A stretch of DNA of 64,000 bases from an uncultured Chloroflexia bacterium (GCA_963712005.1 CAVQGK010000024.1:1554046-1618045), one strand, 5' to 3'; shown: positions 1-64,000, counted from the first letter of the stretch. Numbers and translations are program-made. The notes: generated by a model not told the origin, from the letters alone.

Positions 1-45
1 AATCCGATACATAATGAGACACTCACCGGAAGTGAATACGCGCCG

Positions 46-1212
46 ATGCCGCTCGCCAGCCAGATAGAAGCCCTGTTCAGTCGCGCCGAACCGCGATTGC
101 AGCGGCTCGCCCGCGCGCGGCAGGTCGCGCCCGACGCGATAGACGACGTCATCCAGGAAACACTGCTGGAGGCCTGGAAATCGCTGGAGCAACTGCGCGA
201 TGAGACACGCTTCGTCGCCTGGCTGGATGGCATCTGCCGCAATGTTTGTCTGCGTTACCAGCGCAGGCAGGGCATCTTACGGACGCGCGAGACGCCGTTT
301 TCCCCCGGCGAGAGCGAGCCAGACGATGAATACGCGCTCGCCTTACAGCTTGCCGACCCTGACACGTTCGATCCCACCGAGGAGCTGAGCCGCCACGATA
401 TGACGCTGTTGCTCAATCGCGCGCTGGGCTATCTCTCGCCGGAGAGCCGGACGGCGGTGGAGCAGCATTATCTGGCGGAGGCGCCGCAGCGGGAGCTTGC
501 CGCGCGCATGGGTCTCTCGGTGAGCGCGCTGGAGGCGCGACTGCACCGGGCGCGGGGTCAACTGCTGCATGTCCTCAGCCACGATCTGCGCGACGACGCC
601 CTGGCGCTGGGGCTGGCGATTCTCCCCGCCGATGCCATTGACTGGCGCGAGACGCGGATCACCTGCTTTTACTGCGGCCAGGCGCGGATGTTGGGCATGT
701 TCGAGCCGATGGCCGACGGGCGCATCAACATGCGGCTGCGCTGTCCCGCATGCCAGCCGGTCGTGATCAACAGTCTCGGCATCGTCGATCTGGCGGCGGC
801 GCGCTCGTTCTTACCCGCCACGAAAAAGATCGTTCAGGAGATTGGGCAATATTTCCTGGATGCGCTTGCGGCCGATGGGATAACACAGTGCTGGATATGC
901 CAGCGGTCCACCCGATTGCGGATAATGAGTGATACCGCTGTTGCCCCCCACTATGGCGTACAGACCTGGCTTCAATCGAGTTGTGGATGCATCAGTTCGG
1001 GCATCTCAGCAATATCACCCTATGGAGTGCTTCCAGAGGTTCGCGATTTCATCTTCGGCGCCAGCGCCATCATCATCCTTCCTGAGATGGAGATGTGCTA
1101 TGCCGGGCAACGCGCAATCCGCTTTGGCGCGCTCAGCCCCGCCGACGGAAGGCGCCTCTACGTCTACGCCGATTGCCAGACCCTGCTGCCACTCGCGGTC
1201 ATCACCGAATAG
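46..1212 (+). CDS. ECF-type sigma-70 family RNA polymerase sigma factor with Cys-rich C-terminal extension
   Basis: 388-aa ORF. Region-2-like DDVIQETLLEAWK..FVAWLDGICRNV and region-4 HTH RELAARMGLSVSALEARLHRARGQL. The ~190-aa tail carries CFYCGQ..CPACQ and CWICQ Cys pairs. Confidence 0.8.
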   Translation: MPLASQIEALFSRAEPRLQRLARARQVAPDAIDDVIQETLLEAWKSLEQLRDETRFVAWLDGICRNVCLRYQRRQGILRTRETPFSPGESEPDDEYALALQLADPDTFDPTEELSRHDMTLLLNRALGYLSPESRTAVEQHYLAEAPQRELAARMGLSVSALEARLHRARGQLLHVLSHDLRDDALALGLAILPADAIDWRETRITCFYCGQARMLGMFEPMADGRINMRLRCPACQPVVINSLGIVDLAAARSFLPATKKIVQEIGQYFLDALAADGITQCWICQRSTRLRIMSDTAVAPHYGVQTWLQSSCGCISSGISAISPYGVLPEVRDFIFGASAIIILPEMEMCYAGQRAIRFGALSPADGRRLYVYADCQTLLPLAVITE

Positions 1213-1268
1213 CCCTTTTCACGGCTATTCCACCACGCTATCTCTGTCATCATCGGGAGGATTGTGTC

Positions 1269-2630
1269 ATGTCTGCGCTAGAAACCCCATCGGAGAGCAC
1301 GACGCCAGCCCGTGGGTCCGGGCCGCTCATCAACCGCAACTTCGCGCTGCTCTGGTCGGGGCAATCCATTTCCTTCATCGGCGATGCGCTGCTCGATTTT
1401 ACCTTCGCCCTCTGGATTGCCTTCGATCTCGGTCGCGGGCAGTCGTGGGCGCCGCTCGCGGTGAGCGGTGTGCTGGCCGCCTCTTCCGTGGGAACGCTCG
1501 TCATCGGCCCGATCTCAGGCGTCTTCGTGGACCGCTGGGATAAGCGCCGCACGATGCTGACGGTCATTCTGCTCCAGGCGTTCCTGTCCGCCACGCTGCT
1601 GCTCTTTGCCGATCTGACGCCGCTGCCATTTCTTCCCGGTGGACACCCCTCGCTCGAAGTGAAGCTGGTCGCGCTCTATGTCGTCATCTTCCTCGTCTAC
1701 GGTCTCGCGCAATTTGCCCGCGCGGCGCGCACCGCCCTCATCGGCGATATCGTCGCCGAGCCTGACCAACCGCAGGCGAGCGGGCTGATCGAGACGATGT
1801 CTGGTCTCTCGTTCATCATCGGCTTTGGCGTCGCGCCGCTGCTCTTCGTGCCGTTCGGCATCGGGATTGCGCTCCTGGCCGACGCGCTCTCGTTTGTGCT
1901 CGCCTTCCTCGCGATTCTGGCGGTCCATGCGCCGCCATCAGCCCGCAGTGTGAAACGGGGCGAGCGCGGCAACGTCCGCCGCGAATTCATCGCCGGATTA
2001 CGCTTCGCATTTGGCAATCTCGTCACGCGGACGCTGCTCATCACGCTGGTGATCGTGCTGTTTGGGTCGGGTGCGATCAATGCGCTCTTTGTCTTCTTTG
2101 TGGCGCAGGATCTGCACGCCTCACAGCAGGCAATCGGGCTATTCCCGGTGCTGCTTGGTGTGGGCGCCGTGCTGGGATCGCTACTGGGCGGCATGCTGGC
2201 GAAGCGCATTGGGCTGGTGCGCATCTTCTGGGGGTCTATCATCCTAGTAGGGATCGCCGCGATTGCGCTCTCGCGGCAGACCGCGCTGATCCCCGGCCTC
2301 GTCTGCGCCTTCCTGGTTGGCATACCTAACGGCGGGCTGAATGTGGCGCTGATGCCGCTGGTGCTGCGCGTTACGCCGAAGGAGATGGTAGGGCGCGTGA
2401 TGAATGTGATCGAGCCAGCCATGACCGTCGCGCAGGTGACCTCTATCGCCATCTTCGGGACGCTCGCCAGCACAGTCTTTGCCAGCTTCCACGCTGACCT
2501 GCTGGGGCAGGTGCTCGACGCCTACGACGCGCTCATCCTGCTTGCGGGGCTGCTCTGTCTGCTGGCGGGAGCGCTTGCCTTCACCAGCCTGCGCCGCGCC
2601 GACCTGTCCTCTGACACCTCAATGTCTTAG
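1269..2630 (+). CDS. MFS transporter
   Basis: ORF track 1095..2630. Internal ATG at 1269 is preceded by GGGAGG (1255-1260). About 12 hydrophobic helices and an MFS-like loop DRWDKRRTM. Confidence 0.85.
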   Translation: MSALETPSESTTPARGSGPLINRNFALLWSGQSISFIGDALLDFTFALWIAFDLGRGQSWAPLAVSGVLAASSVGTLVIGPISGVFVDRWDKRRTMLTVILLQAFLSATLLLFADLTPLPFLPGGHPSLEVKLVALYVVIFLVYGLAQFARAARTALIGDIVAEPDQPQASGLIETMSGLSFIIGFGVAPLLFVPFGIGIALLADALSFVLAFLAILAVHAPPSARSVKRGERGNVRREFIAGLRFAFGNLVTRTLLITLVIVLFGSGAINALFVFFVAQDLHASQQAIGLFPVLLGVGAVLGSLLGGMLAKRIGLVRIFWGSIILVGIAAIALSRQTALIPGLVCAFLVGIPNGGLNVALMPLVLRVTPKEMVGRVMNVIEPAMTVAQVTSIAIFGTLASTVFASFHADLLGQVLDAYDALILLAGLLCLLAGALAFTSLRRADLSSDTSMS

Positions 2631-2633
2631 CGC

Positions 2634-2657
2634 GGCGTCTCCACGTACGCCTTTTGG
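2634..2657 (+). terminator. weak rho-independent terminator candidate after the MFS gene
   Basis: GGCGT (2634-2638) pairs with ACGCC (2647-2651), followed by TTTT. The stem is only 5 bp. Confidence 0.35.
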
Positions 2658-2824
2658 CCATCGGTGTTGAACAGGACAATCCTCCCACTGTCGCCGGTAC
2701 GAATGGCTGCCTGTTTTGACGAGCGAGGGGCGAGACAATACCATGAAGCCACGGGGAAGCGACGGGACAGTGGCGGATGGGGAAGCCCCAGCCAGAAAGC
2801 CAGCAACCGAAGGAGAATACAACG

Positions 2825-3043
2825 ATGGCCAAGACGAAATCCAGCGGCGCGAGCCGCGAATTGAAACACGCCGCCGCCGAGGGGCATAAAGCGGCCAAGG
2901 CGGTACATAAGGTAGACAGCAGCGTCTACATGGCCGAGGTGCTGGCCAGCGGCAACCCGAAACGCATCCGCCGCTACTTCGTGCGCAAGTGGGCCTATAA
3001 GCTCTTTGGCAAATTCATGGGCAAAACGATCAACAAAATCTAG
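2825..3043 (+). CDS. small basic hypothetical protein (72 aa)
   Basis: ATG at 2825 follows AAGGAGAA. Lys/Arg-rich product MAKTKSSGASRELKH..FMGKTINKI. No family recognised. Confidence 0.5.
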   Translation: MAKTKSSGASRELKHAAAEGHKAAKAVHKVDSSVYMAEVLASGNPKRIRRYFVRKWAYKLFGKFMGKTINKI

Positions 3044-3198
3044 AAGCGCGAGCGGTTGAAACCGCGCCTGAATGGGCCTGCGGCCACAAAACTCGCCGTC
3101 GCAGGTTGCGGAACACGGGTACGCGTCCTCACGGTCTGGAGCCTGCGAAGGCAGGCTTGGCGGCGTAGCCCATAGGCGCGGCTTTAGCCGCCAGCTAT
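3044..3198. repeat. intergenic hairpin-cluster repeat (copy A)
   Basis: Stem-loops GCGGTTgaaAACCGC, AGCCTGCgaagGCAGGCT and GCGGCtttaGCCGC. The core 3138-3192 matches 63268-63328 in inverted orientation. Confidence 0.65.
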
Positions 3199-3792
3199 CT
3201 ACGACGGCCAGCGGGGATCGCTGGGAGTGAGGCTGAAGACCAGCGTGCTGCGCAGTTCGCCGTTGGCGTCGCGCGTGTCATTACGCAGGAGCGCCTCGCG
3301 CACGAAGCCCAGCCGCTCAGCCACCGCCGCGCTTCGCACGTTGCGTGCGTCACAGCGAATCATCACACGCTGTGCGCCCAGCGAGTCGAAGGCGAAGTCG
3401 GTCAGCAACCGCACCGTCTCGGCGACGTAGCCGTGCCCCTCGGCGCTGGCGCGAATCCAGTAGCCAATCTCGAACGCTGGCACATCCCAGCCGCGAATAT
3501 GCAGACCTGAGCCGCCCAGATAGCGTCCGCTGCTGGCCTCGAAGATGCCCACCGTCAAATCATCCTCTCGCAGCAGCCATTTCGCCTGAGTACGCAGGAT
3601 GAAGTCGCGTGTATCCTCGACGGTCTGGTGCTGCACGACCCATGGCAGCCAGGGCCAGAGGTGCTCGCGCGACTCATCGACAGCCGCGAAAAGCTCGTCC
3701 GCATCCTCCAGCCGGTAAGGGCGCACGACCACTTGCGGGCCGCGCAGCTCCTCGAAGAGCGGTATCAGCGTCCTGTGCCGGTACTGTTCCAT
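3199..3792 (-). CDS. GNAT family N-acetyltransferase (RimJ/RimL-like)
   Basis: ORF track 3199..3855; the likely start is MEQYRH at 3792. Acetyl-CoA-site-like GYWIRASAEGHGYVAETVRLL and RVMIRCDARNVRSAAVAERLGF. Confidence 0.8.
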   Translation of the reverse strand: MEQYRHRTLIPLFEELRGPQVVVRPYRLEDADELFAAVDESREHLWPWLPWVVQHQTVEDTRDFILRTQAKWLLREDDLTVGIFEASSGRYLGGSGLHIRGWDVPAFEIGYWIRASAEGHGYVAETVRLLTDFAFDSLGAQRVMIRCDARNVRSAAVAERLGFVREALLRNDTRDANGELRSTLVFSLTPSDPRWPS

Positions 3793-3922
3793 CAACGCGT
3801 ATCCTTTCACACTGTCTATGAGTCCGGTGATGTGCCGTATTTCATCTGGTATCATATGCTATCAGCCATTAAAGCTGCTATTGCCCGACTGCACCCGTCC
3901 GATGGAAGCGGAGAAACGTAAC

Positions 3923-4774
3923 ATGGACGCGAAAGCCATTGCCAATGGGACGCTGGCCGCGCTGGAGGCGGGCTACTACACCACACCCGACGACGGCGCG
4001 ACCGTTGCCATTCGCGACGCCCTTGCCGCCTGCGTGAGCAATACACGCTACTATGAGCCTGACGAACTGGACGCAATCTGCGGGCAGGTGGTGGCCCAGC
4101 CCGGCGCCGTCACAACGACCTTCGCCGTCGCGAACGAGACGACGCTCCAGGCATGCGCGCGGCTGGTTGCCAGCCAGCGGTACCAGCGCATCGGCGTCCT
4201 CAACTTTGCCTCGGCGCGCAAACCCGGCGGTGGCTTTCTGAATGGCGCACATGCACAGGAGGAGAGTCTGGCGCGTAGCTCAGGCCTCTACTATAGCCTG
4301 CGTCAGTATCCGCAATTCTACGAGTTCCATCGCGCCCAGGATACCACCCTCTACTCCGACCGCATGATGTACAGCCCGGCATGCCCGGTGCTGCGCGATG
4401 ACGAGGGCAATTGGCTGGCGCAACCGTATGTGGTGGACTTCATCACCAGCCCTGCGCCCAACGCGGGTGCGGTCACGCGCAACGAGCCTGCCAATCGCGA
4501 GCGCATCGTGCCGACCCTCACCGGGCGCGCGGGCAAGGTGCTCGCCCTCGCCGCTCACCATCAGTGCGAGGCGCTGGTGCTGGGGGCGTGGGGGTGTGGC
4601 GTCTTCCAGAACGACCCCGCGACCGTCGCGCAGGTCTTCGCGAGCTACCTCCACCCGGATGGCATCTTCGGCGGTCGGTTCCAGCATGTATCGTTCGCTG
4701 TCTATGACACATCGTATGCGCGGGAGACCATTGGCGCGTTTACAAAGTGCTTCGCGAGCTTTCCCGGCATTTGA
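3923..4774 (+). CDS. macro-domain, bacterial PARG-like protein (TIGR02452/DUF2263-like)
   Basis: Motifs GVLNFASARKPGGGFLNGAHAQEESLARSS and LVLGAWGCGVFQNDP. ATG at 3923 with GGAG upstream; ORF track starts at 3818. Confidence 0.75.
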   Translation: MDAKAIANGTLAALEAGYYTTPDDGATVAIRDALAACVSNTRYYEPDELDAICGQVVAQPGAVTTTFAVANETTLQACARLVASQRYQRIGVLNFASARKPGGGFLNGAHAQEESLARSSGLYYSLRQYPQFYEFHRAQDTTLYSDRMMYSPACPVLRDDEGNWLAQPYVVDFITSPAPNAGAVTRNEPANRERIVPTLTGRAGKVLALAAHHQCEALVLGAWGCGVFQNDPATVAQVFASYLHPDGIFGGRFQHVSFAVYDTSYARETIGAFTKCFASFPGI

Positions 4775-4887
4775 GCGCGTTTGAGCGCGTGGGAACCAGA
4801 AGCGCATCCGCGCCGTCTAATTGTCTGTTCGCCTCGACCATCCCGGAGATTGCCTGAGTGTGCTGTTGAGTTATCAGGAGTTGCGCA

Positions 4888-5454
4888 ATGCGTCGTTCTT
4901 CCTCATTATTTCGGTCGTTCTCGTCGTCCCGACAAGTGAAAAGGCCACATGTCCGCTCGACGTTGCTGCTGGTGGCGGGCGCGGTCTGCCTGCTCGGCGC
5001 GCTGGCGCTGGCCGGGTGCGGCGTCACCACCACCAACGTCGGTGGAGGAGGTGATGGCTCGCAGCCGACCGCAACTTCTGGTATCAACAATGGTGGGACG
5101 ATGTCCGTGAAACCGTGCCCAGGTGATTCGGTCACGTCGGCCCCAGCGCCGACGATTGTGCTGACGGTGAAGGACTCCTACAAGACGACGCAGGCGCACG
5201 TCGGCGATATACTCGAGGTGCAGCTCGACGCGAAGACCCACTGGGCCACACCTGCCCCTGGTGCGACCTCAGCGCTCGCGGCCATTCAGCCGCAGGGCGG
5301 CATGGACGATGCGTCGCAGACCTGCCAGTGGTTCTACAAGGCGTCGGCGCCCGGTAAGGTCACATTAAACTTTAGTGGCGCGCCACTCTGCGACCCCACA
5401 CAGGTCTGCCCGGCCATCGCGCGTGCTGAACAGTTCACGATCCAGGTGTCCTGA
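4888..5454 (+). CDS. secreted lipoprotein, function unknown
   Basis: AGGAG lies 7 nt upstream of the ATG. Signal peptide with lipobox LALAGC, then a Gly/Thr linker. Confidence 0.6.
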   Translation: MRRSSSLFRSFSSSRQVKRPHVRSTLLLVAGAVCLLGALALAGCGVTTTNVGGGGDGSQPTATSGINNGGTMSVKPCPGDSVTSAPAPTIVLTVKDSYKTTQAHVGDILEVQLDAKTHWATPAPGATSALAAIQPQGGMDDASQTCQWFYKASAPGKVTLNFSGAPLCDPTQVCPAIARAEQFTIQVS

Positions 5455-5653
5455 TCCACGCTCTTAGCATTCCTTGCCACTCATAATCGCCGCAACGCCA
5501 GCGGGCACATAGCGGTTGGGGGTCCGTGGCTGATAGAATGACGGTGACACATTGGCGTACACCACTGTGCGCCACAGATGTCCTACCATCAGCCGCGCTC
5601 CGCGGCGCGCGTGACAAGCGATCATGCCGCGCGCAGGAAGGAATGCAAAGAAC

Positions 5654-6499
5654 ATGGGCAAACTGATTGATAAACTCCAGCAGGTAAGACAATCTTCCAG
5701 CTCGGGTATTGGATTTTTTGGCCGCTCTCAGGCCGCCGCGTCGAAGCCGCGTCCGGCGGCGATTGTGGTGAGCGTTGGAGCGAAGGATACCGCCGCCGCG
5801 CAGTCCGCGGTGAAGGCCGGGGCCGATGCGCTGCTCTTCACCGGCTGGACACCCAAGAGTGACCTGAGCGCATTCACGGCGGCAACCAGCGCGGGGACGA
5901 CGCTGCTGGGCATCGGGCTGGCCGAGGGCGAGAGTGGCTCCTATGGCACGCTCAAGCAGCTTCGAGACGCGGGCGCGAGCTTCGCGGTCGTCGGCGCGGG
6001 CGCGTCGGCGCATATGCTTTTCGAGGAGTTGGACCACTTCGACCGCGTGGTGACATTCGATGCGCTGCAGGACGATTTGGCGCTTCTCCTGCTGCGCGTG
6101 CAGAATCTGGCGCCAGCGCAAGTGGCGCTGCTCCGTGTTGGCCTGAGCGCCGGCGCCATCGCGAAGATGTCCGTGACGGACTACACCCGGCTCAAGTTCG
6201 CGGTGGAGTCGCTCCGCTTCCCGGTGCTGGCGACGCTGGACGGCGCGCCGGAGACGCACAGCGTTCCCATTCTGGCGCGGCTCGGCTTCGCCGGTTTGGT
6301 GCTTTCGGGCGCTGGCGTGGGGCCGGACGCGCTGGGCACGCAGATCACGGCGCTGCGTGAGGAGCTGGAGCGGACGCCTATCTCGCACGACGAGTCCGGG
6401 TCCACCCTGCTCGGCGGTCTGGTCGGCCTCCAGGGGACTGGACTCACGCCGCAAAAGGAGCCTCAGCGGGAGCCAGAGCGCGACCCGGACCATGAATAG
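5654..6499 (+). CDS. hypothetical protein
   Basis: ORF track 5624..6499. Balanced composition with two similar Ala/Gly-rich halves. The overlapping 400-aa minus ORF is Arg-rich and looks like an antisense artefact. Confidence 0.55.
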   Translation: MGKLIDKLQQVRQSSSSGIGFFGRSQAAASKPRPAAIVVSVGAKDTAAAQSAVKAGADALLFTGWTPKSDLSAFTAATSAGTTLLGIGLAEGESGSYGTLKQLRDAGASFAVVGAGASAHMLFEELDHFDRVVTFDALQDDLALLLLRVQNLAPAQVALLRVGLSAGAIAKMSVTDYTRLKFAVESLRFPVLATLDGAPETHSVPILARLGFAGLVLSGAGVGPDALGTQITALREELERTPISHDESGSTLLGGLVGLQGTGLTPQKEPQREPERDPDHE

Positions 6500-6751
6500 C
6501 GGCGAGAAGTTGCTTTCAACGCCGTGCGGTTCCTCCCATATCGTGCCCGCAAAGCTGGTTGCGGCGCGGGCGTCCTGTGCGCATTGCAGCCCGGATGCAC
6601 TACGCCGTTGTACTATCAATGGCTGAATATGATACACTCGGCTGGGTACGCTACAGGGTGAGGATCACCCTCGGACGTTGTATGTGTTCGCCGATCAGTG
6701 CGGTGGCGAGGAGCCGTCGTGCGCGACATCCAGCGTGGGAGACAGAGGGGA

Positions 6752-7543
6752 ATGGGCACAGGCCGTTGGGACGATGATGGTCGCCGGGATCAGGGGCGGT
6801 CTCCACGAAACAGACGTATGGATGATGATCCACGTCAGAGCCGGATGGGCTCGCGCGATGGCGGTTCAAGCGGATGGGACCGTTCGTCACGCGATGGGTC
6901 ACGCTATCCACGGCGCGACGTAGATGATCAGGATAACGGCGGACGCGGCGGCTCGTATAACCGCGGCGGGCGCGCTGGTAGCTCCAATCGTGGCGGCTGG
7001 GATGACCCACGTGGCAGCCGCGGCGGCCCGCCAGACCGCTCCGGCGACCGCAGTGATCGCTCGATGCGTGGCGGGCGCCCGCCGGTGCGCGACGATTGGG
7101 ATGCGCCCTCACGCGGTCGTGGTGGCCCCGGTGGCAGTGGCGGTGGTTATCCCGGCGCGTCTCGCCGACCGCCACAGGGCGGAGGCCTCTGGGGTGATGA
7201 GCCACGGGGTGGCCGCCCACCTATGCGCGATCCACGCGACCCGCGCGCCGCGCGCGCTGGTGGCAGAAGGCCCATGGCGCCCGAGCCGGAAAAAGGCGAG
7301 TTCACCTTTGGCAGAAGCGCAGGGATTATAGCCGGTATGTTTCTGCTGGGCGTGGGCGTCGCGTTTATCATATTCATGGTCACGCGGCCCACACCACAAC
7401 TGGATAACACGCCAGCCGTGCCTACTAACACGGCTCCAGCGACAACACCGAGTACCGCGCCTAATGTGACGCCGTCGCCCGCTGGGTATGCCCCTGGCGC
7501 TGGTCCCGCGTATGTGGTCGTGAGTGTGGGCGCTATCGGGTAG
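6752..7543 (+). CDS. Arg/Gly/Asp-rich low-complexity protein with a C-terminal TM anchor
   Basis: ATG at 6752 follows GAGGGGA. Five W-D/W-G motifs in an RGG/RDD-rich region, then TM IIAGMFLLGVGVAFIIFMV and a Pro/Thr-rich tail. Confidence 0.55.
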   Translation: MGTGRWDDDGRRDQGRSPRNRRMDDDPRQSRMGSRDGGSSGWDRSSRDGSRYPRRDVDDQDNGGRGGSYNRGGRAGSSNRGGWDDPRGSRGGPPDRSGDRSDRSMRGGRPPVRDDWDAPSRGRGGPGGSGGGYPGASRRPPQGGGLWGDEPRGGRPPMRDPRDPRAARAGGRRPMAPEPEKGEFTFGRSAGIIAGMFLLGVGVAFIIFMVTRPTPQLDNTPAVPTNTAPATTPSTAPNVTPSPAGYAPGAGPAYVVVSVGAIG

Positions 7544-7588
7544 CATGGCGGTGTATGTGGAGTGGATTCCAGGAAGGCAGCAACGGGT

Positions 7589-8044
7589 ATGAGCGACGCA
7601 ACGCCGCAGGCTTCGGTCGAGGAGCGGCTGCGCAATGACCTCAAAGATGCGACACGGCAGCGCGATCAGGTGCGGATGGATACCATTCGTATGGCGCTGG
7701 CGGCATTCCGCAATGAAGAGGTCACCGGCTCGCGCCACGAGCTGACCGAGCAGGAGCGCCAGGCCATCCTGGATAAGCTCATCAAGCAGCGCCACGAGTC
7801 CGCCGAGCTATTCCGAACCGCCAAACGCGACGAGCTGGCTGAGAAGGAAGAGCGCGAGGCGGCGATGCTGGCGGCGTATCTCCCCGCGAAGCTGACCGAC
7901 GACGAGATTCGCGCGGTCGTCTCGCGGCTGATCGCGAAGCACGGCAAGGAGTTCCGCACGGTGATGCCACTGGCCTCGAAGGAGACGAAGGGCCGCGCCG
8001 ACGGCAAGCGCGTCAGCGAGATCGTCCGCGAAATGACGGCGTAA
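7589..8044 (+). CDS. GatB/YqeY domain protein
   Basis: LRNDLKDATRQRDQVRMDTIRMALAAFRNEEV and C-terminal GRADGKRVSEIVREM, typical of the YqeY family. Confidence 0.85.
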   Translation: MSDATPQASVEERLRNDLKDATRQRDQVRMDTIRMALAAFRNEEVTGSRHELTEQERQAILDKLIKQRHESAELFRTAKRDELAEKEEREAAMLAAYLPAKLTDDEIRAVVSRLIAKHGKEFRTVMPLASKETKGRADGKRVSEIVREMTA

Positions 8045-8073
8045 TCAACTTTCAACCGAAACCTCCAGTGAAA

Positions 8074-8112
8074 GCAGGCTCTCAGAGATGGGAGCCTGCG
8101 CTCTTCTTTCCA
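8074..8112 (+). terminator. rho-independent terminator after the yqeY-like gene
   Basis: 8-bp stem GCAGGCTC (8074-8081) / GAGCCTGC (8092-8099), 10-nt loop, then a T-rich tract CTCTTCTTTCC. Confidence 0.6.
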
Positions 8113-8189
8113 CTATCTCTCGTCCGGACACGTCCGTTGCCGCCTGGCATGCCCTCATGACAGAATACCTGTTGGGAACGGAGATCACC

Positions 8190-8741
8190 ATGTCAGGGCA
8201 GCGGTGGCGCGAGACAAGCTGCTACGATCCTCGTGTGGAGATTCGCCCGTTTGGCATCCAGGGTGGCGGGATGTATGCCCGTGCGCCGATTCATGCGGGC
8301 GTGACGGTCGCCATCATCGGTGGCACGCCGATGACCGACGCCGAATTCGCCGCCTATCGTGGGACCGTTGAGCGGTATAATGCGTCACAGATTGGTGAAG
8401 ACCTGCATCTGGTCGATCTGATTCAGACGCCTGATCAGGTAGAAGGCTCCATCAACCACTCGTGCGACTCTAATTTGTGGATGAACGACGAGGTGACCAT
8501 AGCCGCCCGCCGCGATATCGCGGCGGGCGAAGAGCTGACGCTCGACTACGCGCTGGTGACGAGCGACCCCGGCTGGCGGCTGGATCGTCCCTGCCAGTGC
8601 GGTTCGCCGCTCTGCCGCCACACCGTCACTGGGAGCGACTGGCGCCTGCTCGACGTGCAGCGGCGCTACGCGGGCCATTTCGCGCCGTTCCTGAATACGC
8701 GCATCGAAACGCTCAACAGGCTCACAGACGAGAAGAAATGA
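8190..8741 (+). CDS. SET domain protein (putative lysine methyltransferase)
   Basis: INHSCDSNLW, EELTLDY and post-SET CQCGSPLCRH motifs. Start chosen at MSGQRW (8190) downstream of the terminator. Confidence 0.8.
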   Translation: MSGQRWRETSCYDPRVEIRPFGIQGGGMYARAPIHAGVTVAIIGGTPMTDAEFAAYRGTVERYNASQIGEDLHLVDLIQTPDQVEGSINHSCDSNLWMNDEVTIAARRDIAAGEELTLDYALVTSDPGWRLDRPCQCGSPLCRHTVTGSDWRLLDVQRRYAGHFAPFLNTRIETLNRLTDEKK

Positions 8742-8751
8742 GAAGAAAAGC

Positions 8752-9663
8752 ATGCGACGCCTTCGGTTTCTGCAGTTCGATGTCTTCACCCGCGAACCCT
8801 TTGGAGGCAATCAGCTTGCCGTATTCTTCGAGGGCGACGACCTGAGCGATGAGAAGTTGCAGGCCATCGCTCGCGAGATGAACTACTCCGAGACGACCTT
8901 CATCCTGCCGCCGAGCGACCCCAAGGCGCTCTGTCGCGTGCGCATCTTCACTCCCGCCGCCGAGCTACCCTTCGCGGGCCACCCCGTCATCGGCACCGCC
9001 TTCGCGCTGGCGCAGGAAGGGATGATTCGCGCGGGCGAGTCGCCGGTCACGCTCCAGCTTGGCATTGGGCTAGTGCCGGTCGAGTTGCTCTATGAGGGCC
9101 AGCGCGCCGTCTTCGTCTGGATGTACCAGCCCACTCCCACCTTCGAGCCGTGGCAGGGAGACGCCAATCGGCTGGCCAGCGCGCTTGGCCTCACGCCTGA
9201 CGATTTCGACGACGCGATGCCCATCGAACGCGCAATGGTTGGCGTCAACCACGTGCTCGTGCCGATCCGCTCGCTCGACGCCATTGGCCGCGCCCATTCC
9301 ACGCCCGATCTGTTGGAGGCGCTGAACCTCCCGAACGAGCATCCCGGCTGCTTCCTCTTCACGCTCGACCGCACGGAAAGCGGCGCCGACATCCACGGGC
9401 GCATGTTCGCCCCAGCGATGGGCATCGGCGAAGACCCGGCCACCGGCTCGGCGGCTGGCCCGCTCGGCGTCTACCTCCTGCGCCACGGGCGCTTGTCCCC
9501 CGACGAGACCGGGCAGACGCGCGCGCGACTGGAGCAGGGCATCGAGATGGGGCGGCCAAGCACGCTGGATATCGCCATTTCCGGCAGCGCGGAGCAAATC
9601 GAGGATGTGCGCGTTGGTGGTGCTTCGGTGCTGATAGCGGAGGGTGAATTGCTGCTGCCGTAG
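8752..9663 (+). CDS. PhzF family isomerase
   Basis: N-terminus FLQFDVFTREPFGGNQLAVF, then NYSETTFI, and GEDPATGSAAGPLG near the C-terminus. Confidence 0.9.
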   Translation: MRRLRFLQFDVFTREPFGGNQLAVFFEGDDLSDEKLQAIAREMNYSETTFILPPSDPKALCRVRIFTPAAELPFAGHPVIGTAFALAQEGMIRAGESPVTLQLGIGLVPVELLYEGQRAVFVWMYQPTPTFEPWQGDANRLASALGLTPDDFDDAMPIERAMVGVNHVLVPIRSLDAIGRAHSTPDLLEALNLPNEHPGCFLFTLDRTESGADIHGRMFAPAMGIGEDPATGSAAGPLGVYLLRHGRLSPDETGQTRARLEQGIEMGRPSTLDIAISGSAEQIEDVRVGGASVLIAEGELLLP

Positions 9664-9699
9664 TGCCCCTGGTGACGGACCTACTTCTTGAGCGCCTTT

Positions 9700-10893
9700 G
9701 CTGGGGTTGACACTCCGCATAGGCTCAAGCCGTAGCGGATTCTCAGTTCTGCGGGGCGGCCTACGCCACCTCTCCCGGAGGGCCTGCCCGGCCCTTTCTA
9801 TGTTCTTCGCCGCGTTGTGGTCTCTATGGAGCGATGTTCCGCACGCTGGGCAGCTATGCCAGCGGACGGATAAGCCCTTCCTTGACCATCACACCACAGC
9901 CAGAACACGTCTGGCTGGTATAGGCAGGGTTGACCACCACCACTGAACGACCGGCGCATGCTGCCTTGTGGTTCAGGATGCTCAGGAACCCACTCCATCA
10001 AGCGTCCGCAATGGACTTGGCCAGATGGTGGTTCTTCACCATATTGGCGACCTGCAACTCTTCGTGATAGATCACATCGAATTGGCGCACGAGCGCGAGC
10101 GCCGTCTTGTGCTGGAAATCCTGCCGTTGCCGCTTCACTTTCAGATGCGCTTTCGCCAGCAACTTGACCGCTTTCTTACGGCGTTTGCTGCCCTGCTTGC
10201 GACGCGACACCTTGCGCTGTGCCGTTTTGAGTCTGCGCTCGGCCCGGCGATAGCAGCGTGGATTGTGGATCATAGTGCCATCGGCCAGGGTGGCGAAAGA
10301 CTCCAAGCCCCAGATCAATGCCTGTCTCTTGCCCCACCGGCGCTAGTGGCTGTATTGGTACCTCGGCGCACGAGATGCACACATACCAGCCATCGGCCTC
10401 ACGAGAGATCGTGACGGTCTTGGGGACGCCTTCCAGTCGGACGAGAACACCGCACCGCGATGCGCCCAATCTTGGAGAGAATCAGAAAACCGTTATCGAG
10501 CCGCGCGCCGTTGCCGAATTACTTATAGGTGAAACTGTGATAACGTTCACATCCCTGAAAGCGGGGGAAGCCTGGCGTTTGTCCTGCGTTGCTCTCCTTC
10601 ACCCGACGAAAGAACGCCTGGTAGGTTTTGTCGAGCCGGGTCAAGACATCTTGCAAGACCTGCGAGTGTATCTCCCCATAGTCAGGGAATGCCGCCTTCA
10701 CCTCGGGTAGCTCGGCGTGATGCTGGTAGCAGGTGAAGGTGACACCCCGTTGGCGGTAGAGGAAGATGCGCTGCTCCAACGCCGTGTTGTAGAGCATACG
10801 GCAATACCATACAACCTCCCCAAGCTGGCGCTCCTGTTCCATCGTCGGCTTGAGTTTGTACTTGTAGGCTTTGCGCAGACTCTCGTCACTCAC
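9700..10893 (-). pseudogene. tnpB: RNA-guided endonuclease TnpB, disrupted
   Basis: GTG start at 10893. Pieces found: KYKLKPT..GFPRFQG, GIDLGL, YHEELQV, CSGCG..CPACG, HRDHNAAKNI. At least 3 frame changes plus an in-frame TGA at 9998-10000. The 3-prime limit is uncertain. Confidence 0.85.
9707..9800 (-). ncRNA. omega-RNA / right-end-like structured segment of the TnpB element
   Basis: Minus-strand CTGAGAATCCG-stem-CGGAGTGTCAA (9707-9746) overlaps the tnpB 3-prime end. The same module recurs at 28777-28815. Confidence 0.45.
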
Positions 10894-11067
10894 TGGTGTG
10901 GCTTTCTCTTGCTTTCAGGTTCAACGTTGACGCGCTTTGACTCGGCAAGGAGCCGCACGGCTAGCCGGAGCGCGTCGCTATCACTCGCCACGCCATACCG
11001 CTCACGAATCGTCGCGCAGTGCGGCGCGGTCAACCTCATCAAGCCAGATGGTGGTGCGTTTCCTCAT
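10890..11067 (-). pseudogene. ribbon-helix-helix (CopG-like) small protein, one frameshift
   Basis: MRKRTTIWLDEVDRAALR, then after a 1-nt shift IRERYGVASDSDALRLAVRLLAESKRV. Its TGA overlaps the tnpB GTG (GTGA). Confidence 0.6.
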
Positions 11068-11182
11068 AGACAATGTATAGCATATTGCCACACGTTGAGG
11101 CAACCGAACTGGAGTTGTGGCTGAAGCCACCGCAAGCCCTTTCATCCGCATGGCATCTGCATGGCCTGAAGGCACAGCGGCT

Positions 11183-11734
11183 TTACAGGCTATTCGGTAA
11201 ATCCTCGATGGGGAACAGGATCGGGCTGAGGAGGTGCTGCCTGCGGCCTATGGCGGGTTCGTTGATTAGCCGTGGCGCAATCGCGCCGCGCATCTCAGCG
11301 ATCAGTTGGTCGCGCTCGTTTGGGCTGAGCCATAGTGAATGCTGCCGGATCCCTACGGCGTCGGCTATTGGGTCGGCGTGGCCCCGGTCGAGATAAGCAT
11401 TGAATTCGCCGAGCAAGGCAGCCATCGCCACAGCGAACGCGCTACGGTAGTCCTCCGGCGACGCCCCAGCGGCGGTATCGGCATCGATGACCGGACGCGG
11501 CTCGCGTAGCCGGTATCTGCGTTCGACAGCGCCGCCCACGCGCTGCTCGCCATCCACCGCAAGGATGCCACCATCGGCGAGCAGGCTGACGTGCCGGTAC
11601 ATCGTGGCCTTCGAGACATCCGGCATCCGCGCGCGCAGATCAGATGTTGTGAGCGTTCGTCCACCTGACATGGCGTGCACGATGCGAAGGCGCACCGGAT
11701 GGAGGAGGAGTTCGACTGTGTCCGTTGTGTCCAT
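11183..11734 (-). CDS. ArsR-family winged-helix transcriptional regulator
   Basis: [43 protein letters not shown]. Confidence 0.8.
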   Translation of the reverse strand: MDTTDTVELLLHPVRLRIVHAMSGGRTLTTSDLRARMPDVSKATMYRHVSLLADGGILAVDGEQRVGGAVERRYRLREPRPVIDADTAAGASPEDYRSAFAVAMAALLGEFNAYLDRGHADPIADAVGIRQHSLWLSPNERDQLIAEMRGAIAPRLINEPAIGRRQHLLSPILFPIEDLPNSL

Positions 11735-11821
11735 GCCGACATTATCTCACAGGTGAGACTACCGTGGTATCATTCTCATTATTGAGACTAATGTAAGAAG
11801 CCAGCATGAACGGGGGCGCGT

Positions 11822-13162
11822 ATGAGCCATCTATCACCTGAAAGCCGCCACGAAATCGCCATTGACGCGGCGGCCATCGCCACCAGGGTCGTCGAACTGG
11901 CGCGAAACGGGTGTTTTGCCGAGATTGAAGAACTGTTCGCGCCGCCGCTGCGGGCAGTGGTGTCCGCTGAGACGCTGCGTATCGGCTGGGTGACTGAGAT
12001 CGGCAAGTATGGGTCAGTCTCCTCCATCGGCGAGCCGACGAGCGAGCCAATCAAGGCAGGGCTGATCCGGGTGAGTGTCCCGGTAACCTGCGAGCACGGG
12101 GCGCTGACCGTTGTGATGTCGGTGGACGATGTTGGCATGCTGCAAGGTCTGCGGATTGCGTCCGCGATCACCACGTCGTGGTCGCCGCCATCCTATGCGA
12201 ACTCGAAGAAGTTCGATGAACATGACGTCATAGTCGGGTCCGGCTCGCTTGCCGTGCCAGGTACGTTAAGTCTGCCCCGACGGCATGGCCCGCGACCAGG
12301 CGTTGTCCTGCTCGGCGGAGGAGGGCCATTCGACCGCGACGAGACCGACGGGCCGAACAGGCCGCTCAAAGACCTTGCATGGGGACTGGCCAGTCGCGGC
12401 GTGGCGGTCTTACGCTTCGACAAAGTGACCTTCGTGCACCAAAGCCAGGTGGCGAACGCACCCAACTTCACGATGACTGACGAGTATGTGCCGCACACCG
12501 TCGCCGCCGTCCACCTGCTCCAGCGCCAACCGGCTGTGGACCCCGGACGAGTCTTTGTCCTCGGTCACAGCATGGGCGGCAAGGTTGCCCCGCGTGTCGC
12601 TACCGCCGAGCCGTCCATTGCCGGTTTGGTCATTCTGGCTGGTGATGCGCAACCGATGCAGCACGCTGCGGTTCGTGTCGCCCGCTACCTTGCCGCGCTG
12701 AATCCCGGCCCAGATGCAGAGGCTGCCGTCGCGACAATGACACGACAGGCAGCGATGGTCGAGAGTGCTGACCTGTCACCGCTGACACCGGCCAGCGAAT
12801 TACCGTTCGGCCTATCGGGCGCGTACTGGCTCGACCAGCGGGGTTACGAGCCAGTCTCGGCTGCGGCGACGCTGAACAAACCCATGTTTATCATCCAGGG
12901 TGGCCGCGACTACCAGGTGACCGCCGAGGACGACCTCTCTCGCTGGAAGGCGGGAATCGGTCACCGTCCTGATGTCATGATCCGTGTCTACGACGCCGAT
13001 AACCATCTCTTCTTCCACGGCTCCGGCCCATCCACGCCCGCGGAATACGAACGCGCGCAACATGTCGACCCGGCCGTCGTTGCCGACATCGCCGCGTGGC
13101 TGGCGCCGTACCAGGGGATGTTAGCTCGATTCGTTTCGGGTTTCAAGCGCCATAGGCGTTGA
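11822..13162 (+). CDS. alpha/beta hydrolase (serine hydrolase)
   Basis: Nucleophile elbow VLGHSMGG, a C-terminal DADNHLF His region, and an N-terminal extra domain. Divergent from the ArsR-family gene. Confidence 0.85.
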   Translation: MSHLSPESRHEIAIDAAAIATRVVELARNGCFAEIEELFAPPLRAVVSAETLRIGWVTEIGKYGSVSSIGEPTSEPIKAGLIRVSVPVTCEHGALTVVMSVDDVGMLQGLRIASAITTSWSPPSYANSKKFDEHDVIVGSGSLAVPGTLSLPRRHGPRPGVVLLGGGGPFDRDETDGPNRPLKDLAWGLASRGVAVLRFDKVTFVHQSQVANAPNFTMTDEYVPHTVAAVHLLQRQPAVDPGRVFVLGHSMGGKVAPRVATAEPSIAGLVILAGDAQPMQHAAVRVARYLAALNPGPDAEAAVATMTRQAAMVESADLSPLTPASELPFGLSGAYWLDQRGYEPVSAAATLNKPMFIIQGGRDYQVTAEDDLSRWKAGIGHRPDVMIRVYDADNHLFFHGSGPSTPAEYERAQHVDPAVVADIAAWLAPYQGMLARFVSGFKRHRR

Positions 13163-13307
13163 CGGCATGGTGTGGCGCAGAAATAAGTTCGGTTCATCTG
13201 CACTTCTGCACTCATCCCGTATGTCTTAGATAGTGCCTCGTTTCCGCCGATCCGTGATAGCATAGATGCTGATGATCAGGGTCTATGACCAGGAGGGACT
13301 TCACGGA

Positions 13308-14836
13308 ATGCGGATCGCGGAACTGCTCGCGGCGTTGCCTGTCACGGAGCATCATGGCGCGGATGACGGCGAGGTGACCAGCGTCACGTACGATTCGAGC
13401 GTGGTGACGCCAGGCGCGTGTTTCGTCGCCGTTCGCGGCCAGCGCGCCGATGGCCATGCCTACATTGGCGAGGCGCTGGCGCATGGCGCGACGCTCGTGG
13501 TTGGCGAGACATCCGTCCCACCTGACTTTCCCACCGACCGCACCTACGCGCGAGTCGCCGATTCGCGCCGAGAACTGGCGACAGTCGCCGCCACTGGTGG
13601 CGGGTCAGCCATCGCGACACATGGAGATCATCGGCGTCACCGGCACCGATGGCAAGACGACCACCAGCAATATCATCGACGCGCTCATGGCGGCCGCTGG
13701 CCGACGCACGGGCCTGATGAGCACGGTAGACTTCAAGATCGGCGAGAAGCGCTGGGCGAATAATACCCGCTTCACCACCCTCGAAGCGCCTGAGGTGCAG
13801 ACGCTGCTGGCGCAGATGCGCGACAACAGGTGCAATGCGCCATCGTCGAGTCAACCTCCAGCGGACTGGCGCTCCATCGGGTTCACCAGATCGCCTACGA
13901 TATCGCCGTCGTCACCAACATCACCAGCGAACATCTCGAATTCCATGGCACGCTCGAAGCCTATCGGCGCGCCAAGGCGATGTTGGTCGGAGGCGGTTGA
14001 TCCCTGACACTGCGCAAAGATCTCTCGTTCACGATTCCCAAAGCCTGCGTGCTCAACGCCGACGATTCTTCGTTCGATTATCTGAAGCCGTTTTGCCGCG
14101 CGCCGATTCTCAGCTATGGCATCGAGGCTCCTGCCGATATCCGCGCCGAGGAGCTGCGGCTGGGGCCAGATGGTTCGCAGTTCCGCGTCCGTCTGCCCGA
14201 TGGCGTCTGCCTTCGAGGTAGATACGCCGCTGGTGGCGCGCTACAATGTCTCGAATGCGCTGGCGGCGATGGCGGTCGGCTACCTTCAGGGCATCCCGAC
14301 GGAGCAGATCGCGCGGGCGCTCAAGACGTTTCCGGGGGTGTCCGGGCGGATGGAGCGCATCGATCAGGGGCAGCCATTTACCGTCGTGGTGGACTATGCC
14401 CACACCGCCGATAGCCTGGAGAAGGTGCTTCGGGTGCTACGTCCGCTCACGCGCAATCGGCTGATCGTCGTCTTTGGCTCGGCGGGCGACCGCGACCGAG
14501 TGAAGCGCCCGGTCATGGGCGCGAGTGGCGGCGCGCGAGGCCGATTTCGCCGTGATTACCGATGAGGATCCGCGTGAGGAAGACGCGGCGTCCATTCTTG
14601 CGGAGATCGCGGCGGGCGCTGATGCGGCAGGCGCGCGAGAAGGCGAGCAGTATGTCTGTATCGTCGGGCGGCGCGGGGCCATCTGCCAGGGCACTTTGCG
14701 ATGGCGCGCGAAGGTGACACGGTGTTGCTGGCGGGCAAAGGACACGAGCAGAGCATCGTGATCGGGCGCGAAAAGCTACCCTGGGACGACCGGCAAGTGG
14801 CGCGGGATGATGCTGGCGAAACTGGGTTACGAATAG
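13308..14836 (+). pseudogene. murE: UDP-MurNAc-tripeptide synthetase MurE, at least 6 frame changes
   Basis: Pieces in three frames: VTYDSSVVTPGACFVAVRG, IIGVTGTDGKTTT, ESTSSGLALHRV, NITSEHLEFHG, VVVDYAHTADSLEKV, FGSAGDRDRVKRP, LLAGKGHEQ. Confidence 0.85.
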
Positions 14837-15000
14837 CCTGACACGGCAGCGTTCTACATGCCGGATGGTCCGTTTTGCTTTGTACGGTCTGGGATGGTCA
14901 TAGGCGCCGTTACTGGCCGATGAAAATATGCCGTTTAAGACTAATGAGTCGCGCCATAGAAATCTGGTGTAGTGTATCTGGCGGGGCGGGTGATGGATAG

Positions 15001-16864
15001 ATGATAGAGTCTTTTCTGGGCGCGTTTATCGCCGCAGTGCTTATCTGCGCACTCTTCTGCGCGGTGGCATTGGCCTTGTTCCCCTGGTTCCGTAGTGGTG
15101 AGCGCAAAGAAGGCAACTTCAAGGCCGATCAATCCACGGGCGGCTTTCGCTTCGACCCCAATAAAAAGGAACTCAAGAAGCAGTCCGTTCCGGGTGAGCG
15201 CGAGTGAATTGCCGCTCGTCGGCGGCCCGGCGCTGGTATTCGCCACGGTGGCGGCGTCGCTGGGGTTCGCCTTCTGGCTGGGGCTGGATACACCGGAGTG
15301 GCTGCTGCTGGGGCTGGTGCTTGCTGGGCATAACCGGGTATGGCTTCGTCGGCTTCGTGGATGACTGGCAGAAAGTGCATCGCGGCGTCGGCATCACCGA
15401 GGTGCAGAAGTTCGTTGGGGTCCTCATCGTCTCATTGGGCATTGGCATCGCCTTCAATCGCCTGATCGTCACAAAATACCTCTCGGCGCGCCTTCCCTAT
15501 CCGCCCTATAGTGACATTCCGTTGATCGGTCAGGTGCTGATACATGCGCATTTCGCGTGGATTATCTTCTTCATCGGACTTACCCTCGTCGTCGGCGTGA
15601 CGACTCCGCTCGCGGTGGATTTCGCCGATGGCATCGATGGCCTCTGTGGTGGGCTGCTGCTGAGCGCCTCGCTGTCCTTCGCGGTGATCCTGCTCTTCCA
15701 GGATCAGAAAGATCTCTAGCCGCTGGTCGTCGTCTCGCTGGCGGTGGCGGGCGCCTCGCTTGGCTATCTGCCGTTTAACTGGCCGTCGAGCTGGCGGAAT
15801 CGCAGTCCCTGGGCGTAAGCGGCGGGCACGGCTCATCATGGGCGACACCGGCTCACTTGGGCTTGGCGGCGCGCTGGCGCTGGTCGCAGTCGTCAGCCGT
15901 CTGGAAGCTGTTGCTGGTCATCATCGGCGGCGTCTTCGTGCTGGAGGGATTGTCGGCGCTGATCTCGGCGCGCATCCTGGTGAAGTTCTTCCGCCGTTTT
16001 CTCTTCCTCGAACGTTTCGGCGACACGAAGGGCTTCCCGCATACAGAGTTCCCGCTGCCATTTCTCGCGACGCCCATGCACCACCACTACGACCTCCTCA
16101 ATTGGAACCGCGAGCGGCTGGTCTATCTGGCATGGCTACTCGGCGCGGTACTCGGCCTGCTGGGCGTCGCCAGTGTGATCGCTCCGCTGACATGGGAACG
16201 CTATCTGGCGCGCTTCGTCGGTCTGCTGGTGCTGGTCGCCATCTGGCAGCTTGGCTCCAGAACCAAGAGCTTCTTTCTGGGGCTGGCGCTCAAACGAACC
16301 GACGCGCCCAATAGTCCCCGCCGCATTGGCCTCTTCTATGGTTATCCCTTCAAGCTCTTTGGCCGCCGTCTCTATCACTGTGTCGATCTGACCAGTGTGC
16401 GCGAGACTGACCTTGCCAACCCGGCCGAAGACCTCTCGCTCTGGCAGCGGATGAGTGTCTTCGATGCGCGCTCGCTGCTGGGATTCTACTGTTATCGCGC
16501 GGGCGCGCTGGATGACGCCTGGCGTGTGTGGGATCGCCTGCCGCACCCGAATCTGGAGGTGCGCCCGGAGATCGATGAACTCATCAACGAGGTACGCCAT
16601 CAGGTTGCGATGCGGGATACCGAGAACGACCTCTCCGAGTATGCGCCGCTGGCGAGTAATGATCCAGGCAGCGCGGGTACGTGGCGCACAACCAATCCAC
16701 CAGGTTCCTCGCCACAGCCACGGCGGTGGCGGCTGGGGGCGAATAATGGCTGGCTCGATGCCCCCAGCGCATATCGATCTCGCCGATGCGCCGTCGCCAG
16801 CGAATTCTATCCCGGCGCCACTGTGGAATCCCTCCAACTGGGCCGCCGCCATGGCGCCAGTTGA
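15001..16864 (+). pseudogene. mraY: MraY-like phospho-MurNAc-pentapeptide transferase with long C-terminal extension, several frame changes
   Basis: GFVDDWQKV, VDFADGIDGLCGG, LIMGDTGSLGLGG and TPMHHHYDLLNW lie in different frames. A ~250-aa non-MraY tail follows. Confidence 0.75.
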
Positions 16865-17148
16865 CGGGCAGCCTGGCCCATTACCACAGCGCCAACAGCG
16901 CCGAGTTCGCCTACCCGACCAAGCGCGCCAGATTATGGCGCCGGTGTCGTGCCGGTGACTACCCAGCCGCCACAGACTCCCGCGCCGAAGCCGTCCCGCA
17001 CTGGCGGCGCTCCCGATAGTGGCGCGAAGCGAGGCGGATAGCCTCGGTCTCGCTCCCAGCGTGAAGCGTGATATACTTTCTGACGGCTCTGGCGGAGTAT
17101 TGCTCTGCGGGGCCGTCTATCATATCCAGTGGAATCGGAGTACGCCCC

Positions 17149-18305
17149 ATGGCGCTTACCGTTGGCATCATTGGTCTGCCCCTCTCAGGCAAGACAACAC
17201 TCTTCAACGCCCTGACACGCGCGGGCGCGGAAATATCAGGCTATCCCACCAGCACCGTGCAGGCGAATCGCGCGGTGGTTCAGGTGCCAGACGAGCGACT
17301 GACACGGCTGGCGGAGATTTTCAATCCGCGCAAGGTCGTGCCGACCGCGATTGAGTTCGTGGATGTGGCAGGCATCGGCCAGGAATCCGGCGACGGCGAA
17401 GCATGAAGCGTTGAGCGCGGAATTTCTTGGGCATATTCGCAACGCCGACGCGCTGGCGATAGTGGTGCGCTGCTTCGAGAACCCCCAGGCGCCCCATCCT
17501 GCTGGCAGTGTCAACGCCACCCGTGACCTGGATGATTTGCTGTCGGAACTGGTGATCACCGATCTGGCGTCGGTAGACAGGCGTATCGACGCTACCAGCC
17601 GCAAGGCGAAATCGGGCGATAAGAAGTTTGGCGAGGAACTGGAGTTCCTCCGGCGGCTGCGCGACCATCTGAACGAGGGGCATCTGGCGAGCGCGCTGCG
17701 CTATTCCACGCTGGACGAGAACGTTCTGCGCGAGCTATTCCTGCTTACGATGAAGCCTCGGCTCTATGTGGTGAACGTGGGCGAGGATGTATTGGGGGAG
17801 GCGGGGGCGCTGCTGGAAGGCGGCGAACGCGACCCCGCGACGGGTGAACTGGCGTGCGTGGCCGCCGCGCGTGACCGCGCGCGGGCCGAGGGAGCCGAGA
17901 TCGTCGCCGTCTCCGCGAAGCTGGAGGCCGAGCTTGGTGAGCTACCCGAAGAAGACGCCGCCGAATATCTGGCCGCGCTTGGCCTGCCGAAACTGGGCGC
18001 CGACCGGGTGATCCAGGCGGGCTATCGCGCGCTCAATCTGATTTCATTCCTCACGGCGGGCGAAGACGAGGTGCGCGCGTGGACGATCACCCAGGGCATG
18101 AAGGCGCCCGCCGCCGCGGGCAAGATTCACACCGACTTCGAGCGCGGCTTCATTCGCGCCGAGGTGGTGCACTACGACGACCTGATGGCCGATGAGCGGA
18201 TCGATGAAGACGGCGAAAGAGCATGGCCACGTCCGTCTGGAGGGCAAAGAATACACCGTCCGCGACGGCGACATCATCGAGTTCCGCTTCAACGTCTCGA
18301 AGTAA
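17149..18305 (+). pseudogene. ychF: redox-regulated ATPase YchF, two frame changes
   Basis: GIIGLPLSGKTTLFNALT, FLGHIRNADALAIVVRCF, TAGEDEVRAWTI, GKIHTDFERGFIRAEV and the C-terminus [19 protein letters not shown]. Breaks near 17395 and 18210. Confidence 0.85.
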
Positions 18306-18343
18306 CCGGCGTTCAGTCCCAAATAAACCTGATTGTGCCATCC

Positions 18344-19088
18344 TCAGGAGCGCGAAGCAACGAAGATCATCACGCGGCTGGCGCTGGTCAAGGGGCTGCC
18401 ATCCCAGTCGCCATATACGTGCTCCACGGTGAATCCGGCGTTGGTCAGCGAGTCGGTCAACTCTGCCTGGCTGCGAAAGCGTAATTCGCTACCCGCAACC
18501 ACGACCTCACCTGTGTCGGTAAAGATGTTGTGGCCTGCGAAATGGACCCGATCATTGCCCACATGGACCAGTTCCAGCCAGCACTCCATCGGCCCGAAAG
18601 GTGAGTCGATCCGCTCGTAGGTGGCGTCGCGTGTCCAGCGTTCCCACGCGCGCGACGTCAGGGTTGCGGCTCTCGAAGGCAAGATAGCCACCAGGACGCA
18701 GCGCAGCATGGATGGCGCTTAGTGTCGCAGCCCACTCCACATCTTCGAGGAACACCTGGGCCACATTTCCCGTCATGACCACCAGGTCGGCTTCTGGGGT
18801 CCCCAGCGCGCTGGCGTCCCCTCAATCCAGATCACCCGCTCGGCGCCCGGTTGTCGACGAGCGACTGCCAGCATTGCGGGGGCAGGATCGACGCCAATCA
18901 CATAGCGGCCTTCGACCGCTGCCAGCTCGCGAGTCAACAAGCCCCGTCCCGCACCCCAGGTCGAGAATTCGGCAGGCATCGAGGTCTGCGGCGAGACGAA
19001 GGTAGAAATCGGTGTCGGCGCCGCGCGGATTATCGTGGTCGTAAAGCTCGACCAGGCGCGGATCTATATAGTGCCGATCAAGCTTCAT
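18344..19088 (-). pseudogene. class I SAM-dependent methyltransferase, about 3 frame changes
   Basis: ILDLGCGTGL SAM motif plus VIGVDPAPAMLAVAR, DLVVMTGNVAQ and LRPGGYLAFE, spread over four overlapping minus ORFs. Confidence 0.75.
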
Positions 19089-19204
19089 GGAAGCGGTCAC
19101 CCCTTCTGCCACACAGTGCCACGAGCTAGAACGGCACATGCCACCAGGACATTCATAACCATACAGTACCATAATGGATGCCACAAACCCCGTTGGATTG
19201 AAAA

Positions 19205-19245
19205 CTGACCCCTCCCCATCACGGGCGAGGGGTAAAGCCCGTGAA
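19205..19245 (-). terminator. terminator-like hairpin after the ABC permease
   Basis: CACGGGC (19220-19226) / GCCCGTG (19237-19243), with an alternative stem CCCCTC/GAGGGG. On the minus strand it is followed by GTTTTC. Confidence 0.45.
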
Positions 19246-19268
19246 TAGGGAGAGGCGACGGACTGACG

Positions 19269-20596
19269 CTATTCCGTGCGGAGCGCCGTGATCGGGTCGA
19301 GCCGCGAGGCGCGCACGGCGGGATAGAAGCCGAAGAACAGCCCACCGCCACGCTGGTGCCGACCGCGAGCGCGATGGCGATCAGGCTCAGCACGAAGGGC
19401 AGCTGGAAGGCGTGGGTCAGCGCAAGGCCGCCCGCCAGGCCAAACGCGATGCCGATGACGCCGCCCGCGAGGCTGCAGCGTCAGCGCCTCGATCAGGAAC
19501 TGCATTGCGGATGTCGCTGCCGGCGCGCGCCGACGGCCATGCGGATGCCGATTTCGCGGGTGCGCTCGGTGACCGAGACCAGCATGATGTTCATGATGCC
19601 GATGCCGCCGACCAGCAGCGAGATCGCCGCGATGCCGATCAGCAGCACCGCCAGCGTCTGGGAGGACGCCTGCGCCGTCTGCACGAACTGGGTCGGGCTG
19701 CGCACAGTGAAGTCTGCTGTCGCGCCATCGGCGATGTTGTGGCGCTCGCTGAGCGTCGTCGTGATCTCCTGCTGCACGGTATCCACGTTATCGGTCGAAT
19801 CGACCTGCGCCTGAATCTGCCCCACATATTGCGAATTGTTCAGCCGCTGCTGCGCCGCGCTAAATGGGATGTAGACGACGTCGTCCTGGTTGCCCAGGCC
19901 AGACGCGCCCTTCGATTGCAACACGCCGACCACCTGATAGCTCTGCCCGTTGATGAGCACCGTCTGCCCCAGCGCATCGGTCCCGCTGGGCGTGAAGAGG
20001 TTCTGGATAACCGTCTGGCCGAGGACCGCGACCGGCTGACTATTCGACTCGTCGCCGCTGCTGAACCACGAGCCTTCGGACATCTGCCAGTTGCCGATGG
20101 CCTGCATGTTGGGATAGACGCCCTGCACGCGTGTATTCCAGTTCTGCGCCCCTGCGATCACTTGCGCGCTGGCGCTAATCACCGGGCTGACATTGGCGAC
20201 ATGCGGCAGTGAGGCCAGCGCATCGGCGTCGGCCTGCGTCAACGACTGGAGGCTGCCCGCACCACCACGCACACCACTGGTGGTGGAGGAGCCAGGCGTA
20301 ATCGTCAGGACGTTCGTGCCCAGGCCAGCCACGCGCGCGTTCAGCACGGCGCTCGTGCCCTGCGTCAGCGTGACGACCGAGATCACTGCGGCGACACCCA
20401 CGATCACACCGAGAATCGTGAGCAGCGACCGCAGCCGGTTGGCCCAGAGCGCACCGAGCGCGCTACGAATGCTGGAGTTGAGCATCAGCCCGCGATGGAG
20501 ATGCGCTGGATTCCTGCTCATCCGCGTCTGCCGCTGGCGCTGGGTCGCCGCTTTGTCTTGCTGTGGCGCGGGCGCGCGGAGGTCTGATGTGGTCAT
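19269..20596 (-). pseudogene. MacB-like ABC permease (FtsX domain), C-terminus frame-broken
   Basis: ERTREIGIRMAVGAR, then QFLIEALTL, GGVIGIAFGLAGG and GFYPAVRASRLDPITALRTE lie in other frames. The ATG at 20596 overlaps the ATPase TGA (ATGA). Confidence 0.8.
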
Positions 20597-21438
20597 ACTG
20601 ACTCCTCCTCGCGCCACGACGGCGCTTCAGTCACGTGGGTCACTCCAGGCAGGCCGCCGGCAAGCTCGCTGGCGGCGACGCGCGGCGCACGCACCGGTAT
20701 GTCGTGCGCGATCAGGCCGTCGCGGAAAGCGATCTGCCGCTGGGCATAGGCGGCGATATCCGGCTCGTGCGTCACCAGCGCCACCGTCAGCCCTGCCTTG
20801 TTGAGTCGCTGCAGGATCGCCATGATCTCGACGCTGGTATGGGTATCGAGATTGCCGGTCGGCTCATCGGCGAGCAGCAGCGCTGGCCCGTTGACGAGCG
20901 CGCGCGCAATCGCTACCCGCTGTTGCTGGCCGCCCGAAAGCTGCGCGGGCTTGTGGTCGAGCCGGTCGCCCAGCCCAACCAGTTGGAGCGCGCGCCGCGC
21001 GCGATGGACTCGTTGCGCCTCGGCCATGCCAGTATAGAGCAGGGGCAGCGCGACATTGGCGAGCGCACTCGACCGCCCCAGCAGATTGAAGCCCTGAAAG
21101 ACAAAGCCGATATGGCGGTTACGCAGGTCAGCGATGGTATCGGCGGGCAGGCGGCTGACCTCCTGCCCGTTAAGCCAGTAGCGCCCGCTGGTGGGCGTAT
21201 CGAGCAGGCCAAGCAAGTTCATCAGGGTGGATTTGCCGGAGCCTGACGGTCCGGTAACCGCTACGAATTGCCCGCGCGGGATGGTGAGCGTCACGCCACG
21301 CAACGCCGGGACGCGCGTCTGGCCAAGCTGATAGACCCTGCGCAGATTCTCGATCTCGATCACAGACCGGTTGCGACTCTGTGTGTTGGGTGAATCTGGC
21401 CCTGCGGTCGCGCTGGCTGATGCTGAGATATTCTCCAT
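20593..21438 (-). CDS. ABC transporter ATP-binding protein (MacB/LolD-like)
   Basis: Walker [10 protein letters not shown], signature [15 protein letters not shown], Walker B LLLADEPT. Confidence 0.9.
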
Positions 21439-21441
21439 CGA

Positions 21442-22923
21442 TCAACCGCCGTTTCCGCCGCGACCTGTGCCACCACCCGCGCCGCCGCCGAAGCCGCCAC
21501 CAAAGCCACCACCGCCGAAGCCGCCACCACCTAGACCGCGGCCAGTGCCTGTGCCGCCAGTGGCGCTGGAGCTTGAGCTGAGGTTGATGGAGCCATTCTG
21601 CTCGCCGACGACGACAGAATCGTTGGCGTTCAGGCCCGCGAGCACTTCATAGACCGTGCCGTTGCTCAGGCCGAGCACGACCGGTTTGACGACCCATTTG
21701 TTATTGCTGCGCTCGACCACCCAGGCGACCGTCGGACTATCCTGGCTGACCTGACTGTTCTGCTGTTCGAGGGTTGTCAGCATCTGGCGGCCCTGCGTGC
21801 GGACGCTCTGCAGTTGCGCTACCGTCAGGAATCCACCTGCGTTAGTGTTGGCCGCCGCCCGCGCGAAGGTGATGGCGCTGGCCGGGAGCAGCAGTACATT
21901 GATGCGCTGCTGGCGGGTGATGGTCACGTTGGCGGTCATCCCGGTGAAGAGGTTCGACCCTTGCAACGTGGTGGTATCGACCGTGATGGTGACCGGATAG
22001 GTCACGACGCCGGAGGACGACGTGCCGACCTGCGAGACAGAGCTGACGGCGCCACGGAAGATGCGGCTGGGATAGGCCGTGACGGTGAAGGTTGCCGTCT
22101 GACCGTTGGCAATGCCGCTGATATCAGCCTCATTGACACTGGTGGTGATATGGAGGGAGGAGTTGTCGGCGATCTGGATGAAGCCGCTGCTCGAACTGGA
22201 GGATGTCGAGGAGCCGCTAGAGCCACTACCGGGGGCCTCGCCGACCGCGCCATTGATCGCCGTCACAACACCCGCGTGCGTCGCCTTGAGCGTAGCATTG
22301 GCGAGGTTGGCTTTGGCGGTGGCAAGCTGCTGCGCGGCGGAGGCATACTGATTCTCGGCCAGTTGCACGCAGTCTACCGGAGGATTGCTGCTGCTGTTGC
22401 ACTTGTCGAGCGACTGCTGTTCCTGGTCGTAGGCGATATAGGCCTGAAGCTGCGCCTGGCTAACGGCGTTCTGCAGGGCCGTAGGATCCAGTTTGGCCAG
22501 CGTCTGCCCCGCCTTAACGGTCTGCCCGACCGTGACATCGATCGCTGAGACTGTGCCGCTGGTCGCGAACGAGAGATTATACAGATCGGCAGAGACCGGG
22601 CCGGTGCCGCTCACCGTAAGCGCCAGATTGCCCTGCCGCACGGTACCATACTGGTAGGTAGTTGCCTTCTGCGCGCTGGCCAGTCGTGTGCCAACGATGC
22701 TCGCTACCACGGCGACAAGGATGACCCCTGAGACAACAGGCACCCAGCGATGCCGCCACCATGGAGTGGGTAGCGGTATCGTCTCACCCCCCTCACCGTC
22801 GAATTCGAGAAGATCGAGATCGTCATGCGACAACGGCTGCGGGGGGGATTCGTTCGAGGAGTTTTCAGTCAATGCATCCTCGCGATTCGACGATACACCC
22901 TGCTTTTGCCATGGTTCAAGCAT
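21442..22923 (-). CDS. HlyD/MacA-family periplasmic adaptor with Gly/Phe-rich tail
   Basis: N-terminal TM, then coiled-coil and barrel regions typical of efflux adaptors. The tail is GGGGFGGGGFGGGFGGGAGGG. It ends 3 nt before the ATPase gene. Confidence 0.8.
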   Translation of the reverse strand: MLEPWQKQGVSSNREDALTENSSNESPPQPLSHDDLDLLEFDGEGGETIPLPTPWWRHRWVPVVSGVILVAVVASIVGTRLASAQKATTYQYGTVRQGNLALTVSGTGPVSADLYNLSFATSGTVSAIDVTVGQTVKAGQTLAKLDPTALQNAVSQAQLQAYIAYDQEQQSLDKCNSSSNPPVDCVQLAENQYASAAQQLATAKANLANATLKATHAGVVTAINGAVGEAPGSGSSGSSTSSSSSSGFIQIADNSSLHITTSVNEADISGIANGQTATFTVTAYPSRIFRGAVSSVSQVGTSSSGVVTYPVTITVDTTTLQGSNLFTGMTANVTITRQQRINVLLLPASAITFARAAANTNAGGFLTVAQLQSVRTQGRQMLTTLEQQNSQVSQDSPTVAWVVERSNNKWVVKPVVLGLSNGTVYEVLAGLNANDSVVVGEQNGSINLSSSSSATGGTGTGRGLGGGGFGGGGFGGGFGGGAGGGTGRGGNGG

Positions 22924-23110
22924 AGAAAACGCGCCTCCACTTTACCATCACTGTCTCGTCACTTATCCATCGCAATCCCGCTCTACATGCGCTTCCTGCG
23001 TACGCCATTGTACTTGGTCCCTTCCATCTATATTGCCGATGGAAGATGTGATGGTCATCGGAAAAATATGTGAGATTATTCATGAGCTACAGACCAGCCG
23101 CCGATCCCTG

Positions 23111-23863
23111 CTAGCCCTGGATGGCGATAGTACGCGCCGCGATGCCATTGGAGCTGGCCGATCCCATCACGGCCACATTTATGTCCACTTTGAGATCGCT
23201 GGCCTTGGCCTGCGCGGTCTGCTGAATCACAGTTGTCGAGGTGATGGCGACGGAATACTCCTGCCCCTGGACGTCGTGAAAGGTGAGGTGGGAGCCGTTG
23301 ATCGTATCAATCGTGCCCTGAATGCCCTGAAACGCGCCATTGCCATTGCCGTTACCAGCACCGGGAGTGCCCTGCCCGAAACGCTGGCCAGTGCGCTGGA
23401 AGCAGCGCGCATTCCCCCGTGCGGAGGCGGAAGGCGTGCCCGTTGGTCGCCCTGAGCCAGACCCGAAGCCGAAGCCACCGGAGCCAGAGCCATTCGCTCC
23501 CGCCCCCAGCACGTTGATGCGCTGGGCGACGGTCGCATTGGTATCGGTGAGGACGAGCACGGACGTCCCCGTCGCCAGCGATGTCGCGGCGGGATGCGCG
23601 ATCTGTGTGAGTCTGGTCGTCGAGGAGATCTGCACCTGCGTCACCTTGCCCTGGCTATCCGTCACGGCGATGGACCCACTGCCCGTGGAGGTGATTTTCC
23701 CGGTGACCGTCTTGAAGTTCGCCAGTGGCGGGCAGGTTGGGGTGGCGCTGGCGACGACGGATGTAGTCGCGCTGGCGGTTCCACATCCCGCGAGCAGCAC
23801 GCTGGCGATCATGAGACAGAATGCCGCGGCGACGACTGAAATACGTAGGCTGGGCGCTCGCAT
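23111..23863 (-). CDS. lipoprotein with DUF5666-like repeats
   Basis: ATG at 23863 follows GAGGAG. Lipobox LLAGC. Two SIAVTD..VQIS-type beta modules are separated by a Gly-rich linker. Confidence 0.6.
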   Translation of the reverse strand: MRAPSLRISVVAAAFCLMIASVLLAGCGTASATTSVVASATPTCPPLANFKTVTGKITSTGSGSIAVTDSQGKVTQVQISSTTRLTQIAHPAATSLATGTSVLVLTDTNATVAQRINVLGAGANGSGSGGFGFGSGSGRPTGTPSASARGNARCFQRTGQRFGQGTPGAGNGNGNGAFQGIQGTIDTINGSHLTFHDVQGQEYSVAITSTTVIQQTAQAKASDLKVDINVAVMGSASSNGIAARTIAIQG

Positions 23864-24106
23864 GCACAACTCCTCTGGCCCATCGGCTAATTTGGCTGAT
23901 TTGGCTGACGATGAACCCTGGCGGTATCGACTCGGTTCACCGGGCAAGACACGACCATGGATGGTACGCAATTGGGTGTACTCTTCTCATGAAGAATGCC
24001 GGGCAAAAATGTGAGGACCGTAGGAAGTAGATGAGAAAATCTTCATCTTTGGGCAGGCTATGGAAGAATAGCTGTTTTAGCATGCAGACACGGCGTTGGT
24101 GAACGG

Positions 24107-24589
24107 ATGGAGAAGTACCGCATGACGATCTATTTCTGCACTCCACGCGAGCAGCCCTACGGCTGTTTCTCCAACTTCTCGCGGCACGGCATCGCGATGG
24201 GCGATGTCTGGTGGCCGACGGTCGAGCACTACTTCCAGGCGCAGAAGTTCGCGGGCACTGCCAATACCGCGACTGCCGACTACGTCGAGCGGATTCACCG
24301 CGCGGCCACGCCGAAGCAGGCGGCGGAGCTTGGGCGCTCGCGGAGCGTTCCCCTCCGCGCCGATTGGGAGCAGGTGAAGGACGATATCATGCTGGCGGCG
24401 GTCCAGCGCAAATTCGAGACGCACGAGGCGATACGGACGATACTGCTGGCGACGGGAGACGAGGAAATCGTCGAAAACGCGCCGAGAGACTACTACTGGG
24501 GCGGAGGCGCGGATGGCCGCGGCCTGAACCGGCTCGGCACAACGCTGATGGAGATACGGGCGCGGCTACGCCATCCGGGCCACTTATAG
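24107..24589 (+). CDS. NADAR (YbiA/DUF1768) family protein
   Basis: YGCFSNFSRHGI..WPTVEHYFQAQKF and DYYWGGG motifs. Confidence 0.8.
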   Translation: MEKYRMTIYFCTPREQPYGCFSNFSRHGIAMGDVWWPTVEHYFQAQKFAGTANTATADYVERIHRAATPKQAAELGRSRSVPLRADWEQVKDDIMLAAVQRKFETHEAIRTILLATGDEEIVENAPRDYYWGGGADGRGLNRLGTTLMEIRARLRHPGHL

Positions 24590-24601
24590 GCAATGGAGGC
24601 G

Positions 24602-25945
24602 CTATGGCAGGCTGGCGGGGTGGTGCGCACCAGTGACCGTGCCGACGGCGGACGGAGCCGCTACCTGCCATTGCTGGAGTTCCGGGAAGTCTACACCGGG
24701 AGTCTCGCTCCAGAGCGCCGAGGTGTCGAAGCCCGTACTATCCGCGTACCATGCGGGCAGTCCCCCGGCTGAGGGATCGTGCTTCGTCGCCGCGCCTCCG
24801 CTCAGGAAGCCGGTGAAGACGAGAGGGTCAGGCGTGGATGGTATGCCAATGAGCAGGCTGTTGCTCGCTACCACGGCTACCTGCTTCTGGTCTGGCGCGA
24901 TGGCGAGATAGGCGTTGGCGTTGGAGACAGCCCCGGCGAGTATCGGAGTGGGCGTGCCTGGATTGTTGATGGTGACTACATGAAACTCAGATGTGGTTTT
25001 GACAGCAGGGTATCCAGGAGGGTTGTTCAGTGGCCCGCCAGCGACGAGGGTCCGCTGGTATGCCAGCGTCTTTCCATTCGCGGTGACGTCCCAGCCCATG
25101 GCACCTACTTCACCATGATAGAAGTCTGGACAGCTCGCGGTCTCGCCGAGGTCATAGGGCTGGCCAAGGGAAGCCTGGGCAGCCATACTATAGCGCTTCA
25201 GCGATGCGCTGCCGAGATACCAGTAGAAGATCGTATTCCCTGGACCAGGCGCACAGGCCTGAAACTGCTTCATCTGAGCAAGCTCAAGGTAGAACAGTGT
25301 GTCGCAGCGCACGACGCCTTGAATGGCAGTGGTCACACCAGGCAAGGGAGTGAGTGTCTGCGTCGTGAGGCTGTAGCGATAGGTCGTCGTATTGGAGGCG
25401 CTCGTCCCTCCAATCTCTAAAGGAGCGGGCATCACAGCGAAGATCAAGAGGTCGTTGTTGTCTGACCAGGCCATGCTGCGCTCACGAGCCCACTCCATCT
25501 CGATAGGCGACGCCATCTGCATGTTCGCCGGGAGCTGCACCTGGGTGGCCACGTGGGTGCTAGTGTCCACGACAAAGGGATATGACATGACCCCGGACGG
25601 GTTCGTGACCTCCACCAGCGTAGCAAGGTGGTGTCCATCTGGCGCCCAGGTGGTGAATCCCGGCCTGGTGGGGGCCATGACATCCTCAAATGGCAGGCCG
25701 AGGGGATAGCTGAAATTGCTGATCTGGCCGACCGGGCCACCGTTGAATGTGCCCGTGATCTGCCGGTTGGAATCCACCCAGGAGTGAGCCGTTGCAGTGG
25801 GGGTTGTCCCACAGACCTGATTGAGCACGGATGGCGGGGTACCTACCTGCACCGGACCGCTTACAGCCCCGCATCCGGATAGAATGGTGGCGCTGAGCAT
25901 GAGGCAGCCCAGGACGAAACACAGGCGCGTGAAGAACCTTCGCAT
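24602..25945 (-). CDS. secreted lipoprotein, beta-propeller-like, function unknown
   Basis: Signal peptide with lipobox ILSGCG. A 447-aa Ser/Thr/Gly-rich beta-type sequence. Confidence 0.6.
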   Translation of the reverse strand: MRRFFTRLCFVLGCLMLSATILSGCGAVSGPVQVGTPPSVLNQVCGTTPTATAHSWVDSNRQITGTFNGGPVGQISNFSYPLGLPFEDVMAPTRPGFTTWAPDGHHLATLVEVTNPSGVMSYPFVVDTSTHVATQVQLPANMQMASPIEMEWARERSMAWSDNNDLLIFAVMPAPLEIGGTSASNTTTYRYSLTTQTLTPLPGVTTAIQGVVRCDTLFYLELAQMKQFQACAPGPGNTIFYWYLGSASLKRYSMAAQASLGQPYDLGETASCPDFYHGEVGAMGWDVTANGKTLAYQRTLVAGGPLNNPPGYPAVKTTSEFHVVTINNPGTPTPILAGAVSNANAYLAIAPDQKQVAVVASNSLLIGIPSTPDPLVFTGFLSGGAATKHDPSAGGLPAWYADSTGFDTSALWSETPGVDFPELQQWQVAAPSAVGTVTGAHHPASLP

Positions 25946-26191
25946 GCTATGAGCGCCCTTTCAATAGGGAGTCTGGGAGCCACCTGAGGCAATGTGAAGC
26001 AAGTGTACGCTTGACGCGCATGCCGCCGCTGTGAGCAAGTTCACACTCGAACAGCAAATATGCTGAGGTGTTCACGATGGCATGGGTGGTGCTTGGTGGT
26101 CGCGCGAACGGCTGCGCCATGTAGGCTATTGATGGGAGATACGCTCTCTTCACGGCATAGCATCTATGGCCTTCGGGAATAGACATTCGTA

Positions 26192-28482
26192 GTGGTGAAA
26201 GTTTGGCCAATAGTGATGTTGCTCTCAGCGCCCGGAGTCGCGCTTACGGCGATCTTTCTCACGGCGCCCGGCGTGCTCTGGGCGGTCTATTGCTATCCCT
26301 CCGGCTCATATGCCATGCGGGTCGCCGTCGGCCTGGCGCTGGGGCTGGCGTTTCAGTGGCATATATGCGCGTTGCTCGCCGCTGGACCCGGCATTACGCG
26401 GATCTCCGTCATCCTCGCAACGAGCGGCGGACTGCTCATCGCGGGCACGTTGGCGTGGCGCAGGCGTCATACTTTCCGACTCCGACGATTGCCGTGGCAG
26501 TCGCGGCATGCCTGGCTACTGCTGACGATTCTTGGCGTATCCGCGGGAATCTCCGCGATTCCGTTGGCGGTACATGCCATTCCGCAGGGATGGGATCCCA
26601 GCTTTCACGCGCTGCTCGCCAGTACCACCGTCGCTACGGGCCGTTTGCCCACCTGGGCGCCCTACGAGCCGATACCGATTAACTATCCCTACGGCCCGCA
26701 TGTCTTCATCGCCGAAATCAGCCTGCTCACTGGCGTCGCGCCCGACCAGGTCTTCGGTGTGTTGCTCAATCTGCTGACGCCACTCGCGACCGGGCTGGCG
26801 CTCTATGCCTTCGCGCGCCAGGCGTGGCGAGACGCCGGGGCCGCCCTGGGCGCGGTGGCGGCCTATGCATTGCTGGGCAATTGGGGCAGTCTGGACTACG
26901 GCGCCTGGGGAGGATTGCCGAATACGCTTGGCTGTTTCCTCCTGCTGGCGTTTCTGTTGGTATTCTTCGCGCGCGGCGCTGAGTGGGCGCGCGTGCTGGT
27001 CGGCGGGCTGCTGCTCGGCGCGCTTCCATTAGCCCATCATCATGTGATGCTGACTGCGGTATTGCTGCTGGCTGGGTACGGACTCTTCCTCGGCGTGTGG
27101 GCGCTGGCAAGCGTGGCCAACCCGCTGGTCACTTTGCTTTGCGTCATCTGCGCCGCCTGGGGCTGACCGCGCTGGTCGCGTTCGTCACCGTCTCCTACTA
27201 TGCCGTGCCCTATCTCGCGCGTGCTCGCGATGTAGGGAACTCCGATGTTCTACGCTATGCCGATCACTTCACGGGGCTGATCTTCGATAAGAATGGCTGG
27301 CTGCTCTGGATACTGGCGCTGGCTGGCATGGGATATGTGGCCATCGCTGCTCTGGGGCGCAAGCGGGTAAAGTCGTCGCTTCATATCCGCTGGACGGGCG
27401 CGCTGGCATTCACGGTCGTGGCGAGTATCCTGCTGCTCCTCGCGTTTCTGCTCGGCTACTATGGCTACCGTGCCTACAGCCTGCGTGTCTATCACCAGCC
27501 CTACACGGCGTTTACCCCAACACGCTTTCTGACCGATCTGACCTACTTTCTCGCGATATTTGCTGGCCTGCCGCTTGCCCAACTCTGGCGCTGGGCTGGA
27601 GCTTCTGGCGCGGGCGTGATGCGTTGGCTACGCTCGCCCTGGACGCGCAGTGCGCTCCGTGTCGCGATTGCGCTGGCGCTGCTTGTCACTGCGGGCCTCA
27701 CGATTCTCTCGCAATTTGTGCCTGATCAGGGACACCTTGAACCCGGCGAGTCGGCGGCATTCACCTGGATCGAGCGCTCCACACCCGCGAATACGGTGGT
27801 GATGAATCTCGACCCAACGAATCGCTGGGCGCCCTACTTTACCCAGCGCGAGGTGACTCAGACACCAATCCCCACGAGCGAGTTCACGACGGGCTATGTC
27901 GCCGAGAAACGCTATCTCGCGGGTGTATTGCTTTCGCTGCTGCGCGGAGACAGACTGGTCGCGTTTGCCGCCGATGGCACGGCGCTGCCAACTTTGGCGG
28001 CGCGCCCGGTCGCGTTGCTCAGCGATACCCGCCTTCCACCCGCCTGGGACGGGTCGCTGCGATTCCAGGCCGGGCCAGAGTTGGTCTATATGCTGGGGAA
28101 CACGTTCGGCCAGTCGCTTGAGCAGACACCCACTGCGCGTTGGTGGAATGGGCAGCGGCCACCGCCTGCTGGCTGGCAAGCATCGAAGAATCTCGCAGGC
28201 TGGGCCGCGCAGCCGCCAGCACTACCAAACGCTAGCGGCGAGGTCTATCTGCGGATGACCGTTCCAGGTGGAACTCTGTCGCCGCTACGGGTGAGCTGCG
28301 AAGCGTCATCAGGCGGACGCCTCTTCATTGATGGCAAAGCAGTGCCCGATATCTGCGTCGGCTCGTGGCAGACATTCCCGGAGCTTGCCGTCCCAGGAAC
28401 GCACCAACTGGCCTTCATGGCGTTTCCTGGCCACGCCCTCGGTCCCTGGTTCGATGTAGCAGTCGTCACCGGTAACAATTGA
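26192..28482 (+). pseudogene. large polytopic membrane protein (GT-C-like?), one frame change near 27110
   Basis: ORFs 26192..27166 and 26983..28482 join into about 760 aa. More than 10 TM helices, then a soluble C-terminal domain. Confidence 0.6.
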
Positions 28483-28764
28483 ACACTGCTAGCTAACGTG
28501 TAGCGATCCGCCCGCGCAAGTTCGAGGAGCAGGTTAGGAGTGGAAGGGACACTTCAACAGTGTCTCAACCTGGGCTTTCCTCTCGTACTGGCCGTGTGTA
28601 TGCTCTCCATGTGGGGACGCGGGCGGATGTATTCGCACCGCCAGCATACCATGCGATGGGCGGCGATGCCTGGCAGATTTCTCACCAATACTCAGGAACG
28701 TCGGATTCGCTCCGCACGTCGGATGGCAACACATTCTTCCGAAGAGTAGACGCGGGGTGTTAGG

Positions 28765-29000
28765 ATAGAAGGCGACTTGACACTCCGCACGGGCCGAGGC
28801 CCGACGGATTCTCAGGAAACGTATGTGGTAACCCACTGCGTTAACTCCTGACGGGCCTGCCCGGCCCCAAGAGGCGGTTACTCCATCGCCAGGCGAGCGA
28901 GGCTCTACAACAAAACTCTGGCTCAAGCGGAGCGCACCACGTCCAAGGTACGTTAGTGCTTTTACCCGTGGGAACGATGGACCACGGAACCCGCAAACAC
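28765..29000 (-). pseudogene. tnpB: solo 3-prime remnant of a second tnpB with its right-end module
   Basis: Minus-strand remnants LGAGQARQ and HRSH, then CTGAGAATCCG-stem-CGGAGTGTCAA at 28777-28815, as in the 9.7-kb element. Confidence 0.55.
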
Positions 29001-29080
29001 TATTTGATTGGTGAGGTGCAACATGCCTACAGATGTATTCTCGCACAAGCGGGCGGAAAGGGCAATGGAACAGGAAGAAC

Positions 29081-29148
29081 GGGCTAAAGCCCAGGCAGCG
29101 CCTCACCGCCTGGGTCAAGACCCGACGGCTAGCGTCGGGCTAAAGCCC
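29081..29148. repeat. hairpin cluster (copy C)
   Basis: GGGCtaaaGCCC occurs twice, flanking CCCAGGC..GCCTGGG and CCCGACG..CGTCGGG stems. Confidence 0.6.
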
Positions 29149-29197
29149 ATTCCTATCAGAGCAAGACAAGTCATGGCTGTGCGCGTGGGACTGGGGA

Positions 29198-29416
29198 ATG
29201 GCGATGCATGAGGATGTGTTCTACTGGCAAGTCTCGGCAGACGAATATCGCGCCGTTTTCAAGGAGACCATTCACAGCCTCGATACGCATGAAGCCTGGG
29301 GGCATACGAGCATGTATGTCACACGCGCCTATTCCTGCACGACGGTTTCGGGGGATAAGGCGCTCCGCATCACACTACTGGACGGCGAGGAATGGCTGGT
29401 GGTCGAGAAGGAATAA
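29198..29416 (+). CDS. small hypothetical protein (72 aa)
   Basis: Balanced composition MAMHEDVFYWQVSADEYRAVFKE..EEWLVVEKE, with GGGGAA upstream. No family recognised. Confidence 0.45.
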   Translation: MAMHEDVFYWQVSADEYRAVFKETIHSLDTHEAWGHTSMYVTRAYSCTTVSGDKALRITLLDGEEWLVVEKE

Positions 29417-29431
29417 ACGGGCGATGGTTGA

Positions 29432-29478
29432 TGGCGGCCCCGCCGGGAATCGAACCTGGGTGTTCGGTATAGAAGACC
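29432..29478 (-). tRNA. tRNA 3-prime-half-like fragment, not a complete tRNA
   Basis: Minus strand GGT-CTTCTAT-ACCGA-ACAC-CCAGG-TTCGATT-CCCGG-CGGGGCC-G-CCA. This gives an anticodon-loop-like element, a T-arm, an acceptor 3-prime strand and CCA. No D-arm or matching 5-prime acceptor strand. Confidence 0.5.
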
Positions 29479-29508
29479 TCTGCGAAGCAATCCAACATGG
29501 CTCGCTGG

Positions 29509-31584
29509 CTAGGCGGAGGGGGCCAGCGGCAGTGTGAACCAGAAGGTGCTGCCCGCCCCCGGCGCACTCTCGACCCCGATTGTGCCGCCATGCTGCTCGA
29601 CAATCTGGCGGCTGATGTATAGCCCCAGGCCGAGGCTGGGGCTCTTCGTCGTCTGAGCCTGGACCCCCTGCACGCGATGGAAACGATCCCAGATGCGCTC
29701 CTGCTCGCTCTCGGGGATGCCCGGCCCCCCGTCATGAACGAGCACACAAGCCTGCTGGGGAGCCGCCGCATCGGCAGCATCCGAACCACCTGCGTTGGGC
29801 GCGCCGCGCTCGATACGGAGTGTGAGGGTAATCGGCTGACGGACGGGCGAATATTTGTCAGCATTCGAGAGCAGATTGGCCAGCACCTGACCGATACGGT
29901 CGCGATCCGCCTCCACCGTCACCGATCCATTGGGGAGGTTGACATGGATCTCGCGCGTCTCGGCCATCTGCATAGGCCGCACTTCCTGCTGACAGAGGGT
30001 CACCAGATCAAACGGTTTTCGGTCGAGGACCAGCTTATTCGACTCGAGGCCAACCACGGCATGCATGTCGCTAAGCAGGCGTTCCATCCGCACGACTTCG
30101 TGAACCATCGTCGCCAGCACATCGGGATCCGGCGTGCTGGGCGCGCGACCGCGCTCGATCATCCGCTGCTGCAGTTGCAGATACAGTTTGATGGCGGCCA
30201 GCGGGTTGGCCAGGTCGTGCGCCACCACCCTGAAGATATCCATGCGCTGCTGCTCGAGCCGCCGCTGCAACGTGACATCGCGCGTGACCACCACGGCGCC
30301 CATCAACTGGCACTCGGCATCACGAAGCGGCGCGCCGCTGACCTGCAAGGTCAATTCGCGACCAGTCGCCGACGTGACAAGCATCTCGATGGGCGCTGTC
30401 GTAGCAACGATCTCGCCGCGCAGCACCCGGTACACCGGCCAGTCCGCCTCTGAAAAAGGCTTCCCATCGGGATCCCGCAGCTGGAGCCGGGTAAGCCGAT
30501 CGTGCGTCGTCTCCCCCTCTATCTCGGGATGCTCATCATAGCCCGCGACGGCGCGGGCCATCGCGTTCATCTGTATCAACTCGCCGGTGCGGTCATAGAT
30601 GTAGACACCCTCATGCACCGCTTCAAACGTGCGTTCGAGCAACTCTCTCTGCGCGCGCAGTTTTTCCTGCATCTCCCGGCGTCTGGTGATATCGCGGACA
30701 ATGGCCTGCCAGCGCCCATCCGAGATAATGCGCGCGTTGATCTCGACCGGCACGAGCGAGCCATCCTTGCGGCGCAGTTGCTGTTCGGCTCGATGAGTCT
30801 CGCCCCGCAACATCTTTTCCCGCGACTCAACCAGACCAGGCTCATCTTCAGGCAAAATGATATCCACGATGCTCATGTTGAGCAGTTCTTCACGTGAATA
30901 GCCAAGCAGCGCGCAGGCGGCGGGATTGACCTCGATATAGTGTCCGTGAAGGTCTGCCACAAACACGGAATCCGCGGCCTGCTCCATGAGCGCCTGATAG
31001 CGTGTTATCAGGATGCGCGCGCCTTCCTCCAGATAGTCCCACTCGGTGATATCGTCAAAGGTCACGAAGACCCTCGCCGGGAGCGCGCTATCAGGGGCCA
31101 GCCGCGGGATAGCGTTGACACGCATCCAGCGGTAGCGCTCCTCGCCCGGATTGAACACACCCAGAATGGTATTCCGCACTGCCTGGCCAGTGCGTGAGGC
31201 CACCATCGCGGGATGCATCGCTCCAGGGACTTCGACGCCATCCACCTGGATAGCGCGCCAGCGTGGGTCAAAGGAGGAGAGCCCCAACAGTTGTTCTCTC
31301 GTCAGGCCGAGCAGCCGCTGCGCCGCGGGATTGGCGTCGATGATGCGCCCGTCCGCATCCTGGAAGACCACGCCGACAGCCATGTTGGCGAAGAGATCCT
31401 GATAGCGTATCAGGGCCGCATCATCATAGCGTGACAGGGTCGTGTCATCATAGTGCGCCAGGCCTACATCATCGTCACTTGCCGGGAAGGGCGAGATCTC
31501 GTCGATGTTCGCGGCGCCTGCCTCTTCGCCGGGCCATCCCTGATCGTCGGGCTTATCATGCGGCGGTATGCTCTGCGCGCTCAT
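29509..31584 (-). CDS. multi-PAS sensor histidine kinase
   Basis: Three PAS-like modules, HisKA FRVVAHDLANPL, and a HATPase domain with DRIGQVLANLLSNA and GLGLYISRQIVEQHGG. Confidence 0.9.
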   Translation of the reverse strand: MSAQSIPPHDKPDDQGWPGEEAGAANIDEISPFPASDDDVGLAHYDDTTLSRYDDAALIRYQDLFANMAVGVVFQDADGRIIDANPAAQRLLGLTREQLLGLSSFDPRWRAIQVDGVEVPGAMHPAMVASRTGQAVRNTILGVFNPGEERYRWMRVNAIPRLAPDSALPARVFVTFDDITEWDYLEEGARILITRYQALMEQAADSVFVADLHGHYIEVNPAACALLGYSREELLNMSIVDIILPEDEPGLVESREKMLRGETHRAEQQLRRKDGSLVPVEINARIISDGRWQAIVRDITRRREMQEKLRAQRELLERTFEAVHEGVYIYDRTGELIQMNAMARAVAGYDEHPEIEGETTHDRLTRLQLRDPDGKPFSEADWPVYRVLRGEIVATTAPIEMLVTSATGRELTLQVSGAPLRDAECQLMGAVVVTRDVTLQRRLEQQRMDIFRVVAHDLANPLAAIKLYLQLQQRMIERGRAPSTPDPDVLATMVHEVVRMERLLSDMHAVVGLESNKLVLDRKPFDLVTLCQQEVRPMQMAETREIHVNLPNGSVTVEADRDRIGQVLANLLSNADKYSPVRQPITLTLRIERGAPNAGGSDAADAAAPQQACVLVHDGGPGIPESEQERIWDRFHRVQGVQAQTTKSPSLGLGLYISRQIVEQHGGTIGVESAPGAGSTFWFTLPLAPSA

Positions 31585-31743
31585 CCTCCGCTCCTTCCCG
31601 ATGGCCTGGCGCTCAATGCGCTGGATGCCTCCACCTGCAGGATATATATGTGGAAGTCACATTTCCATCACAATATCGCGGCTGTGGCTACCTATAGGTA
31701 TATTTCACCTGAGAGGATTGTCGCACATTTCGCGGTTTTGCTG

Positions 31744-32115
31744 TCAGCTCGCTTGTGCGAGTAGCTCGCGCAGGACGACGGCGTTGCAGTGTTCGGTATC
31801 GCGCGCGGCGAAGACCAGTGTGACATGCTGCTTCCGTGCCAGCGCGCGTAGCTCCGTCAGCGCGGCGTGGCCTGGGTCAGCCGCAAGCTCCACCTCGTAG
31901 CGGCGGCGAAACTCCGCGAACTTCGCCGGATCGTGTCCGAACCAGATGCGCAGCTCTCGGCTTGGCGCGACATCCTTCAGCCAGAGGTCCACTCGCGCCC
32001 GTTCTTTCGAGAGGCCGCGCGGCCAGAGCCGGTCCACCAGCACGCGCGTGCCGTCGCCAGGCTCCGGCTCCTCATAGACCCGTTTCTGCGCCACCGTGAC
32101 GCCTGCATGGGGCAT
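31744..32115 (-). CDS. DUF488 (YeaO-like) family protein
   Basis: RVLVDRLWPRGLSKE..DLWLKDVAPSRELRIWFGHDP. Confidence 0.8.
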   Translation of the reverse strand: MPHAGVTVAQKRVYEEPEPGDGTRVLVDRLWPRGLSKERARVDLWLKDVAPSRELRIWFGHDPAKFAEFRRRYEVELAADPGHAALTELRALARKQHVTLVFAARDTEHCNAVVLRELLAQAS

Positions 32116-32304
32116 GTCATTCCTCCTTTACCGCTTTTCCAGTTGGAGATTGCCCGTTCACTCCCTCATTGTACTCACAGACACAGGATGCAGTCTTCTC
32201 GCTCTCGCGCCAGCCCTATCGCAAAAACATAAGATGTATTCAAAGTAGACACTGAGTGGTAGACTAGACCTCAATCAAGCTGTGTTTATCGTGGAGGGAA
32301 ACGA

Positions 32305-33333
32305 ATGACTGCGCCGACTGTGCCAACGTCAACGCCGTTAACGCTAACACTCAGAAACAAGGATGACTTCCCGGAAGTCTTTCACACAGCGGATGTAGGA
32401 GCGATGCGCAGCCAGATGTGGCATTTCATCTTCGTCCGCGTTGAACTAATCGCCATCTCCCTTGCCGCAATAACCCAGGTATTTGGACAACAGATCGCGC
32501 CTACCATTGTCAATCTCTTCGGTTGGCGGGCCGGAAATGTAACTATACTCAGCCATACTTATCCCGCTGAAGAAGTGACGACCTCGGCGGCGAGATATGC
32601 GCTGCCAGCACTACTCATGGCCATCGCAATTGTGGCATATGGGTTGCGCTTTTGTTCTCGCTACCACCATCGCTGGCTTGGGCAGCGCGCGCTCGCCGAG
32701 GCTACGAAAGGACTTGCGTGGCGATATAGCATGCATGCGATGCATGCCGACCTGAAAGCGACGACACCACTCACGATAGACGAGGCTCACCAGGCGTTCC
32801 AAACAGAACTAGGCCAGATTGAGCAGCAAGGGCATGACCTACGCCTTGCGCCTCCAAAGCCCGATGAAGTGGAATTGACGCAGGCAATGGAAAGCCTTCG
32901 CCTCGCAAGTGCGACCATTCAGAGTGCCTCCTACATGGAAGACCGCTTAAATGACCAGCAGCGATGGTATGCGGGCAAGGCAATCCATTTTGAAACGTGG
33001 ACGACCCGTCTACAACTGGCTCGTGGCGGAATGTATGTTCTAGCGGCGCTCTTGATCGTTTTCAGTCAGGTTGGTCCGAATGGCCTGGCTGCCGCGACCA
33101 CTATTGCGGGCGCGCTGGCAACCTGGCTCGCTGGCAAGCGTTACGATGATCTCGCGCAAAGTTATGGCGCAATGGCTCGCGAACTCATCGGCTTGAGAAA
33201 CAAGACGCCAAATCTTGCGGCAGCAAATCAAGGTGGTGACGCCGACCAGCAAACCATCTGGGCGGCCTATGTTAATGAAGTGGAAACGCTACTGGATGGT
33301 GAACATCGTGACTGGCTGCGCAGTCCACAATAA
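32305..33333 (+). CDS. tandem 2TM SLATT/DUF4231-like protein
   Basis: GGAGGGA RBS. Two modules, each a TM pair followed by a helix: RWLGQRALAEATKGLAWRY and KRYDDLAQSYGAMARELIGL. Visibly lower G+C than the flanks. Confidence 0.6.
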   Translation: MTAPTVPTSTPLTLTLRNKDDFPEVFHTADVGAMRSQMWHFIFVRVELIAISLAAITQVFGQQIAPTIVNLFGWRAGNVTILSHTYPAEEVTTSAARYALPALLMAIAIVAYGLRFCSRYHHRWLGQRALAEATKGLAWRYSMHAMHADLKATTPLTIDEAHQAFQTELGQIEQQGHDLRLAPPKPDEVELTQAMESLRLASATIQSASYMEDRLNDQQRWYAGKAIHFETWTTRLQLARGGMYVLAALLIVFSQVGPNGLAAATTIAGALATWLAGKRYDDLAQSYGAMARELIGLRNKTPNLAAANQGGDADQQTIWAAYVNEVETLLDGEHRDWLRSPQ

Positions 33334-33422
33334 ACAGCTTTTGAAATCGAGAGCTGCATGGTAGGTTCGGCGCGCCGTCTCCTCCCAGAATGGTAATAGA
33401 TGTTGCAGTAATCTACCACTGC

Positions 33423-33924
33423 TTAGTCTGGGTGCTGCTGGAGGTAGGCACGGGCGAGATACAGACCGGCGATGACGCGGGCATCTTGGATCTGGCCCGA
33501 GGTGATGTACTGCTCGAAGGCGGGCAGTGGTACCCGCGCAATGCCAATCTCATAGTCCTCGTCGCCAAGGAGCCGACTCGCGACGAAGATCGCGCGCCAG
33601 GTAGAGGTCGCTACGCACCGTCAGGTATTTCGACCACGGCCACAACTGGCCCAGGTACTCGAGGCGGCCCGCCGCGAAGCCCAGTTCTTCCTGTAGCTCG
33701 CGGTTGGCCGTCGTCTCGTGCGGTTCGCCCGGCTCGAAAGTCCCCCCGGAAAAGACCCAGACATCGCGACCAAACGCCGGGGCAGGCTCGACGGCCAGCA
33801 AGACGTCTCCGTTCGCATCGAGAGGGATCGTCAGCACTTCATCAGAACACTGTATGTATAAGTTATCGCGCCTGTCGCGGCCCAACGCGAAATAGCGATT
33901 CTCTTCCAACACACACCTCCCCAT
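33423..33924 (-). pseudogene. NUDIX hydrolase, one frame change near 33580
   Basis: NUDIX box GGTFEPGEPHETTANRELQEELGF. The C-terminal part (..ARVIAGLYLARAYLQQHPD) is in another frame. Confidence 0.75.
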
Positions 33925-34174
33925 CCACAGCGTTGCGGACGCTCACGTTGACCGCTTCCCTGCATCCACTATCGCATATCGCTACTCGGCAGGCAAACGA
34001 CTCCCACCCACCTGCGGGAGACCCGCTCACTAACCCGCGATTGCGACGTTTATCACAGTCGGATGCGTCGCGCGGTGTCATGCTTACGATGCAACGGATA
34101 CCTTGGATACCTCAGATATTTGCGGATTCTGGTGTACCGCTGACGGTGTGACGATGCGCACCAGGGAGACTGCC

Positions 34175-34417
34175 ATGCATTGTGACGAGTGTGGAACCGA
34201 ACTCTACGAGGCAGGCGAAGTCGTGCCTGCCGGGGACTACACGCGCGTGGACGATAGGTCGTTCCGTCACGTCGCGCTGATACAGCGTGGGCCGCTTCCT
34301 CCCAGCTTCGACGGCCATATTGCGCTGTACCGGAGCGCGGCTGCTCCCTGCGCTTGCGAGAGTCGCCACACCACTCCCATCGCTTTTGCCCCGGCGAAAG
34401 CCGCTAGAAAGTCTTAG
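34175..34417 (+). CDS. small zinc-ribbon-like hypothetical protein
   Basis: AGGGAG lies 6 nt before ATG 34175. [10 protein letters not shown], with later Cys residues. Confidence 0.45.
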
Positions 34418-34425
34418 AATACCTT

Positions 34426-34680
<255 letters not shown>

Positions 34681-34815
34681 GAAAAGTGACAAGCGAACTT
34701 CCCCGGCCTCGACCACATTACCCGCCCCCTCGACCCCAACGATGCGGCTCCGAAGTGGCTGCGCGGATTCTTTCGCACGCGCTCTAGGTGAGGCCGGGGG
34801 TGAGCTCAGAATGGC

Positions 34816-35504
34816 TTACGTGAACATTGCGAGCCGCTCGCGATTGACGACGGTGATCCGCCCGCGCTGCATGCGGATCGCGCCGGTCGCCTCCAGCTCT
34901 TTGAGCGCCCGACCCACCATCTCGCGCGCCGTGCCCGCCATCGCCGCCATCTCCTGCTGGGTCAGCCGGTGCGCCGCCTTGCCCGACGTCGCCGCCGCCA
35001 ACCACAGCGGACGCCGGCTGGCATCTTGTTCAAGCAGGATCTTGGCCACCCGCGCCGTCACATGGCGGAACGAGAGGTCTTCGACCAGCGTGACGAGGTG
35101 ACGCAACGCGCCCGCCAGCGCCTGCACCGTTGCAAGCGCGACCCCTGGCCGCTCCACGATCAGCCGCCGAAGTTCCGCGCCACCCGTCGCGTAGACGATG
35201 CTTGGCTCCAGCGCCGCCACACTCGCGGGATTCGGCCCGCCATCCAGCGCCGGAACATCGTTGAACGTGCGGCCCGCCTCGATCAGCCGCAGCACCTGCT
35301 CCTTGCCCTCCGGCGACGATTTGAAGACCTTGACAAGTCCACTGCGCACGAAATGCAACGCGCCGCCGCGATCACCTTCGAGAATGATGATATCGCCTCG
35401 CTCGTAGTGACGCTCCACCGTCACCGCCGCGACGTGCGCCATGTCGTCAGCGGGCAGCGGCGCAAAGAGCGATGTCTTCCGCAGCTCATCACCTCCACTG
35501 GCAT
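34816..35504 (-). CDS. Crp/Fnr family transcriptional regulator (probable 1-nt frame break in the first codons)
   Basis: cNMP-binding RGDIIILEGD..FVRSGLVKV and the HTH TQQEMAAMAGTAREMVGRALKEL. In-frame ELRKTSLFAPL extends upstream of Met 35442. An ATG at 35504 with AAAGGAG is out of frame. Confidence 0.8.
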
Positions 35505-35740
35505 CGCTCGCTCCTTTCGTATACCCTACGCTCTATGCGCTCATACACGCTTCAGCGTCTCCGATGCGTCGGCACAGCGCCTGCAGGGCCGATGCGACCT
35601 AAGTCGCTGTCTCTCGCCCACCATGACGAGCGTACATTCAAATTGAGTGCCATGTATATCAGTGAAGAGCAGATAAGCACATCTGCCTATGGCTGCGAAG
35701 GAGAAAATACCATGAGCAACGATGCGCATCATGGAAATAG

Positions 35741-35968
35741 ATGCAGCCGAAGATACTGGATGTCCGGCCGGTGTTGGCGGAGGGCGGCGAGCCGTTCGTG
35801 CAGATCATGGAGACGGCGGAGCGCGTCCCGGTGGGGAAATCGCTGGTGTTGATCGCGCCATTCGAGCCAGTGCCACTCTATCAGGCGCTGGGCGGGCGCG
35901 GCTTCTCGCACGCCACCGAGCGCGTCGCGGACGACGAGTGGATCATTCGCTTCGTCCGCGAGCAATAG
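35741..35968 (+). CDS. DUF2249 domain protein
   Basis: ILDVRPVLAEGGEPFVQIMETAERVPVGKSLVLIAPFEPVPLY. Confidence 0.7.
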   Translation: MQPKILDVRPVLAEGGEPFVQIMETAERVPVGKSLVLIAPFEPVPLYQALGGRGFSHATERVADDEWIIRFVREQ

Positions 35969-36079
35969 GACGACCTCACCCCTCGGCCACTCCCCTGCGA
36001 GGGGAGGGGGCCAGGCGGGGCGTGAGGGTCGCGCCCGCGTATCTGACAGTTGCAGCGGAGTATCCCGAAAGGACGCACC

Positions 36080-37477
36080 ATGCAGCCCAGCATGCGTCCC
36101 ATCCAGATATCGCAGCCAATCCCCCTCGGCGCCGCCGGTCGCCATCCAGGGGTTGAGCGGCGTGGCGCGTGGGGGCGTGCCGCTCTGGCTGCCGCTGCCG
36201 TTTCTGCTGACGGGCGTCGTGGGCGCCGCACTGTTCGGAGTGCTGCTGCCGTGGGTGATGCCACAGGCAATCCTCGCGCCGGGGTTTCCGCATGTGCTGG
36301 CGCTGGTGCATATCGGCCACACTCGGCTGGCTGACGATGACAATCATGGGCGCATCGCTGCAACTGGCTCCGGTTATCCTCACCAGCCCGCTGCGCGCGG
36401 CCGGTTTCGCGCGCTGGCAGTATCCCGTCTATCTCGTCGGGGTCGCGCTGCTGCTCTCAGGCTTCTGGTTCTGGCGCGAGCCGCTGCTGATCGTCGGCGG
36501 CTCGCTGGTGGTGGTGGCGGTCGCGCACTATGCCGTCATCATCGGCCGCAACGCTCATCTCTGCGCACCGGCTACATGAGGCCAGCATCGGCGCGCCCGC
36601 TCACCGCGCGCTATCTCTCCGCCTCGCTGATCTATCTCTGCCTCGTCGTCTGCCTTGGGCTGACCGCCGGCGCTCAATCTCGCCTTCGGGTTCCTCGGCG
36701 CGGGAATAGGCCGACTGCTGCTGACCCACATCACCACTGGGCGTCGTCGGCTGGCTGACATGCACGCTGATGGGCGTCTCCTATACGCTCGTGCGGTTAT
36801 TTGCGCTGGTCCACGGGCATGCGGATACGCTGGGACGGCGCGTCTTCGCGTTGCTGAATGGCGGCATCGTGGGGATGGCGGCGGGCTTCGCGCTTGCATG
36901 GAAGCCGCTCGCGATGCTCGGCGGACTGCTGCTGATCGCCGCTGTCTGGCTCTTCGCCTGGGACTACGCGCGGATGCTGCGCCAGCGCAAACGCCGGGTG
37001 CTCGACGTGACACAGCATCACGGCATCGCGGCGGTGTGCTATCTCGCGGTGGCCATCCCGCTGGGCGTCGTCGCCGCGCTCGTCGGGTGGGGATCGCCGC
37101 GCCTCTTCGCCGCGCTGGGGGTGGCGGCGCTCGTCGGCTGGCTGGGGCAGAGTACGCTAGGTTATCTCTATAAGATCGTCCCGTTCCTGGTCTGGCAGTC
37201 TCGCTACGGTGCGCTGGTCGGGCGGCAGAAGGTGCCGCTGATGCGCGACCTGGTGCATCAGCGTTGGGCGACGATCAGCTTCTGGCTGGTGAACGGCGCA
37301 TTGCCGCTCGTCGCCGCGACCGCGTTGCTCGGCTGGGTAGCGCCAATGCAGATTGCGGCGGCGGCCCTTGGCGTCGGGCTAATCCTGGCCGCCGCGAACG
37401 TCGTGGGCATCATCGGCCCACACAAAGCGCCTGTCAGTCCCAGTCCCAAACTCAATCCTAATCCCAATCACCAGTAG
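36080..37477 (+). pseudogene. polytopic membrane protein (NnrS/oxidase-subunit-I-like neighbourhood), at least 4 frame changes
   Basis: TM-rich pieces in three frames: LWLPLPFLLTGVVGAALFGV, TLGWLTMTIMGASLQLAP, and an intact 235-aa C-terminal part at 36770..37477. Confidence 0.55.
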
Positions 37478-37845
37478 CCCAGCTCGGCGCGGCCCGCCTC
37501 AGTCATCATCGCAGGCTCCCAGCGCGGCTCCCAGACGAGCTGGATTGTGCCGCCGGTCACGCCCGCGATGGGCTGGAGCGCGGCGCCCACACCCTCGCCG
37601 ATAGACTCGTGCATCGGGCAGCCGGGCGTCGTCAGCGTCATGGTGATCGTCACGAAGCCATCTTCGCGCAGATCGACGTTGTAGACCAGCCCCAGATCGA
37701 CGATATTGACACCCAGTTCCGGGTCATAGACGTTGTGCAGCGCCTCGTAGATCTCGCCGATTACCTTCTCCACCTCCGCTGGCGTGGCTCCGTCTTTATC
37801 CTCAACATCAGATGTTGTCTGGCCGGACTGACTCTGCAGGCTCAT
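37468..37845 (-). CDS. DUF59 (SufT/PaaD-like) Fe-S assembly protein
   Basis: VYDPELGVNIVDLGLVY and TLTTPGCPM motifs. ATG at 37845 follows GAGGAGGG. Confidence 0.85.
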   Translation of the reverse strand: MSLQSQSGQTTSDVEDKDGATPAEVEKVIGEIYEALHNVYDPELGVNIVDLGLVYNVDLREDGFVTITMTLTTPGCPMHESIGEGVGAALQPIAGVTGGTIQLVWEPRWEPAMMTEAGRAELGYW

Positions 37846-38018
37846 CACTGCCCTCCTCGCGCATGTATCCGTCACTGACATTGCTTCTCTCTACGCTACC
37901 GCCCGACGAGTCGCGCTGACTGCGACCTTTGTCGCTCCATGCGGCGTATACTCAAGCGGGAGACACCAGTTGGACAGGTGCGACACAAGTACACGAATAC
38001 GAGATTGCGAGGCGCGTG

Positions 38019-38916
38019 ATGGAGACAGCGTTGCAGGGTCTCGAGTATCGCCACGTCGATGTGTTCACGCGCGAGGCGCTCGCGGGCAATGGGCTGATCG
38101 TCTTTCCCGAGGCGGACGGACTTGCGCTTGAGATGATGCAGCGCATTACGCTGGAAATGCGCCAGTTCGAGTCGATTTTCCTCGCCCCCACCACCGAGAC
38201 ACATCGCGTCGGGGCGCGGGTCTTCACGATGGAGGAAGAGCTGCCGTTCGCGGGGCATCCCGTGCTGGGCGCGGCCTGCGTGCTGCACGAGCGGCTCTAC
38301 TATGTCGGCGACGCGGATGAACGCGCCGAGTGGACGCTGGAGCTGCCAGTGGGGTCTGTCCAGGTCAGCACTATCCGCCGCGAGGGATGGTATGAGGCGA
38401 CGATGAATCAGGGTCACCCGCAATTTGGCGCGACGCTGGACGCGGAGATGGTCGGTCGGATACTTGCCGCGCTCAATCTCGAAGAGGGCGATCTCTATCC
38501 CGGCCTGCCGCTAGAGGTCGTCTCCACAGGGCTGCCTTATCTGCTGGCGCCGCTCGCCAGCGGACTGGAGCGCGCCGCGATTGTGCAGACCTGAATTCGA
38601 GGCATTGCTCGCCTCCTTTGGCGCGAAGTTTGTCTACGTGCTGCATCTGCCCACACGTGAGGGGCGCTCCTGGGATAACGACGGGCGCGTGGAGGATGTG
38701 GCCACTGGCAGCGCGGCTGGCCCGGTCGGCGCCTATCTCGTCCGCCGTGGGTTGGCCTCGGCTGGAGAGGAAATCATCTTGGAGCAAGGGCGCTTCCTCG
38801 GTCGGCCCAGCCAGTTACATGTCCGGGTCGAGGGCGCAGATGGGGATGGTGGTGAGATCGCGGCGGTCTACGTCACCGGAGACGTGCGTATGGTGGCGCG
38901 CGGTGTCTTCGAATGA
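38019..38916 (+). pseudogene. PhzF family isomerase (second copy), one frame change near 38585
   Basis: YRHVDVFT..AGNGLIVF, FESIFL, FAGHPVLGA, then EDVATGSAAGPVGAYL in the next frame. Confidence 0.8.
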
Positions 38917-39046
38917 GGCGTTTTCAAATAGAGGTTTCCGCTTCCATCCGCGCATGCCGTATGGGGTAGATAGACGCTAGGGTCGGTGAAGAGGAGTGCG
39001 CTGATGGACAACGCCGCGAGTCCAGGTCATCGCCTGCGCGATATCT

Positions 39047-39988
39047 TTGTCTCAGGCTTTGACGCTGGCTGCGCAATCCCCTATACTGGGCGTAATCGCG
39101 AGCGCCCGCTCGACTGACGACGCTCTGGCATCTGCCACGGCGATCAGGGCAGTGAATGATGGCGACGCGACTGACTACTATCTTATGAAGGAGTCAGGCG
39201 TGCGAAATAGTCAGGATGATCCCTTTGCGTCCCGGCGCGCGCAACTGGAAGCGGAATTCCATGCGCTCCCACTGGTCGGCAGCGGCGACTATTGGGAGCG
39301 CATCGAGCAACCGACCGACGGACAGGAATTGCCACTGGAGGTGCTGGCGCGCTGCCTGCGCGAGCGACACGCCGCTGGTGCAGTCGAGGATGCCGATCGC
39401 GCATTGAATGTAATTTGGCGGCAGGTCCAACCGCAGGTGCGCCAGTGGTCAAGGGATGTCGCTGGAAGGGCGCACTCAGGCATGAAGCCGGAACTTCGAG
39501 AGGATCTCGAGCAGGAGTGCTTCATAAAACTGTGGCAGGAGTTGAGCGACGTTGATGATGGTGATGATGAGATATTCCTGCTCACCCACTTTGAGATAGC
39601 GTTCTTGCGATTGCGGCAACACGTTGCCCAGGATGTTATGAAAAAAGCGGGGGAGTGGCAACGACCAGGCGTGGACAGGCCGACGCGCATTCCCACCGAT
39701 GTAATGGATAGCATACAGGCAACGTCAGAGCGTGAGGACGACTTTCCGCTCGACGACCAACTGGAAGATGTGAACGCTCAAGCGCCATTTCGGCAGGCAG
39801 AACTCAGTGACCTGCTCGAAAAGGTGCGTGCGTTGCCTGAAGACCAGCGAACAGTGATCATGGACCGGTTCTGGGAGGGCCTAACGCAGGATGAAACGGC
39901 CGCAAAGCTAGGCATCACTTCCCGGATGGTACGTTACCTCTTGAGAGAAAGCTCTGAGCGAACTCGGCGAGCAATATGGCGCTGGTGA
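39047..39988 (+). CDS. sigma-70-family-like protein with long N-terminal extension
   Basis: QECFIKLWQEL, and region 4 DQRTVIMDRFWEGLTQDETAAKLGITSRMVRY. TTG start is uncertain. The last ~15 codons may be frame-shifted (alternative ..KALSELGEQYG). Confidence 0.6.
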   Translation: MSQALTLAAQSPILGVIASARSTDDALASATAIRAVNDGDATDYYLMKESGVRNSQDDPFASRRAQLEAEFHALPLVGSGDYWERIEQPTDGQELPLEVLARCLRERHAAGAVEDADRALNVIWRQVQPQVRQWSRDVAGRAHSGMKPELREDLEQECFIKLWQELSDVDDGDDEIFLLTHFEIAFLRLRQHVAQDVMKKAGEWQRPGVDRPTRIPTDVMDSIQATSEREDDFPLDDQLEDVNAQAPFRQAELSDLLEKVRALPEDQRTVIMDRFWEGLTQDETAAKLGITSRMVRYLLRESSERTRRAIWRW

Positions 39989-39999
39989 GGAGGGCAACG

Positions 40000-40649
40000 G
40001 TGTCTGATCAGAAGAGATGCGCGACGCGCCACCAGCGGAAGCGCCAGTACGAGATCGACAGCATCATTGCGCAGTACATCGACGCCTATCATAGCCGGGC
40101 AATCGCCGCACATCGAAGACTACGTGCGGCGGTATCCGCAATATACCGGCGAGCTGCTGGAGTTTGCCGTCTACTACCATACGATTGGGTTTGCAACCGA
40201 ATCGCTGGAGGGTCCACCCGATCCCGCATTGTCGCCCGCAGCCGAAAAAGCGATGGCGCGGATACGTGCGCTGACGAGAACAGCCAGCGCCTGCTGCCAT
40301 CGAGAGTCTGGTGAAGTTGGGGATTCAGGCTGGCTACACGCCGCCCCGACTCGCCGAGGCCGTCGGCCTGACCAGCGCGCTGCTGAAAGGCTGGAGGCGC
40401 GCGCTATCGTGCCGCATCCATCCCGCGCGCGCTCATCCAGCGGTTCGCCGACGTGCTGAAAACAGCGCCCGAGGCTATTGCCGCCTACCTGGAACACATC
40501 CTCGGCGGGTGGATTCTATATGGCCGAGCGGCAGCCAGACGCAGCAGCAGGAATCTTTCCTCGACGCGGTGGAGACCAGCGCGCTCTCGCCCGAACGCAA
40601 GCGCGAGTGGGCAGAGATCGTGAACGCGGAAACGAAGAGCGGCCCATAG
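40000..40649 (+). pseudogene. HTH-like regulatory protein, multiple frame changes
   Basis: GTG at 40000 follows GAGGAGGG. Pieces SPHIEDYVRRYPQYTGELLEF, LVKLGIQAGYTPPRLAEAVGLTSALL and SFLDAVETSALSPERKREW lie in different frames. Confidence 0.45.
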
Positions 40650-40728
40650 CCTCGCCCGCATGTCCCATCCCGATCCACACTGTGAAATGTCTCACATGCA
40701 GCGATGAAAGAGCCGCTGAGGGTGCACC

Positions 40729-41351
40729 ATGCCAACAGAACGTATCGAAGTCATCGAGCGAGCCGCCGCCGCCTTGCGAGCGCAACTGACCACTGACGCC
40801 GACACAGACGCGGATGTCGTGCGCAGCGACCGCTTGCAGGCCATCCTGGAGATCAAACTTGAGCGTTGCCCCGGCGATGATGTGATGCTGGGCGGCGCCT
40901 ATTCGCGGCTGCAACTCTGGGCATGGGAGAACCCCAGCCTCGGCGGCATCCATCTGGCTGAGCGCCGACCTGGACTCTGAGATGCGCCGCTTTGCCATCG
41001 CGCACGAACTGGGCCATTACATCCTCCATCGCGGTGAGGGTATCCGCCTCTTTGCGCCATGTGACCAGCGGGCCGTGGATCAGCAGACCGACGCCGCCGC
41101 TTTGCGCCGCGAAGACCATGTCGTCGAGGAGTACTCCCCACGGGTCCGGCGCGAACAGGAGGCCAACGCCTTCGCCGCCGAGTTGCTGGCTCCACGCGCC
41201 GAGGTGCGCCGCATCTTCACCGCAGACCCACAATAGGCGCGGCGCAATGGCCGCCCATTTCGGCATCTCGCCGCTACTGGCGCGTCGCCGCCTCATCGAC
41301 GCCGTGCTCGCTCCAGCGCGCCCCGTGGATGAGGTAGACATCTCGGCATAG
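40729..41351 (+). pseudogene. ImmA/IrrE-like zinc metallopeptidase, frame-broken
   Basis: HEXXH in FAIAHELGHYILH, plus downstream EQEANAFAAELLAP. Three frames are needed. Confidence 0.7.
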
Positions 41352-44300
41352 GGGAGCTCCCGGCGACAAAGACGCCCAGCCGCGCCCGGCGAGTTGATCG
41401 CGGGGCTGGATGACGGGCAGCGGTTGGCCGCGCGCGTATTGGCCCGGCGCTGGTCGTGGCTGGCCCAGGCACCGGCAAGACGGCGACCCTCGATTGGCCG
41501 CGTGGCCCATCTCGTCGAAGAGCGTCACATTCCGCCCGAGCAGACGCTGGCGTTGACGTTCTCGAATCGGGCTGCAGGCGAGATGCGCGAGCGGCTGGAA
41601 CGAAGCGGGCTGCCAGGCGAGCGCATGCCCATCATGACGATCCACGCCTTCGCCGGCACACTCCTGCGCGAGTACGCTTCGCAGGTACCCCATACGCCCG
41701 ATGAGGCGGAATTAACCGCCGACTTCCGCATTCTCGATGAGGCCAACGCCTATCTGCTGATGGAAGGACTGCTCGGCGAGTTGCCGCTGCATTACTATCG
41801 CTCGCTGGGCAACCCCACCGGGCGTCTGCGCACACTGCTCGACGATTTCTCCCACGCGCGTGACGAGCTGCTGACCTCGGCGGACTATCTGGCGTTGGTA
41901 GATGCGATGAAGCGCACGCCCGCACCTGGCACAGGCGGCGGAGATCGAGATGTCGGGGAGCAGACCGCGCAGAAAGGACATGGGCAGAAAGTCCAGCCGT
42001 CCGACGGCGCATTTACCGATGAGCAGATTGCGCGGGCGCGCGAGCGGGCCGAGGCCTATGCGGTCTGGGATCGGGCGCTGCGTCGGCGTGGGCTGGTGGA
42101 CTTTGGCGGCCTGATTCAGCGCGCGGTCGAGCTGCTGCGGGCGCATTCCAGCCATTCTGGCCGAGGTGCGCAGGCGCTATTCCCGAGATACTCGTGGATG
42201 AGTTTCAGGATACGAATCGCGCGGCGGCCGAATTGCTGCTGCTGATAGCGGGCGACACTGGCGGCGGCCTCTGGGTGGTGGGCGACCAGAATCAGTCGAT
42301 CTATCGGTTCCGTGGCGCCTCGCCGGGCAACCTGCCCGCGACTGGTCGAGAATACTACCCACAATCTGCGCGTGCTGCGGCTACTACGCTGCTATCGCGC
42401 CGTGCCGAGCATCGTGCGCTCGGTTCCGCGATGGCGGCGCAGATGGCACGATTGGCCTTAACCGCTCCGGTCCCATCCACCGGCGCGCTGCGCGAGGCGC
42501 TGCAGCCGCTGGACTTGGAGCCGGTGCGTAGCGTCAGCGGCCAACGCCCGCTATTCTGCACGCGGAGACGTTCGCCAGCGCCGCGCACGAGCGCGTTGGG
42601 CTGGCGACGGCCATCGAGCGAATCCATACAGCGGCTACCGCTACAGCGATCAGGCGATCCTCTGTCGCACGCACAAGCAGGCGCGCCAGATTGCCGCCGT
42701 CCTCGCCCGCGGGACGTACCCGTCAGCCAGCTCGGCGATTTCTTCGAGCGGCCCGAGGTGAAGGATGCGCTGATGTTGCTCACGCTGGCGTCGGGGCCAG
42801 ATGCGCGCGGAGTCTTGCGCGCCGCCCCACTGCTCGTCGCCGTTGGCTGCCCACCGCCCGTAGGGGGTGAACTTGCCGCACGGTGCGCGTACCTTTCGAT
42901 TCAGCGCCCGCGCTTCCCGGCGCGCTTCAGGATGGCATCTGCTCGGCCAGATTCGGCGCTCTCGCCGGAGACACGGGCCGGACTCGTCAGCGCTCGGCGA
43001 AAAGCGACTAGGGATACGCGAATAGCGCGACCGTTGGCCTCAGGCTGGCGGCGTTCCTGCTACGTCCAGGTGGATATGTCTGGCGGTTGGCGCGTGTGGC
43101 TGACGGGCAGGATGAGCCACGGAGACCAGTGCGCGCTGCCGGGGATGGAAGCGCGGGCGGCGCAATGCCAGGCCAACAGGCGCTGGCGGCGCTTGGTGAA
43201 CTGGTGCGGCTGGCGTGGCGCTTCGACGCCGCTGGGCGGCGGAGCCGGAGTTCCGCGCCCGCTTGAGCCGCGCGGTACGCCACCGCGGCGCGGCACGCCT
43301 CGTCGCAACCCGATACCCTCGACCCCAGCGCCCAATGCCGATGTCATCTCCGATGTCATGCCATCCGCCGCTCCTGCTTCTGCCCGGCGCGCTACCGCAA
43401 CTGAAGAAATAGCCCCGGTAGTGACCTGTTTCCTGCACTATCTGCACGCGCTCCGGGCGACTGATGTGGTCGTGCCGTCCCGGCCGGGAATGAGGATACC
43501 GTCCATATCCTGACGCTGCACCAGAGCAAAGGGCTGGAATTTCCGGTGGTGCTGCTGCCCAATCTGGCGCATGGCCAGTTTCCGGTGGGCAGGTTTCGGG
43601 CGCGAAGAGGTTTCGCCGTCCGGTTTTCGCGAAAGTGATACGCCCGGCGAGCGCGACGCGGAGGAACGCTGCCTCTTCTACGTCGGAGTCACCCGCGCGC
43701 GCGATATCGTCGCCTTTAGCCGCGCCACCAGCTATGGCACAGGGAGAAATCGCGGAGCGGTCAGCGCTGCTGGCGCTGATGGATGGCGCGCCGGACTGGG
43801 CCGCCGCCGAGCCGCTGCTCTCCGACGAAGAGGGCGAGCGGCTGCTGGCCATCGCCGCCGCCTTCGACGAGACGAACGAAGACGACGAGCGCGAAAACGA
43901 TATCGATAGGCCAATCGAAACGTCAGCTAGTGCCAGGGCAGGCGCCCGTACAAACGCCACGGGAAAAGCCTGTCTTCCGGCTGCATGACCTGGACCAGTA
44001 TCTGGAATGTCCGCTGCAATACAAATACATGCGCATTCACGGTTTTCGCGATCCCGCGAGCGATGCCGTCTATAGCTTCCATCGCTACATCCGCCAGGGC
44101 GCGCAGAAGTTACGGGATATCCAGGCGGCCACGCCCTGGCGCGGACTGGAAAGCCGCCGAGGCGCAGCTTCAACCGCTCTGGGACGAGGTTGGCCCGGCG
44201 GGGCACGCCTATGAAGACTTCTACTGGCAGGCGGCTGAGGCCATCTTGCGCGAAGAGTGGCAGGCGATCACTTCGCCAGCGAGCAGGTGACAACCTGCGG

Positions 44301-44874
44301 GCGAGTGCGGCTGGCGCAGCCGTTGCAGAGCCCACCTGAGCAGTGCATCGTCGAGGTAACAGCTGACCGCGAGATCGAACGCGCACCTCACCACTGACGC
44401 CGGGCCACCGACGACACGATGCGGCGCTGACCGTGCTGGTGCGGCTGCATACCGGGTCGTCCGCGCGAAGATGAAACGGCGACCTGACCTGCCGCTCTAC
44501 TATCTGGCGCACCAGCAGGCGCATCCTGGCGTTCCAGTGCGGATCGTCCTGGCCTACGCGGGCAGGGCATTGGATGATGGGTCCGACGGGGACAATGGGA
44601 AATGGAGAATGGGTCGGCAGGCAGTCTATGACCCGCGTAACCAGACGATGTCACCGAAGAAGCGCGCCAGGCCGCCGAGCGCTATCTTGACCCAGCGCGA
44701 AAGAGCCGCTCGAAGCTGGACAAACTGGATGAGGCGGCGATGGGTATCATCGCCGGGGCATTCGCGCCGCGCCCCGAGGAGCGCCGTTGCGCCGCCTGCG
44801 CCTACTGCTACGTATGCCCATCCGACCCCGAGAGCGCCGATCTCAGCCCAATACCCGCCGCCGCCAGCAACTGA
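41352..44874 (+). pseudogene. UvrD/Rep-family helicase fused to a PD-(D/E)XK Cas4-like nuclease, many frame changes
   Basis: AGPGTGKTATL, LALTFSNRAAGEMRERL, TIHAFAG, LVDEFQDTN, VGDQNQSIYRFRGA, TLHQSKGLEFPVV, then LDQYLECPLQYKY and CAACAYCYVC. Confidence 0.8.
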
Positions 44875-45013
44875 CGCCGCTCGGCGCCATCATTCCCGTG
44901 AAAAATCGCCCGTGTCTATGCCCCATTTCCGCTTTTGTCCGCGAATGACGCATCTAGTCCATAGAAGGCAAGAGCAAGAGTCCGGTGCGAGAGTGGGAAG
45001 CGGGTAGGGCACG

Positions 45014-45454
45014 ATGGGTATGGTGGATGTGATGGATGAGGCGGACGAAATGGACGGGGTAGAGGGAGGTTCATCCTCGCACGAGCAACTGGGATCGAGC
45101 ATCACCTCGTTTACCCAACACGCGCGCAGGCGAAGCGCCCGGCGCAATGTAGCGCCCGACGCGGTGGACTATGTGCTGGCGTATGGCCGGATGATTCAGC
45201 AGACGGGCGCAATGTTCTATTTTCTCGGTCGGCGCGATATTCCCCCATGCGACCGCCGCACGAGCTGGGCATCGCGGCTGGAAGGCTCGATTGTGATCGT
45301 CGCTCCAGGTGGCGCTGTTATCACGATCTACCGGAACCGGCGGGGACTGCATACCATTGCGCGCAAGATGAAGTACCAGATGGGCGCGCGCAAACAGGCG
45401 TCCGCCCGCGATGCCGAGCCTCCGACCACCATGATGGCGCGTGCCAGCGCCTGA
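45014..45454 (+). CDS. DUF4258-like small protein (toxin-like fold)
   Basis: FTQHARRRSARRNVAPDAVDYVLAYG..FYFLGRRDI..IVIVAPGGAVITIYRN. Confidence 0.55.
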   Translation: MGMVDVMDEADEMDGVEGGSSSHEQLGSSITSFTQHARRRSARRNVAPDAVDYVLAYGRMIQQTGAMFYFLGRRDIPPCDRRTSWASRLEGSIVIVAPGGAVITIYRNRRGLHTIARKMKYQMGARKQASARDAEPPTTMMARASA

Positions 45455-45541
45455 GACGGCCAGCGTCAGCACAGCAGCACACCACAGCAGCAACATCAGC
45501 TTGAAGAGCGGGAGGATCGTCGTTGCCCGCCACTCTCCCCG

Positions 45542-46189
45542 ATGAAAGGTACGGTCATGACTGGAAAAGCACAAGAGTATCAACAGCGCTGGCAAGATAC
45601 CATGACGCCGGAATGCACGGTGGCGCCATGGGACGAGAAATTATCGCCGACATCGTGTGTCATCTTCGAATCCGCGCGCTCCGTCTCGATGGGCGAATGG
45701 TGTACGTTCTTTGCCGATTTCGGTGATGCGGTCTGCTTCTATCGCTATCTGCGCATCCCGGAAGAACTGGAAACATTGCCGACTGGCGATGAGCGGGATC
45801 AGTTGTTGTTGGCGTCAGCTTTGGCGCCGTCCAGATGGGGCCGCTACCGCGCGCGATTTAGCAACGAGGAGATTCGCCGACGGCGCTATGAGGGCGAACG
45901 CGCCCTCGATAAGCTGCTCGAACGCTTTGTACGGGAGGGCTATCAGGCTGAGATGGCCGGGAAGTTGATCGAGATCGTCGCCACGACGCTCATCGATTCC
46001 GACCTAGTTGATGTCTACGGCCTGCCCGGCGATCTCGCGCGCCTGCTGGCGCAGATTGGTAATCCTTTCGCCGACTGTGATTTCATGGTTGACGAGGATG
46101 ATGGCGCCCCCATAGCACCAAACTTCGACCTGAATGCCCAGGGACACCGCGAGGCGCTGGCGGAGCGCCTGATCGAGCCAGAATCGTGA
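45542..46189 (+). CDS. hypothetical protein
   Basis: 215-aa ORF with balanced acidic composition. No family recognised. Confidence 0.5.
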   Translation: MKGTVMTGKAQEYQQRWQDTMTPECTVAPWDEKLSPTSCVIFESARSVSMGEWCTFFADFGDAVCFYRYLRIPEELETLPTGDERDQLLLASALAPSRWGRYRARFSNEEIRRRRYEGERALDKLLERFVREGYQAEMAGKLIEIVATTLIDSDLVDVYGLPGDLARLLAQIGNPFADCDFMVDEDDGAPIAPNFDLNAQGHREALAERLIEPES

Positions 46190-46200
46190 GCCGTAGGCCG

Positions 46201-47034
46201 TCAGCGCAAGCCCAGCACCACAGCAAATCGCCCGGTGCGCCCGCCTTCGATGCGCGAGGAGAAAAACAGATCAGTGCGCGAGCCAGTGCACAACTCGCTT
46301 ATCTCGATGCGCTCCGCGGGGACACCCAGATCGAGCAGTTGCGAGCGGTTGGAGCCGAGCACATCCAGCCGCAGTGATTCGCGTGCCCCCTCTGCATCTG
46401 AAACCATCATGGTGGAGAATTGGGCGTTGCGCTCGGCAAATGGATTCTGCGCGAACTCGTCACGCACACGCTCGTCCACCTCGTAGCAGCACGTGCTGAT
46501 CGTGGGTGAGATCGTAGCATACACCTGATCAGGCTGTGTGCCATAGCATTCGCGCATGCGGTCGAGTGTGTTGCGCACAATGCCACCCCGCGTGCCGCGC
46601 CAACCCGCGTGTGTCAGGCCAATAGCTGTGTGGATGGGGTCAACGATCATGATGGTCGAGCAGTCGGCAACCGCCCAGAACAGACCAATCCCCGGCGTCC
46701 GTGTGATGAAGGCATCACAGCCATCGGGCAGAATGACTGCTGGTGGGGCGCTACCTTCCACGTCGTGCTCGGTCACTTCGTAGACCGTTGTCCCTTGCAG
46801 CGGCTTTGTTCCCACGAGCAGCGGATGGCCGGGCAGAGTCTCGCGGATGCGCCGATAGTTCTCGGTCCGGGCAGCGGTGTCATCTGGGGTAGCGGGTCCC
46901 GCGTTCAGCGAGCTAAACGGCGGCTGACTGACACCACCGAGGCGGCCAAAGACGCCATGAGTGATCAGGTCACCCAGGTTGCGTAGTGATGCGAACTGAA
47001 ACCAGATGATCTCTCCATACTCGAACTGGATCAC
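46201..47034 (-). CDS. pgeF: PgeF/YfiH (DUF152, laccase-domain) family protein
   Basis: HGVFGRLGGVS..FSSLN, DCSTIMIVDP, THAGWRGT and CCYEV motifs. GTG at 47034 has AGGAGG 5 nt upstream and overlaps the upstream TGA. Confidence 0.85.
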   Translation of the reverse strand: MIQFEYGEIIWFQFASLRNLGDLITHGVFGRLGGVSQPPFSSLNAGPATPDDTAARTENYRRIRETLPGHPLLVGTKPLQGTTVYEVTEHDVEGSAPPAVILPDGCDAFITRTPGIGLFWAVADCSTIMIVDPIHTAIGLTHAGWRGTRGGIVRNTLDRMRECYGTQPDQVYATISPTISTCCYEVDERVRDEFAQNPFAERNAQFSTMMVSDAEGARESLRLDVLGSNRSQLLDLGVPAERIEISELCTGSRTDLFFSSRIEGGRTGRFAVVLGLR

Positions 47035-49985
47035 TGATGCCTCCTGGCGTAGCGCTCTACCTGATCGAGATGCCGTTCGACATCGCCCGCTCGCGTATCC
47101 GAGCATCCCAACTGTACCATGATTTCGCGCACACGCGCGGCAGCGGGGATTCCAGAATAGGAGTAGTTGGCGACCGCCTGAGCAAGCATCTCGCAGCCTT
47201 CATCCGGCTCCTCTCGCTCGACAAGCAGTTGTCCCAGCAACTCTTGCGCCTGCGCCATCTCGAGGCGGATACCCAGATCGCTCGCGAGGGCCAGACTGGC
47301 GCGATAGCATTCGCCTGCGCGGTCCAGATTACCGCGCGCCGCCGCCACCATCCCGCGCACACGCCAGATGCGCGCCTGTTCGGGCCGATCTTTCCCCGCG
47401 ATGGCAATGAGCCTCGCGCGCTCAACGAGAGCGTTGGCTGTCTCGATATCTCCGCGCCGTAATGCAACCCTGGCCGATTCGCACAGGGTAACCACTATTT
47501 CCCTCTGATCACCCACCTGCTGGAGCAACTCCAGCGAACGCTCCAGCAAGGCGCCAGCTTCATCGAGCTGATTACGGCTCAGCGCAGCTTGCGCCTGCTC
47601 GGAACGCAACCAACCCTGGCCGCGCGGGTCGCGGATATCCTCCCAAATTGCCGACGCCTCCTCGAAATATGCGGACGAATCGGCAAAACGCTCCTGGATG
47701 GCGGTCAGCCTGCCGAGAAACGTGAAATCGACCGCCTCGCCGCGGCGGTCACGTGAATCTTGCCGCGCCTTCAAGCTCTGCTGAAGATACTCCTCGCCTT
47801 CAGCGAGATTGCCAAGGCTAATCGCAATCTTTCCCAGCGCACTCAGTGCAACCCCAATGCTTCGGCGTGAATCCACGGACTGGTAAAATGTCAGCACATC
47901 CCGATATAGTTCGATAGCTTGCTGAAACCGACCGCGCCGTATCGAATTATTGCCAAGCAACAGACGTGCCAGCCCAATCCCCCACCGATCGTTGATCTGT
48001 TCATACACGTTTATGGATTGCTGCAACTCTTCATCCGACGTCTCGATCTCGCCCAGTCGCTGAGACGCCTGGCCGAGGAAGCAGAGCGCGATCCCCTCAC
48101 CAGCGATATCGCGCACGTCGTCCGCCTGAAAGATACAGAGCGCCTCGCGAAGCACCGTGCGCGTCAACTGGTAATCTCCTCTATCGCGCGCGATATTGCC
48201 CAGCACGACGTATGCGGCGCCTGTGCCGTAGCGGTTGCCGGAGTCATGGAATGTTGCCAGGGCCTCCCGCGCCAAATGCTCCGCCTCGTCGAGCTTGCCC
48301 GTCAGCCGCAGGAAGCGCGCGTGGGCCAGGCGCAGGGTCGCCAACGTGCGGTGGGCGTCCTCGGTCGTCGCGGCGGCGGCATACCGTTCAGCCGCGGCGA
48401 TGCCCCAGGCGACATACATTTCGGTCTGCTTTGCCCGGCCATAATCGCGCCAGAACAGATGCATGCCGAGACAGGTCTTCGCGACCAACTCATCCAGTTG
48501 ATGGTCGTGCGCATAGGTCAGAGCATCCGTGATGTTTTTGTCATCTGGCCCTAGCGCCACTCGCTCGGGGCGACTCGCATAGTCGGCGTAGTACGTGGCG
48601 ATAGCCTGCCGAACATTGGCGTCGAAGTCACCGGGGTATTTCGCCAGTTGCTCGATGGCAAACGCGCGCAGGAGCGGATGGAGCCGCAGGCGCTCGGCAT
48701 CACTTCCACGCAGCAGACCGCGCAGTTCTGACGGCTCTACCAGGCCATACTCAATTAGTGTATCTACACCTGTGCCTGGGCGAGGATGTTCAAGCGCCGT
48801 TGCCAACGCCTTCGCGGCATTGCGGCTAAATTCTACGGTCGCGAATGCGCCGAGTGCCGCAAAGGTTTTCTGGGTTTCCGGGGATAGCGCCTCAAAGCTG
48901 CGCTGAAAGACGCTGTTGATGGACTCGTTGATCTGCCCAATCTCAAGGGGTGTTTTGAGCTCGTCGGCCAGGACGCGGAGGCTGCGGCGTGTACTACGCG
49001 CGTAGTGCGCCGCGATCTTCACCGCCAGCGTATGGTTGCCAAGGTTCTCGACAATGCGTGTCACGGCCTCCGGCTCGTCCTCGACGAGATCGCCTGCTGC
49101 TCTACCCAAATACTGACAGAACAACTCACGCGCCTGATCCGTCGCCATCAATTGCAGATCCAGGCACTCACCGATAGACAGGTAGCCGCGTGCGGTCAAG
49201 AGGATCGTCGCCTTCGCCGCCTGGAACGGCTCCACTACTCGCTCGATATTCAGCCCGGGCTCGATATTGTCCAGAATGACCAGCACACGTTTATTGCGCA
49301 GCAACTGGCATGTGGTATCGCGCAACTGCGCGTCTGAGGCGTCCGCCGGAATAAGACGCTGTGGCTCAAACTGGCGTAGCGCCTCACAGATGACCTGGAA
49401 AGGATCGATTTTGTCCTGGCACATGACGAAGCCAACACCACCGATAAAATGGCCCTCCGCGCGTAAGATTTCAACAGCCTTGATAGCGAGGCTCGTCTTG
49501 CCAACGCCCCCGATACCTTTCACTGCTGTGATGCCAGTGGTTATCCCCCGCCGCATACGATCCGTCAGCCATGTTAACTCGTGGTCGCGTCCAACGAAGC
49601 GTTCTGGGAGTGGAGGCAGGCTACTTTCGTCCGCTGCCTGCCCAACAGCTTCGGGAGCGATGGCATCGGCGGGAGCCGCACGTGGCAGATACTGGCTCGC
49701 ATCGCCGGTCGGGGGAGAGAAATCATCATCCAACGGCTTCTTCCGGGCGCGCTGTTTCTCAGCCACACGCTGAAATTCAGCGCGCTGATCCTCCGTCAGG
49801 TTGAGAGCCCCGGCCAGCATCTCGACGGTATCGAGGCGCGGGGCTTTGCGCTTTCCTGCTTCTAATAGCTGTATCGCTCCTACGGTCAATCCACCACGCT
49901 CCGCCAATTTTTCCTGCGTGAGACCAGCAGCCAGTCGATAGTGCAGAAGCAGGCGTGCAAAGCTGAGGTGTGAGGGTGTTGCCAT
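47031..49985 (-). CDS. STAND NTPase: XRE-type HTH + NB-ARC ATPase + TPR array
   Basis: HTH LTQEKLAERGGLTVGAIQLLEAG, Walker A GIGGVGKTS, Walker B VLVILDNIE, and about 500 aa of TPR-like repeats. Confidence 0.85.
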   Translation of the reverse strand: MATPSHLSFARLLLHYRLAAGLTQEKLAERGGLTVGAIQLLEAGKRKAPRLDTVEMLAGALNLTEDQRAEFQRVAEKQRARKKPLDDDFSPPTGDASQYLPRAAPADAIAPEAVGQAADESSLPPLPERFVGRDHELTWLTDRMRRGITTGITAVKGIGGVGKTSLAIKAVEILRAEGHFIGGVGFVMCQDKIDPFQVICEALRQFEPQRLIPADASDAQLRDTTCQLLRNKRVLVILDNIEPGLNIERVVEPFQAAKATILLTARGYLSIGECLDLQLMATDQARELFCQYLGRAAGDLVEDEPEAVTRIVENLGNHTLAVKIAAHYARSTRRSLRVLADELKTPLEIGQINESINSVFQRSFEALSPETQKTFAALGAFATVEFSRNAAKALATALEHPRPGTGVDTLIEYGLVEPSELRGLLRGSDAERLRLHPLLRAFAIEQLAKYPGDFDANVRQAIATYYADYASRPERVALGPDDKNITDALTYAHDHQLDELVAKTCLGMHLFWRDYGRAKQTEMYVAWGIAAAERYAAAATTEDAHRTLATLRLAHARFLRLTGKLDEAEHLAREALATFHDSGNRYGTGAAYVVLGNIARDRGDYQLTRTVLREALCIFQADDVRDIAGEGIALCFLGQASQRLGEIETSDEELQQSINVYEQINDRWGIGLARLLLGNNSIRRGRFQQAIELYRDVLTFYQSVDSRRSIGVALSALGKIAISLGNLAEGEEYLQQSLKARQDSRDRRGEAVDFTFLGRLTAIQERFADSSAYFEEASAIWEDIRDPRGQGWLRSEQAQAALSRNQLDEAGALLERSLELLQQVGDQREIVVTLCESARVALRRGDIETANALVERARLIAIAGKDRPEQARIWRVRGMVAAARGNLDRAGECYRASLALASDLGIRLEMAQAQELLGQLLVEREEPDEGCEMLAQAVANYSYSGIPAAARVREIMVQLGCSDTRAGDVERHLDQVERYARRHQ

Positions 49986-50131
49986 ATGACCTCCGTACAC
50001 AGCCCCGGCATTGAGTGAGCCATATCAGAGAGCATCTACGCTGCTTTGGACATCGTGCCAGTCGCCAAGGCATCTACCAATCGTTCTCGCCAACCTCTGT
50101 ACGCGACTACACAAGGACATCTTAACATGCC

Positions 50132-50325
50132 GCGCGAGAATTTCGCGCTCTCATATCCAGAATGGATATGCTAATTGTTCGGGTAATTGTGTGCGAATTG
50201 TGTATCCGCTGTGCGTGGTAAAAGCAGTCTTTCCCATCTATTCTAAACATATCCTCACTGCATCGCTGATGGATTGCCTAAGTGGCAGAGCGAGGGCAAC
50301 ATGTGAGCATGACCATGTGAGCATG
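50132..50325. promoter_or_regulatory. cluster of palindromes and phased direct repeats in a divergent intergenic region
   Basis: GCGCGA/TCGCGC (50132-50148). ATATCCA-gaa-TGGATAT (50153-50169). AATTGT three times at 50173/50185/50196. CATGTGAGCATG twice (50300-50311, 50314-50325). Confidence 0.5.
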
Positions 50326-50531
50326 GCATCCCATTGTAGTAAAGGAAGGAGGAGAAATACCTGATCAGAGGTCGGCTGGCTGACCAGCCAAATGCGTACG
50401 GCCTGAAGCGCTCTATTTCCACACAGCTCGCGACAGGCCCCGACCGCAAAGTGTCTCGTGAACTGCGTTCGCGAAAAACACAGCCCGTTTCCTTGTGTCA
50501 TTTGCATCGCTCACAAAGGAGAACAACACTC

Positions 50532-50816
50532 ATGTTCAGTATAGTTTCCGTTCCTACCATCGCGCAAGCGTTTGCCGCGACGACTGGCTCGCCGCGCTCT
50601 ACTGAAAAAAACAGCACGGGCGCATGGCGTCGACTGGTGGCTGTGGTGGCCGTGGTGGCGCTGGTCGGTGTGTTGCTGGCTGCGCTTGCTGGCGGCTGGT
50701 TCGCGCCTGTCGCTCATGGCGCTGGCACTCTGGCGTCGGCCACGACGATGACGCCGCATCAGTCGCTGGCGATAGCGCCACATATCGTCTGTGGCGCCCT
50801 TTCCCTGCCCTGCTAA
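50532..50816 (+). CDS. small membrane-anchored protein, possibly the 5-prime part of a split gene running to 51069
   Basis: AAAGGAG lies 10 nt upstream. One TM LVAVVAVVALVGVLLAALAGGWF. Protein-like reading continues in two other frames downstream. Confidence 0.45.
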   Translation: MFSIVSVPTIAQAFAATTGSPRSTEKNSTGAWRRLVAVVAVVALVGVLLAALAGGWFAPVAHGAGTLASATTMTPHQSLAIAPHIVCGALSLPC

Positions 50817-51129
50817 CCCAGCGTAATCGCGCCATTGCGGCGGCCCTGACCGGCTGCTTCAACGCCGCCTCTCGGCAAGGGTTCTCACTCGCTCTCCGGG
50901 TGAGGACTCTTCCACTTTCCGGCGGGCCAATGGCGGTTCGCTGTCTACCATCGAGCGGGACATAACACTTGGGAAGCTCTATCCACTGGAGCCTTCCTGG
51001 TATGGTACCATTGGCAATAGTTGCGCGTCCCTCCCCAATGTATTCAACCCTAAAGCCTACTTGTCGTAGTTATTATTGCTCCTGTTTGTAGGTTGTTGGC
51101 GCTTGGCGTTTGGATGGAGGAGTATCCGC

Positions 51130-52260
51130 ATGCCTCTGATGCCAGCATGGCCAGCGCCAGATCATCCGAGTTGGCATACTGAACGCGACTATTCGTCCCC
51201 GCTTGCCCATGTTCTTCCCAAGGCGTTCGCGCTGCTTACCACCAACACCCGGGATGATTACAATCAGGCGGCAACCCTGGTTCTTCCATTTGTTCCGAAG
51301 TCAGTTAGCGCTCCGCAGCGGTTGCGTGTCTGCTACGTCATCGCGTCCTATCTGGCATCGGTTAACGACTATGCCGAAGCGCTCATCTGGCTGGACGAAG
51401 CGCTCGATCTCGCCTACTTTCTTGAAGACGCCAGCGCTGTGCTGGATCTCATTATCATGAGGTCTGGCCTGAACCGGTCCCTGATGCGCACTGGAGAAGC
51501 CGCCAGTGACCTTTACACTGGCCTGTCACTTCTGGATCAGCGCACGCTTGCCAGCACTCCGGCGCAGACTGACCTCAAGCTGCACTTCACCGCGAATTTG
51601 GCAGGCTTCGAGTACTATCTAGGACATTACGAGGTAGCCGAGCAGTTGCTAGACGACGCCCGAATGCTGTCGCACGACCTGCCTGCCGCGCTGATCGAGG
51701 CTGCAACGGTTGAATGGATTCAGACGCACATCCATCGCCTGCGCGGCCGACCCGAGGAGGCCATTCGAACATCTCTAGCGGCTGCTACAGTCTTCACGGA
51801 GTCGGGGTCCGCAATCTCAGCGGCCCGCGCGCAGGCATTGGCCGCCGAGGCCGCGATGGACTATGTCTCGGCGTTTCGAGCGGACGCGGATCGCAGCGCC
51901 ATCCTCAAACTTGCCTGGCCTCATCTGAGCATGGCGATGAGCCTCGCTCGTGAAGCGCAAGATCCCATAGGTCGCCTGATGACCCAACTGACGCGCATTC
52001 GTTACGGTCGGCTGCGCCAGAGCAATGAGAATCGCATTACTAAGATCGAAAACATCATACGCCAGGCACGCGAGCTCGGTGATACGGCACTCGTCGCCGA
52101 TGCTTTCACATCGCTGGCCGATGAGTTGGCGGCAAGCGGCGAGACGGAATCGGCGCGCAATCTGTATCAGCAGGTGCTGGCGATGCTCGATGGTGGCGAC
52201 TTTCCCGCGGTTGGCGCACGGGCCCGGCGCGCATTGATGATCCCGCGCGAGTGGGAATAG
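51130..52260 (+). CDS. TPR-like helical repeat protein, function unknown
   Basis: GGAGGAG RBS before ATG 51130. All-helical Ala/Leu-rich repeats. Lower G+C than the window average. Confidence 0.55.
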   Translation: MPLMPAWPAPDHPSWHTERDYSSPLAHVLPKAFALLTTNTRDDYNQAATLVLPFVPKSVSAPQRLRVCYVIASYLASVNDYAEALIWLDEALDLAYFLEDASAVLDLIIMRSGLNRSLMRTGEAASDLYTGLSLLDQRTLASTPAQTDLKLHFTANLAGFEYYLGHYEVAEQLLDDARMLSHDLPAALIEAATVEWIQTHIHRLRGRPEEAIRTSLAAATVFTESGSAISAARAQALAAEAAMDYVSAFRADADRSAILKLAWPHLSMAMSLAREAQDPIGRLMTQLTRIRYGRLRQSNENRITKIENIIRQARELGDTALVADAFTSLADELAASGETESARNLYQQVLAMLDGGDFPAVGARARRALMIPREWE

Positions 52261-52321
52261 ACACTGACCCGCGCCGTCTCCCATCGACGATCTGAGCTCC
52301 CACGCACTTTCCGATGGCGGG

Positions 52322-53758
52322 TCAGGCGACGTCAGGTGAGGGATCGCAACGCTCCGACAGCGTCTCCAGTTCGGGACGGTCGGCTCGCGATGGGCGTCGC
52401 GCGCCGAAGGCCGCCAGCACCGTCTCCAGGACTGGCAGCATGCTCGATGCGCGTCTGGCGCGGATGATGAGATCCCACATCGGCTCGCACTTCTTCCAGC
52501 CACCAGCGTAGGCGACATGGCGCAGACGCTCGCCCCAGCGCGCATGGGCGCCTGCCCCGCGCACAATCGCGCCCCAGCGATAGAAGTCGCGGTACGCGCG
52601 CCAGTAGCCCGATTCCAGAGCCGCTGGAGTCAATTTCGCCGGGCGATAGACCACATGGCGCGTGTCGTAGAGATCCCAGTTGCTGTGGAGCAGCCGTCCC
52701 TGCGCCTCCATCCGTTTGTAGAGCGCGGTGTCGGGATAGGGCGTCAAGATGTGGAAGGTTGCCGTCTCGATGCCCTGAGCAATGGCCCACTCGACGGTCC
52801 GGTCAAAGACGCTTTCGTCGTCCTCATCCATGCCGAAGACGAAGCTCGCGTTGACCATGACACCGAGGTCGTGCAGGTGACGGATGGCAGCGGAGTAGTC
52901 GCGATTGAGATTCTGATATTTGCGCTGCTCCCGCAAGTTCGAGGGATTGAGCGTCTCGAATCCGACGAAGAGACTGCGCAGACCAGACGCCGCCGCCTGC
53001 TCCAGCAGTCCCGGACGCAGCACCGACTGCACCGTGCCCGCCGCCTGCCACAGCCGCCCCATCCCGCGCATCCCCTCGAAGAGGCTCGTCGCGAATCGTG
53101 GATTGCCAAAGAGATGGTCATCGAGAAAGTAGAGATGCCGCCCCGGCAGGCGTGCGATCTCGCCAAGCGCGTCGTCCACCTGCTGCGTGTAGAACGATTT
53201 GCCCCCTTTGAAGAAGGCCTCTTTATAGCAGAAATCGCAGACGTGCGGGCAGCCGCGCGAGACCACGATAGAGTTGGGGACGAGGTAGTGGCTGCGCCTG
53301 ATCAGGTCGCGCCGGATGCGCGGCATTCCCTGAAGCGTGCGGACGGACGAGGTATAGACGGGCGCCGGGTGGCCCGCCCGGTAGTCCGCCAGGAAGGTTG
53401 GCCAGGTGTCCTCGCCGGGGCCAAGAAAGATGCTGTCCGCATGCTTCGCGGCTTCCTGCGGTAGCGATGTGACGTGCAGCCCACCCAGCGCGACGTAGGC
53501 GCCCCTGGCGCGGTAGTGTTCGGCGAGCGCATAGGCGCGGGCGGCCGAGGTGATATAGACCTGGATAACGACCAGGTCAGGCTCGTCGTTCAGATCGAGC
53601 CGCTCGACGTGCTCGTCTTGAAGTGTCACCTCATCGTCGGCGTCCAGATAGCCCGCGAGCGTCGCCAGGCCGAGCGGCGGGAAGAGTGAATACTTGATCG
53701 GGCGGAAGTAGGGGCTGAGCGCCTCGGTCAGCGCGGGTAGGATCATCTTCACCTTCAT
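52322..53758 (-). CDS. B12-binding-domain radical SAM protein
   Basis: N-terminal cobalamin-binding-like domain (DLVVIQVYITS..ALGGLH) and the radical SAM cluster motif CPHVCDFC. Confidence 0.85.
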   Translation of the reverse strand: MKVKMILPALTEALSPYFRPIKYSLFPPLGLATLAGYLDADDEVTLQDEHVERLDLNDEPDLVVIQVYITSAARAYALAEHYRARGAYVALGGLHVTSLPQEAAKHADSIFLGPGEDTWPTFLADYRAGHPAPVYTSSVRTLQGMPRIRRDLIRRSHYLVPNSIVVSRGCPHVCDFCYKEAFFKGGKSFYTQQVDDALGEIARLPGRHLYFLDDHLFGNPRFATSLFEGMRGMGRLWQAAGTVQSVLRPGLLEQAAASGLRSLFVGFETLNPSNLREQRKYQNLNRDYSAAIRHLHDLGVMVNASFVFGMDEDDESVFDRTVEWAIAQGIETATFHILTPYPDTALYKRMEAQGRLLHSNWDLYDTRHVVYRPAKLTPAALESGYWRAYRDFYRWGAIVRGAGAHARWGERLRHVAYAGGWKKCEPMWDLIIRARRASSMLPVLETVLAAFGARRPSRADRPELETLSERCDPSPDVA

Positions 53759-53935
53759 CGTCTCGCACCTCTCTGCTTCGCGTTCGCGCCGCTATCTCGC
53801 CTATCGTCACTGCCTCCTCGTCAGTATGAGGTATCGCCCTGGTGGTTTGCTACGCCTCGGATGCCAGTCTGTCTACCCTCGATCATCACCGCCTGTACAC
53901 CTGGGTGTGCGCTTAGGAAGCAATCAGGTAATTCC

Positions 53936-54442
53936 TCAGTGGCCATCCATCGGGCCGAGCCGGGGAATTTCGGGCGCATGGCCGCGCTTGTATACCATGA
54001 TCGTGCGCTGGAACATAATGACGGCGACGCCATCCTGGTTGTAGCCAGTCGTGCGCGCCGTCACGATACCGACGTGCGGGCGTGAGGCGGACTCGCGCGC
54101 CGCAAGCACCTCAGATTGCGAGTAGATCGTGTCACCCTCGAAGACGGGCTGTGGCAGCCGCACGTCGTCCCAGCCGAGGTTAGCGAAGACGTTCTGCGAG
54201 ATGTCGGTGACGCTCTGGCCGGTCACCAGCGCCAGCGTGAAGGTCGAGTCCACCAGCGGCCTCCCGAACGCGGTCTGCGCCGCGTAGTGATGGTCGAAGT
54301 GGATTGGGGTGGTGTTCTGGGTGAGCAGCGTGAACTACAGGTTGTCAGTTGTAGTGACCGTGCGCCCCAGCGGGTGCTGGTAGACATCGCCAACAGTGAA
54401 GTCCTCGAAGAAGCGTCCGCGCCAGCCTTCTTTGATCGCCAT
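53936..54442 (-). pseudogene. MaoC-like dehydratase with an in-frame amber codon
   Basis: MAIKEGWRGRFFEDF..TTDNL-TAG-FTLLTQNTTPIHFD..FEGDTIY. The TAG at 54335-54337 sits where homologs usually have Trp. GGAGGAGG RBS. Confidence 0.75.
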
Positions 54443-54499
54443 GATTCGCGCCTCCTCCCCATCTCTTTCGCATCGTTCGCTTTTAGGAGGGTGATACCG

Positions 54500-55563
54500 A
54501 ATCCGCAGGGAATGTTGTAGTCTGAGGGCATGAGACAAGTCAAGGTGGCTCAGCATCTGAGCGTGGAACAACTTGAGCACCGCTATCGCCGTGCCCAGGA
54601 GCCGCACGAGCGCAGTTGGTGGCAGATCCTCTGGTTGCTGGCACGCGGTCAGACGGCGCGTCAGGTGGCCGAGAGTACAAGCTACTCCGCCTATTGGATT
54701 GGGCAACTCGCGCAGCGCTACAACCGATACGGACCAGACGCAATGCGCAATCGACAACGTTTCTCCTCGGGTGGCTCGTATCGACGCCCGAGGTTGCTCT
54801 CGGCGGAACAGCAGGATGAGTTGCGCCAGGCGCTCGCTGGACCGCCGCCCGGAGGAGCGGCGGGGGATCTGTGGACGGCGCGGGCGGTCGCCGCGTGGAT
54901 GAGTACGCGCTTGGGCCGTGCTGTCGCCATCCAGCGGGGCTGGGACTACTTGCAGCGCCTGCAGTACAGTCCGCAAGTGCCGCGGCCTCGCCACACCCAG
55001 GCGGACCCGGAGATCCAAGCCGCCTTCAAAAAAACCTCCGCTCCCTCCTGAGGAGCGTGGCAGACGCCTTTCCGCAGGCCGCGGTCGAACTCTGGGCAAC
55101 CGATGAACATCGCATTGGCCTCAAACCGATTTTGCGGCGGGTGTGGGCGCCACGCGGACAGCGGCCAGTGGCTCCGGTTCAACATCGTTACGCCTGGCGC
55201 TACCTGGTGGGCTTTGTCCATCCCGCCTCAGGTCGTACGGTGTTTCATCTGGCGACCACGGTCAGCATCGCGCTCTTTGAGGTGGAGTTGGCCGAATTCG
55301 CCCGTCAAGTCGGTGCGGGACCCCGCAAAGAAATCGTCCTCGTCCTTGACCGTGCCGGCTGGCACCGTAGCGTCAAGGTACGCGTCCCCGAGCACGTCCA
55401 CTTGCTGTTCTTGCCCGCCTACTCGCCCGAGCTCCAGCCCGCCGAGCATCTCTGGCCGCTCACCAACACGGTGCTGGCCAATCGCCACTTCGCCTCGCTC
55501 GACGACCTTGTTCCGCTGGTGGCCCCAACGCATTCGGAGACGACAAGGACCCAGACAGAACTA
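54500..55563 (+). mobile_element. IS630-family insertion sequence (copy 1), two-ORF transposase with an A7 slippery run
   Basis: orfA 54530..55051 (HTH). The DDE part in the -1 frame has LWATDEHRIGL and FLPAYSPELQPAEHLW. A7 run at 55028-55034. The C-terminus appears shortened. Ends are not defined. Confidence 0.75.
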
Positions 55564-56587
55564 GAGCAACTTTCACTGTGTTTGAGCAGGCAGGGCGTAG
55601 CCGGCGTGAGCGAACCAGGCACTCGCGTCCGCGGGCGTGATCGCGTCGAGCGCCAGCCGCACCGCCTCCCCTAACGCCTCATGGGTGCGAGCGCCCAGTC
55701 CGCGCAAGATAGCCTTGAGCTTCGAGAATGCCTGCTCAATCGGGGTGAAGTCTGGCGAGTAGGGCGGGAGAAAGAGCAAGTCGCAGCCGCGCGCGGCCAG
55801 CGCTTGCCGAATGCTGGCGGCTTTGTGCACACTCAAGTTATCGAGTACGACGACTTGCCCCGGTCGCAGCGTTGGCCCCAGTTGCTCGCTGATGTACCAG
55901 GCAAAGGTCGGTGTTATTCATCGCTCCCTCAATCAGCCACGGTTCGCGCAGCCCCTCTGGCGTGAGGGCCGCCACCAACGTCGTATTCTTGCCATGATTG
56001 CGTGGTACCGATCCGGTTGCCCGCTGGTCATGTGGCGCCCAGCCATAGAGCCGGATCAAGGACGTGTGGGTACCACTTTCGTCGACGAAAACGAACTGCG
56101 CGGGGTCGAGGGAGGCGACCGCCGCCCGCCAGGCTGCGCGTGCCGTCTCGTCACGCACGGCACGGCTGCCAGTGTCTTTTTTTATGCGTCCACCCGAGCC
56201 GGCGCACGGTCCGCCACATGGTGGCTTCACTCAGCTGCTGGCCAGAGTGCTCGGCCCACCAGGCGCAGTGCTCCAGCACGGTGGCATCGGGTGCGGTCTG
56301 CAGCCGAGCCAACACGAGCGCTTCCTGCTCGCGACGGATCGCGCGCGGGCGGCCAGGACTCAGGCGGTGCTCCAGGGAGCCGGTCGTGCGCTGCTGCACC
56401 ACGGCGCGTTTCACCGTCGTCACCGCCACCTCAAAGCGGCGCGCGACTTCTCGCATGGGCAGACCGTGTGCCATCATTGGCCACCGCGCGCACCAAGCGT
56501 TCTTTCAGATCGGTCGAATAGGCACGCATGCCCCGCTATGCCGCATATTCCGTGCCTCCATCTGCCGCTGCTTTTCGCAAGTTGCTC
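55564..56587 (-). mobile_element. IS630-family insertion sequence (copy 2), degraded transposase
   Basis: 9-bp terminal inverted repeats GAGCAACTT (55564-55572) / AAGTTGCTC (56579-56587), each flanked by TA. Transposase pieces MRAYSTDLKERL, PMREVARRFEV, FVDESG, FLPPYSPDFTPIEQAF lie in at least 4 frames. Confidence 0.8.
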
Positions 56588-57024
56588 TAGTATCATCATT
56601 GCGTAGATGAACTCGAGCGTCTTCGACGCAAGCATGCCCGTGTGGCTGGGTGTATCCCTGATGGTGAATATGCGAAAAGGGCGAACTGATTATGTTCCCA
56701 TGCATGACATGTGGACTCCACTGATAGATGCAGTATAGTGTACATCCTTCTACACTGCAACCTTTGTAATCACTCTACCAAATACGATCAAGAATCACAT
56801 ATGGCATACCCTTTTCATTCATTGAGAATGTTACGGGCAATGCCCCTGTCAACCTGAACGTGTCGTTTCCAACTGGATGCTGGTCAGTGCGCGATACAAA
56901 AGGCGGGCGCTGTAAGAACGCTCGAAATGCATCGTTGTCATCAATGCAAGGCTACGCATCCGGCGCGTATGCTATAGTGTGGACGATCTAACCGGCGGCG
57001 CGACTGCTAGCGAGGGAGCGGCGT

Positions 57025-57537
57025 ATGCCTGTTTCGGTTGCCAATTCCCAATTGATCTACGACGCGCTCAAAGCATGTGATGTCAGGATGGTCTCCGCTC
57101 TGCCCGAGACCTGGCTGGTTCATCTCATCCGTATGGCCGAGGAAGACCCCGAGATGACCCTGGTGCGCGTTGCCAAGGAGGAGGAGGCGATTGGCGTCTC
57201 CGCAGGCGCGCATCTGGCTGGCGTCAGCTCGGCGCTGCTGATGCAGAACCACGGCTTCCTAGCGGCCATCAACCCCATCGTCTCGCTGGCTCTGCTCTAC
57301 AAAATTCCTCTGCTCATGCTCATCAGCTATCGCGGCCACATGGGCGAACGCGACCCCTGGCAGACGCAGGGCGGCATGGTGACGGAGCCGGTTCTGCGGG
57401 CGCTGGGCATCCCCATCTGGACCCTGGCGGACCCACGTGACATCCAGCGCCGACTCAGGGACGCGCAGACGCTGGCGCATGCGGCGCTCACGCCGGTCGC
57501 GGTGCTGCTGACCCGCGAGCTGATGTGGGAGGAGTAG
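57025..57537 (+). CDS. TPP-dependent decarboxylase, alpha (N-terminal domain) subunit, sulfopyruvate/phosphonopyruvate-decarboxylase-like
   Basis: GAGGGAG RBS. VSALPETWLVHL, KEEEAIGVSAGAHLAG, ALLMQNHGF. Confidence 0.7.
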   Translation: MPVSVANSQLIYDALKACDVRMVSALPETWLVHLIRMAEEDPEMTLVRVAKEEEAIGVSAGAHLAGVSSALLMQNHGFLAAINPIVSLALLYKIPLLMLISYRGHMGERDPWQTQGGMVTEPVLRALGIPIWTLADPRDIQRRLRDAQTLAHAALTPVAVLLTRELMWEE

Positions 57538-57543
57538 GAGGCT

Positions 57544-58119
57544 ATGCTACGCGCGGACGCCTTGCAGGCGATTTATCCTGAGTTGGAAGACCGCATCGTG
57601 GTCACCATCATGGGCGCGGTCGCGGTGGAGCTTTACACGCTCGGCCACCGTCCCACCTTCTTCTATCTGGAACATGCGATGGGGCTGGCCTCCTCGATGG
57701 GGCTGGGCATCGCGCTCTCGCTGCCACAGCATAAGGTGATCGTCCTCGACGGCGACGGCTCGCTGCTGATGAACCTGGGCACGCTGAGTACGATGGCGCG
57801 CTACCGGCCAGGCAATCTGCTGCATATCGTCTTCGACAATGAGAGTCTGCTCTCGGTCGGCGGATTTCCCACTGCCACGGCGACGGGGACCGATCTGGCA
57901 GGCATTGCGCGGGCCAGCGGTATTCCACAGGTGGAAGAGGCAGGCACCCCCAAACGGCTGAAGAAGGCCGTCGCGGACGCGCTGGCGGGCGAGAAGCTTA
58001 CCACCATCGTCTCCAAGGTCGAGGCGGTGGGGCCGAAGTCGTTTCATATGGATCTGCCGCTGCTGGAAAACCGCTTCCAGTTCAAGCGCGCGCTGGAGGC
58101 GCTACGGCGGCAGGAGTAG
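57544..58119 (+). CDS. TPP-dependent decarboxylase, beta (TPP-binding) subunit
   Basis: AGGAGG RBS. GDGS..N motif VIVLDGDGSLLMNLGTLSTMA..IVFDNES. Confidence 0.7.
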   Translation: MLRADALQAIYPELEDRIVVTIMGAVAVELYTLGHRPTFFYLEHAMGLASSMGLGIALSLPQHKVIVLDGDGSLLMNLGTLSTMARYRPGNLLHIVFDNESLLSVGGFPTATATGTDLAGIARASGIPQVEEAGTPKRLKKAVADALAGEKLTTIVSKVEAVGPKSFHMDLPLLENRFQFKRALEALRRQE

Positions 58120-58163
58120 CCTGCGATTCGCGCAGAGGAATCAGGCAAGCAAGGGAGGCGAAC

Positions 58164-58958
58164 ATGGCGGACGGGCAGCAGAACAGCGTATTATCCCAGT
58201 TCGTGGAAGAACTCAACGTGGGGCGGATTCGTGTCGTCGATCTCACCACGCCGCTTGGGCCAGAGACGCCGGTGATCGATCTGCCACCGATCTTCGCGCC
58301 CTCGCCGGGGCTGACCCTCACCGAGATATCGCGGTATGACGAGCACGGCCCTGCCTGGTACTGGAATATTCTGCACCTGGGCGAACACACCGGCACCCAC
58401 TTCGACGCGCCCATCCACTGGGTGACGGGCAAGGATCTCCCTGATAACACCACCGACACCATCCCGCCACGCCGGTTCATCGGCCCCGCCTGTGTCATCG
58501 ACGTGACGGCGGACGTGGAGCAAAACCTCGACTTCCTGCTGACACCAGAGCGCGTCCAGCAGTGGGAGGCGGAGCATGGGCGCATCCCGGCAGGGGCATG
58601 GGTGCTGCTGCACACCGGCTGGAGCAAACGCACGAGCCGCGAGGACTTTCTGAACGTGCGCGAGGATGGCGCTCATTCGCCAGCATTCTCCAAAGAGTGC
58701 TCCGAGTTTCTCGCCCGCGAGCGCGATGTGTTGGGCGTCGGCGTAGAGACGGTGGGGACGGACGCCGGGCAGGCCGGGGGCTTCGATCCGCCTTTCCCCA
58801 ACCACACGACGATGCACGGCGCGGGCAAATTCGGCATCACGAGCCTGATCAACCTGGACCAGTTGCCGCCCACCGGGGCCGTGGTCATCGCCGCGCCGCT
58901 CAAGATTGTCGGTGGCTCGGGCAGCCCGTTGCGTGTCCTCGCGCTCGCGCCCAGCTAG
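58164..58958 (+). CDS. cyclase family protein (kynurenine-formamidase-like)
   Basis: HxGTHxDxPxH motif in LGEHTGTHFDAPIHW. Confidence 0.75.
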   Translation: MADGQQNSVLSQFVEELNVGRIRVVDLTTPLGPETPVIDLPPIFAPSPGLTLTEISRYDEHGPAWYWNILHLGEHTGTHFDAPIHWVTGKDLPDNTTDTIPPRRFIGPACVIDVTADVEQNLDFLLTPERVQQWEAEHGRIPAGAWVLLHTGWSKRTSREDFLNVREDGAHSPAFSKECSEFLARERDVLGVGVETVGTDAGQAGGFDPPFPNHTTMHGAGKFGITSLINLDQLPPTGAVVIAAPLKIVGGSGSPLRVLALAPS

Positions 58959-58998
58959 GCGAATCGTGGTGCGAAAGGGCGGGGGCGTAGTCTGGACA

Positions 58999-59529
58999 CT
59001 ACACGGTCAATGTATCAAGTGCGAATACTGTTCCGCGCTTGCCGACGCTCGCCAAGACCTTCGGAAGTTCTGCACGCGCCCACAGCAACACGCCGTCCCG
59101 CGCCACGTTAGCAACAAAGAGTTCGTCCCAGCCGGAAAGGTCAGGCGTCGTCAAAATCGCCTGTATCCCGTGGGCTGGAACCTGATGCATATGTTCGCGC
59201 TCGCCGATGGTGTGGTGCAGCGTAACCATCACATCGAGCGGCAATGGGTCCTCGTGCGCTGCGGCATGTACCAGCACCAGCAGGTCAACATCACTTGGCC
59301 GATGATGCGATAATGGCCGCTCCTCATGGCGTGCCAACGACCCAAAGAGTATCAACGCAACGACCTCAGGATGCATGGTTGCCAGGTCTGCCGCGACGGC
59401 CGACAGTAGCTCAGCGGTTCCCGAGTCCAGCCACGGCAGACGTCGCAAGAGATTCGAGGCGTCTATATCACAAGGAGCTGGCTGAACCGCCATATCCTCA
59501 TTGTTATCAGCTCCCAACTCTGTGCCCAT
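58999..59529 (-). CDS. minimal nucleotidyltransferase (MNT-type)
   Basis: LFGSLARHEERPLSHHRPSDVDLLVLV, matching the GSxxR..SDxDLLV motif. An alternative start is at 59493. Confidence 0.65.
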   Translation of the reverse strand: MGTELGADNNEDMAVQPAPCDIDASNLLRRLPWLDSGTAELLSAVAADLATMHPEVVALILFGSLARHEERPLSHHRPSDVDLLVLVHAAAHEDPLPLDVMVTLHHTIGEREHMHQVPAHGIQAILTTPDLSGWDELFVANVARDGVLLWARAELPKVLASVGKRGTVFALDTLTV

Positions 59530-59873
59530 GTACGAATCTCCTGCCAGAGATCATGCGCTTTCTGGACATACGAGGCGTCGGTATGATGTCCGTAGAATCC
59601 ACCCTGGCGTAGACTTTCTAACGTAGTCCACCAGTCGGCTACTGCTGTTTCAGCAACATCCCGTAGGAATCGCGCTAAACCTTCGTGTTTCTCTTTGTGC
59701 TTACTGTGCAGACGCTGACAGCCATACGCTATCCACTCGAACGCAGCGCCCCAGTACAACTCAATCAGCGCCCGTCCATTGTAAGGGCGAGTGGCAAGCA
59801 TGCTCAAGTCACCCGGTTCAGCTATGGAAAGCTCCAATTCAAGCGCTGCGTCACGATGCGCATCACCATTCAT
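59463..59873 (-). CDS. HEPN-like protein
   Basis: All-helical 136-aa ORF with an Rx6H element LRQGGFYGHH. It overlaps the MNT gene start. Lower G+C. Confidence 0.5.
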   Translation of the reverse strand: MNGDAHRDAALELELSIAEPGDLSMLATRPYNGRALIELYWGAAFEWIAYGCQRLHSKHKEKHEGLARFLRDVAETAVADWWTTLESLRQGGFYGHHTDASYVQKAHDLWQEIRTWAQSWELITMRIWRFSQLLVI

Positions 59874-59971
59874 CGTATGATACCTCAGTCTTGTGGTTCT
59901 TGTTTTCGGTAGTCAAGCATATTGGAGTTCTACTGTCTGCAATCGCTCCTATTGCAATCGCAATTACGGCG

Positions 59972-60565
59972 CTATGGCAGTGGGTCAGGCGGGAGTACGC
60001 CGCCACTGGCGACGCGGCTGCGTGGCGGTTGGGATGAGGCTGGTGGCGGGGGTGTGAACTCCGCACCGGCGGCGCACCAGAAACAGAGCATCACCGACCA
60101 GAGGCCCAGCAGGAAGAGTGGCGGCGCGACGCGGTGGACGAGCAGGCCAATGATGAGTAGCAGCGCCAGCGCAATCCCATAACCGGCCATCAGCGGGCGG
60201 ATGGTGACGAAGCGCATCATATCGCGGGCGGTGCGCGAGATGATATCGCGGGCTGGTCGTGCCTCATCCAGCAGCCACCAGAGCGGCACAAATACGATTG
60301 CGGTGAGCACGCCAGCGCCGACGATCAGCAGGAAAAACTGGATGATGCCAGGGAAATCGCCGAAGCCGCAGAGACCGCCCAGCACACAGCTATTGCTTGG
60401 GCCGTAGAGATAGAGTAGATAGCCGATGAGCAGCGCCGGATTGTAGATCGCGGCGATAGCCAGCAGCATCCGTGGCGTGATGTGGCCCACGGGTCGCATC
60501 TGCGCGGGCGTCGTGGCGCCGTTCATTGGCCGGGGATTCGTCTGGCCGTAGGGATCTGTCATCAT
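59972..60565 (-). CDS. 4-TM membrane protein, function unknown
   Basis: The ATG at 60565 lies 11 nt after the upstream stop, with AGGTGG upstream. Four hydrophobic helices and a Pro-rich C-terminus. Confidence 0.6.
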   Translation of the reverse strand: MMTDPYGQTNPRPMNGATTPAQMRPVGHITPRMLLAIAAIYNPALLIGYLLYLYGPSNSCVLGGLCGFGDFPGIIQFFLLIVGAGVLTAIVFVPLWWLLDEARPARDIISRTARDMMRFVTIRPLMAGYGIALALLLIIGLLVHRVAPPLFLLGLWSVMLCFWCAAGAEFTPPPPASSQPPRSRVASGGVLPPDPLP

Positions 60566-60576
60566 CGGCGCGCCAC

Positions 60577-63231
60577 CTATCCCTGGCTTCTTCCGCGCTG
60601 CACCCTGATGGAGTCGGATGTCCAATCAGGCGTTGGCAGCGAGGGGTGGGTGTGTACAGTGCGATGACGCCAGAATGTCGGTGTCGTGCCGCCGGGCAGC
60701 AGCCGCAGCGTCGCCAGCCATTCGCGGTCCTCCAGGCCAAGCGTCACCAGCCCGCGCTGTTTGCTCGTGCGCAGAATGGCGAGCTTATCCTCTTCGCGCG
60801 CCGCCATGAAGACCGAGGCCGCGCGTGGCTGGTCCTCCGGCTGATAGAGAATCACCGAGCGGTCCACCAGCGTATCAAAGAGGCTGTTCGACGAATCGGC
60901 GGGCATGGCGTCGAGCGCGCCACTCAGATAGACCAGATCGCCCGTCAGATAGGGGCGCACAATCTCATGGCAGTACTCACGGATCGGCGGCAGCAGCGCC
61001 AGCACCGGCGAATCCACCAGGCTGGCGCTTATGTGGAGACGGGCGCGTAGCTGAAGCAGTAGCTCGTGCTGGTTGCTGTGCCACAGCGCGCCCTCGATGG
61101 GCCGAATCTGGCGCAGCTTGCTCACGTCTTCCTCGAAGCGCCGCAGCGAGTAGCCATCCAGCTTTAGCCGCCGCCGATTCGCCACCAGAATATCACGCCG
61201 CCCGACCGCGCCGTTGAAGAGGCGCAGTTCGATGCTGTCGGCCTCGTCGCGCAACGTGCGCGCAACCTCGCCGATGAAGCGTTCCCAGTTCGCCAGCCGG
61301 TCCAGAATGCGCTCGGTTCGCTGGCGCAGACCCTGCAGCGCCTCCGCTCGCAACTCATCCTCATATTCATCGCAGCGGTAACGGTACATCGTGCGGTAGA
61401 CCTTGCGCAGATCGGCAAGGGCATCCTCGTGTTGCCGTCTCCGCCAGGCGGCGTAGCCCCATGAGGCAAGCGCCACCAGCGCCACCGAGTAGACGGCGAG
61501 CAGCGGCAGCGAGAACATGCCGCCGCGTGTAGGCGTCGCCAAAATAGCATCCAGAAGCAGCGCCAACATCGGGACGAACAATAATCCGGCGCCGACGAAG
61601 GTAGCCACTGCGGGCCGGTGGCGCTTCATCCAGCGATAACGCGCCGTCAGCCGCTCGATCAGCGCCGCCTCGCGGGTCAGCTCCGGCTCGTCGGGCTGAC
61701 GGACGATGTCAGCCTCCCATGGACCTTTGCTCTCGTCTTCCAGCGTCTCCAGAAAGCGGAGGTAGCGCGCGTTGCGTGCGCCCCGGCCAAGCGTCTGGCT
61801 CTCCTGCTCGGCCATCAGCGCCTGATGCAGACCATCCATGTAGGCATAGGCGCGTTCGACGCCGATGGCGCCCTCCAGCACCTGATCGTTCGCCTTCGTC
61901 GAGAGCGCGCGCTCGGTCTCGTGACCGTAGCGCTCCCATGCCGGTTTGACGACCTCCTGCCAGGCAGCGAAGCCCTCTTCGGCGCGTGGAAGCTGGTTAT
62001 CGAGCGCGGTCGGCTCGTCGGTGCGGGCGGTGATATAGCGGCGCACCACCGCCAGGCTGAAGTGGCGGAATACGAGCGTTCTGGCGGCTTCATCCGGCGG
62101 CAACTGGTGCTCGCGGGAGCGGCGGCGCGAACGGCGTCCCTCATTGTGGCGGAGCGCCGCCACCACGGAGTCGCTATCGCGCATCTCGGCGCTGATGCCG
62201 CTCAGGTAGCGGCGGGCCTCGGCGGCCTCGCGGCGCTGCTCCTGGTCGGAGAGATCGGTGGCTTTTTCCGGCGCCCACTCGTCGAGGATGGTCGCGCCGA
62301 GGCGGCTGGCGCAGTACAGCTCAGCCTGCGCGCGGGGGAAGGTCAGGCGGCTCGTGCCCACACTGCTCATCCGCTCGAACGACTGGCGCACCATGTTCGG
62401 CGTGGCCTGCCGTAGCGTCTCCTCGTACTCGCGCGTGGTGGTGATGCCGGTCGCGGTCAGCACGAAGATCGCCTCCGCCGCGCCATAGGCGACCTCATCC
62501 GGGCCTTCCCAGAAGTGGCCTTTCTCGTCGTGTGTCTCGAAGAGATAGGCGTAGGTCGCCAGCGGCGGCCCTTTAGATGGGCTGAACTGGCCCGGCTGAG
62601 CAGGCATCTCATCGCCCAGGAGCAGCTCGCGCCAGGGCTGATCGGCGACGCGCTCTTCCTGCGCCAGATGCTCGGCGGGATCGTGTGGGTACGTATTGGT
62701 GAGCGCCAGCAACACCCACGACTCGACGCTCTCGCTCCGCATCGACCTGCGCACATCGCGCGCGACATCGAGCAGCAGCGGCGAGTCGGCGGCGGCGGCG
62801 ATCCAGACCACCGCCATCGCCCGGGGCACGCTATAGCCATTCTCTCGGATATGTCCCACGACGGCATCGTCCAGCACGCCACGGCGCACCTGCGACTCTG
62901 GCATCGAGCGCGCATAGTGCTCGTAGTGTTGGCCGCGCAGTCCTTCGGTCACGAGGGTTGGTAATGGGCGGCGGTCCATGCTGATGGGCGTATCGTCGGG
63001 CAGGGGGCCCGGCTGGCTGGCGACGGCGCTGAGGCCCGGATCGTACCACGCGCCCAGCAGCGCGCCGTCATCGCTACGTTCGTCATCAACCGTGAGCAGC
63101 GCGATACCTGCCTGGCGCGCGCCATCCAGCCCCGGCATCAGCATGGAGAGTTGCGCGCCCACCTCGCGGCCACGCTCGCCCACACAAAGGACGATCGTTG
63201 GTCGGAAGCGAATCGGCGTCGAGGTCGCCAC
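60577..63231 (-). CDS. large (884 aa) two-TM protein with a possible degenerate tubulin/FtsZ-like N-domain
   Basis: GTG at 63231 has AAGGAG 6 nt upstream; the ORF track extends to 63429 across a hairpin repeat. IVLCVGERGREVG, LLTVDD, VVWIAAAADSP. Two TM helices are encoded near 61430-61620. Confidence 0.7.
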   Translation of the reverse strand: MATSTPIRFRPTIVLCVGERGREVGAQLSMLMPGLDGARQAGIALLTVDDERSDDGALLGAWYDPGLSAVASQPGPLPDDTPISMDRRPLPTLVTEGLRGQHYEHYARSMPESQVRRGVLDDAVVGHIRENGYSVPRAMAVVWIAAAADSPLLLDVARDVRRSMRSESVESWVLLALTNTYPHDPAEHLAQEERVADQPWRELLLGDEMPAQPGQFSPSKGPPLATYAYLFETHDEKGHFWEGPDEVAYGAAEAIFVLTATGITTTREYEETLRQATPNMVRQSFERMSSVGTSRLTFPRAQAELYCASRLGATILDEWAPEKATDLSDQEQRREAAEARRYLSGISAEMRDSDSVVAALRHNEGRRSRRRSREHQLPPDEAARTLVFRHFSLAVVRRYITARTDEPTALDNQLPRAEEGFAAWQEVVKPAWERYGHETERALSTKANDQVLEGAIGVERAYAYMDGLHQALMAEQESQTLGRGARNARYLRFLETLEDESKGPWEADIVRQPDEPELTREAALIERLTARYRWMKRHRPAVATFVGAGLLFVPMLALLLDAILATPTRGGMFSLPLLAVYSVALVALASWGYAAWRRRQHEDALADLRKVYRTMYRYRCDEYEDELRAEALQGLRQRTERILDRLANWERFIGEVARTLRDEADSIELRLFNGAVGRRDILVANRRRLKLDGYSLRRFEEDVSKLRQIRPIEGALWHSNQHELLLQLRARLHISASLVDSPVLALLPPIREYCHEIVRPYLTGDLVYLSGALDAMPADSSNSLFDTLVDRSVILYQPEDQPRAASVFMAAREEDKLAILRTSKQRGLVTLGLEDREWLATLRLLPGGTTPTFWRHRTVHTHPSLPTPDWTSDSIRVQRGRSQG

Positions 63232-63260
63232 GCGCTGCTCCTTGCTTATAGTTGTCCGAA

Positions 63261-63470
63261 AGGCGCTGGCGGCTAAAGCCGCGCCTAAGGGTTGCTGCGC
63301 AACCGCGAAGCCTGCCTTCGCAGGCTCCAGAACGCGAACCAGTGCTCTATGCTCTCTTGCGAAGGCTCTTGCCACGCACTGACGCGCTAAACCTGCGGCG
63401 ACAACACCGCATATGCCATAGGCGCGCATCGGGCAGGGTTAGCTGCGGCATTCATGCCGCGAACCCGCCC
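63261..63470. repeat. intergenic hairpin-cluster repeat (copy B)
   Basis: GCGGCtaaaGCCGC, GGTTGCtgcGCAACC, AGCCTGCcttcGCAGGCT, GCGGCAttcaTGCCGC nested inside GGGTT..AACCC. The core matches copy A. Confidence 0.65.
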
Positions 63471-63655
63471 AACCACAAAGCTTGCCCTTGATACCGCCGC
63501 CTCGTCCACTTATGGACGGGACCGCGGCCGCCAAAGGTAAACACGCCACCTGCTACTACAAACTACTTCGTCATGTGAGGGAGACGGAATCACGCCACCC
63601 ACATATACGTCCTATAGCTATTTTCGGTTTTCAGCGCCAGTGGTCGGCGACACTG

Positions 63656-64000
63656 CTAAAAGTTCGACCCGCCATATCCGCCCGTACCACCAGCGCCGCC
63701 ACGTGGATACGTTGGCTGTTGCTGTGGATACTGCCCGTTGGATGGCCCGGCTGGCGCGGTTGGAGCATAGGCGCTACCCGGCTGGCTCGTCGCCGCCCAG
63801 GTGGGCGCGTCGCCCGCGCCGCGCTGCACTTGTCGGATGATACGCTCTGGCAGCGTGAGTTTTCCATCGCCTAGCGCCTGAGCATGCATCACCAGCCGCT
63901 CCATCTCGCCGGAGCTAAAGACCGGCGCGCGGCTCTGGCCGTAGGGGCGCTGGCCTGTTGGGTCAAACCAGAAGAACTGGTGGCGCATGAACTCGCCCAT
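63656..64000 (-). CDS. C-terminal part of a gene running off the window, function unknown
   Basis: Open to the window edge. Ends in a Pro/Gln/Gly/Tyr-rich tail ..GGAGGTGGYGGSNF. Confidence 0.5.
   Translation of the reverse strand: MGEFMRHQFFWFDPTGQRPYGQSRAPVFSSGEMERLVMHAQALGDGKLTLPERIIRQVQRGAGDAPTWAATSQPGSAYAPTAPAGPSNGQYPQQQPTYPRGGAGGTGGYGGSNF

Follow-up and report, generated by a model that had tools for sequence, protein, structure and literature searches.

A probable GTPase-dead, membrane-anchored FtsZl1 paralogue encoded in a four-gene cassette of Chloroflexota

The 884-aa protein studied here (the target) is encoded on the minus strand at 60577..63231 of a 64,000-nt stretch of DNA from an uncultured Chloroflexia bacterium (the window). 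On balance, we favour the view that it is a full-length, highly diverged, GTPase-dead and membrane-anchored paralogue of the adjoining FtsZl1 protein, encoded by the third gene of a four-gene module. The loss of its nucleotide loops, together with its constant pairing with an intact FtsZl1, a vWA protein and a small membrane protein, suggested that it is probably a non-enzymatic membrane partner within a cytoskeleton-like system. FtsZl1/Tubulin_2 proteins were predicted in 2010 as the core of a membrane-remodelling machine (PMC2875224), and a literature search found no experimental study of any FtsZl1 system.

The target gene and its neighbourhood

The open frame around the target spans 60577..63429 on the minus strand. 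Because approximately 60 homologues of 880-900 aa share the N-terminus M-x-x-x-P-[IL]-x-F-[RK]-P-T, the GTG start at 63231, which gives 884 aa, is supported. In addition, a ribosome-binding site (AAGGAG; 63238..63243, minus strand) precedes the GTG by 6 nt in the sequence, and it is invariant in all seven aligned relatives. The open reading frame of the original prediction is real, although the protein is large rather than "giant" as first described. The family comprises only 153 clusters (50% identity) among 1.84 billion representatives, and its members with a named source organism are all Chloroflexota except one MAG labelled as a Nitrososphaerota archaeon.

The window edge at 64000 truncates the next gene upstream, of which the 3' end (the last ~114 codons and the stop) occupies 63656..64000 on the minus strand. 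The product of this segment is 81% identical (tblastn) to residues 803-902 of a 927-aa protein from a related locus (L005), which matches Pfam Tubulin_2 with an E value of 1.3e-19 (71 bits) and contains FLGGGTGSG and GAGGIRNNG. Judged by this sequence similarity, the upstream gene is a bona fide FtsZl1/Tubulin_2. On the other side, 11 nt separate the target stop TAG (60577-60579) from the ATG, at 60565, of a multi-TM partner (59972..60565, minus strand). The 11-nt distance given originally was correct, and the partner, then called a 4-TM protein, is a multi-TM protein of 197 aa. Neither the target nor this partner matched any family of Pfam, NCBIfam or PADLOC above threshold, enzymatic families included, in agreement with the earlier view that the pair carries no enzymatic motif.

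Partner homologues were found directly downstream of target homologues in 19 of the 24 related loci fetched first, and the other five (L008, L010, L015, L018 and L021) end short at the partner side; the expected co-occurrence of the two genes was observed as adjacency in every related locus with downstream sequence. Furthermore, 16 complete related loci share the order vWA, Tubulin_2, target, multi-TM protein, which recurs in Ktedonobacter racemifer DSM 44963 and in two distant loci; no counter-example was seen among the related loci with flanking sequence. The vWA gene lies two genes upstream of the target in the 16 complete loci and K. racemifer, a position outside the window, and its product carries a DMSGS MIDAS motif, along with a signal peptide, a single TM helix and a tail on the cytoplasmic side. 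Across clades, FtsZl1 is 58-72% identical, versus 38-48% for the target, a difference that would suit an active core accompanied by an accessory paralogue that evolves faster. The genes flanking the cassette vary from one genome to another, and most are metabolic; among them are arginase, purE, a Cyclase-family gene, genes for TPP-dependent enzymes, and sulfate and ABC transport genes.

A cassette of this composition may alternatively be an NTP-dependent conflict system (immunity or abortive-infection-like), similar to the tubulin and vWA "GTPase-centric" systems, in which the target would sit in the membrane as an effector or anchor and damage or remodel it upon FtsZl1 polymer assembly. Neighbourhoods with tubulin-domain and vWA proteins have been described as conflict systems enriched in multicellular bacteria (Kaur, Burroughs, Iyer & Aravind 2020, PMC7159879). 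These GAP1-N2 GTPase-centric systems resemble the present cassette in their tubulin-domain proteins with C-terminal helical/coiled-coil extensions, in a membrane-bound protein with an extracellular vWA and a beta-rich domain, in their multicellular hosts and, in the Firmicutes versions, in the presence of two tubulin genes (PMC7159879). Several neighbours point in the same direction: in distant relatives, genes for two AAA+ ATPases, one TRIP13-like (PADLOC TRIP13, E 1.9e-81) and one CDC48-like, come after the cassette, L005 (cyclase-AAA_16) and L027 (NACHT) have STAND-type genes upstream, and a nucleotidyltransferase gene with a small ORF, as well as IS630 copies, lies nearby in the window. 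However, none of the four cassette proteins matched a PADLOC-DB 2.0 model; the matches fell only in non-conserved neighbours (a PycC-like cyclase domain in L005 and the TRIP13-like AAA in L027), and the STAND neighbours are not conserved either. Neither a GAP1-N2 GTPase nor an FNIII-repeat protein was found in the cassette, and Pfam scans of the submitted cassette proteins revealed no P-loop GTPase, although a very divergent GAP1-N2 protein may escape such scans. In contrast to the GAP1-N2 GTPase-centric systems, one tubulin-like gene here is degenerate and membrane-inserted, and the lineage is Chloroflexota. Moreover, the fixed gene order and slowly evolving FtsZl1 are unlike typical patchy, fast-turnover defence islands, and the variable, mainly metabolic flanks leave the proposal of a defence island without support. 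A conflict function is accordingly considered unlikely.

Relationship of the N-terminal domain to tubulin and FtsZl1

Residues 1-325 of the target (62257..63231, minus strand) were predicted by AF2 to form an alpha/beta (Rossmann-like) domain of alternating beta-alpha elements, and Pfam, hhalign and Foldseek comparisons suggested that it is tubulin/FtsZl1-like. Against Pfam Tubulin_2 (PF13809), the target scored 14.2 bits (E 0.026) over residues 226-316, below the gathering score of 27 bits, with a match limited to profile positions 262-355 of 356. Sub-threshold matches in one register, to the C-terminal part of the profile, were obtained for 22 of the 27 family members (best E 8.7e-5); a precomputed PF13809 match exists for one member (P0016), and a weak one was found for another (P0168).

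Profile-profile comparison gave a similar picture. With an enlarged target-family profile, hhalign produced a co-linear alignment of ~290 columns with the neighbouring FtsZl1 family (E 2.2e-4 to 5.9e-4, scores 35.8-38.9), which spans S1, S2, S4/T4, S5, S6 and the FPR motif. Reversed and block-shuffled controls reached a maximum of 21.0 for the first template and 33.0 for the second; the score of 38.9 (E 2.2e-4) exceeded 30/30 block-shuffled controls by a modest margin (maximum 33.0). The Pfam and hhalign registers agree, with target residue 226 and FtsZl1 residue ~280 both corresponding to profile position 262. At default settings, hhalign of the target family and FtsZl1 gave E values of 0.09-0.12: shallow alignments yielded no match, and elsewhere only S1-H1-S2 was aligned (E 0.091). 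HMM searches of PDB sequences and BLASTP of the target against the neighbouring FtsZl1 protein were also null.

Foldseek with the full-length AF2 model returned beta-tubulin and BtubB at probabilities of 0.9-0.97 (E 0.02-0.1, TM 0.26-0.31), and tubulins were by far the most frequent matches. The N-domain-only model (pLDDT 71) matched tubulins mixed with generic Rossmann-like folds (such as MctB/SteB, FabG, UbiX and vWA), and neither model gave a match at E<=1e-3. No single test of tubulin similarity reaches conventional significance on its own. The tubulin/FtsZ-like N-domain of the original prediction is partly supported, by a Pfam and profile similarity that is sub-threshold throughout (14.2 vs 27 bits for Pfam), and the structural search did match tubulins, but weakly (E>=0.02, TM ~0.3).

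These values could also be explained by a generic Rossmann-like domain unrelated to tubulin, with Tubulin_2 signals that reflect chance beta-alpha-beta similarity, so that the protein would be a lineage-specific membrane component of a vWA/FtsZl1 operon. All similarity measures lie under formal thresholds, block-shuffled controls came as close as 33 to the real 38.9, and FtsZl1 operons hold many lineage-specific, unrecognisable and often membrane proteins (Makarova & Koonin 2010, PMC2875224). Nevertheless, the sub-threshold Pfam matches recur at the same profile positions in 22/27 members, an independent profile-profile alignment is co-linear in the same register, the C-terminal domains are co-linear too (see below), tubulins dominate the full-length Foldseek matches, and the target and FtsZl1 are adjacent and equal in size and layout. 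We regard an unrelated Rossmann fold as improbable and common descent with FtsZl1 as the better reading.

Nucleotide loops, membrane hairpin and C-terminal domain

The T1-region equivalent of the target, IVLCVGERGREVG (residues 13-25; 63157..63195, minus strand), was aligned to LNIFLGSTPAYSA of the FtsZl1 family, and the T4-signature equivalent, VVWIAAAADSP (residues 141-151; 62779..62811, minus strand), was aligned by hhalign to VNIVAFLGGGTGSG. Both were placed as originally guessed and, with LLTVDD (residues 45-50) between them, the motifs occur in the order first described, with key residues conserved: G21 and W143 are invariant in the target family, and G25, A147 and P151 are conserved at >=90%. 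The target sequence AAAADSP stands opposite GGGTGSG of FtsZl1, in a loop shortened by 4 residues and devoid of glycines, and EGLRGQ stands opposite the T3-like GAGGIRNNG, with only R99 and G100 invariant. GGGTGSG is invariant in the neighbouring FtsZl1 gene family, and a loop of this type was absent from the T4 position in 20/20 distant target-family members examined. In addition, the gap in the Pfam match is exactly the nucleotide-loop half of the PF13809 profile, which is unmatched in every member of the target family. The glycine loss described originally agrees with the alignment, and the pseudo-GTPase reading, which is drawn from motifs only, suggests that the target is GTPase-dead with nucleotide binding lost.

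The two paralogues, which could act as a pair with GTP turned over at only one of the two sites, resemble alpha/beta-tubulin and BtubA/BtubB. However, both tubulin subunits still bind GTP and retain the signature loop, a membrane anchor and a 500-aa C-terminal extension are absent from tubulins, and any relationship would be very distant. Small residues at the T4-equivalent loop (AAAA[DS]SP; IVG.A.DS in distant members), the retained G21 and G25 in the T1 region and the resemblance of the tandem paralogues to BtubA/B, which is among the Foldseek matches, would fit a target that binds nucleotide non-canonically and enters a joint polymer with FtsZl1, its obligate heterodimer partner, instead of serving as a passive tether, but the shortened and glycine-free loop, the lost GAGG.RNNG motif and the nucleotide-loop half of PF13809 unmatched in all members make this highly improbable.

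An Arg/Glu-rich long-helix region follows the N-terminal domain (residues 329-537; 61621..62247, minus strand; AF2 pLDDT ~90; R 15%, E 12%). Hydropathy and charged flanks then define a TM hairpin with both ends cytoplasmic (residues 540-597; 61441..61614, minus strand): hydropathy peaks at residues 540-568 and 570-595, the loop is ~10 residues long, and positively charged flanks (RYRWMKRHR and WRRRQHED) border the hairpin. These hydrophobic helices correspond to the two TM helices that had been placed near 61430-61620. The C-terminal domain (residues 598-884; 60580..61440, minus strand) is mostly helical in the AF2 model and carries an invariant GRRD..AN motif in the family alignment. The C-terminal 285 aa (R 13%, L 15%, E 7%) consist mainly of helices with a small alpha/beta unit at the end; the 284-aa Arg/Glu-rich helical domain originally proposed is mostly helical, but it is Arg/Leu-rich and ends alpha/beta. 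An hhalign comparison of the target and FtsZl1 C-domains was weak and co-linear (E 4.2e-3, score 29.6; controls up to 24.8).

FtsZl1 proteins of ~900-1050 aa start with a tubulin-like domain, continue with a long helical region and close with an alpha-helical C-domain (Makarova & Koonin 2010, PMC2875224). The target (~900 aa) has the same three-part layout in its AF2 model, with the TM hairpin as an extra element, gives weak but consistent profile matches to PF13809 and, as in FtsZl1 operons (PMC2875224), is encoded together with lineage-specific membrane proteins and a vWA protein. In contrast to FtsZl1, it is devoid of GGGTG[ST]G and GAGG.RNNG, scores below the Pfam threshold, contains a TM hairpin where the neighbouring FtsZl1 has no TM segment, and is always a second copy beside an intact FtsZl1. 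The layout also resembles that of BDLP/mitofusin, with an alpha/beta head, long helical bundles, a membrane-inserting hairpin, a further helical domain and both ends cytoplasmic, and BDLP was the top Foldseek match of the full-length model (E 1.8e-3). The superposition was poor (rmsd ~39 Å, TM 0.12-0.15), the dynamin motifs G1-G4 are absent from the target, and no Pfam dynamin match was found; membership of the dynamin superfamily was rejected, and the likeness is an analogy of layout.

Proposed role and the upstream spacer

The module is conserved in Ktedonobacteria and related Chloroflexota. Its first product is a type-I membrane protein that combines an extracellular vWA domain (MIDAS motif) and Ig-like domains with a cytoplasmic tail rich in charge; the second is FtsZl1, soluble and with its GTPase motifs intact; the third is the target, probably GTPase-dead and membrane-anchored; and the fourth is a small multi-TM protein, whose gene lies close behind the target stop. 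During divergence of the target, GGGTGSG would have become AAAADSP and GAGGIRNNG would have become EGLRGQ, and a TM hairpin would have been gained behind the central helices, in front of the C-terminal domain. We infer heterodimerisation, in which the N-domain of the target, and probably the homologous C-domain as well, pairs with active FtsZl1, and tethering, in which the target would hold a GTP-dependent FtsZl1 assembly at the cytoplasmic membrane face, near the vWA receptor and the small membrane protein. The target would thus serve as a tether or regulator, not an enzyme, and the most likely role of the cassette is an envelope/membrane-remodelling or morphogenetic function of these filamentous bacteria. 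Such a role resembles that of FtsA, ZipA and SepF in holding a tubulin-superfamily polymer at the cytoplasmic membrane face; in contrast to these proteins, whose folds are unrelated to FtsZ, the target would itself be related to the polymer subunit, as a dead paralogue.

In Ktedonobacteria, the intact FtsZl1 is always accompanied by a copy that is inserted in the membrane and lacks the nucleotide loops, which suggests both a membrane route for the FtsZl1 system and an active/dead pair as its mode of working. The target would add another pseudo-enzyme retained as the partner of an active paralogue. The same cassette is present in a cultured organism, K. racemifer DSM 44963, which makes laboratory study of the system feasible. 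More speculatively, and with low probability in our estimation, the active/dead tubulin-superfamily pair may form a membrane-bound heterodimeric or capped polymer coupled to the extracellular MIDAS vWA receptor. If so, it would be a prokaryotic analogue of the integrin-to-cytoskeleton link in multicellular filamentous Chloroflexota, used in envelope morphogenesis or in cell-cell or surface sensing, and the target would be the first tubulin-fold protein turned into an integral-membrane tether.

The spacer between the FtsZl1 gene and the target (424 nt; 63232..63655, minus strand) is variable among relatives. Its alignment with six relatives showed large indels, with GCAAGGAGCAG before the start as the sole invariant stretch, and the spacers in other clades measure 29-83 nt. 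The 210-nt multi-hairpin leader proposed earlier did not hold up: it is part of this variable spacer behind the stop of a co-directional gene, and the fold z-score is only -2.55. An Rfam search of the spacer gave no match, and no promoter-like site was found within it on the minus strand. The two clearest hairpins are parts of a dispersed two-hairpin repeat (63264..63330, minus strand), which is missing at this position in three relatives (L009, L010 and L007); given the large indels, the Rfam result and this repeat, a specific RNA element in the spacer is unsupported. A second copy of the repeat lies at 3130-3196 (+) of the window, and the two copies are identical or differ by at most one mismatch over both hairpins.

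The 884-residue protein and its conserved gene cassette

A single long minus-strand ORF (60577..63429) occupies the region. As sixty homologues, nearly all 880–900 aa long, begin with the N-terminus M-x-x-x-P-[IL]-x-F-[RK]-P-T, the true start was assigned to the GTG at 63231, giving an 884-aa protein (60577–63231). The sequence AAGGAG lies 6 nt upstream of this GTG and is the sole invariant piece of the upstream spacer among relatives. We discarded a longer, 950-aa version beginning with the ATG at 63429, since homologue starts and ribosome-binding site are both located at the GTG. The motifs quoted in the original prediction, IVLCVGERGREVG (residues 13–25), LLTVDD (45–50), and VVWIAAAADSP (141–151), are present and conserved, and its two TM helices correspond to a hydrophobic hairpin at residues ~540–597 (nt 61441–61614). 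Arg-rich stretches flank the hairpin on either side and its loop spans ~10 residues, implying that both large domains are cytoplasmic. The C-terminal 285 residues, described earlier as Arg/Glu-rich, are Arg/Leu-rich instead. As predicted, a multi-TM protein of 197 aa (59972–60565) begins with an ATG 11 nt beyond the stop codon (60577–60579). In locus L006, from a long-read MAG, the reading frame is interrupted at the 5′ end of the target gene (ORF finder start 10171, tblastn match start 10001), likely by an assembly indel and not as a real pseudogene.

An ORF fragment at 63656–64000, cut by the window edge, runs in the same direction and shares 81% identity with the C-terminus of a 927-aa protein from L005, a Ktedonobacterales locus 94% identical to the window. 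The L005 protein clearly belongs to Pfam Tubulin_2 (E 1.3e-19, 71 bits); it has FLGGGTGSG, invariant in the neighbouring FtsZl1 family, and GAGGIRNNG, which resembles tubulin T3. Tubulin_2 corresponds to the FtsZl1 family, which was defined computationally and whose operons contain vWA proteins and lineage-specific membrane proteins (Makarova & Koonin 2010, PMC2875224). The proposed co-occurrence of the 884-aa protein and its multi-TM partner held, and extended to a conserved order of vWA protein (~850 aa), FtsZl1 (~910 aa), target (~885 aa), and multi-TM protein in all 16 related loci with complete flanks (16/16); the remaining loci give no counter-example, because the absent members fall beyond contig ends. 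The vWA protein combines a signal peptide and a single TM helix with Ig-like beta-sandwich domains, a DMSGS MIDAS motif, and a cytoplasmic tail that is highly charged. In some clades a fifth, soluble protein (210–285 aa) joins the cassette; it is absent from the window's clade. The order is also kept around far more distant target relatives in Ktedonobacter racemifer DSM 44963 (ADVG01000004.1, cassette at 1515618–1538149), a Chloroflexia MAG, and another metagenome contig.

The L028 metagenome contig carries two target-family copies, at 285–2918 (+) and 5871–8588 (−). The second follows an FtsZl1-like gene of its own; duplication of the cassette within one genome is thus possible. In the closest relatives, a gene upstream of the cassette (L005 824–4045) has a 1073-aa product that joins an adenylate/guanylate cyclase to a STAND-like AAA_16 ATPase; the cyclase domain matched Pycsar PycC models (E 1.5e-14). 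This gene is probably outside the module, because it is present only in L005 and in the related locus L009.

FtsZl1/vWA operons are already known and are of an experimentally unexplored kind, and tandem tubulin-domain genes were previously noted in Firmicutes (Kaur et al. 2020, PMC7159879). In the literature searched, no description was found of a membrane-inserted FtsZl1 paralogue without GTPase motifs.

Evidence for a probable degenerate tubulin-like N-terminal domain

The predicted similarity to tubulin/FtsZ was partly borne out by Pfam: the target itself fell short of the threshold against PF13809 (E 0.026), but the same profile positions (~262–355) were matched by 22 of 27 relatives, likewise below threshold (best E 8.7e-5). 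No target-family member matched the half of the profile that holds the nucleotide loops, as expected of a degenerate site. Between the target and its FtsZl1 neighbour BLASTP gave no match, nor did hhalign between the shallow alignments A1 and A2, either full-length or N-domain only. HMM searches of PDB sequences with alignments A1 and A6 returned noise only.

The hhalign signal arose only once the target profile was enlarged and diversified with distant members from a full-database HMM search, in which the whole family comprised only 153 clusters. The enlarged profile aligned co-linearly with FtsZl1 N-domains over ~290 columns (score 35.8–38.9, E 5.9e-4 to 2.2e-4). Reversed templates scored 15, and block-shuffled controls reached at most 21.0 for the first template (8 shuffles) and 33.0 for the second (30 shuffles). 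In this alignment, target IVLCVGERGREVG pairs with FtsZl1 LNIFLGSTPAYSA, IALLTVDD with VALVFLDID, VVWIA----AAADSP with VNIVAFLGGGTGSG, YAYLFETH with EVYLFGKT, and VGTSRLTFPRA with FGTTCPLEVAFPA; the independent Pfam match is in the same register. Moreover, the C-terminal domains of the two proteins also aligned co-linearly (E 4.2e-3, score 29.6, controls ≤24.8). With default settings and a 38-member alignment, hhalign recovered S1-H1-S2 alone (E 0.091). Two further homologue searches for a diverse FtsZl1 profile yielded only 33 fragments from close Ktedonobacterales.

The full-length AF2 model (pLDDT 76.8) showed an alternating beta/alpha N-domain. Foldseek with this model retrieved mainly beta-tubulins and BtubB at probabilities of 0.9–0.97, but with E values of 0.02–0.1 and TM scores of ~0.3. 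The top match, BDLP, was rejected as a fold match (rmsd ~39 Å). A model of the N-domain only was poorer (pLDDT <50 at residues 265–301) and its search less tubulin-specific, with tubulins mingled with generic Rossmann-like folds. These lines of evidence are consistent, although each is weak alone, and we consider a tubulin/FtsZl1 ancestry of the target quite probable.

The proposed loss of the glycine loop agrees with the alignment, in which the window's clade has AAAADSP opposite GGGTGSG of FtsZl1. Distant family members mostly show IVG.A.DS-like sequences at this position, and none of 20 retains the glycine signature at the T4-equivalent position. In addition, the T3-like GAGG.RNNG of FtsZl1 is replaced by EGLRGQ in the hhalign alignment. 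Loss of both motifs suggested that canonical GTP binding is unlikely across the whole target family.

Proposed role of the putative paralogue pair

The simplest reading is that the target and FtsZl1 form an active/dead paralogue pair. No TM segment was found in the soluble FtsZl1, which would be the source of GTP-dependent assembly. Anchored in the membrane through the hairpin, and with its two domains both cytoplasmic, the target may bind FtsZl1 via the domains homologous between them and either hold the assembly at the membrane or regulate it there, beside the cytoplasmic tail of the vWA receptor and the small membrane protein encoded close behind the target. Cross-clade identity is 58–72% for FtsZl1 and 38–48% for the target in the same clades, a gap consistent with FtsZl1 as the conserved engine and the target as an adaptor that evolves faster.

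Such systems have been read as membrane remodelling (Makarova & Koonin 2010, PMC2875224) and as an NTP-dependent conflict system (Kaur et al. 2020, PMC7159879). We favour a cellular or morphogenetic role, because cassette order and sequence are conserved lineage-wide with variable and mostly metabolic flanks, and because Pfam scans of the submitted cassette proteins found no GAP1-type GTPase and PADLOC matched none of them. The suggested defence-island setting thus gained no support. TRIP13-like ATPases in distant cassette versions and occasional STAND neighbours speak for a conflict function, which we nevertheless judge unlikely.

In the Chloroflexia MAG and the other metagenome contig, the cassette is followed by three more small genes and two AAA+ ATPases, one of them TRIP13-like (PADLOC TRIP13 match, E 1.9e-81). 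The conserved set 3′ of the cassette in these distant relatives (L026 11093–19023, L027 11121–19022) encodes three small proteins, a 67–78-aa protein, a CDC48-like AAA+ ATPase, a ~590-aa helical protein, and the TRIP13-like AAA+ ATPase, and points to a more extensive system of regulated assembly in these lineages. Radical SAM genes also occur nearby: one of AmmeMemoRadiSam type lies upstream in L027, and a radical SAM gene lies downstream in L026.

The upstream spacer and other features of the window

The predicted 210-nt multi-hairpin leader was not upheld. The actual spacer is 424 nt (63232–63655), is indel-rich among close relatives, and carries a dispersed repeat; its length is peculiar to the window's clade, as other clades have 29–83 nt. 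The spacer contained no Rfam match and no promoter-like site on the minus strand, and it folds only modestly better than shuffled sequences (z −2.55). In our view it is not a specific regulatory RNA. The ~70-nt intergenic repeat, with two GC-rich hairpins (GAGCCTGCGAAGGCAGGCTT ... TAGGCGCGGCTTTAGCCGCCAGC), occurs at 63264–63330 (−) and 3130–3196 (+) and is like a REP/MITE-type element; the copy at 63264–63330 is found in some close relatives and missing from others. A unique block, GGCGTGATTCCGTCTCCCTCAC, lies at 63575–63596 (−) within a conserved block (~63560–63630), ~60 nt past the FtsZl1 stop. It is exact in L005 and L009, is partly kept in the related loci L006, L010, and L007, and has no second copy in the window. 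It may serve as a terminator/promoter or other regulatory element specific to the clade.

Two small overlapping ORFs at 58999–59873 (−) encode a 176-aa protein with a Pol-beta-type nucleotidyltransferase domain and a 136-aa protein without Pfam match. Compared with L005, the window has ~930 nt more between the multi-TM gene and a Cyclase-family gene, an insertion formed by this pair, whose layout resembles a nucleotidyltransferase/HEPN-type toxin–antitoxin, the HEPN assignment being putative. Furthermore, two IS630-type elements (HTH and DDE_3 transposase) occupy both strands of 54530–56477, one split into overlapping frames (54530–55051 and 54871–55674, +) and the other broken into three pieces (56151–56477, 55838–56230, and 55573–55836, −); both are probably frameshift-expressed or decayed.
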